Source of the DNA: Octopus sinensis
Taxonomy: Eukaryota
DNA: 54,587 nucleotides
Reading direction: 5' to 3'
Assembly (NCBI RefSeq): GCF_006345805.1
Contig: NW_021826282.1
Coordinates: 1-54,587, forward strand
Numbering within the stretch: the stretch's first letter is position 1; the number at the start of each line of letters is the position of its first letter. The notes beneath the pieces are model-generated. The model made no database searches, was not told where the DNA came from, and worked only from the letters and a program-made list of their open reading frames with translations. Below, piece by piece: positions 1 to 54,587 of the stretch. The position numbers were made by a program, and so were the translations under genes.

Positions 1-317
1 TGGCGTCAAGGAAATCTTTTGATCAGCGATGTTTCACGGGTATCGGGGTATATATTATATGATGCCGATAGTTTTGATGTGTTTGTTGTGCACCCGGTGA
101 TGTATTAATTTCCACCCCCACCCTCAACAATTCTCCATCTTCTCGCAAGGTCACGACCATTTACTACTTACCTATATGTGTGTCTGTGTTTGTCTTCATG
201 CGGATGTGTGCGATCGTGCGTGCGGGTGTATGCGTATACATCCTCGGAGTTATCTATGTGTTTGCAAATAAATACACACACATTCAAACGCACACATGTA
301 TGTAGATGTGTAGGATT

Positions 318-363
<46 letters not shown>

Positions 364-384
364 TACTTGTGTTGTGAACTATTC

Positions 385-513
385 GTTTTAGTTATTAGAC
401 TGCGGCCATGTTGGGGCAGCGTCTTGAAAAATTTTAGTCGAACAGCAAGGTTCCGGACCCACCCCTAATGCCCAAGGTGTCACGCATTAGGAGTGGGTCC
501 GGAACCTTGCTGT
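385..513 (-). mobile_element. Internally deleted SINE family A with a fold-back duplication of its head
   Basis: Tail piece TTAGACTGCGGCCATGTTGGGGCAGCG...TTTTAGTCGAAC joined to head piece GCCCAAGGTGTCACGCA...CCGGAACC. Confidence 0.6.
442..513. repeat. Near-perfect hairpin: 30-bp stem, 12-nt loop
   Basis: ACAGCAAGGTTCCGGACCCACCCCTAATGC-CCAAGGTGTCAC-GCATTAGGAGTGGGTCCGGAACCTTGCTGT; one mismatch, 463C/492A. Confidence 0.95.
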
Positions 514-1008
514 CAGTTTCCTTTCTTCAGCACCTTCACCGTTCTCTAAGCCTTTTCGTATTGGCCGGTTACGTCAAAGAGGTCACTTTACCTGCAGATG
601 CTTAGTATGTGTCATGCTCTGTTTTTCTGTCTTACTTATAAGATTCGTTAACTAAATAATCGGCATTCATGATGACCCTATGAGATTCCCTCTGTTCCAG
701 GTATTTCATCTTCAAATTTTTGCTATATATATATATATATATATAATAATAATAAATATTAGGGAATAAATCCAAACTTACAGGGAAAAATCAGATTTAG
801 GATTGAATCCAATGTTATAGTAAAATATTATTTGATGACAGTAGCCAGGAACGATCGTAGTGGATATTAATTATATTTTTTAATAATTGTTAATATTTAA
901 ATAATATAATTTAATTTATGTATTGGATTAAGTCTTTCATTGTTTGATTTGGCCTAATAGTGGTTTTGTCTCTAATTTAATATAATATAATATATATATA
1001 TTATTATA

Positions 1009-1055
<47 letters not shown>

Positions 1056-2178
1056 TATATATATATATTATATGTATGTATGTATACTTATATATGTATA
1101 TACCTTGGAATTTACAAAAAAAAAACGGAGCAAAAGACGAAAACGGGGTGTAAACTACAAACATATGTATTTATATATACATATATGTATATACATATAT
1201 ATATATGTACACACATACATATATACATATGTGTGAATATATATAACTATACACACACACACATATATATGTATGTGTTTATGTATGTGTATATATATAT
1301 ATTATTATATCTGTCTATCTACCATCTATCTATCTACATCTATATCTATGTATGTATGTATCTATCTATCTATATATCTATATATATATATATGTTTATA
1401 TATATATATATGTGTGTGTATATAGACAGACAGATAATAGATAGATAGATACAGAGAGAGATGTATCTTAAACGTGTGTGTGTGTGTGTGTGTGTGTGTC
1501 TGTGTCTGTGTGTTTGTGTGTTTCTTCTTGTAGACATATGATATTAGTTGAGGTCACTTATTACTCGGAGGCACAAATATTTAGCAATTCTAACCTACTT
1601 AAGATAAATTTATTTCCAGAGGATTAACATCGCCGCTGGGTTTCTTGTAAAGAAGGTTCTCATGAACGCCTGGGTACGTAATCGAGAGTCTGTGCGGATA
1701 TCTGTGCAGAATGATTCATCAACAGAAATAGCTGTCATCTGTAGAGAATCTGAGCATCACTCATATTTTCAACGTGTCTGTCTCTTCATCTAATACGATG
1801 CTAAAGATTTACAGGGGGATTAACGGCACCGCCTTGTGTTACGTCATATATAATTCCGGCCATATTAGGCAGAGCACCGTTGACCACGATCATTTAACTG
1901 CTGCTCATACAACACAGTGTTGTGAGGCACATCCTATGGAGTAATCCTAACTAGGCAGAGAAAGAATCGGAGTATATCTGCCGCAATGGGGTTCGGCATA
2001 CGTAGTGCCTTGTCAGGCTGTCTCTGGCATTTGTATCTGGGTTCAAGACTGATTTGACGCTATAAGACATCGAGGTGAATGGGTGAGAATGATAAACTAC
2101 CAATTCAACAATGACCACCACCACAACCACCACCAACACAACAACAACAACATCTCACGACTTCTACAACTGCTGCAG

Positions 2179-2225
<47 letters not shown>

Positions 2226-2398
2226 GCTGCTGCCTCCACAAGCGTTGACACAGTCCGTCGTTCGCCTCTTCAATCCCGCACCAAAGTAAAGAAAAAAATG
2301 TGCTTAAATTAAATATTGTTGTTTGTTTATGTTTCGTGTCACGCAAAAGACTTTGCTTCAATTTTATTGCAGCAATCTTTAGGAGTGATACCGCTTAT

Positions 2399-2815
2399 CT
2401 TTTATCTTGTACTTGTTTCAGTCATTAGACTGAGGCCATGCTGGGGCAACGCCATGAAGTATATTTAGTCCAATGAATCGAGTCTCGTACCTTTTGCTAC
2501 TTATTTTATCGATCTATTTTACCGAACGACTAAGTTAACACTAAGTAAATACATTAACACTGGTTGTCAATCGGCGGTGGGGGACAAACACAAAAACAAA
2601 GTCACACCACACACGTACTCACATATACACATGTACTCACATATACACACGTACTCACATATACACACGCAAACACACACACATACATATAGATGCGACG
2701 AGCTTCTTTCAGTTTCTGTGGCTCAGTCTACTCACGAGTCTGGCAAGCTCGAAGCTATAACGGTTACCGAAGGTGCCACGCAGTGGGATTGAACCCGAAC
2801 CCATGTAGCTGGGAA
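2399..2815 (-). mobile_element. SINE family A, diverged copy
   Basis: Reverse complement of the family A tail (CTTGTTTCAGTCATTAGACTGAGGCCATGCTGGGG) and head (AAGGTGCCACGCAGTGGGATTGAACCC). Confidence 0.8.
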
Positions 2816-4263
2816 AATATAAATGCACAACGGATACTGTGTAGTGTATGGGTAGCACACAGTTAGTGTATTATACATACGTAGTCACGATGTAGTGTAC
2901 ACGAGAAAAAAAATGTTTGCTACATAATAATACATACATTCACGTGGTTCCTTTGAAGTATGTTCGAGGCAAAAAAAAACCGCAACTGAAACAATTTAAA
3001 AATACACGTTGAAAGTAGGTACAACAAAACAAATCTTTATAATATGTTATTTTGCATAAAAAAATGTAGAATTAAAGAAATTATTGAATTAAGAAATATC
3101 TGCAAAAACCTATGCTAACTCAGTATTGTTACATAATAATTTTTTTTCAAATCGGTTAAATTTTCCGTCGTGTACTATTAAATTGAATACACAGAGAAAG
3201 TCTTTCAACGTTCTTCAATGCAAATTCTATTACGACTAATGTCGGTTTTTTAAAAAAAAGTTTAAAGTAGTTTTTTTCTATTTTAAGCTTTATTCTAACA
3301 TTATTCTCAATACATTTAAATAAGATAAACATAATTGCACATCTGTATTGGTGCATCGATACAGATGGTGAATAGGTTTGTCTTCCGGTAATGTAATGTA
3401 GCGAACTAATGTCGCATAGAATTTCCTTTAGATTAAAATAGCATAAAAATAATACAATCAAACAAGACCATTTGTCATGTATACATTACGTCTGCTCAAC
3501 AATGTATCTATAACCGAACTCAGCAAGAATATTTCAGAATCTTTTCTTCACTTCTCCGCTGTAACTATGGCTGTACTCAACAAAAGAGATTACCAATTGA
3601 GAAAAGATCTTTTTACTTGCTTAAAGTCACTCTACTGTGGCCATGCTGCAATGATGCCTTGAAGTTTTTAGTCAATCAAATCTAACTGAATACTAAATCT
3701 TGTACTTATATTTTAGGCCATGTTTTTGCTGAAGTTTAGGTGGCATAAACAAACCAAGATTGTTGTCGATTGGAGCGAGTCAGGCACAAGCGAAAAGGTG
3801 GACGCACCCGAGTTTATTTTACAAAACACTTCCAAAATGGCTGCACAGAGGGACGCAACATGATAGTACATGGTTGCGAAGCGAAACTTATAATCTCACA
3901 CCTCTACCAACACATTTGTCCATCAAAGCCAATAGCAAATTTTCCCTTGCCATCTTCAAAGCAAGCTGGGCGAGACCTATCTACGACCGCGCTTAGGCTC
4001 GTATCAATCCTTTCTCCAAGAGATGATTGAAAGGTGAGCTATATCTTATAGGCGGAAGGACACAGTATCAACAAGTTCGTGTGTATCAGAGACTTCAGGA
4101 ATGTAGAGTATTCGCAGTAATAAAAGAAAAACAAAATTGGGCTGAAAACACGCACCCGCCTTAAGATCGCACGCTTTTCTAATTGAAAACAAAATATAGG
4201 TGACACTATATTAGTTTTACTTTTTTTCTTCGGCTTTCTACATATACATGCATACATACATAT

Positions 4264-4307
<44 letters not shown>

Positions 4308-4801
4308 GTATATATATAATATATATACGTATATAGATACACAAACATACATACATAAATACATACATACATAAATACATGCATATATAATATATATATA
4401 TATATATACACATACCTACATATATATTATATATATATATATATATATATTATATAGAGAGAGAGAGAGAGAGAGAGGAGAGAGAAGAGAACTGCACGTA
4501 CGAACAGCCTTCTCACAACTCATTAAATTTTCGTCAGCAAAGGAAAATCTTATTTAATCACTTTACTAATATCTTTTTAATAAGATTATGGAGAACCAGA
4601 AAATTAATACCCAAGAGGGTAGTAATTTAAAAAGACAGAGAACTGATTCGCCATTTGGTAGAAGTTAGGCATGAATGTATCTTTGACTGTGTGCTTATGT
4701 ATGGATATGTGTGTGTGTACATTTATATATATCTACATATATATCACACACACATACCCATGCATTATGTATATATATATATATATATTAATATAATTCT
4801 C

Positions 4802-4899
<98 letters not shown>

Positions 4900-5280
4900 T
4901 GTGTGTGTGTGTGTGTATAGTATTATATATATGGATATATGTGTGTATGTGTATGTATTTATATATATAGTTACATATACAATCATATAGCGATGTATAC
5001 ATATAAATGTGTGTACATAGATGCATATGTATGTGTGTGTGTAGACGTACTTACATGTATATGTATATATAAATATAGATATATAGATAGATAGATTGAT
5101 AGATATAGATAGATAGAGAGACAGGCAGACAGATAGATCTATAGATAGATAGATAGAGATAGAGACAGAGAGATAATGAGAGAGATTTATAGATAAACAG
5201 AAAGCTACAAGCCTATATAGACGTAGATATGTTGATATATGGATTGATATGGAGGGGGAAAGCGCGAGAGTGATAAATGT

Positions 5281-6472
5281 CTATACATACACACACACAT
5301 ACATACACACAACAAAACATACATCATACCTACAAACATACATACATACATACATACATACATACATACATACAATATACATACATACATACATACATAC
5401 ACATACACACATACATACATACATACATACATCATACACAACATACATACATACATACATACATACATACAAACATACACATACACACATACATACATAC
5501 ATACATACATACACACATACACACATACATACATACATACATACATACATACATACATACACACATACATACATACATAAATACAAACATACATACAAAC
5601 ATACATACATACATACATACATACAAACATACATACATACATACATACATACATACGTACATACATACATACATACACACATACACACATACATACATAC
5701 ATACATACATACATACAAACATACATACATACATACATACATAAATACAAACATACATACAAACATACATACATACATACATACATACATGCTTGCATAC
5801 ATACATGCATGCATGTATGCATACATACATACATACATACATACATACATACATACATACATACATACACACATACATGCATACATACATACATACATAC
5901 ATACATACATACATACATACAAACATACAAACATACATACAAACATACATACATACATACATACATACATGCTTGCATACATACATGCATGCATGTATGC
6001 ATACATACATACATACATACATACATACATACATACATACATACACACATACATGCATACATACATACATACACACATTCATACATACATACATACATAC
6101 ATACATACACACATACATACATACATACATACACACATTCATACATACATACATACATACATACATACATACATACACACATACATACATACATACATAC
6201 ACACACATACATACATACATACATACATACATACATACATACAAACATACATACATACATACATACATACATACAAACATACATACATACACACATACAT
6301 ACATACATACATACACATATACATACATACATACACATATACATACATACATACATACATACATACATACATACATACAAACATACATACATACATACAT
6401 ACATACATACATACATACATACCCACATACATACATACATACACACATACACACATACATACATATATACAT
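5281..6472. repeat. ~1.2-kb (TACA)n microsatellite with higher-order units
   Basis: Direct inspection; lines 5761-5820 and 5941-6000 are identical. Confidence 0.97.
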
Positions 6473-7533
6473 ATGGGTGTGTTTTTATGCTAATATGTAA
6501 TTGGTTATATATTTGCTTTTTGCATTTTTAAAAATTTTTTTTGTGTGTGTGAAGCTGAAATGAATAAATTAAGGTCGAAGATATATATCTCAAGTTTAAA
6601 TAAAGTCATCGTACGAATGTTGGGGGTTTTCGCCTACTTCGTAATCCTATAAGGGAAATATATATGGTGACGAATAAATATTAATAAATTATGTTAATAT
6701 TGTTTATAACATGCAAAAGCACAGCGAATATACGGATATTGATACACACGCAAAAGTATATAACACGACTTTAGTTCATGAATGTGTGAGAATGCATATC
6801 GTGCGCGTGCTTATCTATAAGCGCATGGCGCGTGCACTTGTATTTATGTTTGTGTGTTTGTGTGTGCCAAATAGCTAAAGCATTTGAAATAGAATTTCAA
6901 ATCTGCAAGCTAGTGCTTGCAATGAACACACAGACAGTGATATGCACGCTGGTTTACACACACCCAGCATTAATTCTGGTTTAAAATACAAACTTGAAAG
7001 TTCAGTCAACGCAGAAGAGTTCCAACTGGGTGAAATCTTCAAGAGGTTCGAGTGTATAAGTCTACGATATCCATGTACCAGCAGTGGGGGAAACTGAGGC
7101 GCCATAACCTGGATGCGGCCCAGCCTCTTTATAGTCTAAGACGTTAAGAGCCGAACACTTGCCTGGTGTTGGTGGTGGTGGTGGTGTGGGGTCGGTTCTT
7201 CTCTGAAGACCTGATAATCCTCTCTGTTGAAAGTTTCTTACAACAAGTATATTACCATTTACCCACACAGGTAACATTCCACTCTCCAAACCACCGACGT
7301 TGTTTTAGGGAGAGGGAACCAATCTTGGTTCGACAGAGCTCGTTAGCATTCTCGTGGAAGGCGTCGCTGTCAAGGCTCAGATACCCGTAGTAAATACATA
7401 AAAGCACCCAGTCCGCCGCTTTAACATTTCCGTTAATTCAACGCCGTGGAAACAATCCAAAGTGATGTCAGCAACAACCTTTAGAGAAATGACTGAATAC
7501 GTGCTATTGTTATGTTAATACACTTACCCATTG

Positions 7534-7931
7534 AGGGCGGTGAGCTGGCAGAAATGCCTGGAGGTATTTCGTCTGCCGCTACGTTCTGAGTTCAAATTCC
7601 GTGGAGGTCGACTTTGCCTTTCATGCTTTCGGGGTCGATAAATTTAAGTACCACTTACGCACTGGGGTCGATATAATCGACTTAATCCCTTTGTCTGTCC
7701 TTGTTTGTCAACTCTATGTTTAGCCCCTTGTGGGTAGTAAAGAAATAGCTATTTCGTCTGCCGTTATGTCTTGAGTTTGAATTCCGCCGAGGTCGACTTT
7801 GCCTTTCATCCTTTCGGGGTCGATTAAATAAGTACCGGTTACGCACTGGGGTCGATGTAATCGACTTTATCCCTTTGCCTGTCCTTGTTTGTCCCCTCTA
7901 TGTTAAGCCCCCTGTGGACAATAAAGAAATA
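7534..7931 (+). mobile_element. tRNA-derived SINE family B, head-to-tail dimer within one target-site duplication
   Basis: Unit 1 at 7534-7748 (GGCGGTGAGCTGGCAGAA...GAGTTCAAATTCC...GGTCGACTTTGCCTTTCAT...AATAAAGAAAT-like end); unit 2 at 7749-7931 restarts at TATTTCGTCTGCCG. Flanks AATACACTTACCCATTG (7517-7533) and AATACTCTTACCCATTG (7932-7948). Confidence 0.9.
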
Positions 7932-8440
7932 AATACTCTTACCCATTGCATATATAAATGCTACACTTATATTTCATAGAATCAAATTTACCCTGTGTGA
8001 TGGGTAAGAGGTTTCATTATTGATTAACTCCGTGGGGATGTGATGAGGTGGCTTGTTTCCTCTTCTGAAGAGGCTGTAAGTAGAAGCTAAACCAATGGAG
8101 AGAGTCTCATTATCTTTCTCTGCATGCTGAGAAATAATTATATTTCTGATCATGCAGAGGTCGCTGGTGTGATTTCATTCCAGCGCAAAATATGCATACT
8201 TTTGTGAATAAGGAGCATTAAAGAAGGAATATCTCGCAAAGCTCTCGTTTTCACGAAATTTTCTTTTCATTTCAGCACGATTAACTTTCTCAAGCTCAAA
8301 ATCTTTAACGCTGCTACAAATTATAGATCTCCACTCTCCCATATTTATTGCAAGAGATTCAAGACATTTCTAATATAATTCAAGACATTCCAAATTTGAT
8401 CTTTTCTTCGGTTTACTGTTTTATATTTCTAACAATACGC

Positions 8441-8623
8441 TCAGCCATAAAGCGTTTGCTTAGGAATGCGATCAGCATCCAAACGAATGAGATGGCTTGT
8501 CCATCGAAGGTGTTTCCTAATAATTATGGTTTCGATTGATAAGATCCGAGCTTCAGCAAGAACCTCAGTTTCAGAAAAGAGTGAAAACCAACAGCTTGTG
8601 AGGATATGTCGAAGACATTTATG
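8441..8623 (-). mobile_element. RTE-clade LINE fragment (post-RT C-terminal region)
   Basis: Minus-strand translation HKCLRHILTSCWFSLFSETEVLAEARILSIETIIIRKHLRWTSHLIRLDADRIPKQTLYG matches the RTE pattern H.RCLR.IL.I.W.D...N.EVL......SI.......LRW.GH..R....R.PKQ.LYG. Confidence 0.75.
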
Positions 8624-9120
8624 TCAGTTCGAGCTTGAGTGCTACCAGTGATATAAAACCGAGAACAACCTGTAATAGGATGAGGTCGTCGGCGACTCGA
8701 CCGGTAACACTACCAGTCTTGCTTGGAGAGGAGGGTAGTATTTGAACACCCCGCAGGATGAAAACCACGTACGTATGTACCTATACATAAGTGTGTATGA
8801 GTTTGTACAAATGAATGGAGATACAGTTTATGGGTAGAATCAACAGAAAAAGTACTCCATCCACTAGAAGATAAACATCCATTGAACACACATACCGAAA
8901 GATTGCTTGGAGATGCATGGCGTATTTTATAGATATGCCTAGTTAAAATATCATAAAAGCATTAAACTCTTAGTAGCTATTTCGGTATGTGTAGAAATTT
9001 TATATATATACATACATATATACGCATATATGTTGAAATTCCAATGAAGGAGCTTTGGATCTAGGTTAGAAACCGACCCTTTCTCTATAGGCAAGACATC
9101 TTGAAATAAACAGAATAATG

Positions 9121-9505
9121 GTGGGAGTGGCTATGTGGTAAGTAGCTTGCTTACCAGCCACATGTTTCCAGGTTCAGTCCCACTGCGTGGCATCTTAGGC
9201 CGACCAAAGCCTTGAGAGTGGATTTGGTAGACGGAAACTGAAAGAAGCCTGTCGTATATATGTGCATACATATCTCAGTGTGTGTGTGTGTGTATGTTTG
9301 TGTATCTGTGTTTGTGTCTCCCCCACACCACCATTGTAAGACAACCGACGCTGGTGTGTTTATTTCCCCGTAAATTTGCGGTTCGGCAAAACAGACCGAT
9401 AGAATAAGTACTAGGCTTACAAAAAATAAGTCCCGGGATCGATTTGCTCGACTAAAGGCGGTGCTCCAGCATGGCCACAGTCAAATGACTGAAATAAGTA
9501 AAAGA
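9121..9505 (+). mobile_element. tRNA-derived SINE, family A, full length with internal (TA)/(TG) microsatellite
   Basis: Head GAGTGGCTATGTGGTAAG (A-box-like) ... GGTTCAGTCCC (B-box-like), body GGATTTGGTAGACGGAAACTGAAAGAAGCC, tail GCATGGCCACAGTCAAATGACTGAAA.AAGTAAAAGA. The same layout recurs many times in the window. Confidence 0.9.
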
Positions 9506-10088
9506 GTATACCATAGAGGAGTGTGACTTAGTTGTTAGAGATATTGACTCCAGATTGTTTGGTCACGTTTCCTTTCTCTGACCAAGTGCTTGCTGTGTGC
9601 TTGAACCAGACACACCATGTCCACCCAGCTAAATATAAGTAATGCCACTGATTGGAATTCAGCATAGAGTCTAAAAGCCATAATCCAACCAACATACTGC
9701 ACATAGAGGGCAGCCTCCAGATTTGTAAAAGATTCTTCACTTTTACCATGCGGTGCTTTCATATATACGTCCAAGAAATCTGCTGAGAGTTTACAGAACG
9801 AAATCGATGTACTGGCTCACTAGGTATTAGATCTCCTTCTCTCTATTAGAGGACTTTAATCTCTAAAATAATTATTTTAATCAAGATATATCTTGTTGAT
9901 CAGCGCGTGTGGTTTACACACATTCACATACACACACACACACACACAGACGCACACACACACTCACACACTCACACACAACACACGCATGTATAAAGTG
10001 GGAATTAAAATACTTCGAGTTTTAAGGACAGTATATGTATAATATGTGGAAAATATCACTTATGATAAGCTCATGTATTTATACATAC

Positions 10089-10124
<36 letters not shown>

Positions 10125-10214
10125 ACTACATATACATATACACATACATTTAAATTTCTATATTTCTATATATCTAATGATATATATATACTTGTATATA
10201 CATGTATATGTATG

Positions 10215-10246
<32 letters not shown>

Positions 10247-10324
10247 GATATATAGATATATATAGAAATATAGAAATTTAAATGTATGTGTATATGTATA
10301 TGTAGTACATATATATATATATAT

Positions 10325-10375
<51 letters not shown>

Positions 10376-11129
10376 ATTGGGACATGGGTTGTTAGTGTCA
10401 GTATTAATCCAACCATAATTAAGCTACCTTCTTCATTGGAAGCATTCAAACGAATCCAGTCCATTGTTGTGGTGGCAAGGCAGTCGAGTAATTACAAGAA
10501 TTCGTTTGCTTATCTCGAACATTCTCCAAACTGAGCTTTTAAACGCCATTCTAAATCCTTAGGAATTTCTTCTTAGCACTTAAACACACACACACACACA
10601 CACACACACACTCATACACAACATACACACACACAAAACACACACACACACAAGCACACATTCACACATACACTAAAACACGTATTCATGCTCATTTATT
10701 TAAATGTACCGCGTGTGTATATGTGTGTGTGTATGTATGCGTATGCATATAGATATCTGTATGTAAGTATGTATGTATATGCATGTGCATATACGCATAC
10801 GCTCATATATATGTATATGTATATATATATGGGTGTGTGTGTTTGTGTGTATGTTTGTGCGTGTGTGCATATATAGAAATATATATATATGTATATGCAT
10901 ATATATTATACATGCATATGCACACATACACGCACACACATATACGCATATATATACACACACAGACATTTACACATACGGATATGCTTTTACACACAGC
11001 GACTGATGCCCCCCCCCCCAAACAAACCAAAATTAATTTTCTCTGTTTTGCTCCCTTTCATAATAATCCTATAATGATAAGTTTTCAAAGCTATCGTTTC
11101 GGCATGGATAAGGGGCCGTGTAAGTAGCG

Positions 11130-12085
11130 GTGGTGTTCTATCATATATTCATGGTACTGGCTGTAGTAGACGTAGTGGTGGTGAGCAGTAAAGGCGCTGG
11201 TGGCAGTGGATGCGATGCTGCTGGTAGTAATGGTAGTGGTGGTGGTGTGGTGGTGAGGATTATAGTTTTGCTAGTGGTAGATGTGTTGGTGATACTGGTG
11301 CTTATTGCAGAGGTAGTTCTGGCGCTAGTATATTGTTGCCCGTAATCGTGGTGTCGGTGGTAGTATAGGTTGGTGGTAGTGATCATGCTAGTTTTATTTG
11401 CTTGTGTGAAAACTGATGTGGTTGTGGTGGGGGTGGTAGTAGTAATAATGGATGTAGTATTTCTGGAAGTATCTGTAGTGGTGGTAGTGGTTCTAAAAGT
11501 AGTGGTATGGGTAATAGTAATGTGGAGATAATTGCAGTAAGAGTGAAGTCAATAACGATGGCGGTATAGGAACCGGTGGTGGTGGTGGTGGTGGTTGTGA
11601 TGATGGTCGTAGTGATCATTTTTGTATCGGTACTAGTTGTAGTACATGTTGTTGTCGTAGTAGGGGTAGTAGTAGTATTAGTGCTGGTATTGCTGGTGGC
11701 AAAGGTGGTGGACGCTGGTGGAAACTGCAGTGGAGGAATTTCTTCTGGGTGATGAAGGTGGAGGTGGTAGTGGTTTGTGGTGGCGGTGGTGGTGGTGGTG
11801 GTGGTGGTTTTGGTGGTGGTGGTGGTGGTTTTGGTGGTGGTGGTGGTGGTGGTCTTAGTGATGGTCATGGTGTTGGTGGTGGTAATGCTAGTAGTAGTGG
11901 TGAAGGTTGTGGTGGTTGTGATGGTTGTGGTGATTGTTATGGTTGTAGTGGTGGTGATAGTTGCGGTGGTTGTGGTGGTGGTGGTTGTGCTGACAGTGAT
12001 GCTGTTGGTGGTGGCTGCGGCGTCGGCAGTGGAGGTGGTGGTGATCATGTTTGTGGTCTTGGTGGAGGTGGCGACTCTGATTAAG
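11130..12085. repeat. Degenerate trinucleotide (GGT/AGT/GAT) cryptic simple repeat
   Basis: G/T-rich triplet-phased tract producing Thr-, Val- and Gly-rich pseudo-ORFs. Confidence 0.85.
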
Positions 12086-12504
12086 CAACCAAGGAATCCC
12101 TCCTGGGGTACTTATTCTCGAGCACAAAATTCATTTGGGGTTTATCCGGGAAAGAATCGTTTTAAATGCAACGCTTCGAGTGAAATTGCTGCTTTAAAAA
12201 AATAATAAAAATAATTACAATTATAAATACTGGAAAATAACAAGAAACAAATAAAAACAACTTATATAACAATAACAACAACTACAACAAAAAATCAACA
12301 AAAATGGAGCAAAAAAAGCAAATATGAAAAGATGCCAAAATGCATATGTAGACATAGATATATATTTGTGCGTGTTATACACATGCATACATACATACAT
12401 ATTGCTACATATGCATATATAAGCATACATAACTACATATATACATATACATATATATGTATATATATATATATACACTTATATATATATATGTATATTT
12501 ACAT

Positions 12505-12551
<47 letters not shown>

Positions 12552-13109
12552 AATATATACATATATATATTCATACATTTATACAGTTATATATGTGTGC
12601 ATATATGTGTGTGTGTATGTATATATATGTGTATACGTATTGCAAAACAAAACACTGATTCTACGATGATATCATTGAATAAATAAACTGAAGAAATTTC
12701 ACACACACACACACAAACACACACACCGAAAGAAAGTCATTTCATGTTTGTCTCGATGTAATCTCATTGAACGGCCATGAAAATATTCAGGGCTTCCCTA
12801 AATATTTCAATTTTTCCCTTTTTTTTCTTTACTTTTATATCTTTTTAAAATTCGTTAATCGTTTGTCTGAAGGCCTCATTTATTTAATCCAATCGATAGG
12901 ATGTCTACTACATCGTCTTAAAACAGCTCATATACCTTACTCCTCCTCTTCTTCTTCTTCTTTTTCTTCTTCTTCTTCTGCTTCTGCTGCTGCTACTACT
13001 ACTACTACTACTGTTACTACTACTACTACTTCCTGTTCTTCTTTTTCAGTTCAACGCTTGATTGATTGAACAGTCGAACTATTGATTATTATTATTATTA
13101 TTATTATTA

Positions 13110-13141
<32 letters not shown>

Positions 13142-13671
13142 GTTGTTGTTGTTATCATCATCATCATCATTTGTAGATGCTAGCCTTGTATTCAGCATCT
13201 TAAACCCTTGAGGACAATAAAAAAACATAATCATCGCCACACACCACCACCACTACCACCATAATCATCATCATCGTCGTAATCATCATCATCATCATCA
13301 TCAACTTTATTGTTATTATTATTTTCGTTGTTTTCTTTTTATCTTTTGCTGTATATATTTTTTACTTTACACCCCCTCCACCACCACCACCACCACCACC
13401 ACCACAAAAAAAAGCAATATTTACGTTTTAAGTGTATTATATTCAGACGTTTGTCTCTTTATTTCAAAAATATTTTAAATGTCTTTTAGAATTTTTGCTT
13501 TCTTTTCCTTCAGGTTTTTCTTTACATATTTCGTTTAATTTTTCTCTCGTTTCTTTCTGCAGAAATCCGTAGACGGAAGAAAGAAAGAAACAAATAAATA
13601 AATGCGTTAATTAATAAATTAAAGGTAATTTAGTCTTTAGTGCAATGATCTCATGTCATTTTGCACCCACT

Positions 13672-14125
13672 TCTTTTTCTCGGTGATATGAGGCCAAGCT
13701 GGAGCAATCGAACAAATCAACTGCAGGATTTTGTTTTCTTTTTTGAAGTTTGGTGCTTAAGTTATTGTTTTTCTTTCGCAGAAGCGATAACTTACGAGAA
13801 CGTAAACAAACCAATACCGGCAACTAAGCGGTAATTCCACTCTGGCTATTTTTCCATCTAAAACTTTCTCTGAGCTTCAAAACTAATATATCCACTGCAT
13901 GCATCTAATTCATTCTGGTTGTACCAGCCCGTTTGTTAGTTTTGATTTGCCCCCACACACGCAAGGGGTTCTTTCAGTTTCCACCTACCAAATAAACGCA
14001 CAAGGCTTTAATCAGATCGCGGCTATAATAGAAGACACTTTCCCAAGGTGCCACGCAGCGTAACAGAACCTGGGGCAAAGAAGCTGGGAAGCAAACTTCT
14101 TACCCAACAACCAGCTTCTGTGTGT
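13672..14125 (-). mobile_element. Fragmented SINE family A (tail 13672-13830, head 13960-14125)
   Basis: GAGGCCAAGCTGGAGCA...CCAATACCGG and TTCTTTCAGTTTCC...CCCAAGGTGCCACGCAG...CTTACCCAACAACC. Confidence 0.6.
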
Positions 14126-14234
14126 GGGGGGGGGGGCGTTGTGTGTGTACACGCGTGCGTGTGTATGTGCATGCGTGCGTGTGTGTGGTGACATGCGTGC
14201 GTATGCGCACGTATACATATATACATACATATTA

Positions 14235-14428
14235 TTTCTACTCTAGGCACAAGGCCCTAAATTTGGGGGGATGGGTCTAGTCGATTAGATCGACTCCAGT
14301 ACACAACCGATACTTAATTTATTGACTCCGCAGGGATGGAAGGCAAAGTCGACCTCGACGGAATTTGAACTCAGAACATAAAAAAACATTTCGCCCGGCC
14401 TGCTAACGTTGCTGTCAGCTCGCCGCCT
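14235..14428 (-). mobile_element. SINE family B (AGAGTAGAAA-tail variant)
   Basis: TTTCTACTCTAGGCACAAGGCCC...AAGGCAAAGTCGACCTCG...CAGCTCGCCGCCTT. Confidence 0.88.
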
Positions 14429-15221
14429 TTATATGTGTATATATTAACACACATATATCTTATATGCTGCGGCGAAAAAGAAACTCCAGACCCACTATAA
14501 ACTGACGGATAACACCGATCCAATCGGTAATACTAATTAAGAGGTAAACGATATTAACAACATGAAGACGCTATTACCAATTAGCTAACGTTGGAAGTAC
14601 CACACCAATGGCGTTGTAACCCATGGGGTGTTTTTCTGCTGTAGCCTATAATTTAAAATGATTTGTACCTTAAAAATAGTTAATTATCCTACTTCTCTGA
14701 TATCGGTTTCAGCCAGAGATTGTGTCTTGCTGGGGTGAAGGTCAGAACTCTAGTCAATATTATATTAAACTGTTCTCAATCTCAACTCCGTTATGGATAT
14801 TAAGGATGTTTTTAGGCCTGAGGAACCTCATCCGTCTCCAAGTTTGACCTCATCAGTTTTCTTCCAAAGAGAGAAAGTCAGACATTTTGAACGAAAGAGT
14901 GAGACAAATAGAAGAACTTCTCTGCAATGTAAAACCGATACTTAAAGATGAAAAGTACTGCAGTCTTCGGTGTGATTCAAAATCAGAGAGTAATATTAGT
15001 AAGTGGAACGATAACCGCAATGCAATTCTCCGGCGCACTCACAACTCAGCCTATGGGGCACCTAATTAAAATATCCTCATTTCAAATGATCAAAAAAGTA
15101 AATTAGAGCTAATTTCTTGACAATTCATAAAGTGATTCAGACATTTCTTTGTCATTAATAGAAACCCTCAACCGAGATATGTTGATATTCATAAGCAACG
15201 CCATTACTGTTACCCTAATGG

Positions 15222-15382
15222 TAATAATATTTTATAAGTTTAAAGCTTATAAACGATCACCGTGTAATGGCTAAAGAAATAATCGAATATTGGGGCATAT
15301 AAGCCCTCGACAGAAAAAACGTGGGCATTAGTACGCCTGCCAACCAAACTCACGCCTCTTATATTCGCGCTATTGGTGCTAT
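15222..15382 (-). mobile_element. Family D copy with a degenerate head
   Basis: TTTTATAAGTTTAAAGCTTAT...GATCACCGTGTA...AATATTGGGGCATATAAGCCC, then TATATTCGCG...GTGCTA homologous to the head at 53930-53950. Confidence 0.65.
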
Positions 15383-15389
15383 ATGTATA

Positions 15390-15444
<55 letters not shown>

Positions 15445-16164
15445 ATATATATCTGCGTGTGGTTGGGAGTTTGTGCACACTGTGTATATATATACACACA
15501 CACACATATATAAGACTCCCGTTAGTCTTGGCAACGCTGTAGAATATACGTTATCGCTAAAAGAGTTGAACTGTGCCAAAACAAGTCAGTTGGTCTGACC
15601 AGTTGATTTTGAAATTTATATAACGTATCTACTTTCACTTTTGTTCCGTCTATATTTTAAAAATACTTAGGTAGCTGATATTTTTGGAGTTATCTCATTT
15701 GCCTCATTTCGAGGATAAGCAGTAAGAGAGAGGGCGATTATATCCTCTAGTTGCTTGGATATGTGGAGTTACTCCAAGGATTTCAACTCACTATAATGAC
15801 ATATGTAACATCATCATGCCACAGTGTCACAATCTAGCAAATGTGAAAACCTCGGCATGGTCGCTTGACCTGTTATAAAAATAACACGCAATCAATCCCA
15901 GAAAAAGAATTTATTAAATAAAGCTAGCAGAAAGACCACCCACCGGGCAGTTTTCTGCTCTCCACTGTGGTCATATTTTCACATCTGATTCCCAATTCTA
16001 ATAATTTTATGATATTTTATGTCTAATTATATCTTAGTATAATAGTGCTCACTTGCTTAGTAAATATTACTTTCATTATTTTATCACAGTCATAATCTTT
16101 CTTTTTTAAACAAACATCAAGTTACGAATAGTTTTGTAATACGGCGCCGTATTTTACAATCCTG

Positions 16165-16375
16165 TAAATAATAATAAAGGTATTTTTATATAAGCTTAAA
16201 GCTTATGGCGATCACCATACAATGACTAAGGAAAATAGTCTAATAACGTGGCATATAAGCCCTAGACAGAAAAAAGAAGGCTTTCCTATCCGTTATTGGA
16301 CTATTTTCCTTACTCATTGCACGGTGATCATAATAAGCTTTAAGTTTTTATAAAAAATACCATTATTATTATTTA
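16165..16375. repeat. Inverted pair of family D bodies (arms 16165-16248 and 16291-16375)
   Basis: The arms are reverse complements with ~11 differences in ~85 nt and a 42-nt spacer. Confidence 0.85.
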
Positions 16376-17100
16376 GAGGATTGTAAACATCAAGGCAGTC
16401 CAACTACGGAGGTGATAAGCAGTTTGTCAAGTTTTACCTTCCTCTCAAAACACCATAGAGACTTCAGTTCAGCAACCCATCGGTAAGCTTTGTAGTATGT
16501 GTGAGGGAGAGAGAGAGTGAGGGGTAGAGAACCTTGCAAACAATGAATGTAATAAACATGAACTGAAAATATCGTATAAATGAAAGGGGTATAATTACTG
16601 ATGTACACGCCTCCGATCTTGTTGCCTCATAATATCCAGAAAAATGAATACTTTATAACGAAATTTTCTACAAATACGGCTTAGATGTTGCGGCTTCAGA
16701 GTACTTAGGGACTTATGGGAAATAATTTTTCTGAGGTGGTGGTGAGAGAAGTTTCGGGAAATTCCCACGATCCGATTTTTTCCCTCGTAACTTCTAGGAG
16801 AATGGGTATCTTTTAATGAAAGTTAATACAAATACCTTTCAAACGACATAGATTACGATTATAATTTTGCGGGAAAAATTTTTCCAAGGGCGTGTGAAGA
16901 GGAGTTTTGGTAAAACGAAGTTTCGGATCAGGAAGACCAAATAAGTTAGAACTGCTCTGTTTTGACACAGATTTTCCCCCATTTTCAAAAAATCATAGAT
17001 TTCCGTTGGGGAGGGTGCGTCGGGGGCATCTTTGTATGAAAAAAAGGTTTGAATTTTTTCTTTTACAAGTCCCCCTCCCACATCATCCCACTCTGACCCT

Positions 17101-18090
17101 ATTTTGGCCAATTTTTGCAGTTTAAAACCATCTGAGGAGCCTTTTCGGTATGAAAAAAAACTGTTAACATTTTCAGAGGGAGAAGTGATTGATTTAAGGA
17201 AGATTTGGCTGTAGTTTCTATCACATCTCAAGACAACCCGCCTCGTTTCATTATCGATCTCGGATGTATTGATGTTTTCCAATATTCTTCTCCCCCATAA
17301 ATACATTTGTATAAAAAAAAGAAAATTTTTTAAATTATGATTTTTTTTGCAGCCCAACTCCCTGCCCTCCATTGTTTCTGCTTATAATTTAAAACACTGG
17401 AGATCCCGAGAATATCACTGCTGGCATTAATCCACAGCGATTTTTTAAAAAGAAAGAGTTAGTAAACGATAATTCATTTTACTGGCCTATTTTTCTGTTA
17501 GAAAGTGTTTTTCTTCCACACACGGCTTCGCTTGATTGCGGTAAGAATTTAGATTAGGATTTTATTTTGATGCTTATATTCCACCAATGGACTACGCGTG
17601 TGTTATTCCCGCATCATCATTCCATAAAATGTATTTCATGGGAGAAAAATATTGAAAAAACGTCAATACACGTGAGAGTGAAAACGGAGGGTGGTTTTGG
17701 TTGTGCTAGAAACAACAGCTAAACTTCCCTTGAAATGTTCACCTTTTCCTCTGAAAATATCTACAGTTGAGGTTTTTTTAAACCGAAATGGCTCCTCCCA
17801 TCATTTTAAAGTTTTAGAATAATGGAAAAAATCAGTCCGGATGGTTATTATTCTCAGGCTTATAACGTTCCAAATAGCCATAGCAACAAAATCATTTTTT
17901 AATTTAAAAAAAAGTTGTACCGGTATTTTACCAAACAGCAAACCTCCCTGGAATGCTTCTCTGAAAATATTTACATTTTTTTTTTAACCGAAAAGCCTCG
18001 TCCCATGGATTTTAAGCTTTAAAAATGGCCAAAATCACTCCGAATTGTTATTATTGTAAGGCTTATTGCGTTCCAAACAGCCATAACAAC
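17101..18090. repeat. Old repeat unit present as two direct copies (17749-17887, 17959-18090) and one inverted copy (17101-17178)
   Basis: Shared frame CTCTGAAAAT...TTTT.A.ACCGAAA.G.CTC.TC..AT..TTTTAA...AAAAT(T)GG..AAAAT. Confidence 0.7.
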
Positions 18091-18092
18091 AG

Positions 18093-18094
18093 CA

Positions 18095-18142
<48 letters not shown>

Positions 18143-18143
18143 G

Positions 18144-18184
<41 letters not shown>

Positions 18185-18188
18185 GCTG

Positions 18189-18225
<37 letters not shown>

Positions 18226-18235
18226 AACAACAACG
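18093..18235. repeat. (CTA)n microsatellite upstream of the R4/Dong element
   Basis: Direct inspection. Confidence 0.97.
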
Positions 18236-18410
18236 AGAGCAATAATATTAAAAACATATAACCTCCATCCTTCCCAAACACACAATCTACAACAGCCACG
18301 ACGTTCACCACCACCACTAGAACTATTTCTACTACTATTATCCAGTAGCCATGAACTCTATCTGGTCCCGGGGCCTTCCAACTGCAAATAACAGCGACAT
18401 TATTTGCATC

Positions 18411-21175
18411 CTTAAAAAGGTTGATCTGTGGAAATTGAACCAAGAAACGAAAAATGTCAATGAAATTCTGAAATACATCAGAGCAAAAAACATCACAGGA
18501 ATAAATAATTTAATCAAGGAAGCAAGTATTGTTGTAGCAGAAAATGTGGGTGTCGATGTCAAGAAAAAGGAACATTATGGGAGTGACAAAAGAAAAGATC
18601 CATGGTGGAAAAGAAGAATACAGGCGGGGTTAGACATGCTCTCGAAGGATATTTCTGTAAGAAAAGGCCTGAAAGTAGTAATGGAGGAACTGAAACAGCG
18701 CCTCGGTACAAAGAAAGCAAACGACCAAAGAATGAAGAGGTACCAGCAGAATATGTTATTCAGAGTTGATCAGAAGAGATTCTACAAAGAAATAGATGGA
18801 AAGTGTACAGATGAAAAAGATGATACCAGATAACATTGAAAGTCAAAGGTTTTGGAATGACATCTGGAGCAAAGACAAGGAGCACAACAAGGATGCTGAA
18901 TGGTTGCAAGAACTGAAACAAACGGTATTCTGTCCAAAACAGGCAGAAATTGTCATTTCAGTTAGGGAAGTGGAGGAAATCAGCAAACAAATGGGCAACT
19001 GGAAGGCCCGGGGACCAGATGGGGTTCAAGGCTACTGGATCAAAAGATTTGCACAACTTGACACCTTGTTAAATGCCGACTAAGTAACACCAGAGTGGTT
19101 GATAATGGGTAGGACGGTGCTGTGCTTGAAAAACATCGGAAAAGGCAATACGGTAGACAATTACAGGCTGATATCCTGCTTGACACTTATGTGGAAATTA
19201 TTGACTGGAATACTCGCAGAGTCAATGTATGGACATGTTGAATAAATAGAAGCCTGCCACATGAGCAGAAGGGGTGCAATGGTAAGTGCAGCGGTACCAA
19301 GGATCAACTTCTGATAGACAAGACCGTACTTAGAGACTGCAAAAGGAAGAAAAGTAACTTAGCCATGTCATAGACCGATCATCGTATGGTATACGATATG
19401 ATCCCACATTATTCGATTATGGAATGTGTGAACCTATTTGGTATTGCACTGAATGTTGAATGGTTGCTTGGAAAAAAATATGGCGTAGTGGAGAAGAGAA
19501 ATGACAGCATACGGAATTTAGAGACAGGAGAAATCAGGAGGGGCATCTTCCAAGGGGACTGCCTGTCCCCACCGATCTTTGTACTCTGCATGATGCCACT
19601 AACACTGATTCTGAGGAAAGCAGAGGCTGGGTATGTATTCAAAAGCCACCAACAAAAAGTCAACCACTTGTTATTCATGGCTGGCCTCAAACTTTATGGT
19701 AAACATGAATCCCAAGTCAGTTCCCTCCTTGTTACGGTGTATACTTTCAGTGCTGATATCGGAATGGAGTTCGGACTGAGAAAGTGTGGTGTGTTAGTCT
19801 TGAAAAGAGGCAAAATCAAATGTATGGACGGACTAACGATACCGTCGGGGGAGGTTATGAAGCAGATAGAAGAGACGGGCTATAAGTACTTGGGGATATT
19901 AGAAATGGATAAAGTGACGGAGAAAGAAATGACAGTCAAATTTAAGGTGGAGTACTTGCGCAGATGGAGACCGATATTTAAGTCAAGATTAGACGGACGG
20001 AATAAGATTGAAGCTATCAACACCTGGGCGGTTTCACTCCTTAGATATGAAGCAGGAGTAATCGCATGAACAGTAGACGAACTAAACAGCTTAGACAGGA
20101 AGACAATGAAGTTGCGGACTAGATATGAGTCACTCCACCCAAAATGTGACACATACAGACTGTATGTAACAAGAAAATAAGGGGGAACAGGACTGATTGG
20201 ATGCGAACACAGCATTAGAGCAGAGGAAAACAACATAGCATGGTATGTAAAAATGCCACAGAACCACTATTATTGGAAGTAAGGAGGTCAGGCTTGTGTA
20301 GGATGGAAGATTGCACTGTAGAAGCACTTGAGAATGAACGAAACTGAAAATAGGTGGGTAAAGAAAAGATACATGGACAATTTCATAGAGATGTTGAAGA
20401 TAAGACAGACAGGGAAAAATAGCTATGGATGACTAAAAGTGATATAAAACGGAAACGGAGTCTCTAATTTGTCTTGCCCAAGAGCAAGCATCAAATAGAG
20501 AATAGAAAACACATCAGAAAGTGATAAGTGCAAAATTTCTTGACAAAATGGTGAAACCGTATGGCATATTACCGGTCAATGTATGCCACTAGTGCAGAAA
20601 TAATATCAAAGACGTCATGACAACATAGCAAGGATTGTCGACTGGACACTTTGCAACAAGTATGGACTTAACAGAGCAAAAAAACTGGTACGGACATAAA
20701 CCTGAAGGCATCATCGAAAATGATAAAGCGAAGATCCTATGGGATTCTATGATTCAGTGCGACCATGAGATGGAAAATAGGAAACCAGACATAGTTTTAT
20801 TGAGAAAGAAAACAAACGATGCTGGATCATAGATATAGCATGCCCAGCTGACAACAAGGTTTGCGATAAGGAAGAAAGAGAAGTCGAAAGATATGACAGG
20901 TTAGCTTAGGTGATTAAGCCGTTGTGGTTATTGAAAAAGGTGGTAGTAGTACCAATAATTGTTGGAGCCCTGGGAACAGTGAGCAAAAGTCTTGAGAAGT
21001 GCATGAAACAAATAGGGGCTGCAATAAGGGTGGAGCACTTGCAGAAAACAGCACTGCTTGGAACCGCTCGAATACTTCGGATGATGCTCGAAAAATAAGA
21101 GGGGTTACCTTAGTTCACTGGTAGTGAACAGCTGACACTGTAGTACATCTCCAGCGTTAGAAGCTGTGCAAAGGC

Positions 21176-21180
<5 letters not shown>
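18411..21180 (+). mobile_element. Decayed 5'-truncated non-LTR retrotransposon of the R4/Dong clade (single ORF, RT plus C-terminal restriction-like endonuclease), broken by frameshifts and stops
   Basis: Consecutive + strand ORF pieces: DPWWKRRI (18351..18833), NWKARGPDGVQGYWIK (RT domain 0), IRRGIFQGDCLSPPIFVLCM and VNHLLFMAGLKLYG (RT core; the catalytic DD is lost), KYLGILE and NKIEAINTWAVSLLRY, a decayed C-x2-C...HI...C...RHD knuckle near 20525-20620, KILWDSMIQCDHEMENRKPDIVL (PD motif of the RLE) and a C-terminal VPIIVGALGTV...LQKTALLGTARILRMMLEK stop at 21098. A short 3' UTR then runs into (TAA)n. Confidence 0.9.
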
Positions 21181-21219
<39 letters not shown>

Positions 21220-21243
21220 TGATGATGATGATGATGATGATGT

Positions 21244-21280
<37 letters not shown>

Positions 21281-21303
21281 ATTAATAATAATAATAATAA
21301 TAA

Positions 21304-21334
<31 letters not shown>

Positions 21335-21450
21335 AAGGAGAAGAAGAAGGAGAAGAAGAAGAAGAAGGAGATGAAGAAGAAGAAGGAGATGAAGAAGAAG
21401 AAGAAGAAGAAGAAGAAGAAGGGAGAAGAAGAAGAAGAAGAAGAAGAAGA
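21176..21450. repeat. Compound (AAT)n-(GAT)n-(AAT)n-(GAA)n microsatellite at the 3' end of the R4/Dong element
   Basis: Direct inspection. Confidence 0.97.
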
Positions 21451-21827
21451 AAACAGTGATACTGCTGATGATGACGATAGTTACAGAAGCAGAAGAGGAG
21501 TAGGATGAACTGAGAAAGAAGTAAAAATAAGGGTAAGTAGGAGAAGGAAGAGCAACGAATTTGGGTTTAGAGAAGAGAAATAAATAAAAAGGGAAGATGA
21601 AGTAGAGAACTTGCATACAAAATTTCATCAGTTGTCTGTGTGAGGTACACGTCATCTAAACAAAGCTAAGTGTTATATCGGTATGGTGAAGGGATCGTTT
21701 AAAGAACGGTTCTACGTCGTTCAAGTCTCCCGACAAGAAAGCAGACACGAGGTTAATACTCATGTATGGATATATGTGTGTATGTATGTATGTATGTATG
21801 TATGTATGGATATATGTATGTACGTAC

Positions 21828-21858
<31 letters not shown>

Positions 21859-23226
21859 TGTGTATGTGTGTATGTGTGTATGTATGTATGTATGTATGTA
21901 TGTATATGTGTGTATGTGTGTATGTGTGTATGTATAGAGTGAGAATTACGAACCCTCTAAACACAGTTTTGAAACTGTCGAGTAATGCGGAATTTTTACT
22001 TACTGTGTGTGTGAGTACGTTTGCGTGTATGTATATGTGTATTTTGTAAATTGTATGTGTGTGTGTTTGTGCGTTCGTTTCTTATTCTAAATAGTGTGAA
22101 AATCATAAACCTTTATAGAAATTCTCTCTTTTTCTGTTTGATATGGAAACGGCATTTTTATCTTTAAATTTTCTTTGCTTTGTACTTCCCCTTCATCCTC
22201 AGCCTCCCCCACTCCTCTGCCTCCTCATCACCATCGTGGTCGTAGTCATTATAGTCCTCTCCCTCCTCTTCATCATCATAACATCGTCGTCATCTTCGTA
22301 TCTTCTTCTGCTCCTACAGAAGATGCAATGAAAGTGATGCAAAAATGCAAAAGAAACTCTGCATTTTATTATAGAAACGCTAAATAAAGGTAATTGGAAG
22401 AAAGGCGGGAGATGAACAAATAATAACACAACAACAACAACAACAGCAACAAAAACTACTACTACAACTACTACAACAACCTCAGCAATAATATTAAGAA
22501 AAAGCATATAACCACCCTCCTTCCCAATAAATTACAAACGCACCATCACCACAGCAGCCACGACGTTCACCAACACCACTACTTAAACCTACACCACCAC
22601 CACCACCAGCATTACTACTACTACTACTACTACTACTACTAAATCCACAACCACCACAATGATAAAGAAAAAAATAAAGCGCAAAGTAGAAAAAATAGGA
22701 AAGGAAAATATTTCATCTTTTATAAAAGCCTCCCAACTATGTACAAATAATCTAAAGACAGATATTTCATAGAATTCGCTCCCAAGATTTGGGAGTTGCA
22801 CCAGCTCATTATGTAGGTTGTCTCCGGAGAATATCTGCCACATAAGATTAGCTTTATTGACATACATATTCAGTTAGAAACCAGCGCAACTGCAGCTCAC
22901 AATTGCAATAGGAGCAATTAGATATTTTGCTGTAGCTATATACCTCCCGAAATAACTCTCTTCACCAACCACCACCACCACCACCAACATCGCTCCAACA
23001 ACCTACCTACCTACCTATCCCGGGGCCACCACAACCACCGCCACCGCCACCGCCACCGCCACCACCGCCAACGCCACCGCCACCGCAATCACCATACGCG
23101 TTTAATTCATCTATAGACACCGTAAAACACACATATACCACCTCACCCCACCGCATGCTTCGTCCGTCGTCTTCTTCCTCTTTTGCTTCACTCTGCCTTT
23201 CTCTTTTCTCTCTCTCTCTCTCTATG

Positions 23227-23257
<31 letters not shown>

Positions 23258-23434
23258 GATATATAATACACACACACACACACACAAACACAACCACACA
23301 TATATATACATGCATATATATATACCTTTATCTCTTTGTCTCTTCTTTCTCACCAATCTCCCTCTCTTCGTCCCTTTCACTTCTCTTGATATATATACAT
23401 ATACATATATTATATTACACATTTATTTGTGTAT

Positions 23435-23472
<38 letters not shown>

Positions 23473-23631
23473 TATATATATATAATATATTTCTATATAC
23501 GTATTATGTATATATTAATATATATGCATAAATACATATACATATACACACAGTCATACATACACACACATATATATGTATTTATCTATATATATATATA
23601 TATTATAATATATATATATTAATATATATAT

Positions 23632-23670
<39 letters not shown>

Positions 23671-25495
23671 GTGTGTGTGTGTGTTGTGCATGCGTTGTAT
23701 GAATGGGTGTATTTGTGAATATTTAAAAGCAATTTCCTTCAGACGTCGATCGTTCAAATGGAAAGAAACAACGAAGGAAAGAAATGATTAAATAAACCTG
23801 AATTAAAATTGTAAAAATCCACCAAAGCATCGCATCTCTATTGACGAAATCTGTAATTATGAATAGAACGCTTAAGCTGCGCTCGATTTGTTATTCTCAT
23901 CGTCAGTGTTGTTGTTTTGCTGCTGTTGTAATATGTAACAGCTATTTGGTTTATAATTGGATTCTTTTGATTCCGTGGACATGTTTAACCAATACTATTT
24001 TGGGTTCTGGCGATAGAATACAGAGCTCCAAGCACAACGGTGGGTATTTCGCACCCAGTTACCTGCTTATGTTGAAAATTTTCCAGCGGTTTCATTTTTT
24101 CTTTATTTTTTTCCAGCGGCAATTAAGTACCACACTTTTGTATTTATCTAGGAATGGGTACCGTTAGTTAAAAATAAGTACCTTAGTTTTGTATTTATTT
24201 GAAAATAGATCCCTCGGTTGTTATTTGTCTGCAAACAGATACCAATAAATGGGAAAAGGTTCCACGGTTTTGAATGCGTCATGGAGTAGTTAGCACTAAG
24301 TGGAACACGTTATCGTGTATTTACATGTATCACCCTTCGAAGTAAGTACGTAAATCTTATAAAACTGGCGAGAGCGATGATGAGTTGAATGCTGATATGG
24401 ATATCTTCAAGAAAACAAGGAAAAGAAGAATGATGCTGATATGTCGTCTCACAAAGCAGAAATTTACATGATGATTCCAAAGACACTATGTAAGATTGAT
24501 AAAGATTTGCTAATAAAAATTAATGGGTTTCATGGCCACTAAGTATATGTCCTGGAGAAGGAGTAAGGTTCATTTGAATGATAGGAAGTGCAGAAACTAT
24601 GTGAAATGAGAAACTAAGGAACGAGGCAGTATACGGCCGATAAAGTTTAGGAGTTTTACACTAGAAATGCGGTTTCGTATAACAGAAAAGATTTTGATAT
24701 CAGAAAAAGGTTAAAAACCTGCATTTATATGCATCTTATAGTTTTGTGTGTGTGTGTGTGAGTGTGTGCATATGAGTGCGTGTGTGTGTTTGCGTGCACA
24801 CATGAGTACATTTGTGCATCTATGTATATTTCTATGCTGGTTCCAGTAACCATAATGGGACAATATAAATATGAACAGCCACATACAGGACTATCAAGAC
24901 TACGACAGAGCCCGGATGCAGCCAAAAGGACAGGCTAGAAATATGAGATAACTGTCAAAGAAATTACTCTTTATTGTCTTAAAAATGGAAGGTTGCATTT
25001 CGCAATATAGCCAAAGATGTACGAAGAACACGAAGCCATGTTGACGGCAGAAATTATTTTGAATAATACGTCTGCTCGGTTAGAATGGCGCGGAGTAAAA
25101 CAACTGAGGCATTGTCTGTGTTTCTGTGCCGCAACAGAGAGAGAAATATGCGCCACGGATCTTTCGGAATCGCAAAGTGATTACGTCACGAACTAAATCA
25201 AATATTTAACCTGCTGTTGCTACCTATTTTGCCTATATTGCACATATATATGTGTATGAGTGTGTATGTGTGTGCGTGTGTGTGTGCGTGTGTGTGTGTT
25301 CAGATATAAATGCATATTCATAAATATACATATACACATACACGCTCACACACACACACAAACACACACACACGTATATATATATGTATGTATGAATGTA
25401 CATATATATATATATGTGTGTGTATATATATATATATATTATATATGTATGTATGTATGCACATATATATATATATGTGTGTGGGTGTGTATATG

Positions 25496-25554
<59 letters not shown>

Positions 25555-26219
25555 ATGTATGTATGTATGCATATATACAAATATCAAAATGTCCTTGGGC
25601 TTTAACCTTGCAGTTTACCTTATTAAGACTAGCCACGGATACTGGCTATCAGACACAAGTATACATCGCAAATGCGGTATTAGTATAATAATACCGATGC
25701 CATGTGTTTTCACACATTGACCATCGAAACAGATTGGTTACTTATAATATGATGTAGACACCTCTGATGAGGACACAATGGTGTTCCAATATCTATTAAG
25801 GGCCGATTTTCACTTCCTCAGTCTACGGAGGTATAGTTAAATTTACCCTGTTTATATATCTCCTCCATAGATTACAAACACTGCATCTTATCCTGATACT
25901 GTGTGGACGCAGATCCCCGCTGACAGGTCGCTGATATCAAATACGGTGCTAAACACTTAAGCTATGCAAATTAGTCGCTCCGACACTCTGTTGCTACAGG
26001 ATTCGTTGAGTAGCGAAACAGATTGGATTCTTATTTCTCTGGACTTGGCCAAATTGGTGTTGACACCTCTGACACTTCTCGAATGAGAACTCAATACACT
26101 TCCAAAATCGATTAACGATGCTCATCATTGTTTCAATCTACACGAAAAAATTGCTAAATTTACCTTGTTTATATATCTATTACATAGGTTACATACAAGA
26201 ATAACAATGATGATATTCT

Positions 26220-26284
<65 letters not shown>

Positions 26285-26308
26285 CAATTACTATTATTAT
26301 TGTTTTTT

Positions 26309-26830
26309 ATTGGTCGCTATCATGTACATTGTGTTGGTATAAAATATGGGATACAGCAAATATTCTGCTCAATACCACTGATTTGCTTGTCAGTTGTTTG
26401 ACCGTAACAAGTTGAGCATGTCCCTTAGTGGCTGACGAAATGTGCATCTCTGATCATGAGCAGAAGTAGTGGGGAAGCATCATAGCCGTGTGTTGAAAGG
26501 AATTCTTTGGGGTTTGGATAATTTACCTTCGGAAACATGAGTGTTTCATTCAACAGCCTAAAGCAAATCTGATTCAGGGACCTTTTGAGCGGGATGGGTT
26601 ACTCGACCCGAAGAAAATGCTAACTGGGCCCCACCTACAAGGTCATGTGCTGTTTATCTTGATATGAGATCACCATGTCGCACACATATGGTTGTGATGA
26701 ATGTGCCTAGTGAACCCTTATCAGACCGGATAGTCATGATGGGTATATTGGGCTTCGTATATTTTACCCCAGTGTCACTTTGATGGCATGCACTGCTCTT
26801 TCATTCAATAATAATGATAATAATAATAAT
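26309..26830 (+). mobile_element. Family C: ~500-bp interspersed repeat with a (TAA)n tail
   Basis: Colinear with 33457-33960 along its whole length (e.g. AATATTCTGCTCAATACCAC.GATTTGCTTGTCAGTTGTTTG, GAGCAGAAGTAGTGGGG, ATGGGTATATTGGGCTTCGT); ends in CAATAATAAT. Confidence 0.85.
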
Positions 26831-26840
26831 TGTAGTAGTG

Positions 26841-26894
<54 letters not shown>

Positions 26895-27139
26895 ATAATA
26901 ATTAGGGTTTCAAATATTGGCACAAGGCCAGCAATTTCGTGATAGTGTGTAAGTCGATTACATCAAGCCCAATACTCAACTGATATATTACTAGCCTCGA
27001 AAGGAGGGAAAGCAGAGAGGACCTGGGCCCTTTCATATAATAATGATATCGCAATACTCTTGAGACTGAACATCGATGAAACAATTGTAAACCTATGTAA
27101 TAAAACTCACCGCTTAATCCCTTCTCGAGCCCGCTTTGT

Positions 27140-27183
<44 letters not shown>

Positions 27184-27779
27184 TAATTTTATAAATGAAT
27201 AAGCTCATGCTTAATTGTTTATGTAGTTGCTTGTGTGGATTGCCGTATACTTGGCCATGAAGCTAAGATTTTTCTTCGCAATTATGGTGCACAGATTTCG
27301 CTTCCACCAAGCGGAATCTTCGGCTGCCATCTATCTCGAGAAAGGCACATGGTTACCTGCTTTTCGAGAGAAATACTCTTGCCGGAACTTTATACTCGTG
27401 TATATGCAATTGAAAGACCCATTCCTACTTGTCACACACTCTCGCCATGTTGATGTTTCTACAGAAGTATTTAATGGGTAGACGGCATCTACCCTTAATG
27501 CCTACGGAATTGGCAGCCTCTTACATTATTAATACTAATGAGAAAGATGGTGCTGCTCATCAGAAAACTAGAATAATCATCGTTCGTATCGATAGAGACC
27601 CGGATGCTATATTCCATCTATCTATCAATCTATCTGGCTGAATTTTGTCTGTCGACCTGTCTTCTTTTGTATCTATGTTCATGTATTTATATAACTATCT
27701 CCCTTCTTCTCCTACGCCTGTACTCTTACACACACACATACATAGATAGACAAGTAGATATATTGATAGATAGAGACAG

Positions 27780-27881
<102 letters not shown>

Positions 27882-27884
27882 CTT

Positions 27885-28076
27885 AAGGCAGCGAGCTGGC
27901 AGAAATGTTAGATGCTTAGCGATATTTTGTGTCTTTATATTCTGAGTTCAAATTCCACTGAGGTCGACTTTCATCCTTTCAGGATCGATAAATTAAGTAC
28001 CAGTTGTGTAACGGAGTCGGTCTAATTGACTGGCCCCCTCCTCAGAAATTTCGGGCCTTGTGCCTAGAGTAGAAAA
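27885..28076 (+). mobile_element. SINE family B (AGAGTAGAAA-tail variant)
   Basis: AAGGCAGCGAGCTGGCAGAAATGTTAG...GAGTTCAAATTCC...GGGCCTTGTGCCTAGAGTAGAAAAG. Confidence 0.88.
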
Positions 28077-28113
<37 letters not shown>

Positions 28114-28139
28114 TATATATATAGAGAGAGAGAGAGATA

Positions 28140-28174
<35 letters not shown>

Positions 28175-29790
28175 GGTAGTACTTTGATAATAGCATATAA
28201 TTTGTATGTATTATATACATTTACCCATACACACACACACACAAACACATTTAGATACATACATAACAGTATAGAATTTAGGGTATTAACGTATATTATA
28301 TAAATTTGTATATATACATACACACACGCGCGCGAGTATACGTGTAATGTGATTGTTTTAGTATTATCTCTTCTCTAAAAGTCTCGTTAATAATAATCTT
28401 CTTGTCACGCTCTCAACTTGACAACTATAGGAAACAAAATTTCGTTTCATTTGAAGTTTTGTCATCGAGTTTTCTATCAGCACATTCACATAACCACACA
28501 AACCCACCACATACATAACCCCAACCGTTGAGAAACACACGCACACATACATATAAATATACATACGCACATATGTAGATGTGGAGACACGGAGACATAT
28601 ATATATATTATATATATATATAATATATATATATATATACACTTAGAGCTTGTGACACGACGTAGATTACATAGATACTCCGACACAGACATAAATATAT
28701 ATATATGAGGCGCATGGTACGAATATCGATACACAATCAAGTGTTGAACTAATTCTCAAGTAAAGTAAAGTAAACAAAATTAAAATCTCCATATTCTCTA
28801 TGAAGCTGAATTCCCGTGTCATTTAGTGACTTCATCTTACATGACTAATGTAGCCAGTAAACAAAGCAAACTCTCTCTATATTTTATTTTATTGTATTAT
28901 CTCGGCCATCCAGCTTTGCTGCCTCTGTGCAACAGTTATTTTCGCGCCTTAACAAAATAAGTATTTCTTCGTTTCGCTGATTTCCTGGCTATACTTTACC
29001 GATTAAAGGCGTTCGCTCTGAACGGCGAAGTCATTTAAACATTTCGACGTTTCGAAGTCACCAGCGCAGCCGCAGCCGCAGCCGCCGCCGCTGCGACTGC
29101 GCAATCCCGCTCCTCCGCTACCGAATCGATACAAAGTCGAGTTGAAAGATTCATCGCTTCGCTATATCTACCGTTTACTGAAACTAATGTAATGTTCACA
29201 GTTCGTAATTGCGAGTGTTGATACACACACACAGACACACACACACATACATACATACATACATACACACATACATACATACATACATACATACGTACAT
29301 AAATACATATAATATATATATATATATATATACTGTACGCAGCTTGTAATGCGGGAAGTAAGTTTATATTTAGTTATATCTATATATTATGAATGGTTGT
29401 ATACGCACCGGCACACGCATATATATAAATGTGTGTGTGTGTGTGCGTGTGCCTGTGTATGTGTATGTGTGTGTGTATATTCATATAATGATATATATTC
29501 GTATACTAAGTCCAGAGATGAAATTGCGTATTAGTTATGGTTGTATAAATACATACAAAATACATTCACACACACACACACACATGTCTATATATGTCGA
29601 TATATATACATCCGTAAATACATGTCTGTTTACTGGCCACGTGGACAATGGTTCGTATTCCGGCACAGTCTGTTGGTTGTCGTTGTTTAACCCTGAGCCA
29701 GTCCTATTGGTGTACACCTATAACAAAGAGCATTTTATTCATGACCGCACAGTTCGAAGTTTCTTTACCCTGGTTTCTTTTATCTTTATC

Positions 29791-30225
29791 TCTTTTACTC
29801 CTTTTAGTCATTACACTGCGGCCATGCTGGGGCACTGCCTTGAGGAATTTTCAGTCAAAGGAATTAACCCCAGAACTTATCTTTTTTTAAATCCTATTGA
29901 ACTCTTTCTGAACTGCTATTTTCAGGGACGTAAAAACACCAACACTGGTTGTCAAGCAGTGGTGGGGGACAAATACACTTACACACGCACACACACACAC
30001 ACAACATATGTATGTATGCATGTGTGTATGTATGTATGTATGTATGTATGTATGTGCGTATGTATATATGTAGGTATACGACGGGCTTCTTCTTGTTCCT
30101 GTCTATCAAATCCACACAAGGCTTTAATCAGCCCAAGGCTACAGTAGAATACACTTGCCAAGATGCCATGTAGTGGGACTCAACCCAGGAATATGTTGTG
30201 AGGAGGCAAGCATCCTACCACACAA
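29791..30225 (-). mobile_element. SINE family A
   Basis: Reverse complement of the full A layout, including the internal (TATG)n. Confidence 0.85.
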
Positions 30226-30559
30226 GTGCACTTGAATACAGTATCAAGTGTGTTCTTTAACATCTGGTAGTGAATTGACTGCTATTTCTAGCAGGTCATG
30301 CATCCTCTTTTCGTACGCTCCAGTGCTGAGTTCTATAAGTATATATATATAACTGCTGCACTTCACAGTTGAAGGTGGTCTTGCTACTAATTTGTTATAC
30401 GCGTGCAAAGTCAACTGGAATGAACTGAGCGTCGGTATCCAAAAGTAGCATACACAAGGTGATGAGGTGTTTATATCAACCAGCGTTGCCGAATTCAACT
30501 TTTGATGTAGCTCTTGGGTGGAGTGAGAAATGATTCTGACAAGCTGACAGTCTCTAGAC

Positions 30560-30620
30560 CAGCGTTTTCCCAACTGTAAGTCCCAGGATAAATAAAATGG
30601 TTCGCAACGAAAAAGGCAAG
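30560..30620 (+). mobile_element. Possible solitary end of a hAT-Charlie-type DNA transposon
   Basis: CAGCGTTTTCCCAAC follows CTCTAGAC, which fits the NTCTAGAN target preference known for hAT-Charlie elements. No partner end was found. Confidence 0.3.
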
Positions 30621-30740
30621 AAAATTGTCAGGGTTTTTTTTATATATGTTGCTGTTGTTTATTGTTTAGCCCCTGGTCATCGCTGGATTGGTCTGAAATG
30701 TATTCAGAGCTATTTCAGCCATTTAGAGAATACTTTTATA

Positions 30741-30945
30741 TCTTTTAATCGTTTCAGTCATTAGATTGCGGCCATGCTGGGGCACCGCCTTGAAGAATTT
30801 TAGGCACCGAATTGACCCTAGTACTTATTTTTTCAAACCTGGTACTTATTCTATCGAACTATTTTGCCGAACCGCTAAGTTACAGAGACGTAAACGCACC
30901 AACATCAGGTGTCAAACGATGGTGCAATCACAAACACACACACAC
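30741..30945 (-). mobile_element. SINE family A, 3' half only
   Basis: GTTTCAGTCATTAGATTGCGGCCATGCTGGGGCACCGCC...CCGCTAAGTTAC...CACACAC. Confidence 0.8.
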
Positions 30946-31652
30946 ACGATGTGCTGAAAAGGTCTTGGCCTTAATGGTGAGTGAAAGGCACCTCCCTGAC
31001 CCTTTATTTTTCTTTTATTTTGTGGTGTATTTTCAAGATTGGTGAGAGGGTGAGGAGCTGATATTTTGATATTTTGAAAGAATTGTCAAGAATGCTTCCA
31101 GCAGAAGATACAAAAGTTATGATTTGTAAACCAGAGCAAATACTAGAATGTAACTAGGTCGATAATCTATCACCCTAGGTAACGGATACTTTATTCAGTC
31201 AGCTTGGACAGAAGAAAGTTGACCGTGGCAAGATTTGAACTCATAATACAGATTACCGAAGCAAATACTTCAAAGTTTTTGGAGGTTTTTTCCTGTTTTC
31301 TTGCGCTGTTATGGCTTTACCAATTCCATGCCAATGTGACACCAGTAACTAATGTTCAGCAACATTATCCGAGGTGTTTCCCTTTTATTCGATCCACACA
31401 TTTGACGGTGAGCAAGTTGAAACGCTGGAACTGCAGTGTGTGACCTGATTGAGTTTTAGCCCCTATTTTCTTCAGTCATCCTCTAAACACTCTCCCTTTT
31501 GCACGTGCACTCATTGTATTATCACATTTGATATATATATGTATTAAGTTAGAAAATATCGAGATCTAATGGATACTAATTAATTCATTAATTAATGAAA
31601 ATATTCACCTACAATTGCTTCATTACACAAACAAAATTAAAATTACACAACA

Positions 31653-32085
31653 GGCGCAGGAGTGGCTGTGTGGTAAGTAGCTTGCTTACCAACCACATGG
31701 CTCCGGGTTCAGTCCCACTGCGTGGCGTCTTGGTCAAGTGTCTCTGCTATAGCCCCGGTCCGACCAATGCCTTGTGAGGTGAGTGGATTTGGTAGACGGA
31801 AACTGAAAGAAGCCTGTCGTATATATGTATATATATATATATGTGTGTGTGTGTATATGTTTGCGTATGTATATGTTTGTGTGTCTGTGTTTGTCCCCCT
31901 AGCATTGCTTGACAACCAATGCTGGTGTGTTTACGTCCCCGTCACTTAGCGGTTCGGCAAAAGAGACCGACAGAATAAGTACTGGGCTTACAAAGAATAA
32001 GTCCCGGGGTCAATTTGCTCGACTAAAAGCGGTGCTCCAGCATGGCCGCATTCAAATGACTGAAACAAGTAAAAGAGTAAAGAGT
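31653..32085 (+). mobile_element. SINE family A, best-preserved copy
   Basis: GGCGCAGGAGTGGCTGTGTGGTAAGTAGCTTGCTTACCAACCACATGG...CATGGCCGCATTCAAATGACTGAAACAAGTAAAAGAGTAAAGAGT; colinear with 9121-9505. Confidence 0.9.
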
Positions 32086-32479
32086 ATATATAAGTATACA
32101 ATTTCCTATTTTAAATACCTTGGATGGAAAAGCATCAGGGTGTACCAAACGTATCCTAATGTAATCCTTCTACTGTCCTTTATACACCCTGACGTTTTTC
32201 CATGCAAGGTATTTAAAATGCAAAGTTATATATTTCTATAAGTTTTGTAATTTAAATTTTGTACGTGAAAGGAAACAATTGCAAGTGAATAAATTAATTG
32301 ATTAATGAATTAATTTGTATCCCATAGATCTCTCTGTTTTCTAACTCGATAATAATGTTTGATATTTAACGATATTTTATATATAATACATTCATTGAAG
32401 AAATATCTCTCCAAAATATAAGATTTTAAAGCAGTGTATCTTGGATAAAGTATCCCTACAAGAGGTTAAACCTTGTGAC

Positions 32480-32520
<41 letters not shown>

Positions 32521-32542
32521 GTATGTGTGTGTGTGGTGTGTG

Positions 32543-32588
<46 letters not shown>

Positions 32589-32599
32589 ATGTATAAAGC

Positions 32600-32800
32600 G
32601 ATCTGGCAGTATCGATAGTACACAGGACGAAAATGATTAGCGAGATTTCGCCTGTCTTTACATTCTGATTTCAAATTCCACTGAGGTCGACTTTGCCTGT
32701 CATCCTTCCCGGGTCCGTAAAATAGATACGATTTCAAACCTGGGAACGATGTAATCGACTTACCCCTCACCCTAAATTACTGGCCTTGTGTCAACACTTG
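32600..32800 (+). mobile_element. SINE family B, diverged
   Basis: GATCTGGCAG...TTCAAATTCCACTGAGGTCGACTTTGCC...GATGTAATCGACT...GGCCTTGTGTC. Confidence 0.75.
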
Positions 32801-32994
32801 AAACTGATGTGTGCGTGTGCGTGTGAACATTAAATATCCAACCTTTTGGGTTGTTTCATTAGGAAGTGACAGGTATTTTATGTAGAAGTGAACAATCGGA
32901 ATAGAATTGGTGATAACTGTTAACGTTAATGATTATTTGTTATATTTTGATTGAAAATTCGGGTAAAATATTCAGTACCCAACAAACCAATACA

Positions 32995-33400
32995 ACAGAC
33001 ACTGCGCATTGCCTTACAAGGCTGAAGAAACATTGGAAGGACAACAGAATTCGTAATCTATAAAAGCCGACTGGCGAAAATGAGTTCTGGTGTAACGTTG
33101 GGAAACGCGTCTTGGTTGCGGCTGCTTGAAGAAGAAGAAGAAGAAGAAGAAGAAGAAGAAGAAGAAGAAGAAGAAGAAGAAGAAGAAGAAGAAGAAGAAG
33201 AAGAAGAAGGTAGAGGAGGAGGAGGAGGAGGAGGAGGTGAAGGCGGGGAAGAAGGTGCAGCAATAGAGAGAGGGAAAGAGAATTGTACAAGAAACAGGAA
33301 GCCAAACTCAGATGGTCAAACGTGGATTTACAAAACGATAACCCATTTCAGGATCTGCTTTCAGAAAAGACACGCAACTGACGATGAAGTGCAAAATTAC
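32995..33400 (+). mobile_element. Degraded RTE-clade LINE fragment split by a (GAA)n/(GGA)n tract
   Basis: LTRLKKHWKDNRI before the tract and FRICFQKRHATDDEVQ after it resemble the RTE motifs ALTRLK.VW.D.SI and LRISY.DHVTNEEV, in the expected order. Confidence 0.4.
33128..33240. repeat. (GAA)n then (GGA)n polypurine tract
   Basis: Direct inspection. Confidence 0.97.
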
Positions 33401-33456
33401 ATGAATACCCTGATGCAATACCAAGCAGTGGCTCTCATAGATTCTTATCTTAACTG

Positions 33457-33982
33457 ATTGGAAGTGTTATCATGTACATTGTTTTGTCTTGGTATAAAAG
33501 ATGGGCTACAGTAAATATTCTGCTCAATACCACAGATTTGCTTGTCAGTTGTTTGGCCGTAACCAGTTGAGCGTGTCCCTTAGTGGCTGACGATATGTGC
33601 ATCTCTGATCACGAGCAGAAGTAGTGGGGGAGCATCATAGCCATGTGCTGAGAGGAATTCTTTGGGGTTTGAACAATCCACCACTGGAAACATTGATGTT
33701 TCATTCAAGATCGTTAAACAACCCTTATTCAGGGACCTTTTGAGCAGGATGGGCTACACAATCCGAACAAAATGCTAACTAAACGCTACCTGCAAGTTGA
33801 CACGCTGTCTATCTTGATATAAGATCACCTTATCGCGCACATGTGGTTGTGATGCATATACCTGGTGTACCCTTATCAGACGGGTAGTTATTATGGGTAT
33901 ATTGGGCTTCGTTTATTTGTACCCCAATGTCACTTTAATGGCATGTACTGCTCTCGCACTTAATAATAATAATAATATAATA

Positions 33983-34030
<48 letters not shown>

Positions 34031-34040
34031 TAATAATAAT
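33457..34040 (+). mobile_element. Family C: second copy with a (TAA)n tail
   Basis: Same start and end points as 26309-26830, followed by (AAT)n. Confidence 0.85.
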
Positions 34041-34485
34041 AATTGAGTATTGCAAAATCTCCGTGAATTGTAAAAAATGGATTTACTTGGAACTGCCCGC
34101 ATATGGCATAAGGTGCTTTCTGTCTGAGGTCTTTGGTGTGACTTGTCAGACCGCAAATTCTCTGGGGCATACAATATTTTCAATCTACAATAGTGCATAC
34201 TGAGTGACATCTTCAATAACAATAACAACAACAATAAATATTATAATAAAGATGGCGATGATGATGATGATGATGATGATAATCGGAGTATGATAAATGA
34301 AATTACAAAGAGATAAATACTGCCATACCATGTATCCAGGCAGAGAACATAACGCAAACAAGGAATCTTACTTGGACGATTCCAGTACCTGCGGAGGAGA
34401 AATTACAACTGGCGAAAACAAATCAGAATGAGGCAAAAGAACGATGCTGGAAATGAACTTCTTATCACACAGCCACGCATACGCA

Positions 34486-34565
<80 letters not shown>

Positions 34566-34782
34566 ACATGTATTTATTTCATTTCATATTTATATAACTA
34601 TATAATTATACAGATATACATAAATATACCTATATATATATAGATATATGATTGATTCTAGTTTCAGCTCACGAGCTGTGGCCATGCTGGGGCATCGCCA
34701 TTTATATATATATATATATTTATATACATTTATATATATAATATATATTCATATATACACATACATTCGTACATGTATATAG

Positions 34783-34823
<41 letters not shown>

Positions 34824-35930
34824 AATAAAAGAAAAATTTCTTGTACATTTTACTGGCCACTTTTAAATTGATTAACATTGATACAAACACCATCAGAACC
34901 AGCAACACTAACACTGCTATTAGCAACATTAACATCCTCAACAATAACACCCCACCACCACCACCACCACCACCGCCGCCGCCACCAAAATCGACGCCAA
35001 CTCAATCATTGTGCACACGTCCACCGTACTACGCACGTCGTACACCATCCCGTTCTTTCCCACAATCTGAGAACATTCGTTTAGTTCGTTAGAGATAGAC
35101 TGCAGATAACTGGCCGATGGAGTTAACTGAATGAAGCACTAAGTCAATGCGATGGTACGGGATTAAATTAAGGTAAACGAGACTTAAGTGTGTCGTATTT
35201 AATACACAGCGGAAACATTGCAACCGGCGGATATTTTGGATTACGATTCCTTGGTTGGTCGTAACGAGACACGAACGAGGATTTTAAAGCGTTCGTGAGA
35301 TGTGTGTATATGTGTTTGCGGTGTAATTGTGTTTATCATGACGGTGACGGCGGTGCTTTTTCGGCATTTATAGCGATGATGGTAGTGGTTGAGGTCGTGA
35401 TTCTGGTGGTGATGCGTAATTGAAGAAATTGGGGTGTAATCTGTGTAAGAATATAAACAGAGGAGGTAAATGAAATGGGTTTTGGTTCGTGTGGGGGTGG
35501 GTTTCGTAATGGGGGGAAAGGGTTAAATGACAGATAATAAAGATTCTAATCTTTATTATTCCACTGACGGTTTTTATGTGAATTATGTATGTGAGTATCA
35601 GGCGTTTGTCTGTGGATGTGGGTACAGTACAGGACTCGTGTGTGTGTGGTGGGGTGTACCTCTGCAGGTGAATGTGTAGACATGTTTGCATGTTTGAGTG
35701 TTTGAGTATGTGAGACTGTAGATGGAATATATATATATATAAATATGCGTGTGTATAATATATATATATATAGGTATATATATATGTATATGTTATATGT
35801 AGATATATACGTTTATATATATATATGTATATACTATATATATATTATATATATATATTTATATATATACATATACATATACGTATATATATAAATTCTA
35901 TATATATATATATATGTATGTATGGATATA

Positions 35931-35966
<36 letters not shown>

Positions 35967-36135
35967 TTATATGGTGCATGTGTATACATATATATATATA
36001 TATTGTGTGTGTGTGTGTGTGTATGTATGTATGCATAATATATATATATATATATATACTTTGATACTTTGATACTTTGATAGGTTTCGGCCATTATTGG
36101 CCCAGGCATGTCTAACTTAATAGCACCACCTGGTG

Positions 36136-36179
<44 letters not shown>

Positions 36180-36430
36180 TCAAAAACTCTTCACACAGGA
36201 ACTTAGTTTGATTTGAAACCCCACTAGAATGAAGGAGAAAGCGCTAATACATGATCTAAGTTATATGATGTATAAAAAAATGTAATATACAAATAAATAT
36301 CTGTAAATATAAACCATCCTATTTTCTGAGGACCTCATTTCTTCTAATATATATATATATTATTATATATATATAGATATATATTATAGCTATATATATA
36401 TTATATATTTATTTATTTATAATATATATA

Positions 36431-36476
<46 letters not shown>

Positions 36477-36750
36477 GATACATACATATATGCATACATG
36501 TTTATATATGGCATATATATGTATGCAGGAACATCAGTAAATTATAATTTTATGTAATATATTTCGCTCTCAAATAGACACACTTATTGCAATGGTCCTT
36601 CAAAATGAGCTGTAAAAGAACTCGGAACATTGGGTATTGAACCAAACCTTTCGCGATACCCTTAATGGCAGGAAATTTCCAGTAACCCCTCGTATATATA
36701 TATTTATACATTATTATGTAAACACAAATACGCATAATCATATAAAGAAG

Positions 36751-36955
36751 AAGGCGGCGAGCTGGCAGAAACGTTAGCACGCCGCGAGAAATGCTTAGCG
36801 GTGTTTCGTCTGTCTTTACGTTCCGATTTCGAGATTCAGTTTGCCTTTCATCCTTTCGGGGTCGATAAATTAAGTACCAGTTGCATACTGGGGTCGATGT
36901 AATCGACTGGCCCGCTCCACCAAAATTTCGGGCCTTGTGCCTAGAGTAGAAAAGA
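36751..36955 (+). mobile_element. SINE family B (AGAGTAGAAA-tail variant)
   Basis: AAGGCGGCGAGCTGGCAGAAACGTTAGCACGCCG...TTTGCCTTTCATCCTTTCGGGGTCGATAAATTAAGTACCAG...GCCTAGAGTAGAAAAGA. Confidence 0.9.
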
Positions 36956-37327
36956 TAATCATAAGAAGGAGAGAGAGGAAGATGGTCATGTAGAAGAGAG
37001 TTAGTTAAAGTGAGAGGGGGAAAGAGAGAAGAAAGAGATGGTGTGAGTAACCGAATGCTTGAAGGAGTGAGGAGAATTGAAAGTGTTTGTAGATGAATAA
37101 TTGTTGGCTGCAAGAAGAAATTAGATTGAACGAGAGAGAGAGAAAGAGTTTTAACTGAATTTTCAATATGTTTGTGATTTTTCGATGACACTCCACCCTT
37201 GTTTGTGGTGACGAGATTCGAAGCAGACATTTCAGCAGACATTGTCCACTTCTTATACAGATAATCTAGATTATTCGAACTTACAATTGAGAGCATCTGC
37301 ACACACACACACACGCTGTTAATATTC

Positions 37328-37535
37328 CTTTTTATTAGGGGCACAAGGGCTGAAATTTCGAGGAACAGGAATAGAAGATTATATGGAACCCAGTGTTCGA
37401 CTAGTACTTATTTTATTCACCCCGAAATGATGAAAGGTAAAGTCGACCGCGGTAGAATTTGAACTGAGAATGTAATGGCGGATGAAATGCCGTTAAGCAT
37501 TTTGTCCGGCCTGCTAACGGTCCTGTCAGCTGACC
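37328..37535 (-). mobile_element. SINE family B, diverged
   Basis: GGCACAAGGGCTGAAATTT...GGTAAAGTCGACC...CCTGCTAACG...GTCAGCTGACC. Confidence 0.75.
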
Positions 37536-37761
37536 ACCATACATAAAACGTTAATTTTAGAAAGCAATAAGGTGGAGAACCAACATACCCGTTAATACGC
37601 TAGGCTTATCGGCAGTGGTGGTCTTCTTCGGTCATGAGTGGAAAGCTATTATACACACACACACATTAAATACTGCAAGGAGGCATTCTGAGTGATGCTC
37701 TAGCGATTCCGATAATCTGTCGCTTTATCCCTTAACTTTTGACATAATAATATTAATCCTT

Positions 37762-37975
37762 TCTTCTAGAGAAACAAGCTCAGAAATGTTGTGTGAGCGG
37801 GAGTGGGGGCTAAACGACTGAATCGAACCCAATACGTTACAAGTACTTATTTTATCGATCACGAAAGGATGAATGGCAAAATCCACATCGGTGCAAATCA
37901 AACTCAGATCGTCAAGGCGGACGAAATACCACTAAGCATTTTGTCCGGCATGTCTTAACTATTCCGACATTTCGT
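37762..37975 (-). mobile_element. SINE family B, diverged
   Basis: AGTACTTATTTTATCGATCACGAAAGGATGAATGGCAAA...GGCGGACGAAATACCACTAAGCATTTTGTCCGGC. Confidence 0.7.
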
Positions 37976-38144
37976 CGCCATAATAATAAACGTATCAAGA
38001 ATACTTCCATTTATTTGCCACAAGTGCTATGAATGAAAGGAATATTAGATGTACAGATGACAAGTTAAATGGAATCAAAAAGTAAATTTACAAAGTCTAA
38101 AAATGTGCTAACACCTTAAGACCAGGTGAGGACTAATGAAGGAA

Positions 38145-38503
38145 ACCCGTGGTAAGACGCTTACTTCCCAACGACATGGTTTCGGGTTCAGTTTCACTGC
38201 GTGACACCTTCGTCAAGTGTCTTCTTCTACAACCTTAGGCCGATCAAAGCCTTGTGGGTGGACTTGGTAGACGAAAACTGAAAGACGCCCATTTTGTATG
38301 TCTTTCTGTCTGTGTTTGTCCCCCAACAACGCTTGAAAACCGGTGTTGGTGAGTTTACGTTATGTAACTAGCGGTGCCGCAAAAACAGATGGATAGAATA
38401 AAAACCAGGCTTAAAAAAGTAAAATGGTCGATTCACTTGACTAAAAATTCTTCAAGACGGTGCCCCAGCATGGTCGCAATGTAATAGCTGAAACAAGTAA
38501 AAA
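38145..38503 (+). mobile_element. SINE family A, diverged copy
   Basis: Colinear similarity with 31653-32085 from GTGGTAAG to GCTGAAACAAGTAAAA. Confidence 0.8.
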
Positions 38504-38947
38504 ATAATATATATGTATATATATATATATACACAATTTAAAATATAAGGGCAAAAGAAAAAAGATTTTCTATTTTGGATATATTTGGGGTACTTAGGTC
38601 TGCTCAGGACTTGGTGTTTGCTTTATCCATGGGTATGAGTAAGTATTTCACTTATATCTCGCGTATTTGCCACTGAAGAGGAGAAAATTCTTATGAATTA
38701 ACTCGGAAATTGGTCCAATACAGTAATAACGAATTAATTTTTAGAAAATTTCTATCGGTTTGTTTCGAGACGCATAAATTATAATGGTTAATTGACATTT
38801 TTTGTTTTTTTTCGGCCATATTGGCATTAGAATTTTCTTTTGCCCTTATATTGTAAATTATTTATAAATTTAACCTTTAAAGGATTTTTTGATATGCTGA
38901 CAATTGATGAAATATTTTTTCAGAAAAAAATTTTATCCTACATTAGT

Positions 38948-38985
<38 letters not shown>

Positions 38986-38994
38986 TATGTGTGG

Positions 38995-39025
<31 letters not shown>

Positions 39026-39144
39026 GTGTGTTGTGGTGTGTGTGTGTGTGTGTGTGTGTGTGTTCGTGTGTGTGTGTGGTTTGTGTGGTGTGTGGTGTGT
39101 GTTTGTGTGGTGTGTGGTGTGTGTGTGTGCGTGTGTTTGTGTGA

Positions 39145-39180
<36 letters not shown>

Positions 39181-39670
39181 GGATGTATACACTCTTGAAA
39201 TTCTGCATGTTCTACACAATTTTGTGCATTCGCACATGATTGGAACTCCTTATACATAATAAAATGGTTGACATGCGAAACGAAACGTATCTACTTCTGC
39301 AGTTGTGCATGTCAGCAACTTAATACGGGACGTAACATATATTACACCGCTGCATAGACCTACCGTCCAGCATGCCATTGCCACCACTTTTACCACCGAT
39401 AATACCAACAGCAAACATATAGCGATTCGCCACCCACACCGGGTCTCCGATTCCAAGATAAACTCTAGCAGCAACATGATTACCTCCCCCTTGCTACCTT
39501 ACCAGCGCCATCAGATCGTTTTGTATGTCATGTTATATCATTTCGTTTCATCTTACCGTATTGCTTAGTAAAATCTATCGATGTAGTACGATATTTCAAA
39601 ACGTTATATGAAGTTCAAAAGTGAAAGTAGTAATTTATCGGTGTATTTATATGTATTTATATACATTTTG

Positions 39671-39731
39671 TATCTATCTATCAATCTATCTATCAATCTA
39701 TCTATCAATCTATCTATCTATCTATCTATCA

Positions 39732-39799
<68 letters not shown>

Positions 39800-39801
39800 C
39801 A

Positions 39802-39867
<66 letters not shown>

Positions 39868-39868
39868 T
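39671..39868. repeat. (TCTA)n microsatellite
   Basis: Direct inspection. Confidence 0.97.
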
Positions 39869-40120
39869 TTCTCGTAAATTATGGGAGATTGTAAACCGAT
39901 ACCAAGAAGAGGTCATAATAGGTGAGGTATGTGGGCATCATTTTCCATAAGATATCTATCGTAAATTCCATTAATCGTGATATATAGGCATGCCTGTATC
40001 AATGTATATATATATATATATATATATATATGCATATATATATATGAATGTATTTATACACACATACATACATTCACACATACACACACATGTATATGTA
40101 TATATATACATATATATATA

Positions 40121-40163
<43 letters not shown>

Positions 40164-40483
40164 ATATATGTATGTATGTATGTGTGTATGTATGTATGTA
40201 TGTATGTCTGTAAATTGAAGGCCAAAATATCAATCGCATTGCTGAAATTATCTTTCTCTATTTAGGAATCTCGTTCTCCCTTGTTTATTTAACCTGTCAT
40301 ATATACGGTGCCCACAAATAGAGAGCCACTCTGACCTCTAATATGTGCGCGAGTGTGTGCGTATATGTGCCTTCAGGTTAGAAGGTTTAAGTGTACATGC
40401 AGAGTAGGTATGTATGCAAATGTATACATACATCAATATCTATATTATGATGTACACGCAGACATACTCATATATATCCGTGT

Positions 40484-40518
<35 letters not shown>

Positions 40519-41771
40519 GCGTATGTGTATAGTATTATATATATATATATATACATATACACATATACACATATATGTATATATATAAATATATAAGCTT
40601 CTGTGTACTAGTGTGTGTATGCGTGTATACGTACATATATGCAGGCATATATACATGCATACATACATACATACATGCATACATGCATGCATACATACAT
40701 ACATACATACATACATACATACATACATACATACTACATATATGCAGGCATATATACATACATATATGGAGGCATATATACATACATACATATATGCAGA
40801 CATATATACATGCATACATACATACATACATACATACATACATACATACATACATACTGGGTGGTACAAAGATAGTTAAGTATAATGTGAACATAATACA
40901 AATATATATGGAAAAACGGAAAACGTTGAAACGCAGCAATGGAGTAACATATAGACAAACAAAAAGGAAAAGGACAGCTTGTGACCAGTTAGAACCGGAC
41001 GAATAGTTTTGTCAGATGTGATAAAATCATGTGTAATTACATTGCGAGTCCCAGAATACCGTGATATATAGAAAAACTTCGCTGGTCACTTTTGACGTCG
41101 ACCAATGCTCTTAGCAATTGTCTTTGTTGGGGTCAAGGGGCCAGATCCCCCTTTATTAGGCGGACATACACTCGCCGCTACAACACAAAACACACAAACA
41201 CAAGAAACACAGTTTCTCACAAACGAACAGAGCAAAGTATATATATGTGTGTGTGTGTGTGTATACACATATATACATATATAGCGGGAGTTATATGGAT
41301 ATACAAATGTAAAAAATGTATGTATGTCTACTATTTATACACACATATACATATATACATACATATGTATATATATATATATATAATATATATATAATAT
41401 ATATATACATATAGACATATAATATATATGTACATACATATATTATAATATCTATATATATATATATAATTATATATTATAATATATACATACGTACATG
41501 AAGAGATATGTTGCTGGTTTCCACACACATAGACTGAGTTATTTATCTATTTATCTATCTATATATATGTATATATATATATATATATATATCTATAATG
41601 TAATATATATATATATATAGATATATATATATATATATATATATGTTGTTTGTGTGTGTGTGGTGTATGTATGTATATATGTATGTATGTAAAATCGATG
41701 TCATATATTTGCCATGAGTTCGATGAGTTTTGTATTTCTGAAGCGTAGTGGTTTCGTGTCTGTGGGTGTGG

Positions 41772-41806
<35 letters not shown>

Positions 41807-41895
41807 GTGGTTTCTTTGTGCTTGTGTTTGTATGTGTGAGTACGCATGTGCATTCTTAAGTGTATATCTCATTGTGCTTTTTTGTGTTTTCCCGT

Positions 41896-43192
41896 GTGTG
41901 ACTATGCGTATATTATATTCGCATGCAATATTTTCGTTTTCCACTGTACTGTTTTGTATATACGAACACATGAATTAGAGGCGTGTATACCAGTGCATAT
42001 AAATGTATAGTTTATTATTTCTAATAAATCAGGTGACCACACGGATACCCTGGTCTTGGTTTCTATAGCTGATGCCTATATCACTTGCTATTACTGAGAT
42101 GATAAAGAATGGAACAGTTTTCGTCTAACGACCCCTTTACAACATACAAACGAAACATCGGGTGCTCTTCTATTCCGCAGCAAGCTGAGATCTGTGGCAG
42201 TCAAAATCTTCAAATCACAACCTACCGTCTAAAATGGGATAAAACCCATTAGATGATGTCGAACCTGTTGCGTAGCAGTATTTCTTCCGATCCCTTATGT
42301 TCCCCGTTCAAATCCTACCCAAGTCGATTTTGCATTTCGGATTCGTTAAGATAAAGTAACAATCAAATACTGGGGTCCATGTAATCGCCCTATCCGCTTC
42401 CTTCAAACTTGCTGGACCTGAAACCTGTAATGATCCCCGGTGTCCCATTCGGGATAATTACCCACGGTCAATTACTTCGCACCACCATGGAAAGTAGGTA
42501 AACGGGCGTTTGTGCATTGGGCCTCGAGAAAAAAAAATCACGAAACGTTTTGAAGACTAGCATTGAAAAGTAAAGAAGAGGACCTTGATAGAATCTTTTG
42601 TAATATCGTCTGAGAAAGTTCCTTTCACATGCCTTGATGTAATAAGTCAGGAAGAATAAATGGAATAGTCGGTGTCGGATCGCATCTGGTCAAATGTCTG
42701 AACGGTCAACATCAACCCAGGGGTTAAAGTACAAAAATAACAGTGTCGTCTACACTGATACTCCGACCCCGAAATGCAAAATCGACTTGGGTAGGATTTG
42801 AACGGGGAACATAAAGGATCGGAAGAAATACTGCTACGCAACAGGTTCGACATCATCTAATGGGTTTTATCCCATTTTAGACGGTAGGTTGTGATTTGAA
42901 GGAGGTTTTGACTGCCACAGATCTCAGCTTGCTGCGGAATAGAAGAGCACCCGATGTTACGTTTGTATGTTGTAAAGAGGTCGTTAGACGAAAACTGTTC
43001 CGTTCTTTGTCATCTCAATAATAGCAAGTGATATTGGCATCAGCTATAGAAACTAAGACCAGGGTATCCATGTGGTCACCTGATTTATTAGAAATAACAA
43101 ACTATACATTTATATGCACTTATTATATACACACCTCCAGTTCAGCACAGGAGAAAACGAAATATTGCATGCGAATATACGCATAGTCACAC
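41896..43192. repeat. Long inverted repeat, arms 41896-42340 and 42769-43192, 428-bp spacer
   Basis: About 12 differences over the inner ~350 bp (~96-97%); the outer ~95 bp are more diverged, with indels. Confidence 0.95.
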
Positions 43193-43544
43193 CACCATTA
43201 ACAGCACTACTATTACCACCACCACCACCACCACCACCACCACACTAGCACCTCTACTTATATTACTACTACTAGTAAAACCAATGACTATAGCCTCTTC
43301 TTCATTGATATCTGTTTATGAACCAAACCCATAGCCGTCACTCGTAAATAGTTAACTTGCTAACATTGACAATGTTTTTGCTCACTGTTTTATGTGCCCA
43401 TCTAATCGCTATCAGATATACATCCGCTTCTCTACTCTGCCGGCCTTGATTCAAAGATGTATCGACTGGCTGTGTGGGTGGGGGGCACCACCATTTATTT
43501 CTATCTCATTCCAGTGGAATTGCCTTAAGAAAGAACAGAAAACG

Positions 43545-43600
43545 CACAGGAATCGAACCCACTTACATTTGTGTGTTGAGGGCAGTGCTATACTCCATTT
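43545..43600 (-). mobile_element. Isolated degenerate tRNA-derived SINE head
   Basis: The minus strand reads GGAGTATAGCAC...GTGGGTTCGATTCC (B box); no cloverleaf can be completed. Confidence 0.4.
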
Positions 43601-44129
43601 TCGAATGTAGTAGCCAACGAAGCTGCTCTTTAGCTGTTTCAGACCTTTTCACCGCGATCCCACAATCGATGTAGGCCACAAACCTACCCCAAAACATCAC
43701 GAGCTCAATCGAATCAGATGTTGCGATTCTAGGACAAATGTTTCCTCAAAGCTCGATCTTTCACCGTCTTGCATAATAACCTGAGGATAATACTAAGACA
43801 ATAGTTTAAACTGCAGATCCGTCCGAGGCAGAATTGGGGGTCGGGGCGAGGGGGGGGGGCGTACATAAAGTGCATAACTAAATACCGCAATGCATATTAT
43901 TGGAAGTTCTATCAGGTCTTGTAGTTAAAAAACATAAAATTATGCTGTGATAGGTGTTTATGTTACCAAGAACATCTCACCTCCTATTTACTCTTCCTCA
44001 CTAATTCTAAGAATAATATTTTCCATTAGTAATTATTTCAAGAACAAATAAAAATTTCTTCTATTTCTTCTCTTTTACTCTTTCACTCCAGCCGTCACTC
44101 CAAGACTTAACTCACTCTCTTTTGCACAC

Positions 44130-44191
44130 TTTAATATCTTTCTTTCCCTCTATTTCTTCCTTTGTTCCCTTCTTTCTTCCTTTCTTTCTTC

Positions 44192-44249
<58 letters not shown>

Positions 44250-44656
44250 CAACCGTAAACGCCTCTCTTCCTCCTCCTCTCTACCATTTCTTTCATTACT
44301 TAATATCAACTGTTTTCTATCACTCTCATTTTCTCTCTCACTCACTCACTCACTCACTCACCCCTACACTCTTCCTCGGTCACTCACCCAACCTCCAACG
44401 CACTCATACCCGACTACAATCACTTACTCCTTCAACTCGACACTTATCTTCCCTTCAATCATCCTCTTCCACCCTCATTTTATGTCTCTTCTTTCTACCA
44501 CTTCTTCTCTATTACCTTTCTCTCTCTCGCTACTCTATGCCTCTCCTCTCTCTCTACGCTTGCTCTTCCTACCCCTCTATGTCTCTTCTTTCTACCTCTC
44601 ATTTTCTCTCTTTCTCAATGACTACATTTTGTCTCTTACTATCCCAGTGCACACGC

Positions 44657-44687
<31 letters not shown>

Positions 44688-44875
44688 CACACACGCACAC
44701 ACACACAAACACATATACATGTTCATGTATACATGTACACAGAATCTGCCCTTTCTCTCTTTCACTCTCCTTCTCTCTTCTCTTCTCTTGCACTCTTCTC
44801 ATTGCGAGTGTTTCCTCCTCTCCTCTCACTTTTCCTTATACCTTCTCTCAAAAATTTCACTGCACAAATCTCATT

Positions 44876-44963
<88 letters not shown>

Positions 44964-45209
44964 TCTATCTTTTATTATTTATCTCTCTATCTCTATCTAT
45001 CTATCTATTTATTTATTTATCTCTCTATCTCTATCTCTCTATCTATCTACCTCTCTATCTATCTATCTATCTCCTATCTATCTATCTATCTATCTATCTA
45101 TTATTATTAATCTCTCTATCTCTATCTATCTATCTATCTATTCCTCTCTATCTATCTCTCATCTATCTACCTCTTATCTATCTATCATCTATCTATCTAT
45201 CATCTATCT

Positions 45210-45248
<39 letters not shown>

Positions 45249-45412
45249 ATCTATCTACATCTATCTTTCTTTCTCTCTTTCTTTCTGCCTTCCTTTGTTT
45301 GTTCCTTTCTTTTTGGTCTCTCTCTCTCTCTCTCTCTTGTTATTTCGTTTCTTCCTTTCCTTCCCCCACTCTCTTTATTCTTTATTTCCTCTTTCGTCCT
45401 TTCTCTATCACT

Positions 45413-45447
<35 letters not shown>

Positions 45448-45600
45448 TTTCCTCCACTTTCGCTGCCTCTATCGACAATTTCATTACACAGCCTTCACTG
45501 TCCACCCTCCACCCGCCCTCTCTCCCCATCTCCCTCGCCAAAACTCTTTCCCTTTCTCCCCTTCTCCCCCCTAACCATTCTGCCCACTTTATCCTAATCC
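44130..45600. repeat. Pyrimidine-rich low-complexity block, (CTTT)n/(CT)n/(TCTA)n
   Basis: Direct inspection; source of the 491- and 470-aa pseudo-ORFs. Confidence 0.9.
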
Positions 45601-46182
45601 TGTTTTCTCACTTCAAAGTTCCTTTTACCGTGTGATAACCATTTTTATTCTTCATCTCATTCCTGTTGCAACTTTGATTTTTTACCATCTTCCATTCTCA
45701 CGGGATTTCTTCTTAATGTCCTACATTTCCCGTCACATCACAACACTCTTTCACCACACTCTGCTACACTACTACCGCACACAATACAACACCACACTGC
45801 GCCATACTACATCAATAAACATTACACGACAAACCACATCGTGCTACATCACATACTACTCCCTACTCTGCACTATGCAACAAAACTACAACATCCTGCA
45901 CGCGCCTCGCCACACTAAATACAGCTCACTGTACTACATCCCAACTCACTTCAGATCGTCAATGCACTACACACCACCACGCAACACTTTACCACTCTAC
46001 ATCACAATATATGACACTTACATGGCACCACAATGCAATACACCACTCCATACAATACGTCATACAACACCGCACAACGCTACACCACACAGCACCACAC
46101 TGCACCGCCCACACATTACACCTCCTCCATTCTACACGTCCAACACACCATACCTCCACCACACTACACTTCCACCATTCTT

Positions 46183-46413
46183 ATTTCTTTATTGCCCACA
46201 AGGGGCTAAACATAGAGGGGACAAACAAGGACAGACAAAGGGATTAAGTCGATTACATCGACCCCAATGCGTAACAGGTACTTAATTAATCGACCCCGAA
46301 ATGATGAAAGGCAAAGTCGACCTCGGAGGAGTTTGAACTCAGAACGTAACGGCAAACGAAATACCGCTAAACATTTCTTCCTGCGTGCTAACGACTCTGC
46401 CAGCCCGCCGCCT
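46183..46413 (-). mobile_element. SINE family B (AATAAAGAAAT-tail variant) inserted into a C/A-rich minisatellite
   Basis: ATTTCTTTATTGCCCACAAGGGGCTAAACATAGAGGGGACAAACAAGG...GAAAGGCAAAGTCGACC...CAGCCCGCCGCC. Confidence 0.9.
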
Positions 46414-47152
46414 TTCTACACACCTCCACCATTCTACACATTCATTACACAACGCCCCCACTCCACTATACCATCACCCCTCTACACATCCACCACACTA
46501 CACCTCCACCAACTATACCACCACCCCACTATAACTCCACCACACTATAACTCCACCACACTACACCTCCACCTACTACACCTTCACATACTATACCACC
46601 ACCCTCTACACTTCCACCAAACTGCACCTCCACCACACTACACCTCCACCACACTACACCTCCACCAAAGTACACCTCCACCACACTACACCTCCACCAC
46701 TCAACACCTCCACCTACTACACCACCACCTACTACACCACCACCTACTAAACCTCCACCACACTACACTTCCACCAAATTACACCTCCACCACACTACAC
46801 CTCCACCTTCTGCATCTCGCCCCACTACACGTCCACCCCACTACACCCCCACCCAACTACATCTCCACCTTCTACACCTCCACCCGCTACACCTCTACCA
46901 CACTACACCTCCACCACACTACACCTCCACCACACTACACCTCCACCACACTACATCTCCACCTTCTGCACCTCGCCCCACTACACGTCCACCCCACTAC
47001 ACCCCCACCCAGCTACATATCCACCTTCTACACCTCCACCCTCTACACATCCACCACACTACACCTCCACCAAATTACACCTCCACCTTCTGCACCTCCA
47101 CCCCACTACACCTCCATCTACAACACCTCCATCCTCAACACATCCACCACAC
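46414..47152. repeat. 16-bp minisatellite (CTCCACCACACTACAC)n with a ~156-bp higher-order duplication
   Basis: The unit recurs throughout; CTCCACCTTCTGCA.CTCGCCCCACTACACGTCCACCCCACTACACCCCCACCCA appears at ~46801 and ~46957. Confidence 0.9.
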
Positions 47153-48947
47153 TATCGGGGGTTGATAAAATAAGTACCAGTCGCATACTGGGGTCGATGT
47201 AATCGACTCACCCCCACCCTCCACCTCCCCCAAGATGTCCTTCTGGCAAACATTTGAAATCATTATTCTCCTGCCATACACCGTCGTCCTACAGAAGCAG
47301 ACATTTCCATACAAAACTCTGTCTCATCTGCATAACCACACCACTCTCTCTCTCTCTCTCTCTAATTTCCCTCTTTCTCCTCTCCCTCTCCTCTCCCTCT
47401 CTCCTCTCCCTCTCTCCTCTCTTTCTCTTCTCTCTCTCTCTCTCTCTCTTTCCTCTCTCCTCTTTCTCCCTTGTTCTCTTTCTCTCTATCTATATATTCC
47501 TTTCTCTTCCTCTCTCTTTATGCATCTCTGTATTTCTCACTCTTTCTCTCTCAGAAGTTCGTCCACCCCACAAAAAAGAAAAAAAAAAGTTAAATTTCAA
47601 TTAAAAAGCAAAACATTAAATTAATTCCACGTCTGACGTTTTAAAACATTTTGTTTTTGCCCAGATGCAATTGGTTCTCGAAGATCAGAAAATGGTAAAG
47701 AAGCTGCAATGGTGGAGAGACTGATGCGATGTATAAAGAATTTAGAATACAATTGAACTGACAATAAATGACTCTGTCTCTCTCCCCCTCTCTCTCTCTC
47801 TCTCTCTCCATTTCTCTTTTTCTTTCTCCCTGTCTTTGTCTCTCCCTCGCTTTCCCTCTTTATTTTTCTCTCCATTCTCCTACTTTAATAGCTTTCATTT
47901 AACATGTTTATCACCAACACCACAACCACCTCCGCCGTCACCACCGCCGCCGCCACACCAGCGTTTTCGGCAGCATGGATTTTATCGTTTTTTGTGGTGT
48001 TGCTATCATCATCATCATCATCATCATCATTGTGTGTGTGTGTGTGTGTGTCCTCGCAACCTTCATTCTCTAAAAATGCGCAACAAAAGAACTCAATTTT
48101 CCTTGGCCATTGTCGATAAAAACAACAAAAACAAACCCGTAATTTACAGTATTTTCTTTCGTTTTTATGATGATCTTTTTTTTTTTTTAAAGTTGAATTG
48201 CATAAAAACCAAGAGATTTATCGCATTTCGTTAAGGGAGGTTTTTATAATAATATCATTGGATTGCTGTAAACGGTTCGTTCGGATTAATGATGTGATAA
48301 AAAATAAAATTCAGCACATAAAAAAAAACATAACTTAATAACAAAGAAAATAAGATAAGATAAAACACAAACATGGCTTTCTTTATAATTTAAACGAGAA
48401 CTTTTAAAAAAGGAATGGTATCATGGATTTGCTGGTAATCTTGTTAAAAACCTCCTGGAATAATCTCTCTGTAGATTTGAAATAAAAGCCGATGTTAGGC
48501 GTTAGCTATGCCCAGTCCAAAACATCGCTTTCGATTAAGAGAAAAAAATAGAAGCAAATTCTTCGTTCTGTTTTCTTCTTCTTTATAATCCTTTTACGTT
48601 CAAATTCCCTCCATGGTCAAATATGTCTTTCAATGTTATCGGGTCCATTAAATAAAGTAACTGTCAATAGGGGGCGATTAACTTGATTGCTTCAAACTCA
48701 TTCTTAAACACATGGATTCGGAATTCAAGGCCGTTTGCCTTCCTGGCTAATTTATTATCGTTGTGGCTGAAAAGGTATATTGTTGCGAAAAATACGTATT
48801 GCGTTACGCCCCTTTATATTCCCAGTTCATATTCTGACCAAACTTAATTTTAAAGTCAATCGTCATAGAAGCAATGAAATTATTTTCCTGTAAAAAATTG
48901 AAATTAATGATCACTTTACTTTCTCAGATCAAATCCTGCAACGTCAA

Positions 48948-49018
48948 ATTATTCATTTATACTTGTGAGGTCAATTGAATACATTATTCAATTGACCCCA
49001 CAAGTATAAATGAATAAT
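48948..49018. repeat. Near-perfect hairpin: 34-bp stem, 3-nt loop
   Basis: ATTATTCATTTATACTTGTGAGGTCAATTGAATA-CAT-TATTCAATTGACCCCACAAGTATAAATGAATAAT; one mismatch, 48968A/48998C. Confidence 0.95.
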
Positions 49019-49726
49019 CGCCAATGAAGTGTCTCTAAAATAATGGAAGCACAATCAAATCGATTGTTTCAATCTATATTTAAACACATAAATTTAAAAC
49101 GGGTGGTTGAAGGGTTACTGCGCATCAGCCGGAGTAGACATTGCGTACCCCATAGTTATACCCCACTACGTTCTGAACACGACCAATGACAACTTCACCT
49201 GCGATCGATAAATCTGAGATCGTATTAAAAAAAGAGATTCACGTCTATGTATGTTTCGTTCGTCTTAGTTGCTTCACGTTCTAGGTTCAAATCCCTGCAA
49301 AGCCACTTCGAATGGTTACTTAGTTAATTAGTTTAATTAACTGACAAATATTTTTTAAATGAAGTTATATAGAACTTGTGTGTGTGTTAATGACCCACTC
49401 GAGATACAGCTTCAGTTTCAACACATGATTTCTGGTGTATGTGTGTGTGTACATATGTGTATGTATGTGTATGAGAGAAAAAGAGAGTGAGGAGAGAGAG
49501 AGAGAAGATGTGTGTGTGTGTGTGTGCACGTGTGTGTGTGAGCGCGCACGTGTGCGTCTGCTTAATCGACTGTGATTATGTGCCCTCGTACCTCTTGGTA
49601 TCAAATCCCTCCGTAATTCTAATTATTTGCAAATGATGTTGCACTTGCACTTACGGAATCGAAAAATGAGTTCGACTCTCACGTGAGTCCAGAATAATTA
49701 CGATGTTTTGATGTTGGTTTCTTTCT

Positions 49727-49862
49727 CATCACAACATCATAACTTCATCGAAGGCCGCCATTTTCCTTGCAATGTTCGAACTGAAGGAAGAAAATTCAGC
49801 GCAAGCATATCAAGGATTCTCGTGCCACATTAAAGCCGTCATCGAAACTGAAGGGCGGCTTC
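49727..49862 (+). mobile_element. C-terminal remnant of a Tc1/mariner-superfamily transposase (maT/DD37D-like end)
   Basis: In-frame HHNIITSSKAAIFLAMFELKEENSAQAYQGFSCHIKAVIETEG resembles the terminal pattern HN...SLKAAI..A...L......RAC..F..RI.AVI.AEG. No TIRs were found. Confidence 0.5.
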
Positions 49863-50064
49863 ACAGAAATAATATTTTACAAGAAAGATTATCGAGGCAG
49901 CACGTGCACAAATTTCTTGTTAAAGTACATTTCGTTTGGCCACTTTAGAATTATTTATAAAAGTACCAAATATATCTTCAAATAACTCGTCCATCGTGTA
50001 TCTGCAAAATCCTACAAAATTCTATATACAATCATTCTTGTTATTTCTAAAATTTCATGAGCGC

Positions 50065-50363
50065 AGGCGCAGGCATGGCCGTCTGATGAGAAGCTTGCTC
50101 CCCAACCACGGGGTCCCGGATTCACTCCGACTGCGTGAAGCGTTGGCGATGTGTCTTCTACAACAGCCTCGGGTCGAGCAAAGCCTTGCGGGAGGATTTG
50201 GTAGACAGAAACTGAAAGACCACCATATTTATACATAGATATATGTGTGGGTGTGTGTGTGTGTGTGGTGTGTGTGTGTGACTAACTGTGTCAGTGTGTG
50301 TGCGTGCGCCTGTGCTTGTCCCCCTCCACTATGTACAACCGGTATTGGTGTGTTTACGTCCAC
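50065..50363 (+). mobile_element. SINE family A, 3'-truncated copy
   Basis: GGCGCAGGCATGGCC...GGATTTGGTAGACAGAAACTGAAAGAC plus the internal microsatellite; the tail is missing. Confidence 0.8.
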
Positions 50364-50558
50364 GAAAACAATTGTAATGGTTTTGAATAAAGATCATCGT
50401 GAATTTCATTTTCTGGATTTGATCCATATATATATATATATATCGGCTGTTTTTTTCTACGATCCCTTTTGATCAAAATTCGACCCACTTTTTTCTCACA
50501 CCCCCCCTTCGTATTTTGTCACGTCTGTGTTCAGCCCTGTGTGGCCAATAACGAAACA

Positions 50559-50592
<34 letters not shown>

Positions 50593-50624
50593 CCTATCTA
50601 TCTATTTATCTATATATGTATATA

Positions 50625-50665
<41 letters not shown>

Positions 50666-51421
50666 GTGCGCACACACACACGCATACACACACATATACA
50701 CACACAGATATATGTGTGTATATATATGTATATATGATATATATATATATGCATAACATATATGTATATATATACGTATGTATGATATATATATGGATAT
50801 ATATATATATGTATGGATATATTTGTATATATGTGTGTATATATATATATATATATACGTGCATATTTGCACGTGGGTATCTGTAAACATGAGTGTGTGT
50901 GTGTGTGTGTGCGTGCCTTGACGTGCGTGGGCGCGCATGCGCGCGCATGCGCGTCTGTGTTGAATCTTCTCAGTTGCTTTTGCCGTTGTTTTTTTTTTGT
51001 TTGTTATTTTCCTCCTCTGCATTTTTCAATCTAACAATTTTTTCATTTCATTGTTAAATTTTGTAGCAATTTTTATTATTCTTATCCTTATTTTATTATT
51101 CTTATCCTGTTACTTTTATTATTTTCATTCATATTTTTTCTACATGCAACGATTTTTTTTCTTAAACTTCACTTACATATTGAATGTGACAAAAATAACA
51201 ACAACTTTCGACATATACACACATATATAGACAAGCAGGCACACACAGAAACGCAGAGACACGTATAAGCCTTACAATGGGAGACATAAACATCCACCAC
51301 AGCACACGGATGGGGGTTCGTTTATTTACTGCGACCAGAAGGAGTTAAATAAAAAATGAAGAACGCATACAAGCACATACGAGTATAAGTTGCTGTGAGA
51401 CAGGCGTTCACTTCCAATACG

Positions 51422-51465
<44 letters not shown>

Positions 51466-51680
51466 TATATACGTGAGTGTGTGTATGTATATATATATAT
51501 ATATAGACAGCATATATTTGTATGCACTATGTTTTATATATGTACACGCACACACACACACATATATATATATATATACGTATACATATATATGTGTGCA
51601 TATATATAGACATATATACACACACTCATATATATATACTTATATACGTGTATATATATATATATGAATGTATATGTGTG

Positions 51681-51719
<39 letters not shown>

Positions 51720-52332
51720 GAATGTTTATGTGTATATATATATATATATATGAATGTATATGTGTGTATATATATATATATACATTTATGCATACACACA
51801 CAGAATAAGACAGTGAACACACATAGACATATGTATGCATATAGGTATTAGGTATGTCTGCATGTATGTATGTAAGTATGTATGTATAAAGTTTGTACTT
51901 ATTTGAATATATAAACATTCAAAGAGAAAACAGAAATTATTTACGTTTAAGCACAAAATTTCTACTTGTAAAAAATGTAGATGAGAAAAAGTAAACAGAG
52001 AGACAGAGAGAGAGAGAGTGAGAGAGAGAGAGAGAGAGAGAAAGAGTTAAATGGTGAAAATGCGAGAAAGGCTGAAGGTGACGTGTTTTTTCTGTGAGAT
52101 TGTGTAAATTTTTTCCCTCTGCCTCTGACGGCTTGTAAGTCATAAGGCAGGGAGTGGAGGATCACCGTAGTGGCTGTGGTGGTGGTTGTGGTGATGGTGG
52201 TAGTGATGTCAATGTCGGTTGATGTAGTGGTTTTCTACATGGTTTGTCTTTGGAAGGAGAATGGAGGAGTTTCTGAAATATTTTCTTAGCAATCTGGCAC
52301 ATGTGCTTACATGGATTATAATTTCATTTGAA

Positions 52333-52369
<37 letters not shown>

Positions 52370-52432
52370 AAACTCACATACACAAACTCACACACACACA
52401 CTCACACATACACACACACACACACACATACT

Positions 52433-53193
52433 TTCATTCTTTTATTTGCTTTATTCATTTGATTGTGGCCATGCTGGAGCACAGCCTTTTAGTCGAACAA
52501 ATCGACCTCAGGACTTATTCTTTGTAAGCTTGGTACTTATTCTATCGGTCTCTTCTGCCGAACCGCTAGGTTACGGAGGCGTAAACACACCACCATCCGT
52601 TGTCAAGTAATGGTGGGGCACAAACACTCAACACACCACACACACCACCACACACACACACACAACACCACACACACACACACATATATACATTAATATG
52701 TATATATATATAATATATATACATATATATTATATTTAATACTATATATATAGGTTATAAAATGAGATAGGGGTTGAAAAATTCAACCCACCATGGGATA
52801 ACATATATCCAATATACTGCTAGATAGGTACCCAACAAACAATACATAGATGTTAAAAATTGCCAAGCAATTAGTTCATCTATTGTATTATATGGGCAAA
52901 GGTAATAATGCCTTTACTGATATGTAATGGTGTAATAAGTATTGATTGGGTATCATCTGATAGTTGATGTTTTATTGATTTAAGTATGTTTCTCCATTTT
53001 CTAATTTTGTAATATATATATATATTTATACATATATACGACGAGCTTCTTTCAATTTCCGTCTACCAAATCCACTGACAAGGCATTGGTCGGAACGAGG
53101 CCATAGCAGAAAACACTTGCCCAAGGTGCTACGCAGTGGTACTGAACACGGAACCATGTGGTTGGTAAGCAAGCTACTTACCACACAGCCACT
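52433..53193 (-). mobile_element. SINE family A interrupted by a ~300-bp AT-rich insertion in its internal (TA)n tract
   Basis: Tail half 52433-52690 and head half 53035-53193 (GACGAGCTTCTTTCAATTTCCGTCTACCAAATCC...CCACACAGCCACT) flank unrelated sequence at about 52750-53005 that is bounded by (TA)n. Confidence 0.8.
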
Positions 53194-53335
53194 TATTGAC
53201 ATACAATTCATGAGTAATACATACATGCATATATAAAATTTAGATTCAGATGTATATGGTACTTGAGTTGAGGACCAGAATTTAGTATGGTATTATCCAT
53301 ACAATTTCAAAGTAAGGTGATTAAAATCAAAATAA

Positions 53336-53745
53336 GCAACGAGGATATCTACAGGTAATGCAGTACGATCGTTTCATGCAACTCAAACGTGCAAGTGGCT
53401 GAGCACTCCCCAGACACATATACTCTTAACGTAGTTCCCACCAATATATATATATTGGTGCAGGTGTGGCTGTGTGAAGGCGCATGGATTAGTGGGTAGA
53501 GCATTCGGCTAAAGATCGTAAGGTCGTGAGTTCAATTCCCGGCCACGCGTTGTGTCCTTGAGCAAGACACTTTATTTCACGTTGCTCCAGTCCACTCAGC
53601 TGGCAAACATGAATAGTGCCTGTGCCACTCTGAATCTCCCCGGGAACTACGTTAAGAGTATATGTGTCTGTGGAGTGCTCAGCCACTTGCACGCCTGAGT
53701 TGCATGAAACAATCATACTGCATTACCTGTGGATATCCTCGTTGC
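53336..53745. repeat. Inverted repeat, 104-bp arms (53336-53439, 53642-53745)
   Basis: 6 mismatches in 104 positions, no indels. Confidence 0.95.
53478..53692 (+). mobile_element. tRNA-derived SINE family F, internally deleted and 3'-truncated
   Basis: AAGGCGCATGGATTAGTGGGTAGAGC (A box) ... GAGTTCAATTCCC (B box), then TTGTGTCCTTGAGCAAGACACTTTATTTCACGTTGCTCCAGTCCACTCAGC. Confidence 0.8.
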
Positions 53746-53779
53746 CAATACATACATATATATATATATATATATTGTT

Positions 53780-53965
53780 AATAATGTTAATATTTTATAA
53801 GTTTAAAGCTTATAAGCGTCACCGTGTATTGACTTAAAAAATAGTCTAATATTGGGGCATAGAAGCCCCCCACGGAAAAGAAAGTGAGTGGTTTCTCATA
53901 CGCATGGAACTCGAACCCATACCTCTATATATTCGCATTAAGTGTGCTACCATTACACTCACTTC
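53780..53965 (-). mobile_element. Short tRNA-headed SINE-like family D
   Basis: The minus strand reads GTGTAATGGTAGCAC (A box) ... GGGTTCGAGTTCC (B box), then a body with GGGC-N6-GCCC and AAGCTTTAAACTT hairpins and an ATT-rich end. Confidence 0.7.
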
Positions 53966-54067
53966 TTCCCGTTAGATTTGAGAATTATAATTTCATAGTC
54001 TTGTTTTTTAAACAATCGTGCGTTTTCTTCGATGATTTGAGAAGTGGTGACCAGTGACGATTCTATA

Positions 54068-54170
54068 AATAATAATAATTTTTTATAAGCTTAAAGCTTA
54101 TATATGATCACCGTGTATTGACTAAAGAAATAATCGAATATTGGGGCATATAAGCCCTTCACGGAAAAAT
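54068..54170 (-). mobile_element. Family D copy, headless
   Basis: AATAATAATAATTTTTTATAAGCTTAAAGCTTAT...GATCACCGTGTATTGACTAAAGAAATAATCGAATATTGGGGCATATAAGCCC. Confidence 0.7.
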
Positions 54171-54587
54171 AGAAACATACACACATATGTATATTTACAC
54201 ATACACGCACACATATGTATGTTTATATACACATGCACATACATGTATGTGCATTTATGAATACAGTTATATATGTGTGGAGAGACTTAGATAAATCAAT
54301 GTATCTACATACATAAAACTAAAATTTCTAACTTTTACCCCACTTGTACCTGTGTTCTATAACAAATCGAACCGCTATTATCCTTAAACATTCTTTTATA
54401 AGCCACACAACAGCACAAGAACATAATAAGTACAAGCTATCTTGATTAGTCAAAAAAGTTCAACTCAGAGGACCTGTGACGTCTCCCTGAATCCCCAAAG
54501 TAACAAATTTACTGGCGGAGTAAGCAAAACTCTCCCCTATTCCATTCTTTCCATTTTCAATCACCCTACCATTTTCGATCCCCTTTT

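What the first reader, a model, noticed from the sequence alone, without database searches (positions are those of the whole stretch)
41896..43192. ~440-bp-arm fold-back inverted duplication with an identity gradient
Arms 41896-42340 and 42769-43192 are reverse complements. They show ~12 differences in the inner ~350 bp, only one mismatch in the innermost ~130 bp, and clearly more divergence with indels in the outer ~95 bp. The arms are a mosaic of old SINE-B debris and other degraded sequence, so a local inverted duplication fits better than two independent insertions. The inner turnaround lies inside the SINE-B remnant (TTCAAATCCTACCCAAGTCGATTTTGCATTTCGG), and the 428-bp spacer has no transposase ORF. 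If transcribed, this would form a long dsRNA. Coleoid cephalopods are known for extensive A-to-I editing, and long duplexes are ADAR and Dicer substrates. The gradient could reflect arm-to-arm gene conversion through cruciform or hairpin formation.
Basis: partly seen in the sequence, partly recalled or inferred. Interest (0 to 1): 0.75.

Follow-up and report, generated by a model that had tools for sequence, protein, structure and literature searches.

The report
Local fold-back inverted duplication, probably inert
About 450 bp of non-coding DNA, ending inside an old SINE, was copied in reverse about 420 bp downstream of itself; this is most likely an ordinary replication or repair accident, and nothing shows that it has a function.

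Summary
The inverted repeat is real and at the stated coordinates. Arms 41896-42340 and 42769-43192 align over 451 columns with 402 identities (16 substitutions, about 7 indels), around a 428-bp spacer with no ORF longer than 46 aa.

A profile of the window's own SINE copies shows one old SINE copy running unbroken from the left arm into the spacer (42269-42409). The right arm carries the same SINE piece with the same private indels, but it stops after about profile position 145. So the left junction is ancestral and the right arm is an inverted copy whose breakpoint lies inside the SINE.

There is no TSD, no tandem sub-repeat, no transposase, no other copy in the 54.6-kb window and no homology beyond the ends. 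Sixteen substitutions and 33 gap columns argue against an assembly chimera.

The "identity gradient" is only partly supported. The inner 133 bp have 1 mismatch and the next 212 bp have 9 (Fisher p=0.10, change-point p=0.04). The outermost 39 aligned bases have no substitutions, and the "divergent" outer part is one indel-rich patch.

The best reading is a single fold-back or template-switch inverted duplication, a known kind of mutation. The dsRNA/ADAR/Dicer role, gene conversion, genome-wide copy number and host taxon could not be tested here.

The parts
41896..42345 (+). Left arm, the original copy. It consists of ~373 nt of sequence that is single-copy in the window, followed by the 5' part of an old SINE.
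   Evidence: Alignment; the repeat finder I1/I2; no other copy in the window; SINE profile hit 42269-42409 crosses its inner end.
42346..42763 (.). Its first ~65-90 nt are the uninterrupted continuation of the left-arm SINE.
   Evidence: SINE profile positions 156-213 match 42352-42409 on their own at 24.9 bits. The spacer has no internal inverted symmetry above shuffles. ORFs are 46 aa or less. No SINE-like continuation on the right side.
42764..43192 (-). Right arm, the inverted derived copy of 41896-42345, ending at a breakpoint inside the SINE.
   Evidence: The SINE profile hit 42840-42758 (minus strand) covers profile 68-163, with only the first ~5 nt beyond 42769 matching convincingly.
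42269..42409 (+). Old, diverged, 5'-truncated copy of the window's abundant tRNA-related SINE. It spans the left arm/spacer boundary at 42340|42341.
   Evidence: nhmmer E=3.6e-18 against a profile of 7 window copies, profile positions 68-213; 62-67% identity to other copies.
42208..42340 (+). High-identity inner block (pairs with 42769-42901): 1 substitution in 133 nt. It is bounded on the outside by a 3-nt indel.
41941..41995 (+). Indel-rich patch (pairs with about 43118-43153): 6 substitutions in 34 aligned columns, with 21 extra nt on the left and 3 extra nt on the right. It accounts for most of the outer 'divergence'.
41756..41838 (.). (GT)n microsatellite 58 nt outside the left arm. It is a possible fragile or stalling site; this is context only.
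   Evidence: TRF. Microsatellites cover 12.7% of the window, and P(a run of at least 20 nt within 60 nt)=0.19 per side.
43215..43243 (.). (ACC)n microsatellite 22 nt outside the right arm, next to the outer novel junction 43192|43193.
   Evidence: TRF.

Best explanation
This is a single, local inverted duplication, a 'fold-back' or template-switch insertion.

Inferred ancestral order: unique sequence U (41896-42268), then an old SINE (42269 to about 42430), then unique sequence (to about 42763), then the present right flank (43193 onward).

Inferred event: during repair of a break, or at a stalled fork near 42763|43193, the 3' end folded back and primed about 420 nt upstream on its own strand, inside the SINE. 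It copied about 450 nt backwards (42345 to 41896), then was released and rejoined to the other end. The result is arm-loop-arm with a single-copy spacer.

Since then the two copies have drifted apart: K2P about 0.04 and about 7 indels. The inner 133 bp may have been re-homogenised by arm-to-arm template switching or gene conversion.

Shown: the anatomy, the SINE continuity on the left only, and the lack of TE hallmarks.
Inferred: the direction of copying, the break site and the enzymology.

The element is most likely selectively neutral. If a read-through transcript covers it, it would form a ~440-bp imperfect dsRNA, a generic substrate for ADAR or Dicer.
For: 1. Arms are 402/451 identical, and this is the top inverted pair in the window.
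2. A SINE profile built from 7 other copies matches 42269-42409 in one colinear hit across the left arm/spacer boundary (E=3.6e-18). The spacer part alone scores 24.9 bits, whereas the mirror-image stretch beside the right arm scores nothing, like its shuffles.
3. Both arms share the same private SINE changes, an 8-nt deletion and a 2-nt insertion, so one SINE insertion was duplicated.
4. The SINE is about 35% diverged from its relatives while the arms differ by about 4%, so the duplication is much younger than the SINE.
5. There is no TSD of 3 bp or more at any offset near the termini, no tandem sub-repeats, no long ORF and no second copy in 54.6 kb.
6. The architecture of original, single-copy spacer and inverted copy, with the junction in microhomology or inside a SINE/LINE, is what sequenced fold-back inverted duplications show (PMC3907307). 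DSB-templated foldback insertions made by Pol delta plus end joining have been demonstrated in yeast (PMC11724301).
Against: - No outgroup or empty site was available, so the polarity and the single-event history are inferred.
- Microhomology at the inner junction is ambiguous: TCG/CGA is separated from the arm by two mismatches.
- The experimentally documented DSB foldback insertions are mostly shorter than 150 bp, and the human cases are megabase-scale, so 450 bp lies between the well-studied size classes.
- Genome-wide copy number is unknown, because no collection reachable here holds this genome.
- Both outer ends lie near A/C-rich (G/T-rich on the other strand) microsatellites, which could also be read as retroelement tails.
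Confidence: 0.65

Rival explanations
1. The unit is a mobile element. Either it is a low-copy foldback/MITE-like DNA transposon with ~445-bp terminal inverted repeats, or it is two independent head-to-head insertions of one retroelement family that contains an antisense SINE fragment. In the second case the right copy is 5'-truncated and each 3' end faces an outward microsatellite tail.
For: - Long inverted termini are present.
- The outermost 39 aligned bases carry no substitutions, as expected if the termini were conserved.
- Both outer ends are followed within 22-58 nt by A/C-rich microsatellites when read outward.
- A second, smaller inverted repeat in the window (53336-53745) does involve the 3' part of another SINE-like element, so inverted repeat copies occur here.
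Against: - No TSD of 3 bp or more around the whole unit.
- No TSD above shuffles around the right copy or the left copy taken separately.
- No other copy of the arm in the other ~53 kb. For independent insertions at any uniform density, two copies within about 1 kb and none in the other 53 kb has likelihood of at most about 1.4% (my own calculation).
- The microsatellites do not abut the arm ends, the flanks are not homologous, and microsatellites are common here (12.7% of the window).
- No tandem sub-repeats as in FB elements and no transposase ORF.
Confidence: 0.17
2. It is an assembly or sequencing artefact: a fold-back chimeric long read, or a mis-join, created a false inverted copy.
For: Fold-back chimeras are a known long-read artefact (my own knowledge). 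No reads were available to check.
Against: - The arms differ by 16 substitutions and 33 gap columns in about 7 indels, whereas a chimeric read copies the same molecule and should give near-identical arms.
- A 418-428-bp unique spacer containing the natural continuation of the SINE separates the arms, not an adapter or a zero-length turn.
Confidence: 0.05
3. It is a functional hairpin-RNA locus (an endo-siRNA precursor or a dedicated ADAR substrate). Its stem would be kept paired by arm-to-arm gene conversion or template switching, which would explain the near-perfect inner 133 bp. This concerns present function and is compatible with a fold-back origin.
For: - The predicted stem is about 440 bp at -808 kcal/mol, with perfect runs of 86, 53 and 46 bp (counted from the alignment and the positions).
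- The inner block has 1/133 mismatches against 9/212 next to it, and the change coincides with a 3-nt indel.
- Template switching between inverted-repeat arms can homogenise them (PMC8604942, PMC8794818; abstracts listed).
- Octopus is reported to have an unusually high hyper-editing signal and many loci able to form long dsRNA (PMC5625713).
Against: - The identity contrast is borderline (p=0.04-0.10, with the breakpoint chosen after looking).
- There is no Rfam match in the arms.
- The SINE head, which would carry the Pol III promoter region, is missing or degenerate (the profile match starts at position 68).
- The arms show no similarity to any gene in the window, and the junction ORF has no protein homologue, unlike Drosophila hpRNAs, which derive from their targets.
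- Transcription is untested, and the host taxon is unconfirmed.
Confidence: 0.07

Closest known systems
Fold-back inverted duplications with a single-copy spacer (human constitutional cases, Hermetz et al. 2014, PMC3907307; yeast foldback inversions, PMC7467729)
   Same: The order is the same: original, non-duplicated spacer, inverted copy. The spacer/inversion junction falls in short inverted homology or inside an interspersed repeat. Spacers are in the 0.7-kb to several-kb range; here the spacer is about 0.42 kb.
   Different: The published cases duplicate kilobases to megabases, run to a chromosome end, and go through dicentric intermediates. Here only about 450 bp was copied and the end rejoined locally, so the event is interstitial. 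No hybrid SINE could be shown: the right side has no SINE continuation.
Templated foldback (inverted) insertions at double-strand breaks (Pol delta synthesis plus NHEJ/alt-EJ; PMC11724301)
   Same: The 3' end folds back on microhomology near the break, copies its own strand, is unwound and is captured by the other end. The product is a local inverted repeat around a loop. This is the mechanism proposed here.
   Different: The reported insertions are 2 to about 150 bp with a 41-nt loop. Here the copy is about 450 bp with a ~420-nt loop. The enzymology in this animal is unknown.
Replication template-switch mutations that create or maintain hairpins (Loytynoja & Goldman 2017, PMC5453318; PMC8794818; PMC8604942)
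   Same: A switch to the complementary strand creates inverted repeats and can re-homogenise existing arms. This offers a mechanism for the near-perfect inner block.
   Different: Those events are typically tens of bases. I took them only from the abstracts listed and did not read the papers in depth.
Inverted SINE pairs (such as inverted Alu pairs) as ADAR substrates; hyper-edited long dsRNAs (PMC5625713; PMC526178)
   Same: Two nearby reverse-oriented similar sequences could pair within one transcript, and part of each arm is SINE-derived.
   Different: This is not two independent SINE insertions. It is one SINE fragment plus 373 nt of flank, copied together. Editing was not tested.
Drosophila hairpin-RNA (hpRNA) loci and MITE/foldback transposons
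   Same: Both have a long inverted repeat with a loop, and hpRNAs arise by inverted duplication.
   Different: The arms have no known target gene and no small-RNA evidence. There is no TSD, no multicopy evidence and no sub-repeat structure.

Membership tests
Fold-back / template-switch inverted duplication | An inverted copy lies next to its source, separated by a non-duplicated spacer. | tested here: met
   Arms 41896-42345 and 42764-43192 with a 418-428-bp spacer. The spacer has no internal symmetry above shuffles.
Fold-back / template-switch inverted duplication | One arm/spacer junction is ancestral (colinear) and the other is a novel breakpoint. | tested here: met
   The SINE profile runs colinearly across 42340|42341 (E=3.6e-18). 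The mirror side has no SINE continuation beyond about 5 nt.
Fold-back / template-switch inverted duplication | Inverted microhomology, or a hybrid repeat, at the spacer/inversion junction. | tested here: inconclusive
   TCG (42343-45) faces CGA (42764-66), separated from the perfect arm by 2 mismatches. Alternatively the copy simply extends 5 nt and the left copy later mutated. There is no hybrid SINE.
Fold-back / template-switch inverted duplication | Related genomes have an empty site (the right arm is absent). | not testable with these tools
   No eukaryotic genome collection is available. Look-ups by ORF, protein and DNA pattern found nothing. The two metagenome hits to the SINE core are 21-nt chance matches; the contig inspected has 65% G+C.
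TIR DNA transposon / MITE | A target-site duplication flanks the terminal inverted repeats. | tested here: not met
   No direct repeat of 3 bp or more at any combination of ends within about 10 nt of the termini.
TIR DNA transposon / MITE | Multiple dispersed copies. | tested here: inconclusive
   No other copy in the 54.6-kb window. The rest of the genome could not be searched.
TIR DNA transposon / MITE | A transposase ORF (autonomous element only). | tested here: not met
   The longest ORF lying entirely within the spacer is 31 aa, and ORFs overlapping the spacer are at most 69 aa. The 69-aa junction ORF has no homologue.
Foldback (FB-type) elements | Long terminal inverted repeats built of tandem sub-repeats. 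| tested here: not met
   TRF finds no tandem array inside 41896-43192.
Inverted pair of independently inserted SINEs | Two separate insertions, with homology confined to the SINE and each copy carrying its own diagnostic changes. | tested here: not met
   The homology includes 373 nt outside the SINE. Both copies share the same private 8-nt deletion and 2-nt insertion.
hpRNA / endo-siRNA or ADAR-substrate locus | Transcribed across both arms, with clustered A-to-G changes or 21-22-nt small RNAs. | not testable with these tools
   No expression data are available. Only the folding potential was shown.
Assembly fold-back chimera | Near-identical arms meeting at a point or at an adapter. | tested here: not met
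   16 substitutions, 33 gap columns and a 418-428-bp unique spacer.

The most novel reading that the evidence does not exclude
The fold-back is a young, lineage-specific hairpin-RNA gene. It would be transcribed through both arms, with its inner stem kept nearly perfect by recurrent arm-to-arm template switching or gene conversion, and it would feed ADAR hyper-editing or an endo-siRNA pathway. Together with the second small inverted repeat at 53336-53745, it would also hint that local fold-back copying is a recurrent source of the unusually high dsRNA-forming potential reported for octopus genomes.
Probability: 0.06. Interest if true: 0.55.

Novelty: new member of a known kind. Interest (0 to 1): 0.2.

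Why it matters
Taken alone, this is a routine structural mutation in repeat-rich non-coding DNA. Its modest value is as a clean, datable example of a mid-sized (~450 bp) interstitial fold-back duplication. The polarity can be read directly from a SINE that crosses one junction but not the other.

If such events prove common in this genome, they would be a source of long dsRNA-forming loci that does not depend on transposons. That bears on why some animals, octopus among them (PMC5625713), show very high hyper-editing signals. Testing it needs genome-wide and expression data that were not available here.

Tried and rejected
1. Independent assemblies or paralogues. All routes were negative:
- Exact look-up of the 69-aa ORF that spans the right-arm/spacer junction found nothing on record.
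- A homologue search with the same ORF found no candidates.
- A 24-mer from the arm found 0 hits in metagenome contigs.
- Control with the SINE-core 20-mer: 2 hits, both only 21-nt chance matches; the contig inspected has 65% G+C. That collection therefore holds no relevant DNA, and the negative says nothing about copy number.

2. Host identification through the LINE RT ORF. The best hit is 61% identical and unnamed, so the taxon is unconfirmed.

3. tRNA and Rfam scans. There are no tRNAs in the window. The only Rfam matches are sub-threshold miRNA models hitting microsatellites outside the arms.

4. Hypothesis that two pre-existing inverted SINEs mediated the switch, giving a hybrid SINE as in 3 of 21 human cases. 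Rejected: the stretch beside the right arm has no SINE signal beyond 5 nt.

5. Extension of homology into the GT-rich and ACC-rich flanks. The alignment score is no better than shuffles.

6. Retro-insertion rival. TSD searches around each copy separately gave nothing above shuffles.

7. Strand-biased substitutions. In 7 of the 12 transitions the left arm has C where the right has T, and only 2 of these are at CpG. The numbers are too small to interpret.

Full report
**Observation**

Reading 41500-43600 and running the repeat finder shows two gap-free inverted blocks. One is 41992-42209 against 42903-43120 (218 nt, 95%). The other is 42208-42345 against 42764-42901 (138 nt, 98%).

The left arm is 41896-42340 and the right arm is 42769-43192, with 402 identities in 451 columns. 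A BLAST of each arm against the whole window finds only itself and its partner (88.5%, E about 1e-170). In a self-comparison of the window this is the top-scoring inverted pair. The feature is real and far beyond chance.

**Fine structure of the arms**

The arms differ by 16 substitutions (12 of them transitions) and 33 gap columns in about seven indel events.

| Segment (left-arm coordinates) | Substitutions / aligned nt | Gap columns |
|---|---|---|
| 41896-41940 | 0 / 39 | 6 |
| 41941-41995 | 6 / 34 | 24 |
| 41996-42207 | 9 / 212 | 0 |
| 42208-42340 | 1 / 133 | 0 |

The picture of a smooth gradient is not.
- The outermost part carries no substitutions, and the "divergent outer 95 bp" is one indel-rich patch.
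- The inner-versus-middle contrast is borderline: Fisher p=0.096, single change-point permutation p=0.043, rank test p=0.053.
- The change coincides with a 3-nt indel at 42207/42902-42905.
- K2P distance over aligned columns is about 0.04 (my calculation).

**What the arms are made of**

The short spacer matches found led me to an abundant tRNA-related SINE. I aligned seven clear copies from the window and built a profile of 262 nodes. The results:

- The profile finds 16 SINE matches in the window at E below 0.001, counting the two in the fold-back.
- In the fold-back it matches 42269-42409 on the + strand (profile 68-213, E=3.6e-18). This is a single colinear hit that crosses the left arm/spacer boundary at 42340|42341.
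- It also matches 42840-42758 on the - strand (profile 68 to about 163).
- Both arms share the same private departures from the family, an 8-nt deletion and a 2-nt insertion. They are therefore copies of one SINE insertion, not two insertions.
- This SINE copy is only 62-67% identical to its relatives, while other copies are 75-90% alike. The SINE is old and the duplication is much younger.
- The remaining ~373 nt of each arm (41896-42268) match nothing else in the window. "Mosaic of SINE debris" is therefore true only for the inner 72 nt.

**Polarity**

Scored alone, the first 210 nt of the spacer on the left side hit the SINE profile at positions 156-213 (24.9 bits). The mirror-image 209 nt next to the right arm give no hit at all, the same as their shuffles. 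The only continuation on the right is GGTCG (reverse complement of 42764-42768). That is the SINE consensus at that point, where the left copy reads ATTCG. So the copied segment probably ran to 42345/42764.

It follows that the left arm and spacer are the ancestral, colinear sequence. The right arm is an inverted copy whose inner end is a breakpoint inside the SINE.

**Tests for a mobile element**

- No direct repeat of 3 bp or more flanks the unit at any plausible pair of ends.
- The arms contain no tandem sub-repeats.
- ORFs lying wholly within the spacer are at most 31 aa and those overlapping it at most 69 aa. The 69-aa junction ORF has no homologue.
- There is no tRNA and no Rfam family in the arms.
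- Homology does not extend into the flanks.

I also tested a rival suggested by a second inverted repeat in the window: two independent head-to-head retro-insertions, each with its 3' end facing an outward microsatellite. (GT)n lies 58 nt left of the unit and (ACC)n lies 22 nt right of it.

- TSD searches around each copy separately gave nothing above shuffles.
- Microsatellites are common here: they cover 12.7% of the window, and P=0.19 per side of having a run of at least 20 nt within 60 nt.
- For any uniform insertion density, two copies within about 1 kb and none in the other 53 kb has a likelihood of at most about 1.4% (my calculation).

**Artefact**

A fold-back chimeric read would give near-identical arms meeting at a point. 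Here the arms differ by 16 substitutions and 33 gap columns. They are separated by 418-428 bp of unique sequence that contains the natural continuation of the SINE. No reads were available for a direct check.

**Mechanism**

Sequenced fold-back inverted duplications show this same order of original, single-copy spacer and inverted copy. In all 21 sequenced human junctions a spacer of 766 bp to 70 kb was present. The junction lay in 2-8 bp of inverted microhomology, or inside oppositely oriented Alu/LINE copies (PMC3907307).

In yeast, a resected break end folds back on microhomology and is extended by Pol delta. It is then unwound and captured by the other end through end joining, which leaves a local inverted insertion around a loop (PMC11724301).

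I therefore propose the following sequence of events:

1. A break or stalled fork occurred near 42763|43193.
2. The 3' end primed by fold-back about 420 nt upstream, inside the SINE.
3. About 450 nt were copied backwards.
4. The end was rejoined locally.

The anatomy is shown. The break site, the direction of copying and the enzymes are inferred. Microhomology at the inner junction is ambiguous: TCG/CGA is separated from the perfect arm by two mismatches. The size lies between the well-studied classes, which are below 150 bp in yeast and kilobases to megabases in human.

**Gene conversion and dsRNA**

Template switching between inverted-repeat arms can homogenise them (PMC8604942, PMC8794818; abstracts). 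That mechanism could explain the 1/133 inner block, but the statistical support is weak and the breakpoint was chosen after looking at the data.

As RNA, 41880-43210 folds into one long stem (-808 kcal/mol). It has perfect runs of 86, 53 and 46 bp, counted from the alignment and the difference positions. That is ample for ADAR or Dicer in principle.

Octopus bimaculoides is reported to have one of the highest hyper-editing signals. It also has an unusually high fraction of loci able to form long dsRNA (PMC5625713).

Nothing here shows transcription:

- The SINE's 5' head is missing or degenerate; the profile match starts at position 68.
- No expression data could be consulted.
- I could not confirm the host. 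The LINE RT ORF at 19386-20069 (Pfam RVT_1) has a best database hit at 61% identity with no name.

**Verdict**

The functional and gene-conversion ideas remain untested speculation.

This is a new example of a known kind of mutation and is of low general interest unless expression or comparative data show otherwise.

Noticed in passing
window 53336-53745: A second local inverted repeat. Arms 53336-53439 and 53642-53745 are 104 nt long and 98/104 identical, with a 202-nt spacer. The spacer contains a tRNA-like SINE head (GGTCGTGAGTTCAATTCCCGGCC), and the right arm looks like that element's 3' part, followed by a (TA)n tail. It may be a 5'-truncated inverted copy of the same SINE, or another small fold-back. 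The arms have no other copy in the window.
   Followed up: partly
window 41756-41838 and 43215-43243: Both outer ends of the fold-back lie close to microsatellites: (GT)~42 sits 58 nt to the left and (ACC)~10 sits 22 nt to the right. These could be fragile or stalling sites relevant to the break, retroelement tails, or coincidence in a window that is 12.7% microsatellite.
   Followed up: partly
window 16839-20236: A degraded non-LTR retrotransposon. ORF 19386-20069 (+) matches Pfam RVT_1 (E=1.6e-07). Neighbouring ORFs at 18351-18833 (+) and 16839-17372 (-) have no Pfam hit. The best database relatives are only 61% identical or less.
   Followed up: partly
window 7527-7943; also 14216-14454, 27861-28087, 32586-32804, 36727-36969, 37318-37559, 37747-37987, 46165-46438: At least nine well-preserved copies of one tRNA-related SINE family of about 250 bp. 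They include a head-to-tail dimer at 7527-7748/7747-7943, and two sub-types that differ by a 19-nt insertion in the 3' region.
   Followed up: partly
window 44000-48000: A strongly strand-asymmetric block (GC skew -0.65 to -0.77). It contains long C/T-rich low-complexity ORFs and a tandem array at 46420-47154, whose direct self-matches are offset by about 143-220 nt at 76-82% identity.
   Followed up: no
window 40000-41400 and 44646-44741: Dozens of sub-threshold Rfam 'miRNA' matches (mir-297, mir-466, mir-3149 and others, all far below their gathering scores) fall on TA/TG-rich microsatellites. They are composition artefacts, not miRNA genes.
   Followed up: yes
window 43480-43610: A possible further tRNA-like SINE fragment on the minus strand (GGAATCGAACCC motif), about 300 nt to the right of the fold-back. 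It was not analysed.
   Followed up: no
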